A stretch of DNA of 64,000 nucleotides from assembly GCA_964602715.1 (NCBI GenBank), contig CAZRSB010000003.1:5783-69782 (forward strand). Direction: 5' to 3'. A model generated the notes under the pieces. It was given only the letters and a program-made list of their open reading frames with translations. It made no database searches and was not told the origin of the DNA. Source of the stretch: an uncultured Thermoplasmata archaeon. GTDB lineage: Archaea; Thermoplasmatota; Thermoplasmata; Halarchaeoplasmatales; Halarchaeoplasmataceae. The position numbers and the translations under genes were made by a program. Shown one piece after another: positions 1 through 64,000 of this stretch (positions within the stretch are counted from its first letter, which is position 1; each line of letters begins with the position of its first letter).

Positions 1-222
1 TCTCGAAAATCTCTGATAAATCTTGTGAAATATGTGGGTATCCGAAGAAAAAGAAGTCCGAAGAAGAGTGATTTAATTATCCTATTATCCCTTGTTTAAC
101 AGAAAACTTTCAATATTGAGGTACATCTTTTCATCTCCAAATATTCCTGATATAGTGTAATAATTTCTAAAAGAATTTTTTAAACTTAGAGTGATTTTAA
201 ATACTTGATTTCTATGATAGTA

Positions 223-720
223 TCAAAGATCCCGGAATTGTCTGTCCAGTTCACCGGTGTTTTTGGCTTCCTCCCAGGCAGCAATTTTTCTATGTATGAT
301 CCGTTTGTCCCTTTCGACAGAGGACATCCCTCTTTGGGTGAGATTTTTAGTGAACACTCTGAAATACACATCTTCTTCAGCATCATCCATTATGTAGTTG
401 ATCCTTTCCATAACCTCTTCAAGAGTCGGAGCTATGACGATATATCCTTCCCCAACATTACCATATGGTGGACACTCAATTACATGACCAGATTCTTTGG
501 GAGTAATGTCCTCATCATTCTGCCATACCTCTGCCATGGCTATTATATCCACGGTGGATTTTAACTTATTTCTAATCCTACTCGAAACGAAGTCGGAACC
601 TATTTGAAGAAACCCTGATTTTCCTTCACCAATCTTTTGCAGTTTAGCTTTAAGTTCATCAATCTTAGTTTTGCATTCCTTAGGACTTAAATTCTCGTAT
701 TCACTATGTGATTGAGTCAT
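223..720 (-). CDS. hypothetical protein; ORF extends to 822 but the internal ATG (MTQSHSEYEN...) at 720 is preferred as start
   Basis: Six-frame ORF 223..822. Sequence upstream of 720 is an AT-rich promoter-like stretch. No recognisable domain. Confidence 0.45.
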   Translation of the reverse strand: MTQSHSEYENLSPKECKTKIDELKAKLQKIGEGKSGFLQIGSDFVSSRIRNKLKSTVDIIAMAEVWQNDEDITPKESGHVIECPPYGNVGEGYIVIAPTLEEVMERINYIMDDAEEDVYFRVFTKNLTQRGMSSVERDKRIIHRKIAAWEEAKNTGELDRQFRDL

Positions 721-733
721 GGTTAAGGTATAG

Positions 734-1066
734 ATGTTATTAGGTAAAAATTTTTCTAATATCAAGGCTGATCGAAATTTAGAAAGCAGTTGTGAGGAGT
801 TAATAGAGGGCCACCCTACCAAAGATATAGAACGTAAAAGGATACCCTCTAAAGAGACAAATATAACGCCTTTAGCAAATGCTCCCGAGCCGATAAGAAA
901 GAAAAAACAAAAAGAGTATGATAAGGAATATAAGGAGAAAAAAGCAAACGAAAGGAGGGTGTTCTTAAAAGAACAGATAGCGAAGATAGAATCAACGATT
1001 CAAGATGTTAGAAATGACCTTAGCTATACATATTATCTGAAAAATGAACTGAGCAAAAAAAGATAA
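734..1066 (+). CDS. hypothetical Lys/Glu-rich small protein
   Basis: 110-aa ORF divergent from 223..720. Charged low-complexity composition. No motif; may be spurious. Confidence 0.25.
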   Translation: MLLGKNFSNIKADRNLESSCEELIEGHPTKDIERKRIPSKETNITPLANAPEPIRKKKQKEYDKEYKEKKANERRVFLKEQIAKIESTIQDVRNDLSYTYYLKNELSKKR

Positions 1067-1283
1067 ATTTAAAACTGACACTCCGATTTCTCTATAAACT
1101 CCAATATGAAGAAATCAAACAGAGAGAAGGACAAGCCACGTTCTTCTTCCCACGACCGCATATCATCGTGGGGAAAGAACTTTCACTTATACCGATTGCC
1201 CCGCCGATGTATAATCCTTTCACAAAAATCCGTAAACCATATATATTGTTAATTGAATATTTACCTACCAAATAAGTGAAAAA

Positions 1284-1658
1284 ATGGCAAAAGAAGGTTT
1301 GACGAACGAGGAAGAAGAATTGATAGACAGACTCATAAAAGCAGGTATTCAGAAGAACACGGCACGGACACTGGTTTTCGTTGCCAGCCAAGACGAAGCC
1401 AAAAGCAGAGAGATAGAGGATGCCACGGAGCTGAGACAGCCGGAGGTATCCATATCGATACAGGAACTGAGAGACCACGGATGGGTCAGTAGGCGGAAAA
1501 TCAAGAAAGAAGGAAGAGGAAGGCCAGTTCACGGTTATCAGCTAGATAAACCGATGGACGAGATAATCAAAGAGATAGAGGAGAAAGAAAGGGAACGTAT
1601 AGCAGAGATTGAGGAGAACTTAGAGGAAATCAAAGAACTCGTTGGATCATGCTTGTAG
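1284..1658 (+). CDS. winged-helix (TrmB/MarR-like) transcriptional regulator
   Basis: 124 aa. Helix-turn-helix with wing (TARTLVFVASQDEAKSREIEDATEL...GRGRPVHGYQL), followed by an acidic coiled-coil tail. Confidence 0.55.
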   Translation: MAKEGLTNEEEELIDRLIKAGIQKNTARTLVFVASQDEAKSREIEDATELRQPEVSISIQELRDHGWVSRRKIKKEGRGRPVHGYQLDKPMDEIIKEIEEKERERIAEIEENLEEIKELVGSCL

Positions 1659-1976
1659 ATCCAAAACAAAGAGCATTGTTTAGTCTTTCTAGAAATCTAC
1701 GTGATTAGTTATTTCAAAATCAGGCTAACATTGCCTTTTCCGTATAGTTTTTTTCTCTAACCCTACAGTGGGTATTAGGTACATTAAAAATTCTTGGATT
1801 ATGGGTTCAGTAGAAAACCTTCATTTTAGCCGATCTAAAGTTATAATAATCTTCTTCTTCGGTTTTATAACAACCTGTTTTTGCCCTAGATAGCCAATTA
1901 TTACTCCTTATTTAGAGGTTTTCTACAGAGCTAAAGAACAATAAATTTTTAATATAAAGTTAATAATGAATTACCA

Positions 1977-3074
1977 ATGCCAGAATATAAAAATCAACAT
2001 TATGTTCCACAGTATTATCTAAAGTTTTTTAATGACGGGAATAATAAGATTTGTGTTTATAATTTTGATAAAATGGATGAATTTATGGTACCAGTCTCTA
2101 ATGTATGTTCCAATACTTACTTTTATGGTGAAGGGAACATCGAAGAAAGTTTGAATGATTTTGAAACTCAATGCTCAGAATTGATTGAAAAAATAATTGA
2201 GAATGGTAATTTGAATAATATTAGCAATGAAGAGTACACTTTATTATTACAATTTATCCTATTCCAAAGAAGAAGAACAAAAAAGGCTAAAAACGAGATC
2301 GATGAAATTGTACAACACTTTTTCAGAGAGATTACAAAATATGGGGTTGAAAGCGGAGAATTAGACGAAAAAGCCTATGATTTAGCACAGAAAGGAAAAA
2401 TTAGACTAGAACATCCTATGTTTCAATACAGTCTATTATATGGTCCACTTTTTTACAGATTAATAGCCGATCTTGAACCTCTATTAATTCAAAATGAAAC
2501 AAAGAAGGACTTCGTTATAGGAGAACATCCCATAATATTTGATAACCCTTTATTTAAACATACGCAAATTCATGGTGGGATAGGACCGCTAAATAAAGGG
2601 TTGGTTATAATATGTCCATTAAGTACTGAATTTGCGATATTATTGTATGATCCTAAATCTTATAAGTTTGAGTTTGAAAATAGGTTGAAAATCAAAATTA
2701 AAGATCCTTTAGTGATTAAATCACTTAATATTTGTCAATATATCTATAGTGATTCAAATCTGTTCTATGGTCAATGTGGAAGAAAATATGAGATGAGAAC
2801 TATTCAAAAATATTTTAGAGAAGATAAACAAGAAGAAATGTCTAAACACATAGAATATACTCAATCGAATACTAAAAAATCGTTTTTACAATCAACTTCA
2901 AACCCTAGCGATTCTACACCTTATCTACCGTTCCTAAAAGAAAAAAACGGCGTCGAGTTTAAGTTAGAAAGAATAGAAGGTTTAAGTGAGGAAATCCATA
3001 AAGAAGTTTTAACGTATCTTGAAGATTTTTCTGAGTTATCAGAAGACGAGATTAAAAATCTATTCTTCACTTAA
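1977..3074 (+). CDS. DUF4238-family protein (candidate single-gene antiphage protein, Rst_DUF4238-like)
   Basis: N-terminus MPEYKNQHYVPQYYLKFF matches the HYVPQ(F/Y)YL(R/K)xF signature that opens DUF4238 (PF14022). Gene is very AT-rich relative to core genes. Confidence 0.6.
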   Translation: MPEYKNQHYVPQYYLKFFNDGNNKICVYNFDKMDEFMVPVSNVCSNTYFYGEGNIEESLNDFETQCSELIEKIIENGNLNNISNEEYTLLLQFILFQRRRTKKAKNEIDEIVQHFFREITKYGVESGELDEKAYDLAQKGKIRLEHPMFQYSLLYGPLFYRLIADLEPLLIQNETKKDFVIGEHPIIFDNPLFKHTQIHGGIGPLNKGLVIICPLSTEFAILLYDPKSYKFEFENRLKIKIKDPLVIKSLNICQYIYSDSNLFYGQCGRKYEMRTIQKYFREDKQEEMSKHIEYTQSNTKKSFLQSTSNPSDSTPYLPFLKEKNGVEFKLERIEGLSEEIHKEVLTYLEDFSELSEDEIKNLFFT

Positions 3075-3255
3075 ATTAATAATTCGACGGGTATTCTCTC
3101 CTGCATTTCGCGATCCTGCTACGGTCGATCATTCCGCTGTTCATTGCGATGGTGATGAAAGAGAAGAATATATGATGAAAAATTGATTACAACTGAGTCT
3201 AAACGATAATGTATCTCTAGATAATATAAAAAATAGTAATTAAATAAGAGGGTTT

Positions 3256-3408
3256 TTAAACATCGCTGATTCCATGCTTATGAGCACAGTCAACGTGAGC
3301 ATAGTCATCAATCTCTTCATAATAAGCTGGAGTTCCTTTTTCTCGTGTTTGACCTTCACCGCAGAATTTACAAGTCCTTCCCATTTTATATTGGAATGAC
3401 TTCTTCAT
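3256..3408 (-). CDS. small zinc-ribbon-like protein (50 aa), not in ORF track
   Basis: Manual translation: MKKSFQYKMGRTCKFCGEGQTREKGTPAYYEEIDDYAHVDCAHKHGISDV. Contains CxxC plus C/H ligands. Confidence 0.35.
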   Translation of the reverse strand: MKKSFQYKMGRTCKFCGEGQTREKGTPAYYEEIDDYAHVDCAHKHGISDV

Positions 3409-3746
3409 TCAAATAATTTTTGAGACCGTTGTTTTATGATGTCAAATTCATAATGAACCTCTACATTTTCTTTATAAAAAATTGGAACAGTATTTCATTT
3501 TCCACCTACTCAAACTCGCATCTCTCGCAATCCATCGATAGCTTCGGCACCGGGGTCTCCATCTTCAGTATGGCGAAAGAGAATAGTAAGGAGTAAGAGC
3601 ACCCAGAGGAGTACGAGTGAAAGAGATTTTTTCTGTGCTGTAATAGGTCATTAAATCACATCTGGGTCTACTGATAGTTTAGTTACCAACATCGAACAGG
3701 AAACCGTAATCATTATGAAACACCTATGTGTTTACATAGGGAGGAT

Positions 3747-4505
3747 ATGATGCGCAAGAACACTATGCTGACCTTGGAGGAGAGCGTGACAGAAACGGCC
3801 AAAACCATTGGTATAAATCTCAGTCAAGTGGCCGAGAAGGCCATAAAAGAGAGGATTCAAGAGATACTAAGACCAAGGGGAGAGGGGGTTGTTCAGATCC
3901 CCCAAACGGAAAAGGTGGTGCTAAAGAACGTCGGACATTTCCAAGGTGAGAGGGAATTTGAGTTTTCGAGCGGCGTGAATATCATAGTCGGGCCTAACGC
4001 TTCAGGAAAAACTACCATAATCGATTCGTTGAGAGCTGCCTATGGAGATGAAAGGTCTCCGACGAAGAACCAGTTCATGGAGGAAGAAGATGAGAGCTGG
4101 GTACGTGTCGTCCCTGAAAACGGAGCAATAAGAAGGAACGTTGGAGATGAGATCTCGTTCCCGCAGGGAGATACTTCTGAAAGGCTCGATCTAGAGAGAT
4201 TCGAGGGCTTAACCGAGGACGTTAAAGAGCGGCTGAAGTCTAGTGAAACTGAGAGAGCCCTATCAGAGGGAGATAGAGTTCTCAAGGAGATCATCCTCCA
4301 GTCGATGGCCACGAGAGGTAACGAATGTTATCTTAGAGATGGGACGTTGGCGATGTTAGATACAGAGATGAAAGAGATGGTTTTGGATTTCCTATATGAA
4401 CAGGAATTTCAGGTCATACTCACTTACCCTGAGAGAGGGGAGGAAGATAGCGTGATAAGTTCAGAAGATCACAACTTGATAGAATTGGGAGAGAGGAGGT
4501 CCTAA
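3747..4505 (+). CDS. compact ABC/SMC-head-like ATPase with N-terminal RHH-like segment
   Basis: GGAGG RBS at 3738-3742 precedes ATG 3747; the track ORF starts at 3726. Motifs: RHH-like MLTLEESVTETAKTIGINLSQVAEKAIKERI; Walker A GPNASGKTT in an EFEFSSGVNIIVGPNASGKTTIIDSL context typical of SMC/RecF/AAA_21 N-termini; signature-like LSEGDR; Walker-B-like TLAMLDTE; H-loop-like ILTYPE. No coiled coil. Confidence 0.55.
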   Translation: MMRKNTMLTLEESVTETAKTIGINLSQVAEKAIKERIQEILRPRGEGVVQIPQTEKVVLKNVGHFQGEREFEFSSGVNIIVGPNASGKTTIIDSLRAAYGDERSPTKNQFMEEEDESWVRVVPENGAIRRNVGDEISFPQGDTSERLDLERFEGLTEDVKERLKSSETERALSEGDRVLKEIILQSMATRGNECYLRDGTLAMLDTEMKEMVLDFLYEQEFQVILTYPERGEEDSVISSEDHNLIELGERRS

Positions 4506-4602
4506 AATATGTCAAAATTCATTCGCCCCCTATTAGAGGGTTTTAATTGTGAGAAAAAGTATTACATCCCCCGAGAGTTGAAAAGGAGGTATTGATGATC
4601 CC

Positions 4603-5814
4603 TTGGTGAAGATCATGTCAGGAAAAGAAAAACAGGGGTTACACGATCTTTCTGAGGAAGCGATGGACCATTTTATAGAAGGTGTGGAAAAGCAGGAAAA
4701 TGGTCTGTTAGAAGAGGCTATAGAAGAATATGAAAAAGTGATCTCTATCGAAACAAACGATGCTTCAACAAGGAATGATAACGTAGATGCTTCTCGTAGA
4801 AATGGAAAGTCCGGTGAGGAATCCCAGACCTATGATAAGGCCCCCTCTATCGAACCAAAACTCGTTAGAGTGTGGGGCATCAAGGGAAAGGCCCATTTTG
4901 AAAAGGAAGAGTACGATGAGGCCATAAGATGCTTGGACAGAGCCACTTTAATCGATCCCAAGTACACCAATATGTGGATCCATAAGGGAAATGCCTACTT
5001 TGGGAGGGGAGAGTATGATGAGGCTATTGAGTGCTACGATAAGGCTACTGCTATCGAAGCCAAGTATCCCGAATACGCTAAAGTCCTGAACAGCAAGGCC
5101 GAATATGCTAAAGGTTGGAATGGAAAGGGAAAAGCCTACCAAAAGAAAGGTAAGTATGATGAGGCTATTGAGTGCTACGATAAGGCTATCTCTATAGATG
5201 CTGGGGGCGGTATAACATGGGAGATCGATTCTGAGCATGCTATAGCGTGGAATAATAAAGGAAATGTATACAAGGAGAGAGGTGAGTACGATGAGGCTAT
5301 ACGATGCCTTGACAAAGCCACTTCCATCAAGCCAGAGTACACTAATGCGTGGATCAATAAAGGAGTTGCCTATGATGGAAAAGAAGAGTACGATGAGGCC
5401 ATACGATGCCATGAAAAAGCGATCTCTCTTGATTCTGAGAACGCTGGTGTATTGAATAACAAAGGATTGGCCTATGAGGGGAAGGAAGAGTATGAGAAGG
5501 CTATAGGCTTCTTTGACAAAGCCACATCCCTCGATCCTGAGTGTGTTGGAGCATGGATTAATAAAGGCAATGCCTACAGAAAGAAGGGAGAGTTTGACGA
5601 GGCGATCCGCTGTTGTGAGAAAGTTTTATCCCTAGATTCTACGGATCCTGTAGCTTCGGCCATAATCTGGGCTTCTAAAGGGATGGTACATCGGGATAAT
5701 GAGGAACTAACAGAGGCGAAAGAATGTTTTGAAAAGGCTCTTGATCTCTTTCCAGAGTTGTCAGAAGTTGAACCTGTTTTGTCTGAGGTCAAAGAAGAAC
5801 TAGCCGAAACGTGA
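4603..5814 (+). CDS. TPR-repeat protein
   Basis: About 9 tandem 34-aa repeats of the form W..KG.A.....EYDEAI.C.DKA..ID. Start codon uncertain (TTG 4603 or ATG 4615). Confidence 0.8.
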   Translation: MVKIMSGKEKQGLHDLSEEAMDHFIEGVEKQENGLLEEAIEEYEKVISIETNDASTRNDNVDASRRNGKSGEESQTYDKAPSIEPKLVRVWGIKGKAHFEKEEYDEAIRCLDRATLIDPKYTNMWIHKGNAYFGRGEYDEAIECYDKATAIEAKYPEYAKVLNSKAEYAKGWNGKGKAYQKKGKYDEAIECYDKAISIDAGGGITWEIDSEHAIAWNNKGNVYKERGEYDEAIRCLDKATSIKPEYTNAWINKGVAYDGKEEYDEAIRCHEKAISLDSENAGVLNNKGLAYEGKEEYEKAIGFFDKATSLDPECVGAWINKGNAYRKKGEFDEAIRCCEKVLSLDSTDPVASAIIWASKGMVHRDNEELTEAKECFEKALDLFPELSEVEPVLSEVKEELAET

Positions 5815-6129
5815 AGATTCAAAAACGTGGAGAGGAAAGAGAGGCTTAGATGTTAGGGGGGATTTTACCTTCCATCCAAAGCATCAGAAAGTCGAGCCCT
5901 CCCTGATAGTGATCTCTGTATTTCCTCCAAACATTTACTTGATAAATGTTTGAAAGTAAACAATATAGAGATTCTGGATGAATACATTACGTTGGCGGAC
6001 AAGAGATCAACAGGAGGCTCAACATGGTTAATCAGAAATAGCCTATAATGTCGTTGAGTCAATAAAAATTCATTCCCCAAAATGTTATATTCTTTTCATC
6101 ATTTTTACTCGAAAAAGAAGGTGAGTGGA

Positions 6130-7080
6130 ATGAAAAAATTGGAAAAGTATCTGAGAACCGATACACACCAAATGAAATTAAGTGGCTATGCCTACGACTC
6201 GGTGGGAGAGTTGATAGAAAATAAAAATATTTCGAGAGGGATATACGAAGGTTGGAAAAAAACGGGGTTGATCTCTGAACCTGAAGATTTCAAAGAAGAG
6301 GATGTTGGAATAACAAAATTGGAGACCGAGATTGATTTTCTCGCCACTTTGTCCAACTCAGACTTGAGTTGGAAGAATATAAGTGAATTTCTTTCTGAAC
6401 TCTCTAAGCCTTACCATTATGAGATTACTGGCTTATTTTATGATATAGGTAATGATAGGTTCATAGTCAAAGAAAATCTCTTGGAGGAAGAGTTGAAAAA
6501 AACTCGTGTTAGAGAATTTGAGGAGATTAATTTTGAAGACTTTTTACGCAAAAAAGAAACGAATTATGAGGATTTAAAAAAGTTAGAAACAATTGGCTTC
6601 CTCACAGATTTGCCCTCGAAGGATACAATCTTATCACTAGATGAACACAAAGAGGTCGATTTTCTCTGTGATTTATTGGAGAGCGGTTTAACTTGGGATA
6701 AAGTGAACACTCTTCTTGATAGGCTTGAGAAACCATACCAATACGATTCTAATGAACTATTATATAAGATTGAAAATGGAGAGTTCCTCACTAAAGGTGA
6801 TGTAATAGTAAATGAAATTAAAGACCAAATTATTTCTGAGGAGTACCTAAAAGAAAGAATAATGGATGAGCATGAGACTGAGATTATAGAAAGCACACTA
6901 CATAGTCTTCAGGAGAATCTCCAAGATTCAGAATTAGATTTAGTAGAAGACCAGCTAACTGAGGTTGGGGAAAAAATTATCTTTAGATGTAGGGAAATTC
7001 TAAATGAAAATATAGAGGAGATCTACGAAGAAAGAACCAAGGAGTTTGAATTAAGAAAGGATAGAAAGAGAGGTTTTTAA
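6130..7080 (+). CDS. hypothetical protein with internal ~55-aa tandem duplication
   Basis: Track ORF starts at 6082. ATG 6130 (MKKLEKY) follows an AGGTGA RBS. Two repeats: DFLATLSNSDLSWKNISEFLSELSKPYHYEITGLFYDIGNDRF and DFLCDLLESGLTWDKVNTLLDRLEKPYQYDSNELLYKIENGEF. Confidence 0.55.
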   Translation: MKKLEKYLRTDTHQMKLSGYAYDSVGELIENKNISRGIYEGWKKTGLISEPEDFKEEDVGITKLETEIDFLATLSNSDLSWKNISEFLSELSKPYHYEITGLFYDIGNDRFIVKENLLEEELKKTRVREFEEINFEDFLRKKETNYEDLKKLETIGFLTDLPSKDTILSLDEHKEVDFLCDLLESGLTWDKVNTLLDRLEKPYQYDSNELLYKIENGEFLTKGDVIVNEIKDQIISEEYLKERIMDEHETEIIESTLHSLQENLQDSELDLVEDQLTEVGEKIIFRCREILNENIEEIYEERTKEFELRKDRKRGF

Positions 7081-7254
7081 GTCTCTCTAGTCTTATTTAA
7101 AGGGTCAGAGATAGAGAGAGATTAACTTTATGCTAACATTATATCCACTAATTAGGGATGTTGGGGCTTCTGATAATAAATTAAATACCGGAGATCTTTA
7201 AACCCTAGGTCCTCTAATCCAAGGTCATGGCTAAAGATCCTCTATCTCTGTTTT

Positions 7255-8076
7255 TTAAGAGGCTTTGTACCCTTGACAGTTATCGCAGTACCATCTTTCA
7301 AATTCTTCGATAAATCGTAGAGATTTACTACAGTCTGGACACGGCGGGGAGCCGGGTTTTGGATCAGGTGAGTTAGGCTCAGATGGAGTTCTACATCTCC
7401 GTGAATCTCTAGACTTTTTTGGATCGATACCAGTCTCTCCAGTTGGCGAGTTTTCAGGTGAGCTTTCCTCTTTTTTTTCTTCGGGCGCATGTTCCTTATC
7501 CTGGTCGCTCTGGTCGTTCACCTCGATCTCTTCTTCACTGCCTTTCTCTTCGTCTATCTCTTGGGAGTTTTCCTCATCGAGTCCATCTTCCTGGACATCT
7601 ACTTTTTCACTTTCCTCTCTGAGATCCCCTTCTTCACTTTCTTCAAGAGCCTCTTCTTCCTCTACATCCTGCTGTTCCTCGTCTTCTTCACCTGCATCAG
7701 ATTCATCTTTTTCGCTTTCTTTTGTCTCTTTGGATACCTCTTCATCTCTTTCTTCTTTAGTCGGGCCCTCGCCTGGTTGGAGCGTGCTCTCTTCGCTCTT
7801 CATTTTCTTCTCTACTTCATCTTCTGAGATCTGTTCTTCCGATTTCTCAGACTTGCTCTTATTGTTCTGGATCCGATCGATGATCTCTCTGCGATCCCTG
7901 TTTTTCCTTTTCAAGTCCCTATCATTTTTCCGGTGCCATTCCTTTCGCTCTTTCATCTCATCTCTATTTGGTGGTCTGTAAAGTAGCGGAGCGTCCTCCA
8001 CGGGGGCTAAAAAAGGTTTTCGAAGTTCTTTTTCTGAGAGGGAAAACCCCTCTTCTAGATCTTCTTCAGCATGCAT
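7255..8076 (-). CDS. highly acidic, disordered protein with C-terminal zinc ribbon
   Basis: 273 aa of E/D/K/S low complexity ending in CPDCSKSLRFIEEFERWYCDNCQGY. Confidence 0.55.
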   Translation of the reverse strand: MHAEEDLEEGFSLSEKELRKPFLAPVEDAPLLYRPPNRDEMKERKEWHRKNDRDLKRKNRDRREIIDRIQNNKSKSEKSEEQISEDEVEKKMKSEESTLQPGEGPTKEERDEEVSKETKESEKDESDAGEEDEEQQDVEEEEALEESEEGDLREESEKVDVQEDGLDEENSQEIDEEKGSEEEIEVNDQSDQDKEHAPEEKKEESSPENSPTGETGIDPKKSRDSRRCRTPSEPNSPDPKPGSPPCPDCSKSLRFIEEFERWYCDNCQGYKAS

Positions 8077-8195
8077 GCTATCAATAAGTACTAGTTCGGA
8101 TAAACTATATAAATGTTTTTAATTCTACATATCACTCCATAATTATTAGCCCCTAATATTTAGATAGCATATTAGGCTCTAATAATCTGCTAAAT

Positions 8196-8489
8196 TCATC
8201 CTTTCCAGAAGCAATCATCACAAAAAACGCACCTCTTTCCTTCTAAATCTATTTTATATCGCTCTTTACACTCTTCAAAACCTTCTTGTCGCCCCTCTTC
8301 ACGGGCTTCTTCTATCTCTTTTTTGAGATCTAGACTATCTTTGATGATCTCCTCCAGCCAATCTTTTTTGCTCATATCTACTTCCTGGAGGAGTTCCTCC
8401 AATTCCTCTTTCAGTTCTCGATCAACTCGGAAATTAATAATCGGATTTTGCTTCTCATATTTCTCCCTGGAAGGCGCTTTATCAGCCAT
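8196..8489 (-). CDS. ribbon-helix-helix (CopG-like) domain protein with C-terminal Cys cluster
   Basis: PIINFRVDRELKEELEELLQEVDMSKKDWLEEIIKDSL resembles the RHH strand-helix-helix. C-terminus has CVFCDDC. Confidence 0.5.
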   Translation of the reverse strand: MADKAPSREKYEKQNPIINFRVDRELKEELEELLQEVDMSKKDWLEEIIKDSLDLKKEIEEAREEGRQEGFEECKERYKIDLEGKRCVFCDDCFWKG

Positions 8490-8532
8490 TATAATTATAA
8501 CATCACCTGCTCTATATAGTTTTTTTGTTTTC

Positions 8533-8606
8533 TACATAGTTTACTATATGGTTTTCCATACAGTTTTCCATATGGTTTGCTGTATGGTTTTCCATATCGT
8601 TTGCTA
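8533..8606. repeat. about 6 degenerate tandem copies of a 12-bp unit (TATGGTTTTCCA / TACAGTTTTCCA / TATGGTTTGCTG / TATCGTTTGCTA)
   Basis: Read directly in sequence. Lies 45-120 bp upstream of the RHH gene start (8489). The 8323..8697 ORF across it is a repeat artefact. Confidence 0.6.
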
Positions 8607-9003
8607 TGTGCAAAGGGAGATTTTCTCTTATACTCGATCATCTCCTATAAATTCTCTGGATAGCGATTTTAGTCAAGGCGTAGTAGGGGTACACTAAAAG
8701 GTGCACTATTCCTCGGAAACCGCCGCATGCGGTATATTATACCCCTTCATTTCACCCCTGCCGGCCCCAGGGGGGATGAGGGGTCCCCAAGGGACGAGAG
8801 GAAAAGATGGAAGGAGGGAGCAGGGAAGACAGAAGAAAAGCCGGAGAGGAAAGAAGTAGGAGTAAGAAGAGAGGGGCGAGGGACCGGCGGAAGAGGATGA
8901 GATAGCAGGCGGAGATGAGAAAAAAGTATAGGTAGAAATTAAGAAAGTTTATATTTTAGACGAGCACTCTTTATATGTCAGACAGACTGGAGGCATTAAA
9001 AAT

Positions 9004-9678
9004 ATGCGAGAAAGCACGATGAAAAGATCATCTGTGAGGGAAGAATTTGATATGGTGTTCGAAGAAGAAAATCTAGAAAAAGCAAGAGAAAGTCTTCAGA
9101 GGAAGATAGACGAGCTCGAAGACAAAAAGAAATTGGGAGATGCTCACTACCTTCTAGGATACATTTGCCAACGAGATGAGGACTATGATAAAGCCTACGA
9201 GCATTTGAGAGAAGCGGAGAAGTTGAGAAGAACAGTCGATGATAAAGAAGGGCTGGTAGAGACTCTCTCCTTCCTAGGAACTGTTGAAAAAGAAAAAGGG
9301 AATGAAGAGAAAGGGTTAGAAAATTTAGCTGAAGCGGCAGGTCTAGAAAGGGAACTAGAAAACTTCGAAAGTGCAGGAACATTCTACGCTATGCTCGCTA
9401 ATGGACATGATGAATTGGGTAGAACTGATGAGGTCCTTCACTATCAGAACAAAGCGATAGAGATGATGGAAGAGTTAGATAAAAAGGGCGAAAGCACCTT
9501 GAATGTAGAGGCTATGATTTTCACCAAAAAAGGTGGAGAAGAACTTCGAGACATCCATGGAAAGCGTATAGAGGCGTTTAAAGAGGAATATGAAGGTGAA
9601 TCAGAGGTGTTAACAACGTTTGAAGCCTTCGACGAGATGGAAAACTCCTTGTCAGAGTTGAGGGAAGAACTAGACTGA
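9004..9678 (+). CDS. hypothetical protein with TPR-like helical repeats
   Basis: 224 aa. GGAGG RBS 9 nt upstream. Segments such as AHYLLGYICQRDEDYDKAYEHLREAEKL are TPR-like. Confidence 0.5.
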   Translation: MRESTMKRSSVREEFDMVFEEENLEKARESLQRKIDELEDKKKLGDAHYLLGYICQRDEDYDKAYEHLREAEKLRRTVDDKEGLVETLSFLGTVEKEKGNEEKGLENLAEAAGLERELENFESAGTFYAMLANGHDELGRTDEVLHYQNKAIEMMEELDKKGESTLNVEAMIFTKKGGEELRDIHGKRIEAFKEEYEGESEVLTTFEAFDEMENSLSELREELD

Positions 9679-9802
9679 TCTGCAACGTCTTAAAACCTTT
9701 TGAATCTTTAACCCACTAGGGCAATATAGAGGACCCTAGGGATACGACAAGTTAGAGAAAAAATAAGATTTTGAAATATATACTTTAGCCTGATTCATAA
9801 TT

Positions 9803-12058
9803 TCAACCGTAATCTTCAAAATTTCTACTTATATAGGGGGCCTGCTCTTTGGGCTTCAAAGGTTCAGTCCTATTTCCTCTTCTAACAAAGAATTTTCCCT
9901 TTCCTTCTCTTTCTATAAACGAGGGGGTATCTGCATGTTCAACTTCTATTAAGCACACTTCCTTACCATTTACGGTAAAGAAAGAAACCTCAATATAATC
10001 ATTGAATTTTTCTTCCATATAGGAAGAAACTAGATTGAGTAGATGCCGTTGGAAAGCTTCTCTTTTTTCTTCCTCTTTGAACGTATCATAATCTTCTTCT
10101 AGACCGTAAACTTCTCCATCATTTTTAACGCCGATTAATAAAGTCCCTCCTTCTTCTGAGTTCAAAAATCCATTTATAGCTTTCATCGATTGATATTCCA
10201 CATCTTTTGTTCTCATACCTCTATCTTTTATATCCGTACGAAGGGTGGATTTAAACTCTAAATTTTGACCTTCACCTTCTTCGATCAACAGTTGGACATT
10301 TGTATCTTGTGCCCTTGAATCGATAACATTGAAAGTTATCCCATCCAGCTCTTCTTTGAGAAGTTCTTCGAATATCTTTATCCTCTTCTCGATAAATTCA
10401 TCGAGATATTTATGGCCCAATTCATCATCCCGGCACCAGTCAAGTATGGCCTTGGGGATTAGATGGGTTTCTAACACCTCTTCAAATCCTTCTCCATCAT
10501 AATCTTTAAGATAGTCAATTGGATTCTTGTCACTGATCTCTAGATTTGTAATCTGGGGAATATAAGCTATGTTCATAAGGCTGTCTTCGTCCAATTCATT
10601 GTCACCAGGATAATCCTCTACAAATCCACGTGGAAAGATATGATGTAGGTTTGGCTTATCTATTAAATGATAATATACTTCACTTATCACTGATCTATCG
10701 TAGTGTTTCCAGTCTTTTGGATCCTGGTTCGATAAGAGGGACAAAATAGCTCTAGAAAATCTCCCTCTATAACTGTATGATGATTCTCTCAGATCATTCC
10801 TATCCAGAATGAAAGGTTCAAATTCAAATTCTTCTCCCTGTTTGGCTTTCTCTAACTCTTCTAAATGATCATATCGAAGATGTCTTGTGTGCTTCAGTTT
10901 CTCTTCATTGTGGAACGAATAATACCAGAAGTACTTTTTTAGTAAATCATAATCAGGATCATCGTTTTCGTAGAAATAAGATGAGATAGTTATGTAGAAA
11001 TATCTGTATGGGATAAGATTTGGACCTTTCAAATGAAGATGGTTTTCAAAGAAGTCAAAAGTATCCCTAAAGGCTTCTTTCGCTCCATCCCATACCTCTT
11101 CTATTTGTTTTGCTGTGATATTATTTAGATAGGTGTCAGTGATATTGTGGACACTTGCATCTTCTATGTTCTGTCTAATTATCATCGCTAACATCTGAAG
11201 GTATGTTTGATACCCTATTCCGGAAAACTCACCTGGTGTATTGTCTTTGAAATCATCTATCATCTCTCTCAGATAGAAACCGCCCTCTGGATGCCCTTCT
11301 TGCCTAAACGTTTTAGCTACCACTATGTCAAATATGTTGAGAGGTTCACCTTCCTGATTTACTCTCTCAAATATTTCACAGACCTCATTGGTCTCTATTC
11401 CCTTCAATTCAATAAATGGGATCCTGTAGTTATCCATCACATGCTTTATCTTCCTCAAATTTTCCCTGTAAGGATGTTCGTAAGAAGTATACCCTAGATT
11501 ATGTATATTCCTTTCAATCTCATTATAGTTCTCCTTTATATCTTTCAGTTTTACGATCAGTCCCTTTTTGTATCTTTTCATCTTTGGGATGTTCTGCTTA
11601 ATCTCTCCGCCTTTGTCGTCTATCTCACCCCAACATAAGAAGCGTTTTTTATACTTTGAATCTTCCTCGTCTTCTTCCTCCTCCACCGTGAGGTCAACGT
11701 ACATAGTGGGCTCAAAGTCTCTTCTCCACTCCCCTTTAGCCCCATATAGGGAGGTTAGCAGGGCTGTTGTCCTTTGCTGCCCATCCAATATATATTTGAA
11801 GTCTGATTCTCTCTCAGAATCGTCGATCTCGTGTCCCCCGATCTTCCTATGTTTCTGCAGTTTTACATCTGTCTTCCAGACCAATATGCTCCCAATCGGG
11901 TAAAATTTATAGATACTGTCCCACAACTTTTTCACATTGTTCTTTTCCCAAATAATTTCCCTCTGGAAAGTGGGAATCTGATATTTTTTGTTCTTCAAAT
12001 TTTCAAGATATGTCCCTATAGAATCATGAGTGGGTTTGATTCTATCTGCATCTTCCAT
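9803..12058 (-). CDS. GmrSD-like type IV restriction-type nuclease (DUF262 + DUF1524) fused to a C-terminal AlbA_2/Schlafen-like domain
   Basis: N-terminal DUF262 motifs (QREIIW, ILDGQQRTTAL). Central His-Me-finger/DUF1524-like HHIFPRGF...NIAYIPQITNLEISDKNP. C-terminal EFKSTL...AINGFLNSEEGGTLLIGVKNDGEVYGLEED resembles the AlbA_2 (PF04326) core. Confidence 0.65.
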   Translation of the reverse strand: MEDADRIKPTHDSIGTYLENLKNKKYQIPTFQREIIWEKNNVKKLWDSIYKFYPIGSILVWKTDVKLQKHRKIGGHEIDDSERESDFKYILDGQQRTTALLTSLYGAKGEWRRDFEPTMYVDLTVEEEEDEEDSKYKKRFLCWGEIDDKGGEIKQNIPKMKRYKKGLIVKLKDIKENYNEIERNIHNLGYTSYEHPYRENLRKIKHVMDNYRIPFIELKGIETNEVCEIFERVNQEGEPLNIFDIVVAKTFRQEGHPEGGFYLREMIDDFKDNTPGEFSGIGYQTYLQMLAMIIRQNIEDASVHNITDTYLNNITAKQIEEVWDGAKEAFRDTFDFFENHLHLKGPNLIPYRYFYITISSYFYENDDPDYDLLKKYFWYYSFHNEEKLKHTRHLRYDHLEELEKAKQGEEFEFEPFILDRNDLRESSYSYRGRFSRAILSLLSNQDPKDWKHYDRSVISEVYYHLIDKPNLHHIFPRGFVEDYPGDNELDEDSLMNIAYIPQITNLEISDKNPIDYLKDYDGEGFEEVLETHLIPKAILDWCRDDELGHKYLDEFIEKRIKIFEELLKEELDGITFNVIDSRAQDTNVQLLIEEGEGQNLEFKSTLRTDIKDRGMRTKDVEYQSMKAINGFLNSEEGGTLLIGVKNDGEVYGLEEDYDTFKEEEKREAFQRHLLNLVSSYMEEKFNDYIEVSFFTVNGKEVCLIEVEHADTPSFIEREGKGKFFVRRGNRTEPLKPKEQAPYISRNFEDYG

Positions 12059-12490
12059 GGTATAATCACCTATTTTTGTAAAGCTAAACGATTAACAACA
12101 TAGAATATTTAAAATTAATCGCCGTAATTAATTTGATAAAAGTGTAGAAAACTACTCATTAAAGTTTCATCATCTATTCCGTTATTCTCACTTGCTACTT
12201 TTCTTCAGGCAGGAAACTTCATAAAATCTGTGTGATTTAAGAAGAAGCTAGAAATATGAATCATTCTAATATATACTTATATGAGTGTATATTCCTCACA
12301 CTCTACCGGATTTATGAAGGTGATCTTCACTTCTTTATATAGTATCACTTAAGTTTAACAGATGAAACTCGAAAATCGACGGAGAAACAGGAATTTTTAA
12401 CGATTTATCCTGATTGATTTTATTTTTTTCAAGAGGAAGAAAGAGTATTGAGGAAGAAAAGGTATGAACGGACAAAATCCCTAACGCACG

Positions 12491-12523
12491 CACGCATGCG
12501 CATTACGTAACATGTCCGGACAT
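12491..12523. repeat. three adjacent perfect palindromes (CGCATGCG, TTACGTAA, ATGTCCGGACAT)
   Basis: Read directly. Lies in the 515-bp intergenic gap between the GmrSD-like gene and the Rep-like gene. Confidence 0.55.
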
Positions 12524-12573
12524 ATCACATATAATAATACTATACGCGATCTGTCCGAAGTCCTATCTAGAGA

Positions 12574-15500
12574 TCAGTATCTACTTTCTATACCGTCTGG
12601 TGGGCGTGGTCCTTCCAACGGACTCTGATAGGGGCTTTCCCCTTCCAACTCTGTATCTCCTCCTGGGTTTATCCCGTTCAGGCCTTGATTGATCCATTTA
12701 TAGGCCACTCCTTCCTTTTTTTTGACAAGTGTATCAGTTTTCTCCTCTAGTTCATTCAGGCATCGTCGCACCTGTCTCTTTGACAAGTCGATCTTCTTTG
12801 CAATCGTCTTAGTGGTAAACTCTTCTCTTTTTTTCGCCTCTGAAAAGACTTTCTTCATCCCATCACTCCAAATATTTATGACCCCTGGTTGTGTCTCGTG
12901 AGGGACCCAATCAGGTAAAGTGTTCGTTTCGACATACACAACCGCTCCTTGTCCGTCTCTCCCGAAGCGCATTACTGCTTGAAGAGTGGCATTATGAGTC
13001 ATATGCCGATAGATTTTATTCCCAAAATCCCCATAGTCAGTATCCTCCCCTCTCCCTTCTCTTTCTACTCCCTCGTTTTGGTAGGCCCCCCATTTTTTGA
13101 TGTAATCGTCTCCGCAGTGATTCGATCCGATAACCACACCCAATCGCTTTTTTTTAAGCTTATTTGATCCTTTCAGATTACCGTAGTGAGTGTGATCATC
13201 GACGAATGTGAGCAATCCTTCTTCTTGGTATTGGTCCTTTGCTTTTTTCGTGGTGATCATAGAGGGCCTCTGATCATATAGTTCCGTTAGCTTTTGAAGA
13301 AGGAGCCGATCCGACTCGATGTTGACGTAATTCCCTGAGGAGTAGGGTTTCATGTGCTCAGTCGTGCGGATAAAATGATGATTCAATCCTTCCTTGAGGT
13401 ATTTCTTTCTTTCACTGTCATCCAATACCTGACGATGTTCTAATCTTGCACCACCAAGAGAAATTTCCCACATCTCTTTAATGGGAGTTCCATCTAATGC
13501 AATGATTTGCCTGCAGTAGTACAGATTCGGGGGTTTCATGACGTGAATTCTGTTAGTCGCTCGGTTATGAAGAACGGTGAGATGCTTATTTTTATCAAAA
13601 TAGCGCTTACGCTCGTATCCGTTGACCGTATTATCTTCATCTCCCACCATTTCAAGGAGGGCATGAATCACTGTAGGGGTAAGTGAATGTGTTTCTTCTG
13701 AGTCAAGGACCCATGTTGGGGTTTTCTCCTTCATTCCATCGAGATATTCGAGTGCTTTTTCCCGCCTTTTTTCATCATCCCTGTTTTCCAAAAGATCGGT
13801 AATGTTTTGGAAAGGGATCCTATCTTCGTCCTGAAGGTAATCCGATATGGCTTTTTTTAATTTTTCCGCTGAAAATTTTTCCTCAAAGGCATCCTCGGGA
13901 AATTCATCGAATACTACTGTTCTCTTTTTCGTAACTTTGGGAAGATGAGCACATAGATAATGCCCTATCAGAACATCGTAATATTCCGGATCGAAGTTCC
14001 AAGCCATGCTGTACGGACATGCCCCATCCTTTTGACACGGAGGAGAGCAGTATTTATGGATCTGTTGTGGGGTAAGCCCTCGTTCATACCAATCTTTTAC
14101 CTTATCTTTCCACTCTTCACCGTGTTCCCCTGTTGCTGTTGGACAACTCTGAAAAAAAGAAGGTAGCCGTTTATATGAGAGGTTCTCATCCTCGCACCAC
14201 TCTTCTATCTGTTTATACTGCTCTTTATGTCCCCGATCGGTAAGAACCGTTAGGGGTGTGTGTGTTTCTTTAGCGGCTTTGATTATACCGTTGCTCTTCC
14301 CTAACGAGGGTAGTGCATCGATGAGGATGTTTTCTTGGCTTTCTAACGCATCTACAAGGCAGTCTAACGTTTTTTTCCGTGCTTTTTCCACATGCCTTCT
14401 CCGTGGTCTGTCATCTATGAGGATGGGTTCAACAGGTAAATCACTTACATCATCAGGCTTGTTCACTGAAACTAATAGATCTGGTTTTGGAGATCCTTTT
14501 TCGAGGATGGGAATATCATATCCTCCCTCACTAAGTCCCTCTACGGCTTTCCAGAATGTCCTCCCGTCGAGTTTTTCAGCAGGAGTTGATATGAGCCCCA
14601 CTCCCAGCGCATACGCCTTGAGAGGACCACCGCCCTTATCTACTTTGTTATCTATGAACCGATTTTCTCCTTCAGGGATTGCACAAGATTTTCCGCTTTC
14701 ACTCTCCCGCCAAGAGGGGTTGAAGGTGATTTCGGATGATCTGTTCGAGGTGTCAAACTCGTCGGAAGCGTACTTTTTGACGATCTCTTTTACATCGATC
14801 CTATTAACAGCATCTACTACATCACACCAGTTATCGGTAGTTTCTAAATCAGCCAGGTTAATGTTCTTTTTACGACGCTCTTCCCGTCTCTCTTTCCGAT
14901 CTTCGGTAATTTTTTTTCGCCGTTTTTCTTTTTCCTTCTCCTCTTCAACCCAAGTCTTAAGGGCAACTTTCCAGTCCCCTTCGTAGAAATCTGGAAAGAG
15001 ATCTGAAATCATTTTGTCGAGTGGTCTATGGTTTTCGGGAACTGTGGTAAAATCTACACACCATTCTTTGACCTTTGAAATCAATTCGCTGTCTACGTCT
15101 TCCTTGCGAATCAACTTGTACTCCACGGTGGCAGTATCTATTGGATGGACCACGCCATCTATTTCTTTGTGTAAAGAGAGAGGGCCTTTATATTGCCGAT
15201 TCTTATTGTTAATCGCATCCATTTTACAGATTTCTTCTGCTCCATCAACGCTTTCAAGAACTTCAATCCTCTTTTTTTTAATCCAGTCATTCATGCGGTC
15301 CGTCAATTCATCGAATATTTTTCCCTTGCTGTTCAAATCGCTAATAGGTGCAGTGACGCCTGGAGCAGTGAATATGTAAACTCCTCCAACAGAATCCAAT
15401 AGAAAGACGTGATCCTCTCCTACCAACCTCTCGAATTCTTTTATCATCTTCTCTATCACTTTTGAGAATATTTTTTTCTTCTCAGAAGGAAGGGAGCGCT

Positions 15501-15903
15501 CTTTATGGGCATCCTTTAGGTCAATATCAACGAATAAAGCAGTGGCATAGATTTCATCATAATTAGGCAGAGGTGATTCCCCTCCCTCAAAATATGTGCC
15601 CCCATCGGTACTTTTGCATAATTTCTCTTTCAGAACATCTTTTTTCTGGTAGTTGAGCACGGCGTAATAGTGTCTGTCGATCTGATCTGCAAGTTCTCCA
15701 GCATCACCTCCCAAACTGTAAGGGCGGCCCCGATACTGATATCCTTCTTCGTAGCTTTCGATTTTCTTAGCCGGTCTTTTGTGGTACCACCCATAGTGAT
15801 CACTGATGCCAAAAGTAGTAGTCTCTTCCATCCCTCCTAGAGCTTTGAAAATCGGGATCAATTTTTGGTAATACTTCCTGTGCTCACTCCTTTTCCGTGT
15901 CAT
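12574..15903 (-). CDS. replication initiator-like protein: AEP primase-polymerase-like N-domain, P-loop NTPase, C-terminal wHTH
   Basis: AEP motif I-like ALFVDIDLKD and motif II-like DSVGGVYIF. Walker A-like LPSLGKSNG and Walker B VVFDEFPE. C-terminal helix-turn-helix KTIAKKIDLSKRQVRRCLNELEEK. 1109 aa. Confidence 0.55.
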   Translation of the reverse strand: MTRKRSEHRKYYQKLIPIFKALGGMEETTTFGISDHYGWYHKRPAKKIESYEEGYQYRGRPYSLGGDAGELADQIDRHYYAVLNYQKKDVLKEKLCKSTDGGTYFEGGESPLPNYDEIYATALFVDIDLKDAHKERSLPSEKKKIFSKVIEKMIKEFERLVGEDHVFLLDSVGGVYIFTAPGVTAPISDLNSKGKIFDELTDRMNDWIKKKRIEVLESVDGAEEICKMDAINNKNRQYKGPLSLHKEIDGVVHPIDTATVEYKLIRKEDVDSELISKVKEWCVDFTTVPENHRPLDKMISDLFPDFYEGDWKVALKTWVEEEKEKEKRRKKITEDRKERREERRKKNINLADLETTDNWCDVVDAVNRIDVKEIVKKYASDEFDTSNRSSEITFNPSWRESESGKSCAIPEGENRFIDNKVDKGGGPLKAYALGVGLISTPAEKLDGRTFWKAVEGLSEGGYDIPILEKGSPKPDLLVSVNKPDDVSDLPVEPILIDDRPRRRHVEKARKKTLDCLVDALESQENILIDALPSLGKSNGIIKAAKETHTPLTVLTDRGHKEQYKQIEEWCEDENLSYKRLPSFFQSCPTATGEHGEEWKDKVKDWYERGLTPQQIHKYCSPPCQKDGACPYSMAWNFDPEYYDVLIGHYLCAHLPKVTKKRTVVFDEFPEDAFEEKFSAEKLKKAISDYLQDEDRIPFQNITDLLENRDDEKRREKALEYLDGMKEKTPTWVLDSEETHSLTPTVIHALLEMVGDEDNTVNGYERKRYFDKNKHLTVLHNRATNRIHVMKPPNLYYCRQIIALDGTPIKEMWEISLGGARLEHRQVLDDSERKKYLKEGLNHHFIRTTEHMKPYSSGNYVNIESDRLLLQKLTELYDQRPSMITTKKAKDQYQEEGLLTFVDDHTHYGNLKGSNKLKKKRLGVVIGSNHCGDDYIKKWGAYQNEGVEREGRGEDTDYGDFGNKIYRHMTHNATLQAVMRFGRDGQGAVVYVETNTLPDWVPHETQPGVINIWSDGMKKVFSEAKKREEFTTKTIAKKIDLSKRQVRRCLNELEEKTDTLVKKKEGVAYKWINQGLNGINPGGDTELEGESPYQSPLEGPRPPDGIESRY

Positions 15904-16246
15904 TTTCAGGTTGTTCGATACTGATCCTTTCTCTCGCCAGGAGGCAGTCCTGGACGTGCCTACATCTCTTACAATCCCCAGTAATCCGATCTGATATGTT
16001 TCTAGTCCTCAATATTTCCAACTCTCTTTCCATCTCTTTGATAGCGTGGACCGCCAACCTTGCCTGATCGAAGGTGAATCCTAGCCCTTCTAGCATATCG
16101 ATCAGGATCTTGAAATCAAGAAGTTCAGATGGTCTGGGATGCTGACATTTATCAGGGAGGGGAAGTTTCTGGACGGCTTCCTTTCCAGCCTGTTCTATCT
16201 TTTCTTCCTCTTCAGATGTTAAGGCGTAGTAATTCTTCTCTGTCAT
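15884..16246 (-). CDS. hypothetical protein (element-borne), overlaps Rep start by 20 nt
   Basis: 120-aa ORF co-directional with and operonic to the Rep gene. Contains CKRCRHVQDC. Confidence 0.5.
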   Translation of the reverse strand: MTEKNYYALTSEEEEKIEQAGKEAVQKLPLPDKCQHPRPSELLDFKILIDMLEGLGFTFDQARLAVHAIKEMERELEILRTRNISDRITGDCKRCRHVQDCLLARERISIEQPENDTEKE

Positions 16247-16248
16247 AT

Positions 16249-16431
16249 TTACTCATCTCCACTGTTGGCACTTTCTTTCTTCTTTTCTTCCTCTATATCT
16301 TCTCCAGCCTGCTTTAGAATCGCTAGTGCCATCGCCCGAACTACAGTATCTCCGTGTTTAGCCAGTCGATGGAGTTTGTCTTTGTTCTTTCTGACGTATT
16401 GTTCAACATCATTCATCCTCATCACCATCAT
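16249..16431 (-). CDS. hypothetical small protein
   Basis: 60-aa ORF immediately upstream of 15884..16246 on the same strand. Confidence 0.35.
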   Translation of the reverse strand: MMVMRMNDVEQYVRKNKDKLHRLAKHGDTVVRAMALAILKQAGEDIEEEKKKESANSGDE

Positions 16432-16573
16432 TCATTTCCTTTTTACTTAAGAGAAGAAATATTCCTTCTCTCACATAACTACTCAGAGAATTACCTGTCT
16501 TTTGAGCCCGTTTTTCCAACTTTTCATAGGTAGAAGGTTTCAATCTGACAACGATCCGCCTTTTCTTAGACAT
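16409..16573 (-). CDS. ribbon-helix-helix (CopG/Arc-like) protein, 54 aa, not in ORF track
   Basis: Manual translation MSKKRRIVVRLKPSTYEKLEKRAQKTGNSLSSYVREGIFLLLSKKEMNDGDEDE. Basic beta-strand RIVVRL followed by two helices. Overlaps 16249..16431 by 23 nt. Confidence 0.5.
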   Translation of the reverse strand: MSKKRRIVVRLKPSTYEKLEKRAQKTGNSLSSYVREGIFLLLSKKEMNDGDEDE

Positions 16574-16681
16574 CGTATCGGTACACCTTTATAGTCACAT
16601 TCATCGTAATCTTTTTCACAGATGGCCGATTTTCAAGATTTGAAAATAGGTGCTTAAAGTGAAATTCGAGGTTTTCAAAAG

Positions 16682-17749
16682 ATGAAAAAAGAAGAAAATG
16701 AAGAGAAAATTTTAGACGTTTTAAGTTTCGGAAAAAACCCAACCACGCGTTCTTGGGAAATTTTGATGATAATATCTAATCAAGAAAAGATCGGATATAG
16801 TCTCGATACATTAATGGATAAACTTGAGAAATCCGGTAAGGATTACTCTAAGCAAAATGTGAGGAGAGACATAAAAAAGAGACTTAAAAAAGGTGATTTA
16901 ATTGAGGTAAAAAAGGAGAAGAAACCACAATATGGAACACCTCACAATAGGTACAAAGTCACATCTAGGGGGAAAATAGTTGCAGAGAAATTAAAAGAAA
17001 TCAAAGAGATATTGACCAATTTTGAAAAATATGAGGTAGAAAAAGATCATGAAAAATGGATCGAAAAATGGGTGGAAGAATTTACCAGCATGATAGATAA
17101 AAATGAATCGGTTGAAGATTCCGAATTAATTTCTAAATTGAAGGACTTAAGGACCTATATTAGGGATAATGACGCCTATATTGAAGTTTTTGAAAATAAA
17201 AGATTGTTAGATATTTTATGGGATTATATGGAAATCAAATCCCCTGCATACGAAGCAACATACACATTTAGGGATAAAAAACAGTATGTAGACTATCAGC
17301 TTTCTGCGTTCGTTATATATCTAGATATTCTTAAAGAAGGATTTGATCTAAACTTACCTTCTTTCCCAAAACAGGAAATGAATCGGATATGGGAAATTAT
17401 ATTTCACTTCTATATCAATTCTGAAAATTATTCTTACATAACCGATACTAAGACTAAAAAGAAAATTAAAAAGAGAGTGAACAATATTGTATCCACAATA
17501 TTTACAGATTATTATGGGGATGGAAGATCAATTGAGGAAAAATACCTTTTAGAACTTCTCGACGTTTTGTTTGATTCCTCCGGTAATATAGAAGATTCAA
17601 ATCTTCGAGATATTCTTGTTAATAAAATAAAAAACAGAAAGGATATGGAGTTCCTAAAGGAGCAGATCGAAGAGGAAATAAAAGAACAAGATGATTCAGA
17701 GTGGTTAAGAGAAATTCTAAGAGATGGGGGATACATCGAACTCATATGA
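16682..17749 (+). CDS. hypothetical protein with N-terminal winged-helix-like segment
   Basis: 355 aa, divergently transcribed from the RHH gene. N-terminus ILDVLSFGKNPTTRSWEILMIISNQEKIGYSLDTLMDKL is wHTH-like. Confidence 0.5.
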   Translation: MKKEENEEKILDVLSFGKNPTTRSWEILMIISNQEKIGYSLDTLMDKLEKSGKDYSKQNVRRDIKKRLKKGDLIEVKKEKKPQYGTPHNRYKVTSRGKIVAEKLKEIKEILTNFEKYEVEKDHEKWIEKWVEEFTSMIDKNESVEDSELISKLKDLRTYIRDNDAYIEVFENKRLLDILWDYMEIKSPAYEATYTFRDKKQYVDYQLSAFVIYLDILKEGFDLNLPSFPKQEMNRIWEIIFHFYINSENYSYITDTKTKKKIKKRVNNIVSTIFTDYYGDGRSIEEKYLLELLDVLFDSSGNIEDSNLRDILVNKIKNRKDMEFLKEQIEEEIKEQDDSEWLREILRDGGYIELI

Positions 17750-17761
17750 TATTGGTGTATT

Positions 17762-18997
17762 CTAATCAACTCTATCTTTCAATACTTTCTTGAACTCTTC
17801 CATTATCTCTTCGTTTTCGTTCATCAACTTTACCATGTCCATGAAATCCTGCATATCATCTAACACTTCTGGCTTTTCTTTTGCAAGTTGGGTAAAATCT
17901 TTGCTTACATCTTCTTTATCCTCTTCTATCTCTTGAGCGGCTTCCACACTTAGCGCTTGTCCACATCGCTGACAAAATTTAGCCTCGGGGGAGTTCTTTT
18001 CTTCACATCTAGGACAGTCTATAGGTGATAATTCGGCGTTGTCATCCTCTTCTTCCTCCTTTATCCCATGAATCTTGTCATATGCGTCATCTATATCTCT
18101 TCCGCTGAGATGCACATATTTAGAAGGTTGATCACTACCTTGGACCCATCCAAACCATTCACACATCATCGCCTCTGTGAATCTGGGGGCTAAAAATGTT
18201 GCTCTACTGTGTCGAAAATGATGTGGATTTACAGGCTTATTGATTTCTGCCTTTTCCGCTGTAGTGTTTAATGCCTTGAGTAAAGTTCTATATTCGGCTT
18301 TCTTTCCGTTATTTTTTGTACCAATATTGACCCATAACGGAGCACTATCCTCATCCCTTTTTGGATGTGAATTTAACCACTCTCTCACATCTGGAATACT
18401 GCTTACTAACGGGAGCCTTCTCGGGCCTGTCTTTCCGTTTATCACAATTTTCAGTCCGTGTTCACGATCCTCAAAATCCCCAATGGTCAGATCAATAATC
18501 TCACCGATTCTAGCGCCTGTTTCCCAGAGAAGGCTGATTAAACACCGATCTCTCGGGTTGCTAGCGTGATTTATCAACTTACTCACATCATCTTCAGTCA
18601 GCATTTTTTTCGGTAACTTACCGTTATTCTTTTTCTCTGTAGTATTGATCCAATCTACTTTATCTGGATATACCCCATCATTCAACCACTTATAGACTAC
18701 TTTTAGAACTATCTTATACTGTCTTTTAGTGGCATCAGCAATATCTCTAGAGTTTACCCAGGCTACAATCTCTTCTATTTGTTCTCTTTCAGCGCCTTTC
18801 AAGTCAAAATCGACATGTTCTAAGATTTTTTTCAAATGTGAGAGAAGTTTTTGTAAGTGAGCATCTGAATAGTCCTGTAGCATAAGATGCCTATGATATT
18901 CTTCTAAGAGTCCTTTGTTTCCTTCAGTTACTTCGTCATTCTCTTTTACCTTTTCGAGGATTTGCTCATGCCGCCCCTCATAGTCTAGGAGAGTCAT
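17762..18997 (-). CDS. int: tyrosine recombinase/integrase with C-terminal zinc ribbon
   Basis: SAM-like N-domain. Catalytic residues in TGARIGEI, HHFRHSRAT and the downstream Y region. C-terminal CPRCEEKNSPEAKFCQRCG. Confidence 0.8.
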   Translation of the reverse strand: MTLLDYEGRHEQILEKVKENDEVTEGNKGLLEEYHRHLMLQDYSDAHLQKLLSHLKKILEHVDFDLKGAEREQIEEIVAWVNSRDIADATKRQYKIVLKVVYKWLNDGVYPDKVDWINTTEKKNNGKLPKKMLTEDDVSKLINHASNPRDRCLISLLWETGARIGEIIDLTIGDFEDREHGLKIVINGKTGPRRLPLVSSIPDVREWLNSHPKRDEDSAPLWVNIGTKNNGKKAEYRTLLKALNTTAEKAEINKPVNPHHFRHSRATFLAPRFTEAMMCEWFGWVQGSDQPSKYVHLSGRDIDDAYDKIHGIKEEEEDDNAELSPIDCPRCEEKNSPEAKFCQRCGQALSVEAAQEIEEDKEDVSKDFTQLAKEKPEVLDDMQDFMDMVKLMNENEEIMEEFKKVLKDRVD

Positions 18998-19049
18998 ACT
19001 AATAACAATATACCTATTCTATAAAAGTGTTTTGAACTGTAAAGTAAAT

Positions 19050-19175
19050 GGACGCTGGGTCCACTAACAAATCTATGATTTTTAGTGGGCATAGAGAATG
19101 CTCTAACATTCTCTTGGGTCCACTAATCTCTGATTAGTGGTAAATCAGAATCTTTGATTCTGACGGGTCCATTAT
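19050..19175. repeat. cluster of direct and inverted repeats (GGGTCCACTAA x2, GGGTCCA x1, TTAGTGG x2, palindromes AGAATG-N6-CATTCT and TCAGAATC-N3-GATTCTGA): candidate att/ori
   Basis: Read directly. Starts 53 bp from the integrase start codon. Confidence 0.5.
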
Positions 19176-19548
19176 CATTACACGTCATATTAGTCCAAAT
19201 AAAATCCTTTATCAATAATCATACAAGCATATGTTAAATTCAGCATTCTAGAATAATATTCATTCTACTCAAAATTTTTGTCTGACTAGTAAAGATTACA
19301 TGTAATAGTAATAATCTGGATCTATTTCCACATTTTTTGCTTTAGACTCGGCTAAGATACCTTCTACTGAATAAGGCATTCTTATAGTGACGGTTCCTTT
19401 TTGCAAGAATGAGAAGAGTTCCAGTCAAGTTTTTTAAATGACATGATTTCTTTACAAATATATCTAATAGTGGAGGGATTTTTGCACACATTTAGAGTGA
19501 AAAATACTTTATTTCTTAAAATTATTAGTGAAATAGGGTGGTAATGCG

Positions 19549-20061
19549 ATGAAAGAAAAATCAAGATTGGGAAAGGAAAAAAAATCTAAACCTAAAAGAG
19601 GAAAAGATAGAAAAGATAAGGCGGATCATATGAAGAAGAAAGCTAAATATGACAAAAAAATTGCAAAACAGGAAAAGAAAATAGGCAAATATGAGGGTAA
19701 AATAGAAAAATATCGAAATAAAATAGAAGATTTCAAAGATAAAATAAATAAAGCAAAGGCAAAACAAAGAGAAGCACAGCAGCTTTCAGGGAGAGCACAC
19801 AAGAAAACCCAATCGAAAAAAGAGAGAGGTGACAGGGAAAATAAGGCTAAACATATGAAAGAGAAGGCAAAATATGATAAGACTATCGCAAAGCAGGAAA
19901 AGAAAATCGGTAAATATGAAGAGAAAATAAGTAAGTATAAAAATAAGATTAAAAAATATAAAAAGAAAAAGAAAGATGCTTTGGGAAAAAAGAAGGAACT
20001 GAAAAAAAAATCTAATGAAGAAAAGAAATCTATAAGAAAAGACTCTAATAAAGAAAAGTAA
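19549..20061 (+). CDS. Lys-rich protein with a ~75-aa internal duplication
   Basis: Repeats of HMKKKAKYDKKIAKQEKKIGKYEGKIEKYRNKI. GGTGG RBS. Confidence 0.5.
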   Translation: MKEKSRLGKEKKSKPKRGKDRKDKADHMKKKAKYDKKIAKQEKKIGKYEGKIEKYRNKIEDFKDKINKAKAKQREAQQLSGRAHKKTQSKKERGDRENKAKHMKEKAKYDKTIAKQEKKIGKYEEKISKYKNKIKKYKKKKKDALGKKKELKKKSNEEKKSIRKDSNKEK

Positions 20062-20407
20062 TAATTTTTTGAGAGAAAATCATTCTGTTCATTTTGATAA
20101 TAAATATGCTTGATTCAAAACGATCTATTCGCAGTAGTAAAAGATTAATAGGTGGAGAATAGATATGAAAAGTAAAAAGGGTTCAGAAACATAGAATTGA
20201 TACCTAATAGACATCATGAATCCTAAATAGGAAGATATCTCAGGAATTATGATTTAAACCAATAATTTGCTTGATGATCTGTACTGGTAATGACAATCAA
20301 AAAGTAAATGAATACGGATCTTATTGCATTTTATACGGCTTAGATATATGGGTGACTAAAACTCTCCCTCCCTTGATACTTCCTTTACTAATGAAATAAG
20401 GTTAGAT

Positions 20408-21280
20408 ATGATGGATAAATACTTACAAGCGATCAATATCACAAATAAAAAAAAGGGATTCGAATTAAAGGATGTATCATTAACTTTAAAGGAGGGGGAG
20501 ATAACCCTAATTGGAGGAAAAAACGGGTCGGGTAAAACAACATTATTGGAAACTCTTTGTTTGGTTCAAGAGCCTACCGAGGGGAGAATCGAATGCTTAG
20601 GAAAAAGGGTTTATGATGGAACTATCAACAGAAAAATTTTAAAAAATATTCAGCCAGACTTGGGTGCTCAATTTCAAAATGTCCAATTATTCAAAAATCT
20701 AACAGTAAAGGAAACATTAAATTTGTATTCAATACACCAAACATCAAGCAAGTTGGCTGAACTCATTTCTGAATGTGAGCCCATTCAGAACTATCTTGAC
20801 AAACGAATAGGACAACTTTCTTCAGGTAAAAAACAGCTTACAAAATTTTTATTGAGCATTATTAATGAACCAAAAATAGTTTTTTTAGATGAACCTGGAT
20901 CTAATTTAGACGATATCACAAAAAGATGGATATACAATAAAATCAAAAAGATGAAAAAACAAAAAGTATCATTCATAATTACCCTAAATGAGGAATGGCC
21001 CATTATCGATATCTCTGATAAACTGATTATCTTAAATGACGGAGATATAAAAAAAGAGATAAAGAACTTCAATTTGATTGGAAATGGAACGGTGATTATA
21101 ATAAATTCAGAAGAACTAACATCAGAATTGAAGGAAAAAAGTTGGATTCATAGGATAGAAAAAGTCGAAGAAGGTTTAAAAATATTTACGAATCTAAAAA
21201 AGAAAAGTGTCTTAAAAAAAATAAATTCTCTTGAATCCATTGAAGAGCTCAGGAGGATCAAACTAAATGATTTTTATTGA
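20408..21280 (+). CDS. ABC transporter ATP-binding protein
   Basis: Walker A GGKNGSGKTT, signature LSSGKKQ, Walker B VFLDEPGSNLD. Confidence 0.8.
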   Translation: MMDKYLQAINITNKKKGFELKDVSLTLKEGEITLIGGKNGSGKTTLLETLCLVQEPTEGRIECLGKRVYDGTINRKILKNIQPDLGAQFQNVQLFKNLTVKETLNLYSIHQTSSKLAELISECEPIQNYLDKRIGQLSSGKKQLTKFLLSIINEPKIVFLDEPGSNLDDITKRWIYNKIKKMKKQKVSFIITLNEEWPIIDISDKLIILNDGDIKKEIKNFNLIGNGTVIIINSEELTSELKEKSWIHRIEKVEEGLKIFTNLKKKSVLKKINSLESIEELRRIKLNDFY

Positions 21281-21283
21281 AGG

Positions 21284-22414
21284 GTGAACAGATTGAAAGA
21301 AAATCTAAAACAGATGAAAAAATTTATCGGAGCTCAATTTAAGCGGAGGTTTAGGAACAAGAAATTTCTCATTTGGATCATCATAATGCCACTAATTCTG
21401 ATGTGTTTTTTGAATTCTATAGGAGGTGGTGAAAATATTAGCGCAAGTGTAGCTGTTGTAGACGAAGATAATACATTACGGTCAAACCTTGCAGTAGCTA
21501 CCTTGGAAAATGAAGAAAGATTAAAAATTGAAGAAATCGATTCTCTAGAAAATGGAAAACAAATGATAAAAAGAGGAGATATAGAAGGCTTAGTACGGAT
21601 TCCAAAAGGATTTTCTGAACACTTAAAAGAAATTCAACAAGGAAACCATTCTGATCAATTAGCATTAGATGTTTACTATCCTGAAGGTGAAGATGAGGAT
21701 ATTTATGGATTGATATTAGATGGTATATCCTCAAAGATAAATGAATATTTCATTGAAGAAAAAATTGAAAGACCTGTTATATTACAGCACGAATCTATAG
21801 ATGTTAGGGAATGGGGGTTTTCAGACCTTCTGTTTCCAGCAGGCATGATACTTGTAATCCTTCATTTAGGATTATTCGCCTCTAGCAATACTGCCTCATC
21901 TCTTACTGAAAACAATACTTACAAGTCTTTGAAAATGCTTCCTGTAACTCAGAATTATCCTGTTTTCGGTATGATCATAACAGATTCATTATTCACTACC
22001 CTCGGAGTACTGATCGCGTTATTCTCAGGAATAATTCTATTTGGGACCTCGATATCTTTCATTAGTTTTATTGGCATTTTAATTATAATTTTAATCTCTT
22101 CTTTAATGCTGTCTTTTTTGGGTTGTTCTGTAGGTTATATATCATCAAATCAAATATCCGCCCAAGGAATCTCTTTCATTTTTGTGTTCCCTTTTATCTT
22201 TTTTTCATACAGCTATCTTTTTTCCAATCTTTTTCCAGATTACTTTTCGCAGATCTCTAAATTTTTACCTACTTACCCAATAGTGAATCAATTTGAAACC
22301 ATATTATTTCATGAAATCTCCCTATACAATTTCGTTGTTAAACTAAGCCTGCTTTTTATCTGGCTTATTGTTATCATGACTGCTTTTATGATTATACTAA
22401 AGAAAGTCAAATGA
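21284..22414 (+). CDS. ABC-2 family transporter permease
   Basis: N-terminal TM, large extracytoplasmic loop, then 5 C-terminal TM segments. Directly follows the ATPase gene. GTG start. Confidence 0.7.
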   Translation: MNRLKENLKQMKKFIGAQFKRRFRNKKFLIWIIIMPLILMCFLNSIGGGENISASVAVVDEDNTLRSNLAVATLENEERLKIEEIDSLENGKQMIKRGDIEGLVRIPKGFSEHLKEIQQGNHSDQLALDVYYPEGEDEDIYGLILDGISSKINEYFIEEKIERPVILQHESIDVREWGFSDLLFPAGMILVILHLGLFASSNTASSLTENNTYKSLKMLPVTQNYPVFGMIITDSLFTTLGVLIALFSGIILFGTSISFISFIGILIIILISSLMLSFLGCSVGYISSNQISAQGISFIFVFPFIFFSYSYLFSNLFPDYFSQISKFLPTYPIVNQFETILFHEISLYNFVVKLSLLFIWLIVIMTAFMIILKKVK

Positions 22415-22449
22415 AAAAGGTGTAATATTTTTTTGAGTTGAAAAAAGAA

Positions 22450-22525
22450 TGGTGCGGGTTCGGGGATTTGAACCCCGGTTATAGCCTTGGCAAGGCTAGG
22501 TGATACCAAACTACACCAAACCCGC
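22450..22525 (-). tRNA. tRNA-Gly(GCC): tRNA-Gly (anticodon GCC), CCA encoded
   Basis: Reverse complement folds as GCGGGTT/AACCCGC acceptor, anticodon loop TTGCCAA, T-arm CGGGG-TTCAAAT-CCCCG. 76 nt. Confidence 0.85.
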
Positions 22526-22640
22526 ATTTTAATTTCCGGGAATTCAGTTAGATATTTTTAGGTTATAAAGATTTTGCCTCCGACCGGTTATTATCCCAAA
22601 ATATATTGATTTTCAACACTTTATTATGACCTTAGATACT

Positions 22641-25565
22641 TCAAATCCCATCTAATTTAAGAATTAGTATCACGTACAATGGATTATCTTCATAATCTTT
22701 AACTATATGAAGGTCCGCCTTCCCACTCAATTCTTCACCATCCCCCGTTAAACAATCGATATCTATTTCTGTTTCTTCTATTTTTCCCGTAAAAAGTTTT
22801 TCAAGAGTATCTTTAACTTTATTTTCATATCCTTCCGATAAAAATTTATTATAAGAGTCATCAGTAAGCTGTCCTTCTGGCATCTCTAAAATTTCATAGA
22901 GACGGTCATTTGCTTCTCTTATTTTATGATCCCTATCTATCAAGATTATTGGATCCTCATAATTTTCAAATAAAACCCTAAATGATTCCTGACTTTCTCT
23001 CAATGCACCAAAGGTTTTTCTAAAGTCTGTTACGTCTGTTAAAGACACTATACATTTCTTAGTTTCTGGTATTAAAGATATTTCTACTAGGCAGTATCGG
23101 ATATCTCCAAATCGATTGATGGCTCTAAACGAATATCTATTAGGGGCTTCCCCACCTTCTCTTCTTAACTTGTGATACTTCTTCATCTTTTTTTTATCCT
23201 CTTCATAAATGAACTTTGACCAATCCATCTTTCCTTCGATCTCATCTTTTGAATAACCCACTATTTTTTCGAATTCTTCATTCACTAAAGAAATAGTTTT
23301 GTCCTCTTCGATAATCAACATAGCTGTACCTGTACTCTCAAATATTGTTCTGTATTTTTTCTCAGATTCTTTGAGTTTTTTCTGAGTGCGTTTGAGTTCC
23401 GTGATATCAACCAAAGAAAGTATAACGTGAGAAAATTTTTCTTCTGTTTCTCCTGAAGTAGTCCCTTTGCAGTAAAAATTTCTTTTCTCTCCACTCAGAG
23501 TATAATTTACCATATCACTAGTTTCAAATGTGTCAACACCCTCTGAGATCGCTACTAGTTCCTGTCTGAGACCTTCAAGACTTCTTTCTTTGAATATCTC
23601 TCCAAAATTATCTATTAGTTCTTTTTTATTCTCAGCTTCGAAAAGTTCTATAGATCTCTCATTTACATCTTTTACTCTCAAAAGTTCAACGCACTCTTCT
23701 ACAACAGAGTGTTTATCCTCTAAATATGCTTCCATATCATCAATATCTTTGTCTTTTTTTATCTTCTCTAAATATGCTTTAACCTCTGAAAAATCTTCTT
23801 CCCATATAGGTATAGGAGCCTTATCAAATAATTTTCTGTATCTTCTTTCATTTCTTTTCAGTTTTTCGAGTAATTCCACCCTTTCATGAGCCTCTCTTAC
23901 ATGTAAAAAAAGAAGTTTAAGGATGTTAAGATCTTCTTCACTAAAGTAATCTTCCATCTTTGACATGGCTTGGAACACACCAATATCCCCTATTGGAACT
24001 GTTATACCTGATCTATATCCTTCAATCCTCGGTTCTATATGTTCAGATTTACCAAAATTTAGGGTTATATCAGGTTTTTTTGTTTCCCAGACTTTGCCAA
24101 GTACACCATCATCTTTATCTCTTTTCATTAGATCTTGATCGAAATCTTCTAAATTTTCTCTGATATCGGAGGAAGCTGCTTTAAGGACTAATTTATCATC
24201 TTCTTCTACAAAAATACCTCCCATATTTATGTTCAAGATATCTTCAGCTACCTGTACGGCTGTATTATATATTGTTTCCATCTGCGTTTGTTTCTCGATC
24301 TTAGTCGTGGCTTCAAGTACACCTTCTATCTTATTCAGACTATCTTTCAATCTGTTTTCTGCTAACTTTCTATCTGTTATATCTAATGTTACCTCTACGA
24401 TACCAGTTACATCTCCTTTTTCATCTATTCTAGGAGTTGCTCTTATCAACCAGTATTTTCCATCTACCTCTTGGATCCCCTCTTGCTGACAACCTTTATC
24501 TATGGCCCTTTTTACTGGACAATCTACACATACCTCATCTCTATCTCTGATAATATTGTAGCATTTCTTACCTTTTAAATCCTCTTTTGAGATCGCACAA
24601 TATCTTTTTACTTCTTCATTAGTCCATATAATATTCAGATCTTTATCCAAATATGTTATACATTCTTTTGCCGTATCGAGTATGAGTGACTTTTCTTCCT
24701 TATTTTCAATACGTTCTACTGCTTCTTTGATATGTGATGCTAATATCTTAGCCATCTCAAGATCAAATTCATCGTAATGGTTCACCTCACGTGAAACTGT
24801 ACTGAAAATACCGAAATCCCCAACAGGGACTAGAACACCCGATTTCAATTCTTTTTGAGTCATGCCAGTATCCTGTCGTTTCGTAACGTCCTTAACCAAA
24901 AATGATTCTTTATTTTTAAAACAACGCCCTTTTAAACCGATTTCAGTTGAAACACGCTGCCCAACAGTAAATGAGCTATGACCTACAGTACATTTTACCT
25001 CTAACGCCTCACCGTCATAGATGAAAATAACACTAGTATAAAAACCAAGTATATCTCTTGCCGATTTTAAGGCTTGCTTATAAACATCTTGTTTAGTTTG
25101 GCATCTTCCCAATTTAGCACTAGCCTTGTAAAGTGCTTTTATCTTGGTCTCTCTTTCTTCTAACTTCATTCGACTATTGACTTTTTCAGTGATATCTGTG
25201 ATAACACCTTCAACCCGTTCAATTTCTCCATCATCTCTTCTTATTCCACATCCTTGTTCCCACACCCATCTCTCTTCATTTTCTTTTGTTATTATTTTAT
25301 AAGTGATTTGAAATTGTTCATCATCTTCAACAGATCTCTTTATTTCATCCCATACTTCTCCTCTAAAATCTGAATGGATTATGTCTGACCATGATAACTC
25401 CTGGTTGTCTATAAAATCCTCTGGTTTGTAACCTGTGATCTCTTCACAATTTTTGCTCAAAAATTTCATAGTCCAATCTCTATCAAACTTACATCTATAA
25501 ACTATCCCTGGAATATTTTCCAATAAAGATACCAGTCTCTCTTCCTTTTCCCTTATAACATCCAT
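22641..25565 (-). CDS. multi-PAS/GAF domain sensor protein
   Basis: 974 aa with several PAS-like and GAF-like blocks. No clear histidine kinase H-box seen. Confidence 0.7.
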   Translation of the reverse strand: MDVIREKEERLVSLLENIPGIVYRCKFDRDWTMKFLSKNCEEITGYKPEDFIDNQELSWSDIIHSDFRGEVWDEIKRSVEDDEQFQITYKIITKENEERWVWEQGCGIRRDDGEIERVEGVITDITEKVNSRMKLEERETKIKALYKASAKLGRCQTKQDVYKQALKSARDILGFYTSVIFIYDGEALEVKCTVGHSSFTVGQRVSTEIGLKGRCFKNKESFLVKDVTKRQDTGMTQKELKSGVLVPVGDFGIFSTVSREVNHYDEFDLEMAKILASHIKEAVERIENKEEKSLILDTAKECITYLDKDLNIIWTNEEVKRYCAISKEDLKGKKCYNIIRDRDEVCVDCPVKRAIDKGCQQEGIQEVDGKYWLIRATPRIDEKGDVTGIVEVTLDITDRKLAENRLKDSLNKIEGVLEATTKIEKQTQMETIYNTAVQVAEDILNINMGGIFVEEDDKLVLKAASSDIRENLEDFDQDLMKRDKDDGVLGKVWETKKPDITLNFGKSEHIEPRIEGYRSGITVPIGDIGVFQAMSKMEDYFSEEDLNILKLLFLHVREAHERVELLEKLKRNERRYRKLFDKAPIPIWEEDFSEVKAYLEKIKKDKDIDDMEAYLEDKHSVVEECVELLRVKDVNERSIELFEAENKKELIDNFGEIFKERSLEGLRQELVAISEGVDTFETSDMVNYTLSGEKRNFYCKGTTSGETEEKFSHVILSLVDITELKRTQKKLKESEKKYRTIFESTGTAMLIIEEDKTISLVNEEFEKIVGYSKDEIEGKMDWSKFIYEEDKKKMKKYHKLRREGGEAPNRYSFRAINRFGDIRYCLVEISLIPETKKCIVSLTDVTDFRKTFGALRESQESFRVLFENYEDPIILIDRDHKIREANDRLYEILEMPEGQLTDDSYNKFLSEGYENKVKDTLEKLFTGKIEETEIDIDCLTGDGEELSGKADLHIVKDYEDNPLYVILILKLDGI

Positions 25566-25759
25566 CTATATCCCCTTCTCACGGATGAGAGCTATTATTT
25601 TATTTTTCATACATATTGAATTATTTGATATGACTTTAAGTATGGAAAGATGATATTTGTGAGATAAATAGTTTCCCCCATCAAATTAAAGATATACGAT
25701 TTTGCAACCAGTAAGAGTGAAGGGAATATATTTTAATTACTTCCTTTATTTTGAATTGA

Positions 25760-26650
25760 ATGACAAAACTAAAATTTTTAAAAAGCTCTAACCCAGAGGT
25801 TATAGCACACTATTCGATTCCCTTTGCGATAATTGCAGCGTCTTTTGCCGCTATTTTTATCCGCTTTTCTAATGCTCATCCACTATCTATCGCATTTTAT
25901 AGGATGTTATTTTCCAGTTTGATTTTATTGGGATTCATTCCAAATCATACCAAGGAAATCAGATCTCTGAAAAAACAAGATTGGTTGATCTTGATTTCAA
26001 CAGGATTATTTTTAGCAATTCATTTCGCTGCTTGGATATCTTCCCTAGAATTTACTACAGTTGCATCATCTGTGATATTGGTATCCTCTCATCCTTTAGT
26101 GGTATCTTGGATAGGAGGCTGGTATTTAAAGGAAAAAAGTCCTACCAAGTTTTATTTTGGGGTGATGATCGCTCTAACAGGAGTCAGTCTTATGGTAATT
26201 TCAGATTATCAAGTTAGCGAATGGGCTTTAGCAGGAGATATTTTAGCAATAGTAGGAATGCTAGGGATGGCAGGATACATACTTAGAGGAAGAAAAATTC
26301 GACCTACCATGTCTTTAGTTCCATATGCGTTTTTAGTTTATCTCTTTAGCACGATATTTTTGGGTCTGTTTTCACTGGGCTTTTCTAATAGTTTTCAAAT
26401 ATATCCTACAAGAGAATATATATTATTTTTAAGTTTAGCAGTGATCCCAACGATGTTTGGGCATACAGTCTATAACTGGGCATTGAAATATGTCAAGGCA
26501 AGGCTTGTATCTATCAGTCTTTTTGGTGAACCAATTGGATCCTCCATACTTGCATTTTTTATTTTGAACGAGATCCCTCCGAGGCTATCTATTTTGGGTG
26601 GTATAATCACATTGTTCGGTGTATACTATTGCATCAGAAAAAAAGATTAA
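25760..26650 (+). CDS. EamA/DMT-family transporter
   Basis: About 10 TM helices in two 5-TM halves. Confidence 0.75.
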   Translation: MTKLKFLKSSNPEVIAHYSIPFAIIAASFAAIFIRFSNAHPLSIAFYRMLFSSLILLGFIPNHTKEIRSLKKQDWLILISTGLFLAIHFAAWISSLEFTTVASSVILVSSHPLVVSWIGGWYLKEKSPTKFYFGVMIALTGVSLMVISDYQVSEWALAGDILAIVGMLGMAGYILRGRKIRPTMSLVPYAFLVYLFSTIFLGLFSLGFSNSFQIYPTREYILFLSLAVIPTMFGHTVYNWALKYVKARLVSISLFGEPIGSSILAFFILNEIPPRLSILGGIITLFGVYYCIRKKD

Positions 26651-26652
26651 AT

Positions 26653-26963
26653 ACTAGGTCACCGAGGTTGGTGCTCAGCTCACCACTGAGGACCCCAAAT
26701 CCATCCTCGACCTCGCTACCCCACGAGCATCGGTAGTCCAGGTATCGGCTGCTCCCTTCCGGGCCTGGCCTGGTAAACCTGGCTAAGACAAAGGAGAACA
26801 ACCCTCCGGTTGTTCTCCAAAGCACCTCCGATCCCGTGGGACGAAGTCTCATCGTCTGGATCTGGCTCAGCGGTGGGCTGATTACACCGTCCCCGGTGGT
26901 CACCCCCGCGTATCGGCGATTTCGGTGTATAAGGGCACGCCGACCGCCCCGGTTAGACCTAGC
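26653..26963 (-). ncRNA. signal recognition particle RNA (7S RNA)
   Basis: Minus strand carries CCAGGCCAGGCCCGGAAGGGAGCAGCC, matching the conserved SRP RNA helix 8 / domain IV motif. Terminal helix CTAGGTC...GACCTAG. About 310 nt and GC-rich in an AT-rich genome. Confidence 0.75.
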
Positions 26964-26985
26964 AAAAGTTAGTTAGACCAACCTC

Positions 26986-26995
26986 ATATATAAAT
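26986..26995 (-). promoter_or_regulatory. TATA box (TTTATATAT on minus strand) about 25-30 nt upstream of the SRP RNA 5' end
   Basis: AT-rich TATA-like octamer at the expected distance from the predicted 5' end at 26963. Confidence 0.4.
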
Positions 26996-27119
26996 TCAAT
27001 GATTAGGGTCTTCGTTTCCATATCTAAAACAGAAGCAAATGAGAAAATAGAACTTTTGTTAATATAGTGATCACGTGGGTAAGTTATTAATAGGGGAGGA
27101 TATTATGAACTGAACCACT

Positions 27120-27398
27120 ATGAAGAAACCACGCAAGATTAAGGATTACTGTCCATCATGTGATACCCATACTGAAATGGAAGTTAGCAGAGGAAAAAAT
27201 AGACCAGGAAGTGAGCTCAGAAAAGGTCAGAGAAGATTTAAAAGGGTGACCTCGGGCTACGGTGGATTTCCTTGGTCTAAACCTTCTGGAGCCGGTAAAC
27301 CAGTCAAAAGAGTATACTTGAAATACACTTGTACTGATTGCGGTAAAACATGGCAGAAGAAGTGCAAAAGGGCCGGAAGATTTGAATTTGAGGAATAA
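27120..27398 (+). CDS. rpl44e: 50S ribosomal protein L44e
   Basis: 92 aa. CPSCDTH...CTDCGK zinc ribbon. C-terminal KCKRAGRFEFEE is typical of L44e. Confidence 0.9.
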   Translation: MKKPRKIKDYCPSCDTHTEMEVSRGKNRPGSELRKGQRRFKRVTSGYGGFPWSKPSGAGKPVKRVYLKYTCTDCGKTWQKKCKRAGRFEFEE

Positions 27399-27413
27399 TG
27401 GAGTGTTGAAAAC

Positions 27414-27605
27414 ATGGATCAAGAGAAAAAATTCGTAAAAATAAAATGCTCCGACTGTGAAAATGAGCAGATAACTTTCAAAAACGTCTCGTCTGAAGTC
27501 GAATGTTTAGTCTGTGGAGCATTTCTAGCCAGACCAACAGGAGGATTCTCTGATTTTGACGGAGAGATTATAGAAGAAATCGGAGCATCCGATGAGGTTG
27601 AATGA
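27414..27605 (+). CDS. rps27e: 30S ribosomal protein S27e
   Basis: FVKIKCSDCENEQITF...CLVCGAFLARPTGG. Conserved position after L44e. Confidence 0.9.
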   Translation: MDQEKKFVKIKCSDCENEQITFKNVSSEVECLVCGAFLARPTGGFSDFDGEIIEEIGASDEVE

Positions 27606-28390
27606 TGTCTGAAAAAGAAGAGTATGAATGGCCCGGAGAAGGGGAACTTGTAATCTGCGATGTGAAAACCGTAAAAGACTTTGGAGCCTTCCTAGAGTTG
27701 GAGGAATACAGTCAAAAAGAAGGTTTTGTCCATATATCCGAAATTTCTTCAGGATGGGTAAAACGAATTCAGGACCATATACAGGAAGGGGAGAAAAGAG
27801 TCTGTAAAGTTCTCAGAGTAGATAAGAATAAAGGACATATTGATCTTTCACTCAAGCAAGTTAATGATCATCAAAAGAGAGAAAAGCTACAGGCATGGAA
27901 AAACCAGAAAAAAGCCAACAAATTGCTCAAGATTGTAGCTGAAAGATATAATAAAAATTTGGAAGAATGTTACGATGAATTTGGTTTTGAACTAAGTGAT
28001 GAATTCGGTAGTTTGTATAAATCATTTGAGAAAATATCACTGAATCCAGACATATTAGAAGAAAAAGGATTCGAAGGTGAATGGATAAAGCATTTCAAAG
28101 ATGTAGCCTCTGAAAACATTTCGCCTCCGTATGTTAGTATAACAGGTTATGCAGAAATATCGTCACCTAAACCAGAAGGTGTATCTGACATAAAAGAGGC
28201 TCTGAAAATTTTTGAGGATACCGACGATTCTTTTGTGGATGTTAATTATGTGGCGGCACCTAAATACAGTATAGAAATTAAATCACAAGATTATAAGAGC
28301 GCTGAGCAAGTGTTTAAAGATCAATCCAAAAAAGTGATAAAAAAAATAGAAGAAAAGGGTGGCAAAGGGAAATTTTATAGAAAGGGTTGA
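27602..28390 (+). CDS. eif2a: translation initiation factor aIF2 alpha subunit
   Basis: S1 domain GELVICDVKTVKDFGAFLEL...GFVHISEISSGWVKRIQD. Conserved L44e-S27e-aIF2alpha operon. Confidence 0.9.
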   Translation: MMSEKEEYEWPGEGELVICDVKTVKDFGAFLELEEYSQKEGFVHISEISSGWVKRIQDHIQEGEKRVCKVLRVDKNKGHIDLSLKQVNDHQKREKLQAWKNQKKANKLLKIVAERYNKNLEECYDEFGFELSDEFGSLYKSFEKISLNPDILEEKGFEGEWIKHFKDVASENISPPYVSITGYAEISSPKPEGVSDIKEALKIFEDTDDSFVDVNYVAAPKYSIEIKSQDYKSAEQVFKDQSKKVIKKIEEKGGKGKFYRKG

Positions 28391-28773
28391 AGAGCATAGC
28401 AAGTTTAGTCAACTACCCCTCTCTAAAGGAAAGGGCTTGTATACAGCAAGACCAGACTGCATCGACAATTTAATTATCAGTGTACTCCACTCTATCCTGC
28501 AGAGCAGGAACGGAGAGGCATGTAGCTTCACGTTCGCTTCAACGTACCTGATTTAAGGGTCTGTTGACCACGACCCAAGCCGAGAAAGAACCCGTGCATG
28601 GTCAGTAGCGGGCAACCGCATTCGTTTCTTTTGCCTTCTCGGATTGCAGATATATTATTGTTTTTACAGTATTTAAATGTTCTGGATGTATTCCTCCCCG
28701 CCCTGAAGGACGGGGCCTCCTACCTTGTCTCAGGTGACTTTTTAATCTTATTTTTTGAGTAGAAGATAAGCCA

Positions 28774-29301
28774 TCACTTTTTGTAATATCTATCCCTTTC
28801 GCTGAAAATACAGCCGCAATATCCCTGTTTATAGAGGTTTAATTTATTTGCCATGTTATGATGTTCTGAAAAACCTTTCCTCAAGTCCTTATAAATAAAT
28901 TCTACATCTTTTGATCTTCCAACTCTTTTTCCTACCTTTTTGATCAATTGATGATCCTGGTATGGTGAGATAGTTAATGTTGTGGAAAATCGAGGTATTT
29001 TCTTTTCTTTAGCAATTTTTGCCGTCCTCAGAAATCTTCTTTCATAACAGATCTCACATCTATTTTCAGCTTCTAGCGCTTCTTTTAAAAAGCCTTCTAA
29101 GTGGTATTCATCTAAAAAAATAATTTTTGTATCTATCTCTTCCTCAAAGTTTTTCATAGATTCTAAGCGTTTCTCATATTCTTTAAAAGGGTGTATATTA
29201 GGATTGAACCAGATAGGTGTCACATCATCATATGCCTTTTTAAACTCTTTATAAGAGTAGGTAAGACAAGGAGCACAACAAGTATGAAGTAAGATACTCA
29301 T
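28774..29301 (-). CDS. queH: epoxyqueuosine reductase QueH (DUF208) homolog
   Basis: N-terminal LLHTCCAPC and C-terminal GYCGCIFSE match QueH hallmarks. 175 aa. Confidence 0.8.
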   Translation of the reverse strand: MSILLHTCCAPCLTYSYKEFKKAYDDVTPIWFNPNIHPFKEYEKRLESMKNFEEEIDTKIIFLDEYHLEGFLKEALEAENRCEICYERRFLRTAKIAKEKKIPRFSTTLTISPYQDHQLIKKVGKRVGRSKDVEFIYKDLRKGFSEHHNMANKLNLYKQGYCGCIFSERDRYYKK

Positions 29302-29325
29302 ATTGAGTCACCGATTTAGTTCAAA

Positions 29326-32300
29326 TCAAAAATCTAGAGAAAGTCGTTTTTTCTTTTTTTTCTCCTTTTCCGCTTTCTTTTCCTCTTTCTCTTCTTGAAA
29401 TTCATACACTACTAAATTAGTTCCGCAATCCGGACACTCCTCTTCTTCCTGAGAACAAGAGACATCATAGAGTTTACCACAGCTACAGTAAATTAGTTTT
29501 TCACCTTCATCGATCATCTCCCCACAAACTTCACATTTTTCCTTTTCCTCGGCAACTCTTAACTCTGAGCCTAGACTCACATCTAAAATTTCTTCGTCTT
29601 CAAAATTTTTATCGTCAAATATTCTAAGACCGCTAGCTACGATAGAGGCTCCCTCGTTCGAAGGTTTGATTTCACATGTGATCACGTGTTCTTCTCCAGC
29701 TTTTAGCTTTTCTTTGTTTGATATATCTCTAATCTCGCCCCCTATGAGTTCTATTTTGATATCTTTAGCGAGAGCTTGACCCTGGTTTATTAGTGAAATA
29801 TCCGCTTCATCCCATTTATCTACAGTAAATTTTCCAGAAACGTGCACTTCAATATCTGGGCTGTAATCAGAAAGCACATCCTCAATCTCTTGATGAGCTT
29901 CTTTTATTTTTTCAAAGGCTTCTATTTTGTCTTTCTCCTTTTTTATTGCCTCGGCCTCCTCTAATTTTTCTACAGCTGATTTGACGGAAGCTCCGAATTT
30001 TTTAGCATTTTTTATGGATTCCTTAACTTGGTTTAGAATCTCATCATACTCTTTCTGCTTCTTCAGACCTGAAATATTTTTAGCCTCTTCAATATATTTC
30101 GAAGCTTCTATAGGGTTATCAAACTCCATGAAAAATCTAGCTTTCTTCAGTATCTCTAACGCATTATCGACATCCTTTTCTCCTTTTTTTCTGACGTCTC
30201 CTTCTAGATTCTCAATGACGTCCCTGATCACGTCTTTATTTTCTGCTAAAATTTTATCAATATCTTCTAGAATCCTTTTAGCTTTTTTATATTGGCCATT
30301 TCTGTGATATTGGATGACTTCATTTTTCCTTTCTTCAAACTCAGATATATCTATTTCTCGATTTTCAAACTCTTCCATCAGGGTGTCAATATTATCTATA
30401 AAAAGTTTGATGTCTTCATACGCTTTCAATAGATTACTTAATTCTTCCCAAGCTTTCCAGGAATTTTCAATCACCTTAGTGTAGAAACCACTCTCATATG
30501 ATTGATTTGCTTGTTTCAGTATTTTTTTTGGTTGTTCAATTAGGATACCTTGATCCTGGAGCCTTTCTAACTCCTCTTTAGTTTTCGTAAGGCTTATGTT
30601 GGCTAATTTCTTCTGCATGCCCATCCTTTCTAGCTCACCCTCTGTTTGCATCGCGAACTTTACACCTTCGAGAAATCTCCTTTCATTTTTAGCTTTAACA
30701 GCTTTTTGAATCTTATTTTCAGCAAGAGCGGTATAAACGCCTTTATCACTTAGATCTTTTATTCTTTTTTTAGAATTGTTTATGATCTGTTCTAATCTAT
30801 CCTGCTGAGCTTTCTTACTGTCATCTAAAATTTTTTCAGCCTTTTCAAAAGCTTCATGATACCTAGCTTTTTCTATGTCTTCTTCAGCTTTTTCACTTAA
30901 CTTCCTTTCCTTACTTACATCCGCACCCATTATAGCAGCCTTCATCAAAGTGGTCTTGGCCTCAGCTAACACTTTTCTAGCTGATTTACCTTCTTCTTTA
31001 ATTTCATCAAGATCTTCTTTCAGGCCTTTTAACTTTTCTAGAGAATCCGTAATCCTTTTTTGGTTCAGCAAAGATCTTGTCCGTTTAATCTTATCTTTTT
31101 TCTCATCAACTTGAAAGCCCATCTCTTTCGCACAATCGCAGATGTCTTTAATCTTTTCTAATTCCTCATCTAAAGATTTTTCCAATATATCATTCAATTC
31201 GGTCTGTTTCTCTTTTATAATCTCCTTCACATCCGATTTTTCCCTGTCACTAACGGACTCTTTGATCTCTTGAAATTCTTCCTCGAATTCTTTAACCTCT
31301 TTATCAGAGAGCTCATAATTTTCTATTTTTTCTAATTTTTCTTCGATATTATGTGTTACCTCTTCAAAAAGATTATCAAATTCAAAGTTAGTGAGGATTT
31401 CATCAGCTTCCTGGGTTTTTTGTATGCTGTTCTCGTAATTCCTTGCTTCAAATTCTTTTTTTGCCTCTAACAATATGTTCTTTGCTGAATTGAGTTCATC
31501 ACCATCTTTTTTCTTTCTAAGATCTTTTAATTTAGATGCCGCGGCTGAAAGCATATCATAAGCTTCTTTTCTTTTATCTTTCAACTTAACCAGCTCCTTT
31601 TTCAATTTCTTTGCCGAAATTATACTATCGACAAAATTTTTTCTTTCTGTTTCTTCCTCTAAGTTTTTTAAATTTTCTTCATAAGCATCGGTTTCGACCC
31701 CCTCCTTCTTCGCCTCTTCTATCTCCTCTCTCGTTGTAGTCAGGGTTTTCTCAGCTATCAGAGATAGCGAGTTATTTAGGCTATCAAAAGCTTCTTCTAT
31801 TAAGGGCAAAGCTTCTGTTTCTTCGTCATCTTTCATGAAATCCTTAGCTTTTTCTATTTTTTCCTTTTGAGTGTCTATGTCTTCTACTTCTATCTCTTCT
31901 TTTTCAACTAGCTCTATTTTATCAAGAACCTCATCAATCTTGCTTTCTGCGGCACCCATCTTGACTCTTTTTACTTTTTTTCTTAAATGTTCTAGATTCT
32001 TTATAGAATCATCATATCTACTTTCTTCGATGCTTTTTTCACCTTTTGATACGATATCACTGAGCTCCTCCTTTGTCTCCTTTTCGATGTCTTCTATCTC
32101 GATTTGTTTTTCCCTAATTTCATCGTACTCCTGCTTTAATTTGCTTTCGATTTTTTCTGAAATTATCTCTATTCCTTTTTGAGCTATCTCAGCACTTTCT
32201 AAGTGATCAGAAGCTTCATATTTTTCACGGCTTCTTTTTATCTGATCAGAAAGTGATTCTAAATCGATATCTAATTTTTTTGCGCTTTTAGATAGATCTT

Positions 32301-33738
32301 CTAAATCACTGATCAGTGATTTAGCCTTTTCTTTTGATGCCTTAACTATTTTCTCCTGAAGCTCCTGGGATAAAGATGTTACTTTTTCTAAATTTTTTTC
32401 ATCCCATTGATATTTTATATCCTCTATTAACCCCTCTAACTCTTCAAAATCCTCCTCAAAAACGTTAATTAGTTTCCTGACTTCATCTTTCTGTTCTTGT
32501 ATCTTTTCTTTAGTTTTTTCAAACTTTTCAGTTAATTCTTGAACCTTTTCTCTTCCTTTGTGAGCCCACTCTAAAGATTCCTTGTAATCGTTCTTTTTCA
32601 AAGAATCTCTAGCAGTATTTAAAAATCGCATAGGCTCTTTTATGTCTGCACCTATCTCTTTAGCTTTTATGAAATCCTCCCTAGATTCCGCTATAGTATT
32701 CAAAACTTTATCGAATTTTTTTTCTTCAATTTTTTCTAAAGCTTCATTTAATAATCTATCAGCTTCTTCAATTTTGTCTTTTTTTTCTAAATTTTCAGCC
32801 TCCTCCCTCATCTCTTCTACTGTTTTTATAGGAGCATCTATCTCTTCTGCTTCCTCTATCTCCTCATCTAATTTCCTGAATTTTGATCCTAATATCTTTT
32901 CATCATAGATCTGATTGATCTCTTTTTTACCTTGTTTTAAATCTCTCAAAGCTTCTAAATATTTTTCCTCTTTGATTTTAGATTTTCCGTCATTTAATAA
33001 TTTATCCAAATTCGTTAATTTAATATCCTTGTTTTCTTCTAATTTCGCTTTTTTCCTTTCGATTTCGTTTATATTTTCCTGTAAGCCTTCTTCTACATGG
33101 TCTAGTATCTCTTTTTCTATATCTTGGATCAGAGACAAAGCTCTTTCAAATTCTTGAGAATCCAAAGAATACTCAGCCTTCGAAACCAACTCTTTCCCGG
33201 CCTCTTTTACATCTTCTGGTTCATCAAGGAAATCTATTAGAGACTCTAATCTTTCTTTCCTTTCTATTAAACCTTTTTCAATTATTTTCTCTGATTCCTT
33301 TTTCACCGTCACGATTTCATTTAAACCTTCTTCAATATTTCCCTTTTCTAGAAGAACCTTACAGTTTTCGATCTTTTCCTGCATCTCCTTAGATCCGCTC
33401 TCAGAATCAACTTCTTCTAGTATCTTATCTAAAGGACCAATCAACTCTTCATATTTTGAGATGCTTTGTGATTTTATAGATTCAATAACTTCTTGAAAAA
33501 TATCCAATGATTTTCTAAAATTCTTTTGTTCTAATTCTTCTTTACCTTCCTCAAATGACGTCTTCACATCTTCCAATTCTAAATCTACCTCGGAGGACTC
33601 AGCCAAATCAAGGAGTTTTTCCGTTTCTTTCATCATCTCCTGGGCATTTTTCTTTTCTTCCGCCGTCTTTTTGGCTTTTTCCTCCATCTCCTTTGCAAGT
33701 TGTCTTGCTTTTAGATACTTACCTGACAATCTTTTCAC
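29326..33738 (-). CDS. giant coiled-coil protein (1470 aa) with C-terminal beta-rich domain and zinc ribbons
   Basis: E/K-rich heptad-like sequence through about 1250 aa. C-terminus: CEVCGEMIDEGEKLIYCSCGKLYDVSCSQEEEECPDCG, then a KEKKKKK tail. Confidence 0.7.
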   Translation of the reverse strand: MKRLSGKYLKARQLAKEMEEKAKKTAEEKKNAQEMMKETEKLLDLAESSEVDLELEDVKTSFEEGKEELEQKNFRKSLDIFQEVIESIKSQSISKYEELIGPLDKILEEVDSESGSKEMQEKIENCKVLLEKGNIEEGLNEIVTVKKESEKIIEKGLIERKERLESLIDFLDEPEDVKEAGKELVSKAEYSLDSQEFERALSLIQDIEKEILDHVEEGLQENINEIERKKAKLEENKDIKLTNLDKLLNDGKSKIKEEKYLEALRDLKQGKKEINQIYDEKILGSKFRKLDEEIEEAEEIDAPIKTVEEMREEAENLEKKDKIEEADRLLNEALEKIEEKKFDKVLNTIAESREDFIKAKEIGADIKEPMRFLNTARDSLKKNDYKESLEWAHKGREKVQELTEKFEKTKEKIQEQKDEVRKLINVFEEDFEELEGLIEDIKYQWDEKNLEKVTSLSQELQEKIVKASKEKAKSLISDLEDLSKSAKKLDIDLESLSDQIKRSREKYEASDHLESAEIAQKGIEIISEKIESKLKQEYDEIREKQIEIEDIEKETKEELSDIVSKGEKSIEESRYDDSIKNLEHLRKKVKRVKMGAAESKIDEVLDKIELVEKEEIEVEDIDTQKEKIEKAKDFMKDDEETEALPLIEEAFDSLNNSLSLIAEKTLTTTREEIEEAKKEGVETDAYEENLKNLEEETERKNFVDSIISAKKLKKELVKLKDKRKEAYDMLSAAASKLKDLRKKKDGDELNSAKNILLEAKKEFEARNYENSIQKTQEADEILTNFEFDNLFEEVTHNIEEKLEKIENYELSDKEVKEFEEEFQEIKESVSDREKSDVKEIIKEKQTELNDILEKSLDEELEKIKDICDCAKEMGFQVDEKKDKIKRTRSLLNQKRITDSLEKLKGLKEDLDEIKEEGKSARKVLAEAKTTLMKAAIMGADVSKERKLSEKAEEDIEKARYHEAFEKAEKILDDSKKAQQDRLEQIINNSKKRIKDLSDKGVYTALAENKIQKAVKAKNERRFLEGVKFAMQTEGELERMGMQKKLANISLTKTKEELERLQDQGILIEQPKKILKQANQSYESGFYTKVIENSWKAWEELSNLLKAYEDIKLFIDNIDTLMEEFENREIDISEFEERKNEVIQYHRNGQYKKAKRILEDIDKILAENKDVIRDVIENLEGDVRKKGEKDVDNALEILKKARFFMEFDNPIEASKYIEEAKNISGLKKQKEYDEILNQVKESIKNAKKFGASVKSAVEKLEEAEAIKKEKDKIEAFEKIKEAHQEIEDVLSDYSPDIEVHVSGKFTVDKWDEADISLINQGQALAKDIKIELIGGEIRDISNKEKLKAGEEHVITCEIKPSNEGASIVASGLRIFDDKNFEDEEILDVSLGSELRVAEEKEKCEVCGEMIDEGEKLIYCSCGKLYDVSCSQEEEECPDCGTNLVVYEFQEEKEEKKAEKEKKKKKRLSLDF

Positions 33739-33959
33739 CTCAGCAACCTATAATTTTTTGATTAATCAATATTCCGTACACGGATTTTTTCATATTCCTA
33801 TATTATGTACTAACATATAGTCATTGGGAACGAGGTTTATTTTTTTTTCTATTTTTTGATGAGTAAAACTATGTATTGTAGGTCCAAATGTGAAAATCGA
33901 AAGATTTTTATACTCTATCAACCCTATTTTGTCATACATATCGTCAGACAGGAGTTACC

Positions 33960-34511
33960 ATGGGACGAAAATTACCTAAATACCTAAAAGAAAAAGAGGT
34001 TAGGAAGCTTCTCAAAGCTCCTGAAAGAGAAAAGATACGCGATAGGTTGATTCTGAGAATCCTATATAGATGTGGATTAAGAGTCTCAGAACTCACATCG
34101 CTTAAGATAGAGGACATTGATTTCGATGAAAATATGATAACTGTGAGAGGAGGAAAAGGGGATAAAGATAGAGTTGTTCCTATTGATCATGAAACTTTAG
34201 ATCTAATCCAGCTTTACAAAAAAGACGCAGAAAAAGGAATACTTATACTTTCACAGCGTGGACAAGGTCTCTCTACTAGACAGATCGAGAGGATAGTCAA
34301 AAAATATGCAAAGAAAGCTGGAATCGATAAAAATGTCTATCCACACATGTTGCGACATAGCTTTGCTGTACATTCTTTAAAAGCAGGAATGAATTTAAGG
34401 AGTGTGCAGAAGATGTTAGGTCATTCGTCATTGACTACTACTCAAATTTATCTAGATCTCACAGGTGAAGATATAAAGAAAGATTACGAAGAGCATCCTC
34501 TACCAGCCTAA
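33960..34511 (+). CDS. short tyrosine recombinase (catalytic domain only, 183 aa)
   Basis: RVSELTSLKIEDID...VRGGKGDKDRVVPI...HMLRHSFAVH...LGHSSLTTTQIYL gives R, K, HxxR and Y catalytic residues. No N-terminal core-binding domain. Confidence 0.75.
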   Translation: MGRKLPKYLKEKEVRKLLKAPEREKIRDRLILRILYRCGLRVSELTSLKIEDIDFDENMITVRGGKGDKDRVVPIDHETLDLIQLYKKDAEKGILILSQRGQGLSTRQIERIVKKYAKKAGIDKNVYPHMLRHSFAVHSLKAGMNLRSVQKMLGHSSLTTTQIYLDLTGEDIKKDYEEHPLPA

Positions 34512-34558
34512 TATTTATATCAGTAAACTGCTTGTTGTTTTAGCACATTACCCGAACC

Positions 34559-35806
34559 ATGAAAAAACAAGGTGAAAATATGGAAGATGTTTTCCAAAAA
34601 ATAGAAGATATGAAAAAAGAAATGAAAGAATCATTGATCAAGATGTTGAAGATCCCTGCTATCGGTCCAAGCAACGATGGAGATGGAGAAAAAAGTAGAG
34701 CAGATTTTATCTTAGACTTGATAGAAGATTTTGGATTTGATTCTATCGAGAGGTATGATGCAAAAGATGATAGAGTACCAAGTGGTATAAGACCAAACAT
34801 AATCGCTACTAAAAAGGGAAAAACAGACAAGAATTTAGTGATAATCAGCCATATGGACATAGTTCCTGAAGGTGATCTAGAAGAGTGGGATACCGATCCA
34901 TTCGATCCAATTTTTGAAGATGGAAAAATTTACGGCAGAGGTTCAGAGGATAACGGACAAGCCCTGATCTCTAGTATTTATGCAGTTAAAGCCATTACCG
35001 AAACTGAAACAAAGCCCGAATACAATATCAAGATCATGATGGTCTCTGATGAAGAAACAGGTAGCGAATATGGTGTAGATCATCTCTTAGAAAAGGGGGT
35101 TTTTGATAAAGATGATATGATACTTGTTCCCGATCATAGCGAAAAAGAAGGAAAACGAATCGAGATCGCAGAAAAGGCCGGGTTATGGGTCAGAGCGGAA
35201 GTACATGGAGAACAAGGTCACGCTGCTTATCCGGGTTACAAAACAAACGCAAATAGGGTTATGGCGAGATATCAGAATTTGGTAGATGAAGAACTCCATC
35301 ATGAATTCCAAGAAGAGAGTGAACTCTTTTCACCTTCAAAAAGTACTTTTGAGCCAACTAAAAGATTGAGTAATGTACCCAATGTCAACACAATTCCTGG
35401 AAAAGAAGTCCAGTATTTCGATTGTAGAGTATTACCCTCAATAGATCTAGATAAAGTAAAAACTACTTTCAATAAATGCGCAGAATTCTTAGAAGACGAA
35501 GTAGATTGTGAGATAAAAATCAAGTATGTCAAAGAAAGCGAGGCGCCTAAAAGAACTCCTGAAGATTCTAAAATAGTACGAAATCTGAAAAAAGCAGTGG
35601 AAGAAGTTACTGGATTTGAACCAGGTGTAGCAGGGATAGGTGGTGGAACAGTAGCTAAAAGCTTCAGAGATAAAGGCATACCAACAGCCGTTTGGTGTTC
35701 AAATAAGGGGCTTGCTCACCAACCAAATGAATTTGCTGTTTTGGATTACATGGTGAGAGACGCCAAAGTATTTGCAAAATTAGCCACCAGGCCAGATGAT
35801 AACTAA
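34559..35806 (+). CDS. M20-family metallopeptidase (ArgE/DapE-like)
   Basis: SHMDIVPEGD, GRGSEDNGQAL and the M20 dimerisation-region pattern. Confidence 0.7.
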   Translation: MKKQGENMEDVFQKIEDMKKEMKESLIKMLKIPAIGPSNDGDGEKSRADFILDLIEDFGFDSIERYDAKDDRVPSGIRPNIIATKKGKTDKNLVIISHMDIVPEGDLEEWDTDPFDPIFEDGKIYGRGSEDNGQALISSIYAVKAITETETKPEYNIKIMMVSDEETGSEYGVDHLLEKGVFDKDDMILVPDHSEKEGKRIEIAEKAGLWVRAEVHGEQGHAAYPGYKTNANRVMARYQNLVDEELHHEFQEESELFSPSKSTFEPTKRLSNVPNVNTIPGKEVQYFDCRVLPSIDLDKVKTTFNKCAEFLEDEVDCEIKIKYVKESEAPKRTPEDSKIVRNLKKAVEEVTGFEPGVAGIGGGTVAKSFRDKGIPTAVWCSNKGLAHQPNEFAVLDYMVRDAKVFAKLATRPDDN

Positions 35807-36999
35807 AAAACTGTTATCTCATCATTTAAAATCTTTTCTTTGATATCATATATTTTATTCAGTTGGTCTTTAGCTATAGCTTCTGCATTTTCTTCCTTTA
35901 CTTCAGAATCTACGTCTTCTTCAACAACTAGTTGGATACTTCCTATTTGTGGATCCGTTATTGGTTTTCCGATCTGGGAAACTAGTCTGACCAAAACCTC
36001 ATGAACTCCATCTTTTTCCTCCTCATAAATCTCTTCAGCTATCTCTTTGGCGATTATATTATAGAGTTTACCTATATGCGTAACTGGATTTTTGCCAGCA
36101 GATGCTTCCATACTCATCGGCCTGAAAGGTGTGATTAAACCATTTATTCTATTTCCCCGACCTACTGAACCATCATCTCCATTTTCCATTGATAATCCTG
36201 TGACTGTCAGATAATATATGTCCTTTTCGTAATTATCAGCGGTGTTTATCATTAAATTCAGATCTCTAGAAGTTTGTTTCACCAAATGGTCCTTAACTCT
36301 TTCTCTGAGTTCTTGGATGACACTTTTGTAATGATCAGCATCAGGAGTGAGTGAATCGATAACTGCAGCTGCTATTGTTATATCGATCTTATCTTCTTTG
36401 CGGGTAGACATCACTTTGATATCTTGACCTATTTCTGGCAAATCTTCTTTTAGAGGACTATTTATGAATCTCTCAGTATCTAATGTTATCTTTTCTGTGT
36501 CACTTAAGGGTGCATATGATACTCCAAAAGAGGTGTCATTAGCATTCTGCTGACTTGTGTCATATACCTCCTGAAGATCTACAGAGCCCTTGCCTATCCG
36601 ACAGTCTATCATAACACCTTCTTCGACATTTAGATGGGGGCAACTTTTTTCTAAATAATTTTCTGCAGTATTTAAAGCTGTAGACTTGTAGGGCAGACGT
36701 TTCCCATTTACATCGGTTGTAGCTCTGCCTGCTAGAAGAATATAAACCGGCTCTAATATCTCCCCTCCACCAAATTTTGGTTTAGCCTGTCCACCCACGA
36801 TCTGTACTTCATCAGTGTTATGATGTAATATTCTACTATGTTTTTCTAGATACATCCTTGAGAGAGACTTACTAATTTCCTCTGCAATTCCATCAGCTAT
36901 ACTATCGGGATGTCCCATACCTTTCCTTTCGACTATCTCCATCTTCTGGTCCTCAATAGGGGTTTCGTGAATTGTTTCAGCATTTATTTCGCTACACAT
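35803..36999 (-). CDS. mat: archaeal-type S-adenosylmethionine synthetase
   Basis: [16 protein letters not shown] and overall archaeal MAT architecture. 398 aa. Confidence 0.9.
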
Positions 37000-37285
37000 C
37001 TCATATCTCCTCTTAAATCTTTTAATTTAAAATTCAAAGTAGGATGGTTTATTTAATATTAGTGACATCCTCACCAGCCAAAGTTGATGAGGTTGCATTC
37101 TGCTCGCCGACTTGACTGTCTTTTCTGCTTTCATCTCCTCAGCTTTACAGGATCTTTTAGATATTTGAGTGTTCATCAAGGGGAAGGGTAAAAGTGAAAC
37201 GCCGATCCATCAGCGGTGATAACGAGGATGAAGAGGACGATAATCCTTGCGGAAGGTGTCTTCTCGGTCACCTATGTATAATTGA

Positions 37286-39034
37286 TCAATATCCCCAGAA
37301 ATCCTTTTCTTTTTGTTTTATCTCCCTGATTTCTTCTAAAATTCTTTCTTCATCAAAGGTAAGGTCTAAATCTCTCAATTCTCTTGCATCACCTTCTGGA
37401 ATATCCACATATAGTTCCTCCTTCTCTTCGATCTGTCTTCCAACAGTAACTCCTTCTATCGCAACCGCCACTTCCTCCCCCTGTTCTGCACAATCTAAGG
37501 ATTGCTCCCCACTCCTTATACTTCTTATCTCACCAACAACTCTACCATTATTCTTCAGGATCCTTCCCTTCGGTCTCAGATTACCGGCGAGGACCCTCAC
37601 CCCTACAATAGCTGGTTTAGACATTCTAAAGACATGATCTTCTAAAATTCTAAATTTAACTGGATGCACAACCTTTTCTCTTCTTTTTTTCTCCAACTCT
37701 TTTTCCTTTTCTTCTTTCCATTCTTGATATTCTTCTACAAGTCTATAAACAACATCATTTTTAAATAAAGTTACATCTTCCTCTTTCAGTTCTTCTTTAG
37801 CCTCGGGAAGAACCCCAACGTTGAAGGCAAGGATAACCTTCTCTAGGGGATTCTCAACTGTTGTAGCATCAGTTATGTCTTTCTTAGAAACATCTCCTAC
37901 GTCTGCCCTCACTATAGGTATATCTTCTTCTTGTAGTTCGAAGGCTAACCCCTCTAAAGAGCCTATAGCATCAGCTTTGACGACTACTCCTTCATCTTCA
38001 GTTTCTATGTTAGCTTTGCTTTCTTTTTTTATCATTTCAATTATTTCTTCTAATTCTTGTTCTCTAACGACCTTGATAGGAGCTCCAGCTAAAACACCCT
38101 CACATTCCGGAGTGACCAACTTCACCCCTGAAGCTGCACTTACCTCATCGATCTCCTGAAATTTTTCCCTAGGGTCTCGTATCTCGTCCATAGGTCTCGG
38201 TCTTAATAAAGCCTTGACTTTAGTGTGTATAGGATTATTTTTAGTTCCTATGACGACTTCGTCTCCTTTACATATGATGCCATCGTGAATAATAGTATCA
38301 AAAGTTGTTCCAAGGCCAGTTTCTTCTTTGACTTCCAAAATAGTCCCCTCTCCTGGACCATCTTCAACTTGTATTTGATCCTCCAGATAAGTTTGAGCTA
38401 AACCGATAAGAGTCATCAATATGTCTTCTATTCCTTCCCCTGTCTTAGCACTCATCGGCACTATCCCAATATTATTTGAAAAATTGTTGACCCTATCATA
38501 TCTATCAGCAGAAAACCCTTTGTCATAAAGATCCCCTATAATCTCATATAAGGAATCAGTCATCCTACTTTTTGCATCTTCTGATTGGTTTTGTAAATTT
38601 TTAACAAAGGGTTCATCCTTTGAATTCCACCCAGGAACTTTGTCCAATTTATTTGCTCCCACAACAAAAGGTGTCTTTTCTCTCTTTAAAATATCCAAAG
38701 ATTCTTTAGTTTGGGGCATGAAGCCATCGTTTATATCCACAATCAACACTGCTAAATCAGCTAACGAGCCTCCTCTTGACCTTAGGTTTATAAAAGAATG
38801 ATGACCTGGTGTGTCGATGAACAACAGACCTGGTAGTCTAAACTCAACTTCACATCCTAGTTTAGAGCATGCCTTTTCCAATGCTTCAATGGGGACCTCA
38901 GTAGCTCCAATATGTTGAGTGATAGCACCAGCCTCTCTTTCCTGGACAGCGGTTCCTCTGATCCTATCTAAAAAAGTAGTCTTACCGTGATCAACATGTC
39001 CCAGAACGCTGACTATAGGCTGGCTAGTTCTCAT
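37286..39034 (-). CDS. infB: translation initiation factor aIF5B (IF2 homolog)
   Basis: QPIVSVLGHVDHGKTTFLDRIRG, DTPGH, NKLDK. 582 aa. Confidence 0.9.
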   Translation of the reverse strand: MRTSQPIVSVLGHVDHGKTTFLDRIRGTAVQEREAGAITQHIGATEVPIEALEKACSKLGCEVEFRLPGLLFIDTPGHHSFINLRSRGGSLADLAVLIVDINDGFMPQTKESLDILKREKTPFVVGANKLDKVPGWNSKDEPFVKNLQNQSEDAKSRMTDSLYEIIGDLYDKGFSADRYDRVNNFSNNIGIVPMSAKTGEGIEDILMTLIGLAQTYLEDQIQVEDGPGEGTILEVKEETGLGTTFDTIIHDGIICKGDEVVIGTKNNPIHTKVKALLRPRPMDEIRDPREKFQEIDEVSAASGVKLVTPECEGVLAGAPIKVVREQELEEIIEMIKKESKANIETEDEGVVVKADAIGSLEGLAFELQEEDIPIVRADVGDVSKKDITDATTVENPLEKVILAFNVGVLPEAKEELKEEDVTLFKNDVVYRLVEEYQEWKEEKEKELEKKRREKVVHPVKFRILEDHVFRMSKPAIVGVRVLAGNLRPKGRILKNNGRVVGEIRSIRSGEQSLDCAEQGEEVAVAIEGVTVGRQIEEKEELYVDIPEGDARELRDLDLTFDEERILEEIREIKQKEKDFWGY

Positions 39035-39092
39035 GTTTTGCCTTAAGAAGAAATGCTATATAACTCTTTTTCGATTTTGACCATAAAAAGCT

Positions 39093-39848
39093 TCAAATCT
39101 CTTTTTTCTTACCACTGTACCAATGATGCTCTCCACGAATCTCAAAACCGAGATCCCTAGCTAGTGAGAGTGAGGGAGAGTTGTCTTTAAAAATTTGGAC
39201 CGCAGGTATTAAATTCATATCCTTTGCATCGAGACAGAGTTTTTCAGTGATTTCTTTCGCAAAACCCATGCGACGCCAATCTTTTTTGATGTGTAACATA
39301 CCAAACATGATGGTTTGATCAGTTATAAAATGAGTCAAACTCCAACCGATCAGATCTCCATTTTTCCTTATACCATATGCTGGGCCTTTCCTAATCCTTT
39401 GTTTTATGTAATCTGTAGAGTCTGTATCAGAAAGACCCCAATAATCATTTATGATCCTCGCATCTTTGTCTTCAAGGGGTTGAATCTCGGATTCAGGAAA
39501 AATTGGCTCACGATATGTTCTTTTCAATAGCCAGGTTGGTCGGTCATCTTCTACCTCAACGACCGCTTTACTAATCTCAAAAGAAATAGGATCAACAGCG
39601 TGAAACCTGTATATTCTTCCTTCATCCAGGTTTTCTTTCAATAGTTTTTCCATTTGAACTCCATCACCTCTTATTGTTATGGTTTCATCTTTCTTTATCA
39701 ATATCGCTGAAACCTTATCATCTTTTATAGAAGCGAAAATTTCGGTATCTTTCTCTTCCAGTCTAGCCAATTGGTAGGAATTGACCACTGGTTCTTTTTG
39801 AAGATATTTCTTAACTGTTCTTTTTGATTTTGAATTTGTAACGTGCAT
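39093..39848 (-). CDS. GNAT-family acetyltransferase-like protein
   Basis: C-terminal half has motif-A-like HIKKDWRRMGFAKEI. Confidence 0.5.
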   Translation of the reverse strand: MHVTNSKSKRTVKKYLQKEPVVNSYQLARLEEKDTEIFASIKDDKVSAILIKKDETITIRGDGVQMEKLLKENLDEGRIYRFHAVDPISFEISKAVVEVEDDRPTWLLKRTYREPIFPESEIQPLEDKDARIINDYWGLSDTDSTDYIKQRIRKGPAYGIRKNGDLIGWSLTHFITDQTIMFGMLHIKKDWRRMGFAKEITEKLCLDAKDMNLIPAVQIFKDNSPSLSLARDLGFEIRGEHHWYSGKKKEI

Positions 39849-39912
39849 GATTTCAAAAAAAAATAAGAGGTATTTGGTTCTTTTTGAGCGAAAATAAAAA
39901 ATAACCTGTCAC

Positions 39913-40356
39913 ATGTATCGAATGTATATGGAATCATTTGAACTTGATCTAATTTTTGCCGTACATATCCTTTTGGCTATAGCTATGGGAGGACTTATAG
40001 GATTAGAAAGGGAACACGAAAAAAAGAAACCCCAAGTTATAGCAGGAGTCCGAACATTCCCACTTACAGCTCTCTCAGGAGTACTATTTTCTTTTCTTTC
40101 GGGAGCTGTCGGCATGAGATTTATAGAAGTGGGTGTAATTATTTTTGGAGGTTTTTCGATCATATTGGCTTATCTAAAATATGAAATCAAAACCATTGGT
40201 ATCACAACTTCTGTAGCTCTCTTTATTACATTCCTTATTGGAATATATATCCAACAAGGTTACGTACTTGAAGCAGGATTTGTGACTGTTGTAGTAACTG
40301 TACTTTTATTGACCAAAGAAAGGCTGCATAAGATAGCGAGGGAACTAGGAAGATGA
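39913..40356 (+). CDS. MgtC/SapB-family membrane protein
   Basis: GGLIGLEREHEKK...AGVRTF matches the MgtC N-terminal signature. 4 TM. Confidence 0.55.
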   Translation: MYRMYMESFELDLIFAVHILLAIAMGGLIGLEREHEKKKPQVIAGVRTFPLTALSGVLFSFLSGAVGMRFIEVGVIIFGGFSIILAYLKYEIKTIGITTSVALFITFLIGIYIQQGYVLEAGFVTVVVTVLLLTKERLHKIARELGR

Positions 40357-40424
40357 ATGTGACTCAATATTTAGATAATTTTAGAAGCAAAAGTATAAAT
40401 ATATCATAGATAAGACTATTTTGT

Positions 40425-41663
40425 ATGAGATACAGAGACGAAATCAAAAAGGCAATAAAAGAAGATCTCTGTGATAATTGCTTTGGTAGACTATTTGCTC
40501 AACTGGGTACTGGGATCACAAACAAGGAAAGAGGAAAAAGTCTCCGAATTTTATTTGCAATGTTTCTCTCCGATGAAAAAAGGTGTGAAATTCCTGAAGA
40601 GTCTGGTGACTGCATATTATGCTCGAATATATTGAATGAAGTTGATAACTTAGCTGAGCTTGCGATAGAAGAACTTCAAAAATATGAATTCGATGACTTT
40701 TTGATAGGTACGAGAGTGGATCCTGAAATAGAAGAAAAAGAAGAAAATATTTGGTCGGAACTGAATTTGACTACTGGTGAACAAATAAAATCGGAATTGA
40801 ATAGGAGTATAGGAAAAAGAGTTCAGGATGAACTCAAAAAAGAAGTCGATCTAGAAAAACCAGATATAAAAGCAATTATCGATACCCGTTTCGATTCCAT
40901 TGAAATAGAGATATCACCTCTCTTCGTTTATGGGCGATATAAAAAACTTAGTAGAGATATACCTCAAACAAAGTGGATGTGCATAAGATGCAGAGGAAAA
41001 GGTTGTGAAAAGTGTGGTGGGAAAGGAAAGATGTATGAAAGTAGTGTAGAAGAGATCATAGGTATACCCATGATGAAAATGGTAGAAGGAGAGGATTATA
41101 CTCTCCATGGACTCGGTAGAGAAGATATTGATGCTAAGATGTTAGGAAATGGAAGGCCATTTGTCATGGAGATCAAAGATCCGGTCAAACGTGAATTCGA
41201 TTTCGAACAACTCAAAAGAAAAGTAAATGAAGATGGAAGAGTGAAAATAAAAGATCTAGAATACACTATAAGAGAAAAAATTCAAGAATTAAAAGATGCG
41301 AGGGCTGATAAAAGGTATAGAGTCTATATAGGGGTAAAAAAACCGGTAGAAAGGGCAAAGTTTAAAAAGGTCATAAAGGAATTGCAGGGTCGAAATATTT
41401 CGCAAAGAACTCCTACTCGCGTTGATCATAGACGAGCGGACAAAGTAAGGAAACGTGAAGTAATTGAGATAGACTTGATCTCTCTTGAAAATGATCAGGC
41501 CGTTCTAGAACTTACATGCGAAGCAGGAACTTACGTTAAAGAATTCATCCATGGGGATGATAAAAGAACCCAGCCTAATTTGGCTGAGGTTCTTGGAATA
41601 ACATGTGAAGTAAAAAAATTAGATGTAATTGAAGTCAAATATCCTAAAGGTGAAGGAAAATGA
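40425..41663 (+). CDS. pus10: tRNA pseudouridine synthase Pus10
   Basis: N-terminal CDNCFGRL zinc-ribbon/THUMP-like region. Conserved position upstream of L21e-RpoF. Confidence 0.8.
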   Translation: MRYRDEIKKAIKEDLCDNCFGRLFAQLGTGITNKERGKSLRILFAMFLSDEKRCEIPEESGDCILCSNILNEVDNLAELAIEELQKYEFDDFLIGTRVDPEIEEKEENIWSELNLTTGEQIKSELNRSIGKRVQDELKKEVDLEKPDIKAIIDTRFDSIEIEISPLFVYGRYKKLSRDIPQTKWMCIRCRGKGCEKCGGKGKMYESSVEEIIGIPMMKMVEGEDYTLHGLGREDIDAKMLGNGRPFVMEIKDPVKREFDFEQLKRKVNEDGRVKIKDLEYTIREKIQELKDARADKRYRVYIGVKKPVERAKFKKVIKELQGRNISQRTPTRVDHRRADKVRKREVIEIDLISLENDQAVLELTCEAGTYVKEFIHGDDKRTQPNLAEVLGITCEVKKLDVIEVKYPKGEGK

Positions 41664-41950
41664 AAAAATCTAAAGGTACCCGGCAGGGAACGCGTAAAAT
41701 CCTTAGAAAAAAGCCAAGTGAAAGAGGACTCATTCCTGTAAATAGAGCCTTGCAGGAATTTGAGAAAGGTGAAGTAGTCAAAATAAAGATTGAGCCAAGC
41801 GTCCATAAAGGACAACCACATAGACGTTTTCATGGTAGAACAGGAGAAATTAAAGGTAAGCAAGGCGACGCTTTCGTAGTTAAGGTGAAAGATGGTGGTA
41901 TAGTAAAAAAGGTGATCACTAGATCTGAACACCTTAGGAAATTGGAATGA
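41660..41950 (+). CDS. rpl21e: 50S ribosomal protein L21e
   Basis: KKSKGTRQGTRKIL...HRRFHGRTGEI. Confidence 0.9.
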   Translation: MKKSKGTRQGTRKILRKKPSERGLIPVNRALQEFEKGEVVKIKIEPSVHKGQPHRRFHGRTGEIKGKQGDAFVVKVKDGGIVKKVITRSEHLRKLE

Positions 41951-41951
41951 G

Positions 41952-42293
41952 GTGTATTCATTTATGGCAAGTGATGACCCTAGATTTGTTTCGTTGGCTG
42001 AGGTGAAGGAATTGTTGAGTAAAGAGTCTGAAAAAAGAGAATTAGGGTACGAACAAACCCTTGCTTTAGGCCATGCAGAAACATTTGTTAAACTCTCAGT
42101 CGAAGAAACCAAAGAGTTGATAGGCGAACTGAAAGAAGAATTTGATTTCATCGATGAAAGAAAGGCCTATAAAATAGCCGATACGCTTCCAGAAGATAAA
42201 GATGGATTGAGGGCTGTATTCCAGCAAGACAGATACACCCCTTCAGATGATGAAGTAGAAAAAATTATAAATACCATAAAAAAATATCTTTGA
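41952..42293 (+). CDS. rpoF: DNA-directed RNA polymerase subunit F (Rpo4)
   Basis: 113 aa. Conserved position after L21e. Confidence 0.75.
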   Translation: MYSFMASDDPRFVSLAEVKELLSKESEKRELGYEQTLALGHAETFVKLSVEETKELIGELKEEFDFIDERKAYKIADTLPEDKDGLRAVFQQDRYTPSDDEVEKIINTIKKYL

Positions 42294-42856
42294 AGGAGGA
42301 AAATATGGAGGACTATGCCTACGTACTAGATTATCTGCCAGAAGGTAGACATGATTCGAGTGATTATCAACACGAAAGCTTAGTACTAGCTTTGGGTAAA
42401 GATGAATTCAAACTTTTTGAACTCATACCAAAACAAGATAAAAACTTCCTTGTGGGTGATAGAGTTTATATTGGCAAGGATATGGATAAAAGAGAAAAAA
42501 TAAAACATGTTAAAAATCGAATCAGCTGGGATAAACTTACTCACGCTGCGCAAAGTGAGGTCCCTTATATAATAGAAGACATAATTGTAAACGAAGAGGA
42601 GCGGTTTTTAGAATTTTTCAATAAAGCTCATCCTATCACTAAAAAATACCATATGCTACAATTGCTACCAGGACTTGGTAAAAAAAAGATGAATGCAGTC
42701 CTAGACGATAGGAAGAAAAATGGTGATTTTGAATCTTTTAACGATCTAAAAGAAAGAGTACCAATGCTACATAAACCCAAAAAGATGATCAGAGACAGAA
42801 TTTTAGAAGAGCTCAAAGAAGAAAATGTAAAGTACAAGGTTTGGGTCGCCGAATGA
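42290..42856 (+). CDS. DUF655-family protein
   Basis: MEDYAYVLDYLPEG N-terminus. Conserved partner downstream of rpoF in archaea. Confidence 0.75.
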   Translation: MKEENMEDYAYVLDYLPEGRHDSSDYQHESLVLALGKDEFKLFELIPKQDKNFLVGDRVYIGKDMDKREKIKHVKNRISWDKLTHAAQSEVPYIIEDIIVNEEERFLEFFNKAHPITKKYHMLQLLPGLGKKKMNAVLDDRKKNGDFESFNDLKERVPMLHKPKKMIRDRILEELKEENVKYKVWVAE

Positions 42857-43229
42857 AAGTTAAAGGGTAAAATATGTTGCAAAATACTGATATTTCTGAA
42901 AACAATTTGACTCTGGAAGCTCAGTCTGACGATTACATAACCATGTTTTTTCTGTTTGATTCCGTTTTAGAGAATAGTGAGATCCAGTCACAAACAGCCA
43001 TACAATTATTTAAGAACATCCAGAACCAAGGACTACAATAGTTAAGATAATTAGCCTATTTTTTTATTCAAATCCCCAAAACTTTTATAGGATTAAACAC
43101 CTTTAGTATCTTGTCCGACGTATCAATGCTTTACGTCGGACGACACATCCCACGGGATGGGATTAAAATGCACTGTAAAACCTTAAAATCTAATCCTTTA
43201 AAGATCCAGTTCCTTGGAGGAAGATAATT

Positions 43230-46200
43230 TTGCACCTTAAAAAGGTTAGGATGGAAAATTTTAAGTCATTTGGAAAGAAGATGGAGATTCCCTTCAAAAA
43301 AGGTTACACAAATATTACTGGTCCAAATGGATCAGGGAAATCTAATATCGCAGACGCTATTTTATTCATCTTAGGTCCTAAAAGCTCTAAAGAGATAAGA
43401 GCTGGACGTCTGACAGATCTAGTATTCAACGGAGGTAAAAATGATGAAGCCGCAGATTATTGCAAAGTGAGTCTAATCTTTGAAAATGAAGATCGTACCA
43501 TTCCTCTTGATGAGGATCAAGTTACATTTACGAGAAAGGTAAAAAAGTCAAATAACGAGCAAGGATATAATTCTTATTTCTACGTAAATGGTAGATCTTC
43601 AACACTAACTGAATTTCAAGATCTATTAGCTCACGCACGTATATCCCCAGGAGGATATAACATAGTACAGCAAGGAGACATATCCAAAATCGTAGAGATG
43701 AGTTCTACAGAAAGAAGAAGAATATTAGATGATATATCCGGCATAAGTTCCTATGATGACGAGATAGAGGAAGCTGAGGAAAAGAAAGAAGAAGTAATCA
43801 ACGACCTAGACAGGATAAGTATACTCCTTGATGAGATCTCTACTCAAGTAGAGGAGTTAGAAGAAGATAGGGATCAAGCTCTAAAATACCAAGAATTAAA
43901 GGATAGAGCCTCTGAAGCCGAGCAAAAGAAAACTTGGAAATTGATACAAAACACTGAAAAAAATATAGCATCAATTCAACAAGATATAAAGGACAACAAA
44001 GATCATATAGAAAAAAAGGAAGAGAAAAAGAAAGAACTTGAAAATAACATCAAAAAGCTTGTTGAAGATATCGAAAAGATAAAAAAAGAACTAAAAGAGA
44101 AGGGTAGTGAAAAAAGTAAGGAATTACAAAGGAAAATAAATGAACTTAGATTAGAAATAGGAAGAGCCGATGATAGAAAAGAGGATGCAGAGTTCACTAT
44201 TGAATCTAACAAAAAGAAAAGAAAAAAATTACAAGAAAATCTGAAAGAAAGGAAAAAGGATCTAAAGGAAATAAAGGATGAAAAAAGAAGTTTAAAAGAA
44301 GAAAAAAGTGAGAAAGAAGAGAAGCTCAAAAAATTAAAAGAAAATATAGAAGAGGTAGAAGATAAACAATCTGATTCTGACGAAAGAATAAGAGACCTAA
44401 AAAAAGAAATTATTGGCTTGGAGAATAAGATCGGTGAAAAAAAAGAAAAACTCTCGAAAAAAAAGATAGAATTAGAGACGGTAAAAGATAAAATAGAAAG
44501 AATCGGTGAAGAGATAGCAGAGCTGGAAGAAGAAAAAGAAGACATCGAATTTGAAAAAAGAGAAAAAGAAATAGAACTCGAAGACATAAGTGAAAAAAAT
44601 ACAACTCAAAAAAATAAGCTATCTGAGCTCAAAGAAGAATTTCATAAAAAAAAGAAAAAAGAGAAAAGATTGAGAGACGATAAGGATGATCTAGAAGACA
44701 GAGTAAAAAGATTAAAAAGAAAATATGAACAGTTAAAAGCACAAAAGCATGCTGCTAAATCGGTAAAAAAAGGCTACAGCAACGCCGTTTCAAGCATATT
44801 AGAAGCTAGAGATAAGGGTCAATTAGAAGGAATACACGGCACCATTGCGGAACTAGCTGATGTAAATGATGAATACGAGGAAGCTCTAAAAGTGGCTGCA
44901 GGAGGGAGGATGCAATGTATTGTGGTCGAGAACGACTCAGTTGCAACTGAAGCCATAGAACATTTAAAAAAGAAAAAATCTGGACGAGCGACTTTTTTAC
45001 CACTAAATAAAATGAGAAGTGGACGCCCTAGAGGTAAAGCTTTAAGAACTGTTAAAACTGACAGAGCTGTAGATTTTGCCATCGAGTTAGTGGATTATGA
45101 TGATAAATATGATAATGTATTTTGGTATGTTTTTCATGATACAGTTGTGATGGAAGATATTGATTCAGCTAGAGAACAGATGGGAGGGGTGAGGATGGTC
45201 ACCCTGAATGGTGAAAAGATCGAAAAGAGCGGGGCTATGGTCGGAGGCACACTAAAAAAGAATATGATCGGGTTCAGTGCTCCAGATAGAGGCAAATTAG
45301 AGAAAGTGAGTACAGACTTGAGGAATAGTAGAGAAAATCTGAAGATGGTTGAAAATTCTTTAAATGATGTAAAAAACGAAGTCCAAAAAATACAAGATGA
45401 AATACAAGATCTAAAGAACGAAAGTGATCAACAGCGACAATCAGAACTTGAAGCACATATCGGAAGGTTGGAATCAAAAATAAAGAAAAAGGAAAATAAG
45501 ATCCAGGAGAAAAAAAATGAAGAGAATGACCTAGAATCTAAAGAAGAAAAATTGACTAAATCAGTAGGTCATTTAGAGGATGTAATAGATAATCTCAAAC
45601 AAGAAAAAGATACAATAAAAGAAAAGGTTAGAGAGATCAGCCCAGAAGAACTCTCTCAAAAATTGAGAGAACAGAAAAACAGAGAAGTGGAATTGGATAA
45701 AAAAGTGAATAAATTAGAATCAAAACTTGACAAGAAGAAAAACGAGATAGAACATATAGAAAATAAAATACAAGATATAAAGGAGAAAAGGGAAGAGCTA
45801 GGAGAAGAGATAGAGAGAAAAAAGAGTGAGATAAAAAAATCCTTTTCCATAATAGAAGAGAAAAAATCAAAATTGGAGGAGTTAGAAAACGAAGAATCAG
45901 AAGTAGACGATGAATTGGAAGAGTTAAGAGATGAACTCGAAGAAAAAAAGGAAGAAAGACTGGAAAAAAAACATGAAATCGATCAGTTAGATACAGAGAT
46001 AGAATCTAAACGAGAATTTATTATTAGTTCAAAAAGAAAGATGAGTACCGAAAAAGAAAAGCTCGAAGATTTGAAGGAAGATATAGATGAAGATATTGAT
46101 TTTTCAGATAAAAAACTTCCCACAATGAAAGAACTGAAAAACACAGTTAGAAGATGTAAAAATAAGATGGAAGAACTGCAGCCAGTCAATATGAGAGCTT

Positions 46201-46835
46201 TAGAAGATTATGAAAAGAAAAAAGAAAGAAAAGAAGAACTTCAAGAAGAATTCTCAGAGCTGGAAAAACGGAAAGAAGAATTAGACAAATTGATAGAAGA
46301 ATTGGACGAAAAAAAGAAAGAAGGATTATTAAAAGTAAAAGATGAGATAAACAAAAACTTCGGAAAAGTTTACGAGGAGCTATCAGATGGTGGTGAGGCA
46401 CATCTAGAATTGGAAAATCCAAATGATCCTTTTGAAGGTGGACTGACTATAAAAGCACGACCACCGGGTAAAAAGGTACATTTGATCAACGCTCTTTCTG
46501 GTGGAGAAAAAAGCCTAGTGTCTATGGCATTTATTTTTTCTATCCAGATATATGATCCCTCTCCATTTTATCTTTTAGATGAGATTGATCAAAATCTAGA
46601 TGCAGTTAACGCCGAAAATGTTGCAAAAATGATAAAAGATAATTCGAAAAGCGCACAGTTCATACAGATATCACTAAGAAAAGTCACCTTGAAAAAATCT
46701 GACCATATCATTGGCGTAACTATAAACGACGATGGTATATCAGATGTGATCATGAAAGTAAATATAGGTGAAGAAGAAGAAAAAGATCTTCCCGAGCTTT
46801 CAGATGTTAGTGGACTAAAACCAGAGGTGAATTGA
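43230..46835 (+). CDS. smc: chromosome segregation protein SMC
   Basis: TTG start after a GGAGG RBS. N-terminus MHLKKVRMENFKSFG...GPNGSGKSN, long coiled coils, hinge, C-terminal LSGGEKSL and LLDEID. Confidence 0.9.
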   Translation: MHLKKVRMENFKSFGKKMEIPFKKGYTNITGPNGSGKSNIADAILFILGPKSSKEIRAGRLTDLVFNGGKNDEAADYCKVSLIFENEDRTIPLDEDQVTFTRKVKKSNNEQGYNSYFYVNGRSSTLTEFQDLLAHARISPGGYNIVQQGDISKIVEMSSTERRRILDDISGISSYDDEIEEAEEKKEEVINDLDRISILLDEISTQVEELEEDRDQALKYQELKDRASEAEQKKTWKLIQNTEKNIASIQQDIKDNKDHIEKKEEKKKELENNIKKLVEDIEKIKKELKEKGSEKSKELQRKINELRLEIGRADDRKEDAEFTIESNKKKRKKLQENLKERKKDLKEIKDEKRSLKEEKSEKEEKLKKLKENIEEVEDKQSDSDERIRDLKKEIIGLENKIGEKKEKLSKKKIELETVKDKIERIGEEIAELEEEKEDIEFEKREKEIELEDISEKNTTQKNKLSELKEEFHKKKKKEKRLRDDKDDLEDRVKRLKRKYEQLKAQKHAAKSVKKGYSNAVSSILEARDKGQLEGIHGTIAELADVNDEYEEALKVAAGGRMQCIVVENDSVATEAIEHLKKKKSGRATFLPLNKMRSGRPRGKALRTVKTDRAVDFAIELVDYDDKYDNVFWYVFHDTVVMEDIDSAREQMGGVRMVTLNGEKIEKSGAMVGGTLKKNMIGFSAPDRGKLEKVSTDLRNSRENLKMVENSLNDVKNEVQKIQDEIQDLKNESDQQRQSELEAHIGRLESKIKKKENKIQEKKNEENDLESKEEKLTKSVGHLEDVIDNLKQEKDTIKEKVREISPEELSQKLREQKNREVELDKKVNKLESKLDKKKNEIEHIENKIQDIKEKREELGEEIERKKSEIKKSFSIIEEKKSKLEELENEESEVDDELEELRDELEEKKEERLEKKHEIDQLDTEIESKREFIISSKRKMSTEKEKLEDLKEDIDEDIDFSDKKLPTMKELKNTVRRCKNKMEELQPVNMRALEDYEKKKERKEELQEEFSELEKRKEELDKLIEELDEKKKEGLLKVKDEINKNFGKVYEELSDGGEAHLELENPNDPFEGGLTIKARPPGKKVHLINALSGGEKSLVSMAFIFSIQIYDPSPFYLLDEIDQNLDAVNAENVAKMIKDNSKSAQFIQISLRKVTLKKSDHIIGVTINDDGISDVIMKVNIGEEEEKDLPELSDVSGLKPEVN

Positions 46836-46836
46836 C

Positions 46837-47841
46837 ATGGTCTCTGAAACCAAAGAATCAAGTTTTCATTTAGGTGATCACACTGAAGATATCATCCAAC
46901 ACCTCACATTTCACAAGTCTATCATCGACGAAAAAAGGAATGGTGAAAGGATAGATGACTATATAAAAATGATAGAAGAGATGGATGATGGGGAAAAGGA
47001 ACTATCTGATGATCCTCTAGACAACGCTATAGCTTCGATTTTTAAATTAGTCATAGAAGAAAAAATGGATCCATGGGAAATCGATCTTGTATCTTTTACT
47101 CAACTATATTTGGAACAAGCAAAGGAAAAAGACGGACTAAATTTTATAGTGACTGGGCAACTAGTCAACATGGCCTGGTCTATTTTAAAGATGCAGTGCG
47201 AAAAAGTACTATCAAGTGCCGAAAAAGAAGAAGGGCAGGAAACTCAAGATCAAGAGGAGGATTTTTTTACCGAATGGGATATGGAAATATATGAAGAAGG
47301 GATCTATGAGGAACCAGAAGATATCGATTTTGAGGAAGAGATCGTAGAAGATGAAAAAACCCCATTAGAAAAAGCTGTGAGGAGGGAAGAAAAAAAACCT
47401 GTTTCTTTAATACAGCTAGTGGACGCTTTCGAGGACGCTAAGAGAGAAGCAAAATATAGAGAAAAAATGGAAAAAATCAGAAAAGAGAAAAAAAGAAAGA
47501 AAGAAGAAGAGTTAAAAGAAAGAAAAGAAAACTATGAAACAAGATCACATGAGGAAGACCTTCAGAGTGACATCTCTACTGTATGGAAAAGGATTTGCTG
47601 TTATGAGCAAAAATTTTTAACATTTAACATGATCCACGACGATAGAAAAAAAGATATCATTACAGCTTTGACTTCTCTTCTTTTCTTGAATAAAGAAGGT
47701 AGAATAAATATTAAACAACTAGATTACCCTAATGGTCAGATACTCCTAGAAAATTTAGTGCCTAAAAAGGAAAGGCAAAATGGTTTGATGGAGCTCGTGC
47801 CTGAGACTCAAAACGAAGCTCTAACTATCATAAAATACTAA
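46837..47841 (+). CDS. scpA: segregation and condensation protein ScpA (kleisin)
   Basis: Immediately downstream of smc with a 1-nt gap. N-terminal EEKMDPWEIDLVSFTQLYL. Confidence 0.75.
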   Translation: MVSETKESSFHLGDHTEDIIQHLTFHKSIIDEKRNGERIDDYIKMIEEMDDGEKELSDDPLDNAIASIFKLVIEEKMDPWEIDLVSFTQLYLEQAKEKDGLNFIVTGQLVNMAWSILKMQCEKVLSSAEKEEGQETQDQEEDFFTEWDMEIYEEGIYEEPEDIDFEEEIVEDEKTPLEKAVRREEKKPVSLIQLVDAFEDAKREAKYREKMEKIRKEKKRKKEEELKERKENYETRSHEEDLQSDISTVWKRICCYEQKFLTFNMIHDDRKKDIITALTSLLFLNKEGRINIKQLDYPNGQILLENLVPKKERQNGLMELVPETQNEALTIIKY

Positions 47842-47852
47842 ATATTATTATT

Positions 47853-49613
47853 TTAATCGATATAATAGTATTCGCCCTGAGTTTTTTGCTTCCTATCCAA
47901 ACGTGATTTAGGTTTATTAACTCTTGGACGGTTGGTATCTGCATCTCTTCTAAAGGTTATATCCACTTCTTTCAAAAATTTATTCATACCTTTTCTCATC
48001 TCATAGGGACCTTGCCCTTTTCCATATTGTCCTGGGTCTCCTGAAAAATTCATTATCAAGTCTGAAACGTAATCTATAAAATAAACATCATGGTCTACGA
48101 TCATCCCACCTTTCTCGATTTTTTCCATGAATCTTCTTATGACTTTAGCCGCTGTCATCCTTCTGCCAGCATCAAGATAAGCACTAGGTTCATCTATCAG
48201 ATAAAGATCAGCATCTCTTCCAAGACATAAAGCGAGAACGACTCTCTGAAGTTCACCACCGCTGAGATTAGGTACTTCTCTTTCATAAAGATCTTCTAAA
48301 TTCAAAGGCTTAAGCACGTTAGATTTAAAAAATCCTTCATTCAAACGTTTATTTATCTCAGTCCTGTATAGATCTATTACTCTGCCTTCATAGTCAGGCT
48401 TGATGTACTGGGGTTTATAACTGACTGTTATATCTTTTTCAATCTCTCCTTGAGTAGGCTCTATTACTTCAGCTAACATCTTGACAAATGTGGTTTTACC
48501 AGTAGCATTGGGGCCCACGATCCCTATGACCTCTCCTTCTGGAATTTCTCCTTTTTCCGTTTCAAGTTTAAAAGAATCCCATTCCTTCACCAGTTTCCCA
48601 TATTTGACCACTGGTTTTCCATGCCAGTCAGATTTTGGAGCTCTTTTTTCAAAAGTTATCTCATCATCTCTAAATCTAACATTTTCTTCATCTAAGAAGC
48701 CTCTAAGATAAGCATTTATTGCTACTCTAACACTCATCGGATGAGATGCGATTCCATAAGCTCCTCTAGAACCATACAACAGATGTACATTCTCAGCAAG
48801 AAAATCTAAAACTGCAAGATCATGTTCTATAACGATTACTCTATTTTCTTCACTTTTTTCTCTGATTACATCTCCAACTCTCATCCTTTGTCTTATGTCA
48901 AGATAAGAGGAAGGTTCATCATAAAAGTAAACGTCAGCCTCTTTTGTGGAGGTAGCAGCTATAGCTACTCTTTGGAGCTCTCCACCGGAAAGATTACTTA
49001 CCTTTGAATCTAACGTATTTTCTATTTCTAGAATTTTAACCCACTTATCATATCCGTCCCCTATCCTAGATAATAGATCTTCGACCTTACCTGTATAATG
49101 AGCAGGGATCCTATCCACATATTGTGGTTTGAGCGCTGTTTCTATTTCCCCATTATCCAAGGCCTTAAAGTACTCACCCATCGCTGTGCCAGAGTATTTT
49201 TCTATTATTCTCTCCCCTGTTACATCTTTTTCGTATGCTCCAAGGTTTGGGATTATCTCTCCTGAGAGCAATCTGATTGCAGTGGTTTTACCTATTCCAT
49301 TCGCCCCTAGTAATCCGGTTACTATCCCTTCTTTAGGGAGAGGTAAACGGTAAAGTCTAAAACTATTTTCACCGAACTGATGGATGAGATCTTCATCTAA
49401 TTCTTCTGGAAGATTTATTATCTTGATCGCATCAAATGGGCATTTATCAACACAAATACCACACCCTTCACATAACTCTTCAGAGATTTTGACACCATCT
49501 TCAGTCTTCACTATAGTTTCATTACCAGTTCTTACCATAGGACAGTAGTTTATGCACTCGTAACTGCACTTTTCAGGTTGACACTTTTCTTCGAGTAATA
49601 CAGCTATCCTCAT
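47853..49613 (-). CDS. abce1: ABCE1 (RNase L inhibitor / ribosome recycling factor)
   Basis: N-terminal 4Fe-4S CxxCxxC clusters plus two ABC ATPase domains. Confidence 0.9.
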   Translation of the reverse strand: MRIAVLLEEKCQPEKCSYECINYCPMVRTGNETIVKTEDGVKISEELCEGCGICVDKCPFDAIKIINLPEELDEDLIHQFGENSFRLYRLPLPKEGIVTGLLGANGIGKTTAIRLLSGEIIPNLGAYEKDVTGERIIEKYSGTAMGEYFKALDNGEIETALKPQYVDRIPAHYTGKVEDLLSRIGDGYDKWVKILEIENTLDSKVSNLSGGELQRVAIAATSTKEADVYFYDEPSSYLDIRQRMRVGDVIREKSEENRVIVIEHDLAVLDFLAENVHLLYGSRGAYGIASHPMSVRVAINAYLRGFLDEENVRFRDDEITFEKRAPKSDWHGKPVVKYGKLVKEWDSFKLETEKGEIPEGEVIGIVGPNATGKTTFVKMLAEVIEPTQGEIEKDITVSYKPQYIKPDYEGRVIDLYRTEINKRLNEGFFKSNVLKPLNLEDLYEREVPNLSGGELQRVVLALCLGRDADLYLIDEPSAYLDAGRRMTAAKVIRRFMEKIEKGGMIVDHDVYFIDYVSDLIMNFSGDPGQYGKGQGPYEMRKGMNKFLKEVDITFRRDADTNRPRVNKPKSRLDRKQKTQGEYYYID

Positions 49614-49659
49614 CTGCTAACCTCATTTTATAGGTGTTATTTTAGATTGATGGAATTTA

Positions 49660-51588
49660 TCATCTAGCTTCAAAACCGTCCCGTACTCTTGCTGCTAGAC
49701 CCTTATCTAGAGTATCGATCTCCTCTTCGTTAAGGAAAATCCTACCAACAGCAACAAGATCATCTTCTTTATCTACAACTAAAGCTTCATCACCAGGTCT
49801 TAAATCTGATGATATAGAACTTACAAATTTTGAGAATACACTCTTTCCTTGTCTGTTGAACTCCACGCTGTCCTCGACAACTTCAATTCTAAGATCTGGT
49901 GGCGAAAATTCTTTCCATAATCTCCTAGCTCCTCCTTCCTTTAAGGTGAAAAATCCATCGTAATGCCTCATAGAAAGTATGTGTTCTCCATCTAGTATAA
50001 CGTTCTTAATCCTTCCTTTCTTGTTTTTGACGTAATCTAACTCTCCATCCGTTAGCACTTCTCCTGCACCTTTAATGAATTGATAATCCGCTACTGCCTT
50101 GATCCTCATCTCATCAAAATCTAGATCTTCTTTTCTAGAAAGACTATCGAGAGTCCCCTCTCCTTCCCACAAGATCAACTCGTCTATCTGTTTTTCGTCT
50201 TTATAATCATCTAAAGATAACAACGGAGTTACGTGAGAGGGTAAAATAGATTGAGCTATAGGATATATCTCATCAAGTTCTAAAGGTACAGGTCCAAATA
50301 CTGTCGATACGAGTAGATTAACATCATATTCCTCTAGTAGAGATATCTCTTTTCTAAGTGCTCGGGCATAAGGTTTTCTCTCAGGCTCTTCAAAATAGAC
50401 AGTAGGACCATCTTTTGGAGGAGAATAACTTTCCATTATCCAATTCTGGATCCTTCTAAAATTAGGACGGAATGATGTTTCCTTACCCGTGTAAAGAGCT
50501 GCACCTTCTCTACTTCGGGGCTCATATCTTTCTAAATAATCGTATTCACCTTTCAAGACATCTAAAGAATCTAACAACAATGGATGTCCTCGAACTCTTT
50601 GTTCAGTGAATTCCCAAAGCTTACCTTCCATTATGGCCTGCTTTATCCTATCAATCTCCCGGAAGCTAACCCATAGATTGTGCTCAGCGATTGGTGCTAT
50701 ATCTCCTTTATCAAATTTATATTCTAGTTCTTCGGCTTGGTGAGAAGTACAAACAGGACACTCACAACCCAAATATTTTATATTTTTTATATTTTTAGTA
50801 CCAGAGGAATACATCATATCCCCTCTCTTGGCATATTTAGCATAAGAACTGGAATCAAATAAATCACATCCTAATAGAACAGCCAAAGAGTAAAGCATAG
50901 GATGTCCTGCACCAAAAAGATGTACAGGACCTCTAGGGCCTAATCCTTTTTTAGAAGCTAATATCACTTCCACAAGTTCGCGAAATCGGTATTCTTCCAT
51001 TAAAGGTACAACCCCTCCTATCGGATAAACTCCTCCTCCTAATTCCCCCATTACCTCAGCACAATATTTTCTTAAATCTGGAAACAATGATCCCTGGACA
51101 GGAAAAGCTATCTCACCTTTTAGACTATCATGTATCTTCTTGGCTTCTTTCGCTCTTTTCACTGTTTTTTCTACTTTTTTATTGGCTATTTCACGAGAAT
51201 CATGAGGTTCGGTAAATTCATCTAGGATCGTTAATATGTCTGAGCCGATCTCCTTCTGGAACTTCAAGATCTCTTTGGCTTCTATATCTATATCGCCATA
51301 TACGTGGGCCTGAAAAGTTCCTGAATCAGTCATGACAGGGCCTGAAAAGTTCAAGAGTCCACGAACACTTTTTTCCCTAGCCTTTTCTTTAAATTTTTCA
51401 TTAGTATATATAATGTAGGAATTAGTGATCAATATTTGTACATCAAACTCCTCCTCTAATCTCTTTATAGGTATCAGTTCTATAGAAGGATTCACTACTG
51501 GCATTATGGCTGGAGTCTGAATCGTACCGTGTATGAGTTCAAGCTTCCCGATCCTTGCTAATCCATCTTTTTGTTTGATCTCGAACAT
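49660..51588 (-). CDS. tgtA: archaeosine tRNA-guanine transglycosylase
   Basis: TGT catalytic domain with zinc site CxCxxC, plus C-terminal PUA domain. 642 aa. Confidence 0.9.
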   Translation of the reverse strand: MFEIKQKDGLARIGKLELIHGTIQTPAIMPVVNPSIELIPIKRLEEEFDVQILITNSYIIYTNEKFKEKAREKSVRGLLNFSGPVMTDSGTFQAHVYGDIDIEAKEILKFQKEIGSDILTILDEFTEPHDSREIANKKVEKTVKRAKEAKKIHDSLKGEIAFPVQGSLFPDLRKYCAEVMGELGGGVYPIGGVVPLMEEYRFRELVEVILASKKGLGPRGPVHLFGAGHPMLYSLAVLLGCDLFDSSSYAKYAKRGDMMYSSGTKNIKNIKYLGCECPVCTSHQAEELEYKFDKGDIAPIAEHNLWVSFREIDRIKQAIMEGKLWEFTEQRVRGHPLLLDSLDVLKGEYDYLERYEPRSREGAALYTGKETSFRPNFRRIQNWIMESYSPPKDGPTVYFEEPERKPYARALRKEISLLEEYDVNLLVSTVFGPVPLELDEIYPIAQSILPSHVTPLLSLDDYKDEKQIDELILWEGEGTLDSLSRKEDLDFDEMRIKAVADYQFIKGAGEVLTDGELDYVKNKKGRIKNVILDGEHILSMRHYDGFFTLKEGGARRLWKEFSPPDLRIEVVEDSVEFNRQGKSVFSKFVSSISSDLRPGDEALVVDKEDDLVAVGRIFLNEEEIDTLDKGLAARVRDGFEAR

Positions 51589-51704
51589 CTAGCTCACATC
51601 GACTTTTTATCATAACAAAATTATGATATGGAAATAACCGATATCAAATCTGAAAAAATAAAAAGTGTTTAAAGTTTTTTGTATGCTATCTATTACTCCT
51701 CGTT

Positions 51705-54700
51705 CTAGTCTTCCTCATCCTCAGAAGGTTTCTTAACGACCCTCTTTTTCACTTTTTTCCTTTTCTTCGGTTTTTTCTTCGTTGTTTCTGGAGATTCGTC
51801 GATCGTCTCTTTCTTATCTTGTTCCTCTTGTTTCTCACTAACATCTTTACTTTTTTCGCTTTCTGTTACTTCTAGGTCTTCATCCTCTAATGATGATATC
51901 TCTTCATCTATATCTAATTCCTCCTCGATCTCTGCGATCTCCTGTAAATCTTCTTCAGCTGCTTCTGACATCTCTTCATCCACCTCCTCGTCTTCTTGTT
52001 CCATCTCAATTTCTCCAAATTCGATAAGACTTTCACCACACTTCTGACAAACAGCCGCATCTACATTATTCAATGTTCCACATTCAGGACATTCTTTACT
52101 GCCCTCTCTCCTCTGTTTTTCTTTTCTTTCTAACCATTCGTCAAAAGTAACAAATGACGGTTGTTCTTTCCACCATTCCATGAACTCTTCTCTAGTTAGT
52201 TCAGTATCTAATTCCTCTTCTGCTCTTCGTTTTTGTTTATCCACAAACTTCCTAAATTGTTTTCTCATTCGCTCAGTGTAATCTTCGACCTCTTCCCCAG
52301 TTTTTACGAATTGGGCATCACACTCTGGACATGTATCAGCATCGGCTGGAATCCATTCTTCACATTCACTACATTTAACGGTATTCAAGTCGAACTCAAC
52401 ACCGCATTTTGGACAATTATTAGCATCAGCTGAGATCGTAGAACCGCAATTACCGCACTCGACCATCTCCCTTTCTCGGAAGAATTTAAAGTAAGCTACA
52501 GTTGATCCTGAACCACCTGCTGCTATTATCACAATAACCAAAAGTACCCACCAAGGCATACCTAGTATCTCCAATGTTTCAGTTTGTGCATTGAATGCCT
52601 CTGAGAAAGTATAATCAGGGCTAGCTTCTGTATGAGCTTGGATAATGATATCATATTCACCTTCCTCTTCAGGTATCTCAATATCCACGGAGAAATCACC
52701 ATTACTATCGGTATCAGTCATCTCGCTTACTTCAGAATCGCCTATTTTCAAAGTGATTGTGACTCCTGTATTAACCAATGGTCTACCATCACCTCTCTCT
52801 AATGTCCCTTCAAAAGTGTATGTGCCTCCAGTGTAAGGGCTTTCAGGGAAGTTCTCATTCGTTATTACAATTTCCTGTATCTCATCTATATCAAGCGACC
52901 ATGAAGTAGAATTGTATAGATATTCCTCTTCTGCCGCTGGGCCGATATACATATTTAAGGTTACTAACTGATCTCCTTGCCCAAACTCAACTGTCCACTC
53001 ATCTTCGATCTCTACAGTATCCTCTTGTTCCAAAACAACTTCATCGTATTCATCCCCTAGGAGTTCATTAGAAGTTTCGTCAGGATATTCGATGTTGATG
53101 TAGGCGGCACCCAGATCTAGAGCAGTTTCATTTGTATTCTGAACTGTTCCACTAAATCGAATCTCACCTTTTTCAATTAGGCTAGTATCCATATCATTAG
53201 GGTAAAATGACTCCCACTCGCCATTTTCTTTAACTTCCCAGGATTCTTCGACCAGAACCAGGTTAGGAGGAGACTTTAAATGCAGTTCTACTTGACCTTC
53301 TCTTACGTTGTTTTGTAGATACTTGTCCCTTTCATTCACGGTTTCTCCATCTATTTCTACCTGAACATCCTCTTTTATCTCAGCTATAATGATGTAATCA
53401 TCCGGAACAGCATCTGAGGTATCCCACTGGAATGTGATCTCAGTATTATGTTCTTCATAACCATCTCTTACATCAAGCGTCTCATCAAAGGTAAGATTGC
53501 CAATCCGTGTTTTTTCTGGTTCAGCAACTCCTACTTCTTGTTTATAATATTCAATCTCAAAATTGGTCACCCTCAGATCACCTTCATTTACTATAGTTGA
53601 GGTGATTACAACAGGGTCTCCTTTAGTTCTTTCCTCTGGGTAATCGATCTCTCCTGTAATAGCTAAATCAACATGTCGCTCAATATTTATCTCATCTGTT
53701 ATACTCAATATGTCTTCGTCTTCTTCCTCCTGATAAGGGTCTAGATCAACTTCTACTCTTATATCTCTAGCTTCTTCAATAGCTCCTAAGTAATGTGTCA
53801 GCATCTCGGCCTCCCAAATCATAGATAAGGTCTCCTCATCTCCGCTCTCTATTCCTTCTTCTAGATTCTCTGAACCAATCTCTATATATTCTCCGTCCTC
53901 ATCTTCAACAAGGAAATCAGCGTTAACTTCTTCTGAAACCCATCCTCCTATGTTCTCAATCGTCGTTTTTATTTCCACTTCCTCACCCACTCTAATGGGG
54001 TCTTCAGAGAATTCAATCGCTTCAATAGTTAATTGAGGTCTTTCAAGTATTGAAAATGATTTGGTCATTCTATCTTCTGTGCCCTCTACATTTTGCTCTC
54101 CATTTTCTACAGATATATCAACATATAATTCATAATCACCAGATTCAACTTCGTCAGTACTCCATTGAATATCTTCAAATGGTTTTACTTGGTCGGGTTC
54201 AAGATAAATACTGTCATTATTATAAATTGAGGATTCTTCTCCTTCAATCCCGATCTCAACTTCAGCACCATATATATCGTCTGCACCAGAATTCTGGACT
54301 TCTGCAGAAAAGGTAATATCCTTACCATCCATAACCTCTCCTTCACGGAAGAAATTGTCCTCATGGAAATTTATCGCATCAACTTCAAGACCCGCTCTTC
54401 TCTTTACAGTCAGATCGGTTGTTTGATAGAGGTTACCTTCTTTACTGTCTAGATCTAACGTCTCTTGGTCTATACTTGCGGTTATCTCTCTTACTTCAGT
54501 AAGATCTTCTACATCCTCACTCATCTCTGCGGTCCAGGTGAAATCAATAGGTTGTGTTTCTATGCCTGGTTCAATGTCAGCAGTATGGATAGATTCCTCA
54601 TCATCTAAAATGAACTCAACTGTTGTAGCTTCGGATGGCCATTCTCCTAAGTTTTCTATATCAGCGGATATCTGTACATTTTCTCCGATATAGTTATCCT

Positions 54701-57440
54701 CTATATCATATAATGTGAGAGAAAGTTCAGGTTTGCTCAATACAGTTATTTCTTCTTCTAGTCTACTTTCAGTTCCTTCTAATTCAACGCTAACTGTATA
54801 ATCACCTAAATCTCCAGGTTCCCATTCAAGTGGATCCGTCTCGTTATACGAATAGGGAGGTCCTGAAATACTTTCTTGCAGTGCTGCCATATCTCCCCCT
54901 GGAGCCCCTTCTATATCAACCTTGAACTCTTCGTGTTCCACCATTACTCCGTCTTTATCAGTTATGTTTATCCAAACTGACAAATCATCTATACCAAACT
55001 CGCCTTCGTTGATTATCCCTGCATAGACATTTACCTTTTCATCTACTAAAAGTTGCCGATTCTCATTCATCCTAATTTCATATTCTTCAGCATCGATATG
55101 TATCTGATCAACTGAAAGATCAGGACCTTCAGTCACAGTTATATTGATTTCATCTATGTTATTCTCACGACACTCTTCTAAGATCTCTTGTTCCGGGTCT
55201 ATTTCAGCAGTTAAAGTATAATCACCTCTACCTACCTCCTCTTCTCCTGGCCACTCAACATATAAAGTCTCATTTTCACCAGGCCCAAGGTCGGACCAAT
55301 CTTTTTCCTCTACAAATTTAATCTTTTCCTCATCTTCTCGTTGACGGTAATAAAAAGCCAGATCGATATTTTTTGCTTCTGACTCTCCAATATTTTTAAC
55401 GGTAAGACCTAATTCTCCCGACTCATCTTCAGGCAGCCTATGTGTCTCTTCACCTTCATATCTAAAGCTCAGATCTTCAACTTCGAGATCCGGTAGGGGA
55501 ACGGGGATGACCACATTGGTAATTTGCGGGTTTTCCATGGTAGGGAAATCTTCAAGATGATCTATCTTTACTTCTTCCTCGACTGAAATGTCATCATCAG
55601 TATAATTTACATAAAGATCATAATTACCAACGAATTTGCTGTTGGGCCAATCTTCAGGATAATTCAACCTGTCGCTCGCTAAAAACATAGTTGTGTTGCC
55701 GTCATCTCCACTCACGTACATTTCTTCGTCGGGGTCGTAATAGCCATATCCTGTTTCATTCAGAAAATCCCAAGCAGCCTGATTATGGGGTTCTGTAAGA
55801 TCATTGGCAAAGTTTATCTCCTCCTCTAAATCATCTTCTATTGCGGGTTTTGGATCAAGTCTGACTCCAGGTAGACCTATACCTCCTTCTGTTGTCACTT
55901 GTAACTCCACTTGTCTGTAAATCCAAGTCTTGTTGTGCTCTTCCTCAGTATTCAAAATCCAAGGATCAACATCATAATTATGATCGCTCACATTATCGTC
56001 AGCTATCTCTAAACCATAGCTCCTAAATTCGCTACCCCCGTACAATCTTATCGTTCTATGGTCCATGTTGGCGTTGTGTAGATATGTTTCTTTACAAGTA
56101 TCTACGTCGTTACCTCTTGGATCAACGTCGCTTTTTTCTATATCTACATCTATAAAACTGTCTATAGCCGTAAATATAGAATTTTCTACATGGATATCAT
56201 TATCATAGGAAGAAACAAGTCTCAGCTCAGTTACGTTTACATAATTATCGCCATCTATGTCATGTCCCTCATGATGTAAACTCAGATCCAGATCAAATAA
56301 CCATCTCCATTGGTCTCCGCGCTCTTCCTCGTAAAATCTACTCAAATCCATTTCCCATATATTTAGGAATTTTTCCCCTAGTGTTTCCGTTTCATCCAAT
56401 TGTATCGCTTCTTCGATCCACCCTTCTTCCGGACTTGAATAATTCAGATAAGCTTCACCATCATAGTCCTCAGAAGTATCATATTCTACCTCTATATATA
56501 AAGAGCTGATCAAATCTACCGGGTTTATATAGGGATATTCTTCTAGATATTCATGTGGAACCATAGGGTTTGAAAGGAACCATTCTCCTATTTCAAGCTC
56601 ATCAATACCTATATCATTATCGTTATCTTGGAGTTCTTCAATTGGCTCACCATCATCGTCCAGCGGGTACCAGGTCATCTCATCGGTGTTATACTCTGTA
56701 TCTCCTTCTGGAAAGTTATCATTCGTATAATAATCATTTATCTCTGATCTTTCCATATATACTTCTGAATTTTGAACAAATAACCTTGGACCGTCATTAT
56801 TGTCCTCTTGAGCTTGAGTTTCTAAATCTCCATCCCACAGATAATCATAATTAGGTATCTCGTCTTCATCTAGAGCTTCGAATCGTGATCCGATCATATC
56901 AAATTCAGAATCTTGGATGTGCACAAATCCAGGAAAAGAGAAGGAGGAATCATTATTTAAAGACAAAAATGATCCATCTTTAATGGTGACATCTGTTTTT
57001 AAAAACGGATGGGACCAACCTTCCTCTTCAGAATCAATCCAGGTCGTGATCGTACTGTTATCAAGGTCAAGAGTTCCAGAATGCACAGTTATATTGTACT
57101 GGTTTTCTGTATCTTGCCTTAAAGTGATCGTCGAATTTATCATTATTAGAGTACCTTCTTCTTCGATTATCACATCTCCATCTACCAAAAGGTCCCTGTC
57201 TTCTTCGATCCGGGTTTCTCCTTCTTCGATGATGAGATCCCCCTCGATATAATCATACCCCATCATACCGACTCCCTTTGGCACTGCTCGTTCAGTTGAA
57301 AGACTTGCACTCCCTACCGCTGATCCTATAGTCGGAGCAACTAGTCCCAAAATTAAAGCAGTCGCGATAATCATGCTCAACATTTTATGTATAGCATCTT
57401 TTTCATCAATCATGGTTTTCCACCGGGATAGTAAATCCAA
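51705..57440 (-). CDS. giant acidic surface protein (1911 aa): signal peptide, CARDB-like repeats, C-terminal TM, cytoplasmic triple zinc-ribbon tail
   Basis: N-terminal hydrophobic segment. Repeated DLSV...VKNIGESEAKN-like CARDB motifs. TM WWVLLVIVIIAAGG near residue 1640. Tail has three CxxC-N12-CxxC zinc ribbons followed by an acidic/K-rich tail. Confidence 0.7.
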   Translation of the reverse strand: MDLLSRWKTMIDEKDAIHKMLSMIIATALILGLVAPTIGSAVGSASLSTERAVPKGVGMMGYDYIEGDLIIEEGETRIEEDRDLLVDGDVIIEEEGTLIMINSTITLRQDTENQYNITVHSGTLDLDNSTITTWIDSEEEGWSHPFLKTDVTIKDGSFLSLNNDSSFSFPGFVHIQDSEFDMIGSRFEALDEDEIPNYDYLWDGDLETQAQEDNNDGPRLFVQNSEVYMERSEINDYYTNDNFPEGDTEYNTDEMTWYPLDDDGEPIEELQDNDNDIGIDELEIGEWFLSNPMVPHEYLEEYPYINPVDLISSLYIEVEYDTSEDYDGEAYLNYSSPEEGWIEEAIQLDETETLGEKFLNIWEMDLSRFYEEERGDQWRWLFDLDLSLHHEGHDIDGDNYVNVTELRLVSSYDNDIHVENSIFTAIDSFIDVDIEKSDVDPRGNDVDTCKETYLHNANMDHRTIRLYGGSEFRSYGLEIADDNVSDHNYDVDPWILNTEEEHNKTWIYRQVELQVTTEGGIGLPGVRLDPKPAIEDDLEEEINFANDLTEPHNQAAWDFLNETGYGYYDPDEEMYVSGDDGNTTMFLASDRLNYPEDWPNSKFVGNYDLYVNYTDDDISVEEEVKIDHLEDFPTMENPQITNVVIPVPLPDLEVEDLSFRYEGEETHRLPEDESGELGLTVKNIGESEAKNIDLAFYYRQREDEEKIKFVEEKDWSDLGPGENETLYVEWPGEEEVGRGDYTLTAEIDPEQEILEECRENNIDEINITVTEGPDLSVDQIHIDAEEYEIRMNENRQLLVDEKVNVYAGIINEGEFGIDDLSVWINITDKDGVMVEHEEFKVDIEGAPGGDMAALQESISGPPYSYNETDPLEWEPGDLGDYTVSVELEGTESRLEEEITVLSKPELSLTLYDIEDNYIGENVQISADIENLGEWPSEATTVEFILDDEESIHTADIEPGIETQPIDFTWTAEMSEDVEDLTEVREITASIDQETLDLDSKEGNLYQTTDLTVKRRAGLEVDAINFHEDNFFREGEVMDGKDITFSAEVQNSGADDIYGAEVEIGIEGEESSIYNNDSIYLEPDQVKPFEDIQWSTDEVESGDYELYVDISVENGEQNVEGTEDRMTKSFSILERPQLTIEAIEFSEDPIRVGEEVEIKTTIENIGGWVSEEVNADFLVEDEDGEYIEIGSENLEEGIESGDEETLSMIWEAEMLTHYLGAIEEARDIRVEVDLDPYQEEEDEDILSITDEINIERHVDLAITGEIDYPEERTKGDPVVITSTIVNEGDLRVTNFEIEYYKQEVGVAEPEKTRIGNLTFDETLDVRDGYEEHNTEITFQWDTSDAVPDDYIIIAEIKEDVQVEIDGETVNERDKYLQNNVREGQVELHLKSPPNLVLVEESWEVKENGEWESFYPNDMDTSLIEKGEIRFSGTVQNTNETALDLGAAYINIEYPDETSNELLGDEYDEVVLEQEDTVEIEDEWTVEFGQGDQLVTLNMYIGPAAEEEYLYNSTSWSLDIDEIQEIVITNENFPESPYTGGTYTFEGTLERGDGRPLVNTGVTITLKIGDSEVSEMTDTDSNGDFSVDIEIPEEEGEYDIIIQAHTEASPDYTFSEAFNAQTETLEILGMPWWVLLVIVIIAAGGSGSTVAYFKFFREREMVECGNCGSTISADANNCPKCGVEFDLNTVKCSECEEWIPADADTCPECDAQFVKTGEEVEDYTERMRKQFRKFVDKQKRRAEEELDTELTREEFMEWWKEQPSFVTFDEWLERKEKQRREGSKECPECGTLNNVDAAVCQKCGESLIEFGEIEMEQEDEEVDEEMSEAAEEDLQEIAEIEEELDIDEEISSLEDEDLEVTESEKSKDVSEKQEEQDKKETIDESPETTKKKPKKRKKVKKRVVKKPSEDEED

Positions 57441-57577
57441 GTTATAAACCTAGTTATACCTATAAATTTTTTTGCCCTAAACACCAACGGCGGCTTTCTT
57501 ACAATATTTATAGATTATCAATGTACTTTTTATATAATCTTCACTTACTAAAACAGTGATATTGAGGTGTCAAATAT

Positions 57578-58135
57578 ATGGACGTATACAATGCAATAAA
57601 GAAGAGAAGAAGTATAAGAAGATTTAGAGAGAAAAAAGTATCTGAAAAGACACTTGAAAAATGCATCGATGCTGCCAGATTGTCTCCCACTGGAGCTAAC
57701 AAACAACCTCTAAAATTTATAACTATAAAAGAGGAATTAGAGAATGTATTTCAATACACAAATTGGGCAGGATACATAGATTGGAATCCTTCTGAAAAGG
57801 AAATGCCAAGAGCATATATCGCTATCACAAAACATGCCAAAAAGGGATCTAAAATTGATATCGGAATAGCAGCTCAAAGTATCTGTCTCACAGCATTAAA
57901 CGAGGGGTTGGGTAGCTGTATGTTGGGAGCTATAGATAAAAAGAATCTTACCAGAATTTTACCGATACCTAAAAATCACGAACTCGAGCTTCTGATAGGT
58001 CTAGGCTATCCCAACGAAAATCCAAAAATAATTGAGAACCCTAAAAAAATAGAGTATTACAAGGAAAACAACGATTTGGTAGTTCCAAAAAAACCTATAG
58101 AAGAAGTATGGATCAAGCGGAATAAAGATGATTAG
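57578..58135 (+). CDS. nitroreductase-family protein
   Basis: MDVYNAIKKRRSIRRF N-terminus and nitroreductase fold length. Confidence 0.75.
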   Translation: MDVYNAIKKRRSIRRFREKKVSEKTLEKCIDAARLSPTGANKQPLKFITIKEELENVFQYTNWAGYIDWNPSEKEMPRAYIAITKHAKKGSKIDIGIAAQSICLTALNEGLGSCMLGAIDKKNLTRILPIPKNHELELLIGLGYPNENPKIIENPKKIEYYKENNDLVVPKKPIEEVWIKRNKDD

Positions 58136-58218
58136 GATTTAAAATGATGATGAGCACCAAAAGGGACACATTTAAATACATGTTATCGTTAAGTCGATAG
58201 TTGCAGTTCGTTGTTTAT

Positions 58219-58353
58219 GGGCCTGTAGCTCAGCCAGGTAGGAAAAAGGTTTATTTCCTTTTCCCTGGAAAGAGCATCTGGCTTTTAACCAGATGGCCTG
58301 GGGTTCGAAAATGAATCATCGAAAGGTGGTTCTCGAAAATCCCCACAGGCCCA
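58219..58353 (+). tRNA. tRNA-Lys(UUU): tRNA-Lys (anticodon TTT) with two predicted non-canonical introns
   Basis: Acceptor stem GGGCCTG/CAGGCCC. D-arm GCTC-AGCCAGGTA-[~30 nt insert]-GAGC. Anticodon arm TCTGG-CTTTTAA-CCAGA. T-arm TGGGG-TTCGAA[~30 nt insert]T-CCCCA. CCA not encoded. Exonic length is about 74 nt after removing both inserts. Confidence 0.7.
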
Positions 58354-58399
58354 TTAACTAAGAAGATCTCCCGCAATTCAAAAAGAATGGGGGCTAAAA

Positions 58400-58666
58400 A
58401 TGGGTAAAAAGGATGACATAAACGTACTAAATCATGGGCTTGTTCCCGAGCATGAACTTGTTCCTAGAGAACAAGAGAAACAGATTCTAGAGGAACTTGA
58501 TGTAGAGAGAGAAAATCTGCCTAAGATCAGAAAGACTGATCCAGTAATAAAACAATTAGAGAAAGTGCATGGGAACATCGAGGTAGGTAGGATGATTGAA
58601 GTTAAAAGGAAGAGCAAAACAGCCGGTTTTGCGAAGGCTTATCGGCTCGTTGTAAAAAGGCAATAG
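58400..58666 (+). CDS. rpoH: DNA-directed RNA polymerase subunit H (Rpo5)
   Basis: 88 aa immediately upstream of rpoB. Conserved archaeal order. Confidence 0.9.
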   Translation: MGKKDDINVLNHGLVPEHELVPREQEKQILEELDVERENLPKIRKTDPVIKQLEKVHGNIEVGRMIEVKRKSKTAGFAKAYRLVVKRQ

Positions 58667-58685
58667 TTTATAGGTGGTTTAAAAA

Positions 58686-61600
58686 ATGAGAGAATTAGTA
58701 GATGCTTTTTTCGGAGAATTTAGCATCGTAGGACATCATATTGAATCGTACAACGATTTTATACCAACAATTGACAATCCCAATAGTAGAGCTCAAAAAA
58801 TAATCGACAATTTGAGAATCGGTTTCGATGAAGGTGGTTGGGGAAAAATTAAACTCGATCCAGAAAAAGTTAACGGACAAGATATCCAGATAAGAGTCGG
58901 TAGAAAAAGAGGAGAAGATGGTAGGATCAAGCAAAATTCTGAACCTACTATACGTGTAAGAAAACCAACTATACGAGAGGCTAGCGGCTCTGAGCACAAG
59001 TTGACTCCTCACGAGGCGCGACTTAGAGATCTCTATTATGATGCAGAACTGGAGATGCAGTTTACTATAATAAGGGAAGGCATAGAAGAGGAGCCACAAT
59101 GGCTGTCTGTTGGTCGTTTACCTGTGATGATCGGATCGAAGATATGTAATCTTAATGAAAACAATATAGATAGTACAGTAGAAGAAGTTCTCAATAAGGA
59201 CATAGAGAGTCCTGATTATATTGAAAAATCCTACGAAGACAAGCTTGTCGATTTGGGAGAAGATCCTGTAGATCCTCAAGGTTATTTTATAATCGGAGGA
59301 ACAGAGAGAAACTTGATGGCTGTAGAAGATATGGCTACCAATAGAGTGATGTGTGAAATAAAAGAAAAATACGGAAGAGAACATGAAGTTGCTAAGATAT
59401 TCTCACAAAGGCATGGATTTAGAGCACTAACAGTGATGGAGAAAAAGAAAGACGGAATGATAGCCGTTTCTGTCCCCTCAGCCCGGGGAGACATTCCTCT
59501 TGTGATATTGATGAAGGCACTGGGCATGGATGAAGATGAGGAAATATACAACTCTATAGTTACAGATCCAGAGATGGCAAGTTTGATTTTCGCTAATATC
59601 GAGATGTGCCAAGATGAGGATGAATATTCACCAGATGGAGTGTACGATCAGGAGGACGCACTAGCTTATCTTGAGAGGAAATTTGCGACAGGACAAGCGG
59701 AAGAGTACAGAAGAAGGAAAATAGAATCCATCTTAGATAGGTCATTGCTTCCACATCTAGGCGATAAGAAAGAAAATAGGATGAAAAAGGCAGTATTCTT
59801 AGGAAGGATGGCAAGAGCTATACTCGAATTGAACATGGGTGAAAGAGAAGCTGACGATAAGGATCACTATGCTAACAAAAGATTGAAACTAGCAGGTGAT
59901 CTCATGTCTGATCTTTTTAGAGTTTCTGTAGTCAATTTACTCAAGGATTTAAAGTATCAACTTGAAAGAAACTTTAGAAAAAAAGGAGATATAAGGATCA
60001 AATCCTCTATACGGCCGGACCTACTGAGCAATAAATTACAGCACTCGATGGCCACTGGGAACTGGGTTGGAGGTAGAACTGGTATATCTCAGTTGCTAGA
60101 TAGAACTTCAAATATGGCTACGATAAGTCACCTAAGAAGGGTCAAATCACCGTTATCTAGAAGCCAGCCTCACTTTGATGCTCGAGAACTACATCCTACT
60201 CATTGGGGTCGCTTATGTCCAAACGAAACTCCTGAAGGTCAGAATTGTGGGTTAGTCAAAACTTCTGCCTTGATGGTTAATGTTTCAAAAGGCTCTGAGC
60301 CTATGGAAGTAAGATGGAACCTGCATGAATTAGGGCTTAAAGATATAGGATCTGAAACCGATGCAACAACAAAAGTATATCTTAATGGAGATCTGATTGG
60401 TTTAGTAGAACAGCCAGAAAATTTTGTGGAAAAGATCAAGGAGGAAAGAAGAACAGGAGAACTATCTGATCAGGTGAATATTAAATTCGAGCAAAAGATG
60501 GACGAAGTTATAGTCAATTGTGATGAGGGCCGGGTTCGAAGACCTCTTTTGGCACTCGAAGATGGGAAACTAAAGTTAACTGCTGAAGTTGTCGAAGAGC
60601 TCCTTGATGATAAAAGAGAGATTAAATCCCTCTTTGAAGAAGGCTATATGGAATGGATCGATACTGAAGAAGAAGAAAATCTATACGTAGCTTTATTCCC
60701 CTTCAATATTCCAGAGATGTGTGAAAATTGTAACTCAGCCATCTCCGAGGCAGATATTAAGTGGATCAATATGGGTAAGGGGGAAGATAAGGCTAAACTA
60801 AAATGCAAGGACTGCGGAGAGATAATGGAAGAAGAGATAAAATTAGAAGAAGAACACACCCATATGGAAGTTGATCCATTGCTGATCTTGGGAGCATCAA
60901 CAGGTCTAGTTCCATTTGCAGAACACAATGCAGCTCCCCGGTGTTCGATGGGAGCCAACATGATGAAACAAGCTCTTGGACTAAATGCTTCAAATTACAG
61001 ATATAGACCTGATACTCGAGAACACCTTTTGCACTACCCACAACTCTCATTGATTCAAACAAAAACGATGGAATATGTTAACTACAATAAAAGACCAGCT
61101 GGTCAAAACTTTATCGTGGCTGTTATGCCCTATCATGGTTACAATATGGAAGATGCCTTAATTATGAGTCGAGCTTCTATTGATAGAGCACTTGCAAGAT
61201 CCACATTCTTCCGAACATATACAACAGAGGAAAGAAAATATCCTGGTGGTCAAGAAGACCAATTTGAAATTCCTGATCCAGACGTTAGAGGAGCAAGGAG
61301 TGATCAGCAATATAGTAAACTGGATACTGATGGAATGATAAATCCCGAAACACAAGTCGATGGAGGTGAAGTGATCGTAGGGAAGACTTCACCACCAAGA
61401 TTTTTAGAGGAAGATACAGACTTGATGGCACCTCAAAAAAGAAGAGAAACTTCAGAGACGATGAGACCTAGAGAAAAGGGATGGGTAGATTCTGTGATGT
61501 TGACTGAATCTGAAGACGGGAGTAGGATAGTCAAAACAAAGATAAGAGATCAGAGGATACCTGAGCTAGGTGATAAATTTACCTCAAGGCACGGTCAGAA

Positions 61601-62309
61601 AGGAGTGATCGGAAAATTGGTAGAGCCAGAGGATCTTCCATTCACTGAGGAAGGTGTGGTACCAGACTTGATCGCTAATCCTCATGCGATTCCATCTAGA
61701 ATGACTGTTGCCCATATGCTTGAAATGCTTGGGGGAAAAGTAGCTTCTCTAAAAGGACGAACTATCGATGGCACGCCTTTCAGCGGTGAGAGCGAAGAGG
61801 CTCTCAAGGAAGCATTAAAAGATTCAGGCTTCAAATCAAATGGAACCGAAATATTATACGATGGTAAGAGCGGAAAGATGATGGAAGCTGAAATTTATGT
61901 TGGCGTTATATATTATCAAAAATTACATCACATGGTAGCCGGAAAACTCCACAGCAGATCACGAGGTCCAGTACAGATACTGACAAGACAGCCAACTGAA
62001 GGACGTTCTCGAAAAGGTGGTTTAAGATTTGGTGAGATGGAAAGAAATACGCTTATTGGTCATGGTACCGCAATGGTGATCAAAGATAGACTTTTGGATC
62101 AGTCCGATGGAACTAAAGAGTTTGTTTGTGGAAATGAAGAATGTGGTCATCTAGCCATCTTAGATAGTAATGGTGAACTACGATGTCCTGTATGTGATGA
62201 AAAATCTGATGTCCATCAGATTCAGACTAGTTTTGCATTTAAACTTCTGATGGATGAATTAAGATCACTTGGAGTAACCATGAGATTGAATGTGGAGGAT
62301 CAACGATGA
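58686..62309 (+). CDS. rpoB: DNA-directed RNA polymerase subunit B (unsplit)
   Basis: 1207 aa. Conserved Rpb2/RpoB blocks and C-terminal zinc ribbon. Has an extra internal Cys4 insertion. Confidence 0.95.
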   Translation: MRELVDAFFGEFSIVGHHIESYNDFIPTIDNPNSRAQKIIDNLRIGFDEGGWGKIKLDPEKVNGQDIQIRVGRKRGEDGRIKQNSEPTIRVRKPTIREASGSEHKLTPHEARLRDLYYDAELEMQFTIIREGIEEEPQWLSVGRLPVMIGSKICNLNENNIDSTVEEVLNKDIESPDYIEKSYEDKLVDLGEDPVDPQGYFIIGGTERNLMAVEDMATNRVMCEIKEKYGREHEVAKIFSQRHGFRALTVMEKKKDGMIAVSVPSARGDIPLVILMKALGMDEDEEIYNSIVTDPEMASLIFANIEMCQDEDEYSPDGVYDQEDALAYLERKFATGQAEEYRRRKIESILDRSLLPHLGDKKENRMKKAVFLGRMARAILELNMGEREADDKDHYANKRLKLAGDLMSDLFRVSVVNLLKDLKYQLERNFRKKGDIRIKSSIRPDLLSNKLQHSMATGNWVGGRTGISQLLDRTSNMATISHLRRVKSPLSRSQPHFDARELHPTHWGRLCPNETPEGQNCGLVKTSALMVNVSKGSEPMEVRWNLHELGLKDIGSETDATTKVYLNGDLIGLVEQPENFVEKIKEERRTGELSDQVNIKFEQKMDEVIVNCDEGRVRRPLLALEDGKLKLTAEVVEELLDDKREIKSLFEEGYMEWIDTEEEENLYVALFPFNIPEMCENCNSAISEADIKWINMGKGEDKAKLKCKDCGEIMEEEIKLEEEHTHMEVDPLLILGASTGLVPFAEHNAAPRCSMGANMMKQALGLNASNYRYRPDTREHLLHYPQLSLIQTKTMEYVNYNKRPAGQNFIVAVMPYHGYNMEDALIMSRASIDRALARSTFFRTYTTEERKYPGGQEDQFEIPDPDVRGARSDQQYSKLDTDGMINPETQVDGGEVIVGKTSPPRFLEEDTDLMAPQKRRETSETMRPREKGWVDSVMLTESEDGSRIVKTKIRDQRIPELGDKFTSRHGQKGVIGKLVEPEDLPFTEEGVVPDLIANPHAIPSRMTVAHMLEMLGGKVASLKGRTIDGTPFSGESEEALKEALKDSGFKSNGTEILYDGKSGKMMEAEIYVGVIYYQKLHHMVAGKLHSRSRGPVQILTRQPTEGRSRKGGLRFGEMERNTLIGHGTAMVIKDRLLDQSDGTKEFVCGNEECGHLAILDSNGELRCPVCDEKSDVHQIQTSFAFKLLMDELRSLGVTMRLNVEDQR

Positions 62310-64000
62310 AACACGATAGAGGAATATCAAAAAGGGTAGGTAGTATACAATTCGCTTACATGTCCCCAGAGGAAAAAAGAAATCTCTCTGCGACCAAGAT
62401 CATAACCCCTGACACTTACGACGACGATGGATTCCCAATAGAAATGGGATTGATGGATCCCCATCTTGGAGTTATCGAACCTGGTTTGCGATGTAAAACA
62501 TGTGGTGGAAGAGTTGACGAATGCTCAGGTCACTTTGGTAACATCGAATTAGCAATGCCTGTAATCCATATAGGTTATGTTAAAGAGATCAAAAAATTAT
62601 TACGATCTACCTGCAGCGAATGTGGAAGGATATTACTCCCCGAAGAAGAGAAAAATCAATATGTGGATAGGATGGAAGAGATGAGAAATATGGGGGCCGA
62701 TCTCTTGGATATCCGTTCATTAGCTAAAGACGTATCAAAAAAGGCACGTAAAAACAACGTCTGTCCTCACTGTAAAACAGAACAGCGAAAAATCAAATTA
62801 GATAAACCAACTACCTTCCGTGAAGAAAAAACTAAGCTTACCCCAAAAGAAGTAAGGGCTAGACTAGAAAAAATTCCTGACGATGATTTATGGCCACTTG
62901 GAATAAATCCCGAAGTTACTAGACCAGAATATATGGTTTTGAAAGTATTATTAGTGCCCCCTGTAACAGTAAGACCTTCTATTACTCTAGAATCTGGAGA
63001 TAGATCCGAGGATGATCTCACTCATAAATTAGTTGACATCTTAAGGATCAATCAAAGATTAAGAGAGAACCGAGATGTAGGGTCTCCTCAACTCATCGTT
63101 GAAGATCTTTGGGATCTATTACAATATCATATAACAACTTATTTCGATAATCAAACTTCAGGTATACCTCCAGCTAGACATAGAAGTGGAAGAACATTGA
63201 AGACTTTGATCCAACGTTTGAAGGGTAAGGAAGGGCGATTCCGACAGAACTTGAGTGGAAAAAGAGTTAACTTTTCTGCCCGAAGTGTTATCTCACCAGA
63301 TCCTTGGTTATCGATAAATGAGGTAGGTGTTCCAGAAAAGGCTGCTCGTGAGTTGACTGTACCACTTAATGTGACCCCTCTTAATCTCGAAAATGCTAGA
63401 GAAATAGTTGCAAGAGGGCCATCTCCTAGAGAAGATGGCGAATATGCACCAGGAGCAAACTACATGATAAGACCAGATGGACGGAGAATTAAAGTAACAG
63501 AAAAAAATGCTGAAACAGTAGCAGAAAAAGTAGAGCCAGGTTTCACAATTGAGAGAGAATTAAAAAATGGCGATATAGTTCTATTCAACCGACAACCCTC
63601 TCTACATAGAATGTCAATGATGGCACATGAAGTTAAAGTCGTACCAGGAAAAACATTCAGGCTCAATTTAGCTGTATGTCCTCCTTATAACGCTGACTTT
63701 GATGGTGATGAGATGAATCTCCATGTGCTCCAGAGCGAAGAAGCAAGAGCAGAAGCAAAAGTACTGATGAAAGTTCAGGAACACATATTATCACCAAGAT
63801 TTGGCGGGCCTATAATAGGTGCAATACAAGATCATATAAGTGGGTTATTTTTCTTAACTAATGAAAATCCTACTTTTTCAAGGAAAGATATGATAAGTAT
63901 ATTTTCAAATCTAAAAACTGAAAGCTTCCCTGATCCAGTCATTGAGGACGGAGAAAAAATATGGAAGGGAAAAAAGATTTTCAGCCACTTTTTACCTGAT
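62306..64000 (+). CDS. rpoA1: DNA-directed RNA polymerase subunit A' (3' partial, continues beyond window)
   Basis: ATG 62306 overlaps the rpoB stop. Manual translation MKHDRGISKRVGSIQFAYMSPEEKR...CKTCGGRVDECSGHFGNIELAMPVIHIGY matches the RpoA' N-terminus. No stop within window. Confidence 0.9.
   Translation, partial: MKHDRGISKRVGSIQFAYMSPEEKRNLSATKIITPDTYDDDGFPIEMGLMDPHLGVIEPGLRCKTCGGRVDECSGHFGNIELAMPVIHIGYVKEIKKLLRSTCSECGRILLPEEEKNQYVDRMEEMRNMGADLLDIRSLAKDVSKKARKNNVCPHCKTEQRKIKLDKPTTFREEKTKLTPKEVRARLEKIPDDDLWPLGINPEVTRPEYMVLKVLLVPPVTVRPSITLESGDRSEDDLTHKLVDILRINQRLRENRDVGSPQLIVEDLWDLLQYHITTYFDNQTSGIPPARHRSGRTLKTLIQRLKGKEGRFRQNLSGKRVNFSARSVISPDPWLSINEVGVPEKAARELTVPLNVTPLNLENAREIVARGPSPREDGEYAPGANYMIRPDGRRIKVTEKNAETVAEKVEPGFTIERELKNGDIVLFNRQPSLHRMSMMAHEVKVVPGKTFRLNLAVCPPYNADFDGDEMNLHVLQSEEARAEAKVLMKVQEHILSPRFGGPIIGAIQDHISGLFFLTNENPTFSRKDMISIFSNLKTESFPDPVIEDGEKIWKGKKIFSHFLPD

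Follow-up and report, generated by a model that had tools for sequence, protein, structure and literature searches.

The RpoB protein (Rpo2, the B subunit of RNA polymerase) of an uncultured, halophilic Thermoplasmata archaeon carries an additional segment of 44 residues with four cysteines, which is a genuine, conserved add-on of the protein and is probably a zinc-ribbon surface module, gained once in Thermoplasmata, kept by purifying selection and acting outside catalysis, in bracing or docking. The gene lies in a 64,000-nt stretch of contig CAZRSB010000003.1 (assembly GCA_964602715.1), the whole of which is called the window here. Its single ORF encodes all seven Rpb2 Pfam domains scored (PF04563, PF04561, PF04565, PF04566, PF04567, PF00562 and PF04560), in order and above their cut-offs. 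Archaeal Rpo2 chains from the PDB matched the protein with E = 0 and 1017-1206 bits (phmmer), and its AF2 model gave TM values of 0.75-0.85 to Pfu, Tko and Sac Rpo2. The gene order rpoH-rpoB-rpoA1, where the N-terminus of rpoA1 begins at 62306, is the typical one and, together with the PDB similarity, identifies the product as Rpo2. Coordinates are given in Table 1.

The additional segment (PEMCENC...EEEIK) is flanked by EEEENLYVALFPFNI and LEEEHTHME and contains the motif CxxC-N24-CxxC, with Cys679, Cys682, Cys707 and Cys710 encoded at nt 60720, 60729, 60804 and 60813. A preliminary description, made from the DNA alone, had placed some 45 extra residues with a CxxC-N22-CxxC motif between the EEEE block and EEHTHMEV; the segment and its Cys4 motif are real, and the spacer has 24 residues instead of 22. 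Base composition at the insertion site is normal, with no compositional anomaly. The probability of finding such a Cys4 pattern in this RpoB by chance is, as a rough estimate, ~5e-4, and a chance origin is ruled out by the conservation of the pattern in more than 240 homologues. Considering that the universal domain beta-uD3 of Sulfolobus acidocaldarius comprises residues 569-711 (Table 1 of PMC11515920) and that the insertion point corresponds to residue ~632 of that protein, we assigned the insertion to beta-uD3.

The window RpoB is poor in cysteine (15 in 1207 residues), and eight of these residues belong to the insertion motif and to the canonical C-terminal Cys4, whose columns are nearly invariant in the RpoB alignment; the protein thus has two Cys4 sites. 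Whereas the clamp Cys4 is universal in archaea and eukaryotes, that of the insertion is restricted to a clade and belongs to a different domain of the same polypeptide. Across this whole archaeal clade, the insertion adds a second Cys4 site, putatively a metal site, to the B subunit.

Table 1. Location of rpoB, its features and the neighbouring rpoH gene in the window
Feature	Position	Strand	Basis or remark
rpoH (Rpo5), 88 aa, directly 5' of rpoB	58400..58666	+	Motifs and gene position only
rpoB (Rpo2), unsplit, 1207 aa	58686..62309	+	Pfam domains, PDB similarity, AF2 model
N-terminal insertion 79-90, protrusion / Rpb2_1, clade-specific	58920..58955	+	Alignment
Insertion 157-183, predicted helical, clade-specific	59154..59234	+	Alignments and AF2
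Small lobe insertion 311-318, clade-specific	59616..59639	+	Alignments; lower pLDDT, ~72
Position homologous to the B''/B' split (residues ~560-563), distinct from the insertion site	60363..60374	+	Alignment of B' N-termini
Cys4 insertion, predicted zinc ribbon, 44 residues (676-719), in Pfam Rpb2_5 / beta-uD3	60711..60842	+
First putative zinc knuckle, C679-x2-C682	60720..60731	+	Both Cys invariant, 123/123 in-group proteins
Conserved W-x-N-x-G turn (W693, N695, G697)	60762..60776	+	In-group alignment
Second putative zinc knuckle, C707-x2-C710	60804..60815	+	Both Cys invariant, 123/123 in-group proteins
Canonical C-terminal (clamp) Cys4 zinc site, C1148, C1153, C1167, C1170	62127..62195	+	Sequence

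Distribution and conservation of the insertion

In phmmer comparisons with PDB sequences, residues 184-677 of the window RpoB aligned with residues 139-632 of Pyrococcus furiosus Rpo2 and residues 720-1205 with 630-1115, a split that leaves ~42 query residues without a counterpart. The Rpo2 proteins of Thermococcus kodakarensis and of three Sulfolobales lack the segment too, so that none of the five archaeal Rpo2 sequences of the PDB contains it. The same holds for ~145 diverse representatives of RpoB, B' and Rpb2 clusters formed at 50% identity, among them named sequences from Korarchaeota, Thorarchaeota, Ignicoccus, DPANN and eukaryotes (Rpb2). The only carriers among the 150 representatives that match the region are P0020, P0121, P0122, P0134 and the frameshifted P0141, and the source names of two of these clusters are Thermoplasmata (P0121) and Thermoplasmatales (P0122). 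The preliminary description had stated that other archaeal RpoB proteins are without the segment, which agrees with these comparisons; the possibility that most of them possess it is contradicted by the alignment with RpoB, B' and Rpb2, where it occurs in one clade only.

Within that clade, all the full-length Thermoplasmata-type homologues examined carry the insertion, including 123 aligned proteins and every one of the best 120 homologues that could be placed by motif scans. Genomes were searched with a hand-built, degenerate DNA pattern encoding EEEE-N11-P-x2-C-x2-C-N10-W-x-N-x-G, which was tried first on the window. It matched at least 120 species genomes, and all the matches listed are unsplit rpoB genes of Thermoplasmata lineages, namely Thermoplasma, Cuniculiplasmataceae, Methanomassiliicoccales, Methanomethylophilaceae, DHVE2, Halarchaeoplasma and Natronoplasma. 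The Cys4 motif is intact in 118 of the 120 matches listed, the other two being a contig end and a frameshift. No genome labelled Poseidoniia (Marine Groups II and III) appeared among the matches listed to this strict pattern, and no Poseidoniales sequence is among the 30 named cluster representatives. Relatives thus share the insertion, and the view that such a ribbon is unusual stands for archaea as a whole but not for Thermoplasmata, where it is the rule and not a peculiarity of one genome. With no false positives among the 120 genome matches listed, the insertion offers a simple rare-genomic-change marker for Thermoplasmata rpoB. The pattern also brought to light three contigs of archaeal origin that had been binned with bacterial genomes by mistake.

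Throughout the 123 in-group proteins the four cysteines, W693 and G697 of the insertion are invariant, N695 is kept in all but one, and N695, S687, D690 and L705 are each conserved in at least 94%. The length of the segment ranges from 41 to 48 residues, and its pairwise identity within the group is 50%, compared with 76% elsewhere in the protein; this combination of an invariant core with low overall identity is what a structural scaffold with an unconstrained surface would show. The same data bear on whether the segment could result from mis-assembly or from misalignment of a known domain, or could be a degenerate intein or mini-mobile element. Large rpoB insertions do exist in some archaea (P0137 and P0139, 1620-1705 aa), and P0132 has an endonuclease-like N-terminal part, but the present segment recurs in frame in more than 240 independent assemblies and isolates, its base composition is normal and its key residues do not vary. 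Inteins would be recognized by at least ~130 residues, an N-terminal Cys/Ser and a C-terminal His-Asn-(Cys/Ser/Thr) at the splice junctions; the insertion falls far below that size, is bounded by P-x-x-C and ...K/L-x-x-E-H and has no junction motifs. An intein or mini-intein was rejected on these grounds, and an assembly or alignment artefact on those of distribution and conservation, the probability of any such origin being practically nil.

Relation to the B''/B' split

According to the preliminary description, B'' and B' of methanogens and halophiles are divided at the linker that holds the insertion, which turned out to be incorrect. The B' subunits (P0128, P0123, P0124, P0126 and others) begin with M-x(3-10)-VY(V/I)NG, equivalent to residues ~560-566 of the window RpoB, and carry the EEHTH motif at residue ~116-120, which places the split ~115 residues upstream of the insertion. 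It lies in another loop, between Pfam domains 3 and 4, and the insertion does not coincide with the point of division of rpoB in methanogens and halophiles. A zinc ribbon left as the junction linker of a B''/B' pair re-fused in Thermoplasmata would be in keeping with the unsplit rpoB of this group, the gene being split in many other euryarchaeal lineages, and with the location of the insertion within the middle third of RpoB. This scenario is nevertheless hardly credible and was rejected, as the B' alignment refutes it: besides the distance to the junction, single B' polypeptides such as P0128 contain a short, uninterrupted EEEE...HTH hairpin, and what the in-group shows at the real junction is no more than a short variable loop of the ordinary kind. 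The insertion is unrelated to the B''/B' gene split and has no bearing on its history.

Predicted fold and metal site

We know of no solved RNA polymerase structure from Thermoplasmata. AF2 predicts three strands in the insertion, with pLDDT of 85-93, whether the segment is modelled alone or in the full-length protein; in the latter model the strands comprise residues 691-693, 702-707 and 713-717 (pLDDT ~89-93), and the second knuckle connects the last two. Two CxxC knuckles, C679/C682 and C707/C710, would provide the four ligands expected of a zinc ribbon, and the three-stranded antiparallel sheet with knuckles at hairpin turns is present by prediction only. These pLDDT values are local and do not establish the way in which the ribbon would be docked. 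The top Foldseek matches, all non-significant, were the zinc ribbons Rpp21, Elf1/ELOF1 and Rpb9/A12. The confident prediction of three strands and two knuckles predicts a zinc-ribbon-like fold, in agreement with the zinc ribbon proposed in the preliminary description, and the four cysteines form a putative Zn site.

Pfam searches with five insertion sequences gave scattered weak matches to dozens of Zn-ribbon models, including Zn_Ribbon_TF, Zn_ribbon_Elf1 and Zn_ribbon_RPB9, and no zinc-ribbon family was above its gathering threshold or shared by the five. Two single matches slightly over the cut-off, C1_1 and HMBD, correspond to unrelated families and are not common between sequences. Since no Pfam family is consistent across the five, homology to a specific ribbon family is not claimed.

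The Cys4 could instead bind Fe in a rubredoxin-like manner or form reversible disulfides, tuning the stability or activity of the polymerase in response to redox state or iron. Rubredoxin and zinc-ribbon knuckles are indistinguishable by sequence, many members have a first knuckle of the CPxCG type, and rubredoxin-like families are among the weak Pfam matches; moreover, archaeal polymerases use Fe-S clusters in Rpo3. However, the insertion lacks the aromatic core pattern typical of rubredoxins, its best fold matches are to zinc proteins, and conservation of the motif is the same in Methanomassiliicoccales, which are strict anaerobes, in halophiles and in Thermoplasmatales, which include aerobic or facultative acidophiles. 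We consider a sensing role very unlikely.

Proposed role and other insertions in RpoB

We propose that residues 676-719 would form a small zinc ribbon, with two CxxC knuckles, one metal ion and a three-stranded antiparallel sheet, occupying the tip of a beta-hairpin of the B subunit, in its Rpb2_5 or 'external 2' region. It would have been acquired once, in the ancestor of Thermoplasmatales, Methanomassiliicoccales, DHVE2/Aciduliprofundum and the halophilic Halarchaeoplasma/Natronoplasma, and retained under purifying selection alongside three other clade-specific insertions of Rpo2. Homology and Pol II structures suggest that the ribbon is exposed at the surface, where a rigid, metal-stabilised knob could reinforce Rpo2 on its outer side or dock another protein; such a role appears the most likely because the host loop lies at the periphery and can accommodate insertions, and it would probably lie outside the catalytic machinery. 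A specific functional role is conceivable, as the invariant Trp may serve to bind a partner instead of forming part of the fold core.

The first of the other insertions (79-90), present in eight in-group sequences and missing from 12 full-length out-group sequences, accounts for the N-terminal insertion that had been suspected near residues 70-100. The second has a core at 174-183 and a variable length, its helices are modelled with pLDDT ~85-90, and the Tko alignment is gapped at 157-183.

A more specific possibility is that the main function of the ribbon is to attach a Thermoplasmata-specific transcription factor, or else an extra polymerase subunit, to the outside of Rpo2, much as TFIIF-like heterodimers bind eukaryotic polymerases at the lobe and the external side. 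In archaeal and eukaryotic transcription, zinc ribbons are the adaptors most often used for contacts between proteins and between protein and nucleic acid, and the nearest folds are those of Elf1, Rpb9 and Rpp21. Conservation extends beyond the metal ligands to the W-x-N-x-G and S/D positions, and three more clade-specific insertions in the same subunit would suit a composite surface. On the other hand, the needs of a zinc-ribbon core and its turns would by themselves explain the conserved W, L, V/I, G and N, and the remaining surface varies freely, as the pairwise identity indicates, so we regard dedicated docking as rather unlikely. Still less probable is that the ribbon and the co-inherited insertions 79-90, 157-183 and 311-318 together make up a Thermoplasmata-specific docking platform for a subunit or regulator on the exterior of the polymerase, or a metal- or redox-responsive control point; if it existed, such a platform would correspond, in archaea, to the peripheral TFIIF-like modules found on eukaryotic polymerases.

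Comparison with other polymerase insertions and zinc ribbons

We found no published description of the insertion, including in PMC13257274, PMC11515920 and PMC2675907, and an earlier mention in the Thermoplasma rpoB papers of the 1990s is possible. Bacterial polymerases carry lineage-specific insertions in beta and beta' (SI1, SI2, SI3; BEAN and HABAS domains). BEAN domains are two helix-plus-two-strand brackets (CATH 3.90.105.10), HABAS domains are barrel-sandwich hybrids (CATH 2.40.50.100), and the survey that describes them explicitly excluded insertions of fewer than 50 residues (PMC11515920). The predicted Thermoplasmata ribbon resembles them as a clade-restricted, independently folding module in a surface loop of a universal large-subunit domain, and bacterial 'type 2' beta subunits likewise have an insertion in beta-uD3. 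Vertical inheritance, use as a clade marker and faster evolution than the host domain are also common to both. In contrast, the ribbon belongs to an archaeal enzyme, has 44 aa against ~90-190, is putatively metal-dependent and is predicted to fold as a zinc ribbon rather than as an alpha/beta 'bracket' or a barrel-sandwich. Compared with the published descriptions (PMC11515920), a BEAN or HABAS identity was rejected, the insertion having three short predicted strands, no core helix and at most half the size. Its presence raises the question of whether archaeal polymerases possess lineage-specific regulatory add-ons as the bacterial ones do.

The zinc ribbons of archaeal and eukaryotic transcription (Rpb9/TFS, Rpo12/Rpb12, the N-terminus of TFB/TFIIB, Elf1, Spt4) and of RNase P Rpp21 likewise have two CxxC motifs ~20-25 residues apart, and they have the three-stranded sheet that is predicted for the insertion. 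Unlike ribbons of the Rpb9/TFS type, that of Thermoplasmata is an internal insertion of Rpo2 and not a free subunit or factor.

Fungal Rpb2 has an insertion of ~30-42 aa at the same point of the hairpin, and mammalian Rpb2 is of the short form. In Saccharomyces cerevisiae it comprises residues ~707-737, between EEEE and THCEIHP, thus sharing the insertion point and a similar length with Thermoplasmata; P0194, with which residues 621-806 of yeast Rpb2 are colinear, has 42 extra residues. Unlike the ribbon, the fungal loop is acidic and Cys-free, and part of it (residues 713-721) is disordered in crystal structures of Pol II. The fungal and Thermoplasmata insertions arose independently at the same hairpin, which, accepting insertions in both groups, is a useful site for engineering tags into Rpo2/Rpb2.

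Sequence and setting of the insertion

The seven Rpb2 domains of the window RpoB, its closest database homologues (72-86% identity, from metagenome-assembled genomes with the annotation Thermoplasmata or 'Candidatus Natronoplasma'), and an acidic proteome with roughly 40% G+C, consistent with a halophilic member of Thermoplasmata, together identify the gene as an unsplit rpoB from a halophilic archaeon of the Thermoplasmata. An extra cysteine-rich segment had been reported in this subunit by the preliminary description, and the peptide quoted there is present in RpoB and has no counterpart in Pyrococcus furiosus Rpo2. Using phmmer against PDB sequences, Rpo2 residues 139-632 aligned with query residues 184-677 and residues 630-1115 with 720-1205; the two blocks meet at P. 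furiosus ~630-632 and therefore leave ~42 query residues unmatched. The Rpo2 of Thermococcus kodakarensis and of three Sulfolobales displayed the same gap. The insertion cysteines are located at 679, 682, 707 and 710, with 24 residues between the CxxC pairs rather than the 22 first counted, and 8 of the 15 cysteines of RpoB belong to this motif and the canonical C-terminal Cys4. Base composition displayed no anomaly at the insertion site.

Features of the RNA polymerase genes and of RpoB in the window
Feature	RpoB residues	Window position	Strand	Remarks
rpoH-like ORF		58400-58666	+	88 aa; precedes rpoB
rpoB		58686-62309	+	1207 aa; seven Pfam Rpb2 domains, the complete ordered set
rpoA1 N-terminus		from 62306		overlaps stop codon of rpoB
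Zinc-ribbon insertion	676-719	60711-60842	+	flanked by EEEENLYVALFPFNI before and LEEEHTHME after
Clade-specific insertion	79-90	58920-58955	+	from in-group versus out-group alignment
Clade-specific insertion	157-183 (core 174-183)	59154-59234	+	predicted helical, pLDDT about 85-90
Clade-specific insertion	311-318	59616-59639	+	common to in-group

The window also encodes, at 51705-57440 on the minus strand, an extremely acidic, repeat-rich predicted surface protein of 1911 aa, whose single C-terminal membrane-spanning stretch leads into a tail that contains several double-zinc-ribbon-like CxxC...CxxC motifs and ends in a lysine-rich segment.

Distribution of the insertion

Two motif scans of the best 120 homologues (61-100% identity, 1193-1211 aa, with annotations including Methanomassiliicoccales, Thermoplasmata and Natronoplasma) found a segment with four cysteines in every sequence that could be placed. 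Query residues 540-830 were searched exhaustively with HMMER through 1.84 billion cluster representatives, and the Cys4 module was found at the site in only five of the best 150: P0020, P0121 (Thermoplasmata), P0122 (Thermoplasmatales/I-plasma), P0134 and the frameshifted P0141. The segment had been called lineage-specific, which holds in the qualified sense that Thermoplasmata relatives share it and the other ~145 of these representatives are devoid of it, their linker being some 0-10 residues long or a Cys-free loop of the eukaryote type. Among those with names are Korarchaeota, Thorarchaeota, Ignicoccus, Nanoarchaeota/Aenigmarchaeota, Anstonellales and eukaryotic RPB2, and the ~145 also contain unnamed B' subunits.

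A degenerate DNA pattern coding for EEEE-N11-P-x2-C-x2-C-N10-W-x-N-x-G matched once in the window, never in shuffles, and in at least 120 species-representative genomes. All 120 matches listed were rpoB, the complete ones being unsplit ORFs of about 1195-1270 aa, and the Cys4 was intact in 118, the exceptions being L008, at a contig end, and L077. They cover Thermoplasma, Thermoplasmataceae, Cuniculiplasmataceae, Thermoplasmatales, Methanomassiliicoccales, Methanomethylophilaceae, Methanoplasma, the DHVE2 group, Halarchaeoplasma and Natronoplasma, with no Poseidoniales label among the matches listed. Three genomes labelled Faecalibacterium sp. CAG:74, Firmicutes bacterium CAG:194 and Bacteroides salyersiae (L029, L056 and L119) each encode a complete RpoB with the zinc ribbon; its Methanomethylophilaceae-like archaeal sequence indicates archaeal contigs mis-binned into bacterial genomes. 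In L077, a Methanomassiliicoccaceae MAG, a frameshift inside the insertion (around 6951-7060) removes the second CxxC and leaves an ORF of only 235 aa; an assembly indel seems to us likelier than a pseudogene. Intein and artefact explanations of the insertion were rejected.

Position relative to the B''/B' split

The linker had also been proposed as the point where rpoB is divided into B'' and B'. The N-termini of B' proteins among the cluster representatives, e.g. MALDKTKVYINGRLIG and MSQGREAKVYVNGSLVG, align with query residues ~560-566 (TKVYLNGDLIG), and the split therefore lies ~115 residues upstream of the insertion, between Pfam domains 3 and 4. The EEHTH motif is found at B' residue ~114-120 (P0128, P0123, P0124, P0126, P0136, P0140, P0143, P0174 and P0192), with the short EEEE...HTH hairpin intact within B'. 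This distance and the uninterrupted hairpin contradict the proposed coincidence and led us to reject an origin of the insertion as a fusion scar.

Some B' subunits, Methanobacteriales-like by eye, carry extensions of their own: an acidic low-complexity N-terminal one of about 160-190 residues in P0125, P0127 and P0133, and, in P0126, a C-terminal one with many CxxC motifs (about 430 residues).

The insertion interrupts the Pfam Rpb2_5 match (residues 648-731). Its equivalent in Sulfolobus acidocaldarius, residue ~632, falls inside the universal domain beta-uD3 (569-711; Table 1 of PMC11515920), in a survey that left out insertions shorter than 50 residues. Fungal Rpb2 carries a Cys-free insertion in the same hairpin, independent of the Thermoplasmata ribbon, whereas the mammalian RPB2 hairpin is short and archaeal-like. 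Such insertions span 29-42 residues in the fungal-type representatives P0160, P0194, P0159, P0191 and P0203. P0194, with 42 extra residues, aligns colinearly with S. cerevisiae Rpb2 621-806, which places the yeast THCEIHP at about 739-745. From these alignments, the EEEE...HTH loop is a hot spot of repeated insertion. In crystals of Pol II, yeast Rpb2 residues 713-721 of this loop are disordered; 'external 2', the region around it, presumably occupies the outer face of Rpb2, near TFIIF-like modules.

Conservation, predicted fold and possible role

C679, C682, W693, G697, C707 and C710 are invariant in the 123 aligned full-length in-group proteins, and N695 (122/123), S687 (120/123), D690 (117/123) and L705 (116/123) nearly so. 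Mean pairwise identity is 50% in the insertion versus 76% elsewhere in the protein. This pattern is typical of a small scaffold that is held together by metal and can vary freely at its surface. The Cys-to-Cys spacer varies from 22 to 25 residues in the protein set and is visibly longer in some Thermoplasmataceae loci. A sub-lineage represented by loci L017, L059, L105 and L116 (Thermoplasmataceae, Thermoplasmatales and Thermoplasmatota MAGs) has an inter-knuckle loop about 4 residues above the usual length, e.g. WVNPGEGEDPDTPVILQCEHC, which shows where the ribbon can absorb a change in length.

AlphaFold2 predicted three beta-strands for a 62-residue segment with a 43-sequence alignment (mean pLDDT 80.5; ribbon 85-93). 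In a 1200-residue whole-subunit model (pTM 0.79), which superposes on P. furiosus, T. kodakarensis and S. acidocaldarius Rpo2 with TM 0.75-0.85, the insertion has pLDDT ~89-93 and strands at 691-693, 702-707 and 713-717. Motif and prediction together give good support to a zinc-ribbon fold class, and we infer that the insertion binds metal. The assignment stops short of a specific family, because the best Foldseek matches of the small model, to zinc ribbons of RNase P Rpp21, Elf1/ELOF1 and Rpb9/A12, have probability ≤0.93 and E ≥0.19, and Pfam matches of five insertion sequences were scattered over numerous models of zinc-ribbon and rubredoxin-like type, not one family being common to all. A rubredoxin-like iron or redox role, which would be compatible with the sequence, is considered improbable.

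The best-supported reading, which we consider probable, is that a small zinc-binding ribbon was gained once, ancestrally, at an insertion-tolerant hairpin tip and was then kept across Thermoplasmata, where it would serve at the surface as a rigid brace or docking knob, with no catalytic part. It may possibly bind one specific partner, which, if true, would be the interesting outcome. Our literature search, whose scope did not extend to early Thermoplasma rpoB papers, returned no description of the insertion. It is visible in any alignment. Like other modules inserted in large polymerase subunits of single lineages, it is of a kind already known, and so is its fold. It is useful as a clade marker and hints that an archaeal polymerase without a solved structure may be regulated in a lineage-specific way.

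Other insertions in RpoB

An N-terminal insertion had been noticed near residues 70-100, and residues 79-90 are indeed missing from 12 full-length out-group sequences. This and the other two clade-specific insertions, of which 157-183 differs in length between orders, are inherited alongside the zinc ribbon. Together, the insertions account for the ~1195-1210 aa of Thermoplasmata RpoB versus ~1090-1135 aa for full-length RpoB of the other archaea in the comparison. Two RpoB homologues, P0137 (Thorarchaeota, 1620 aa) and P0139 (1705 aa), are far above the usual length, and P0132 (898 aa) has an endonuclease-like start directly ahead of the CPNETPEG motif, from which we suspect that other archaeal lineages have inteins, or different large insertions, in rpoB.
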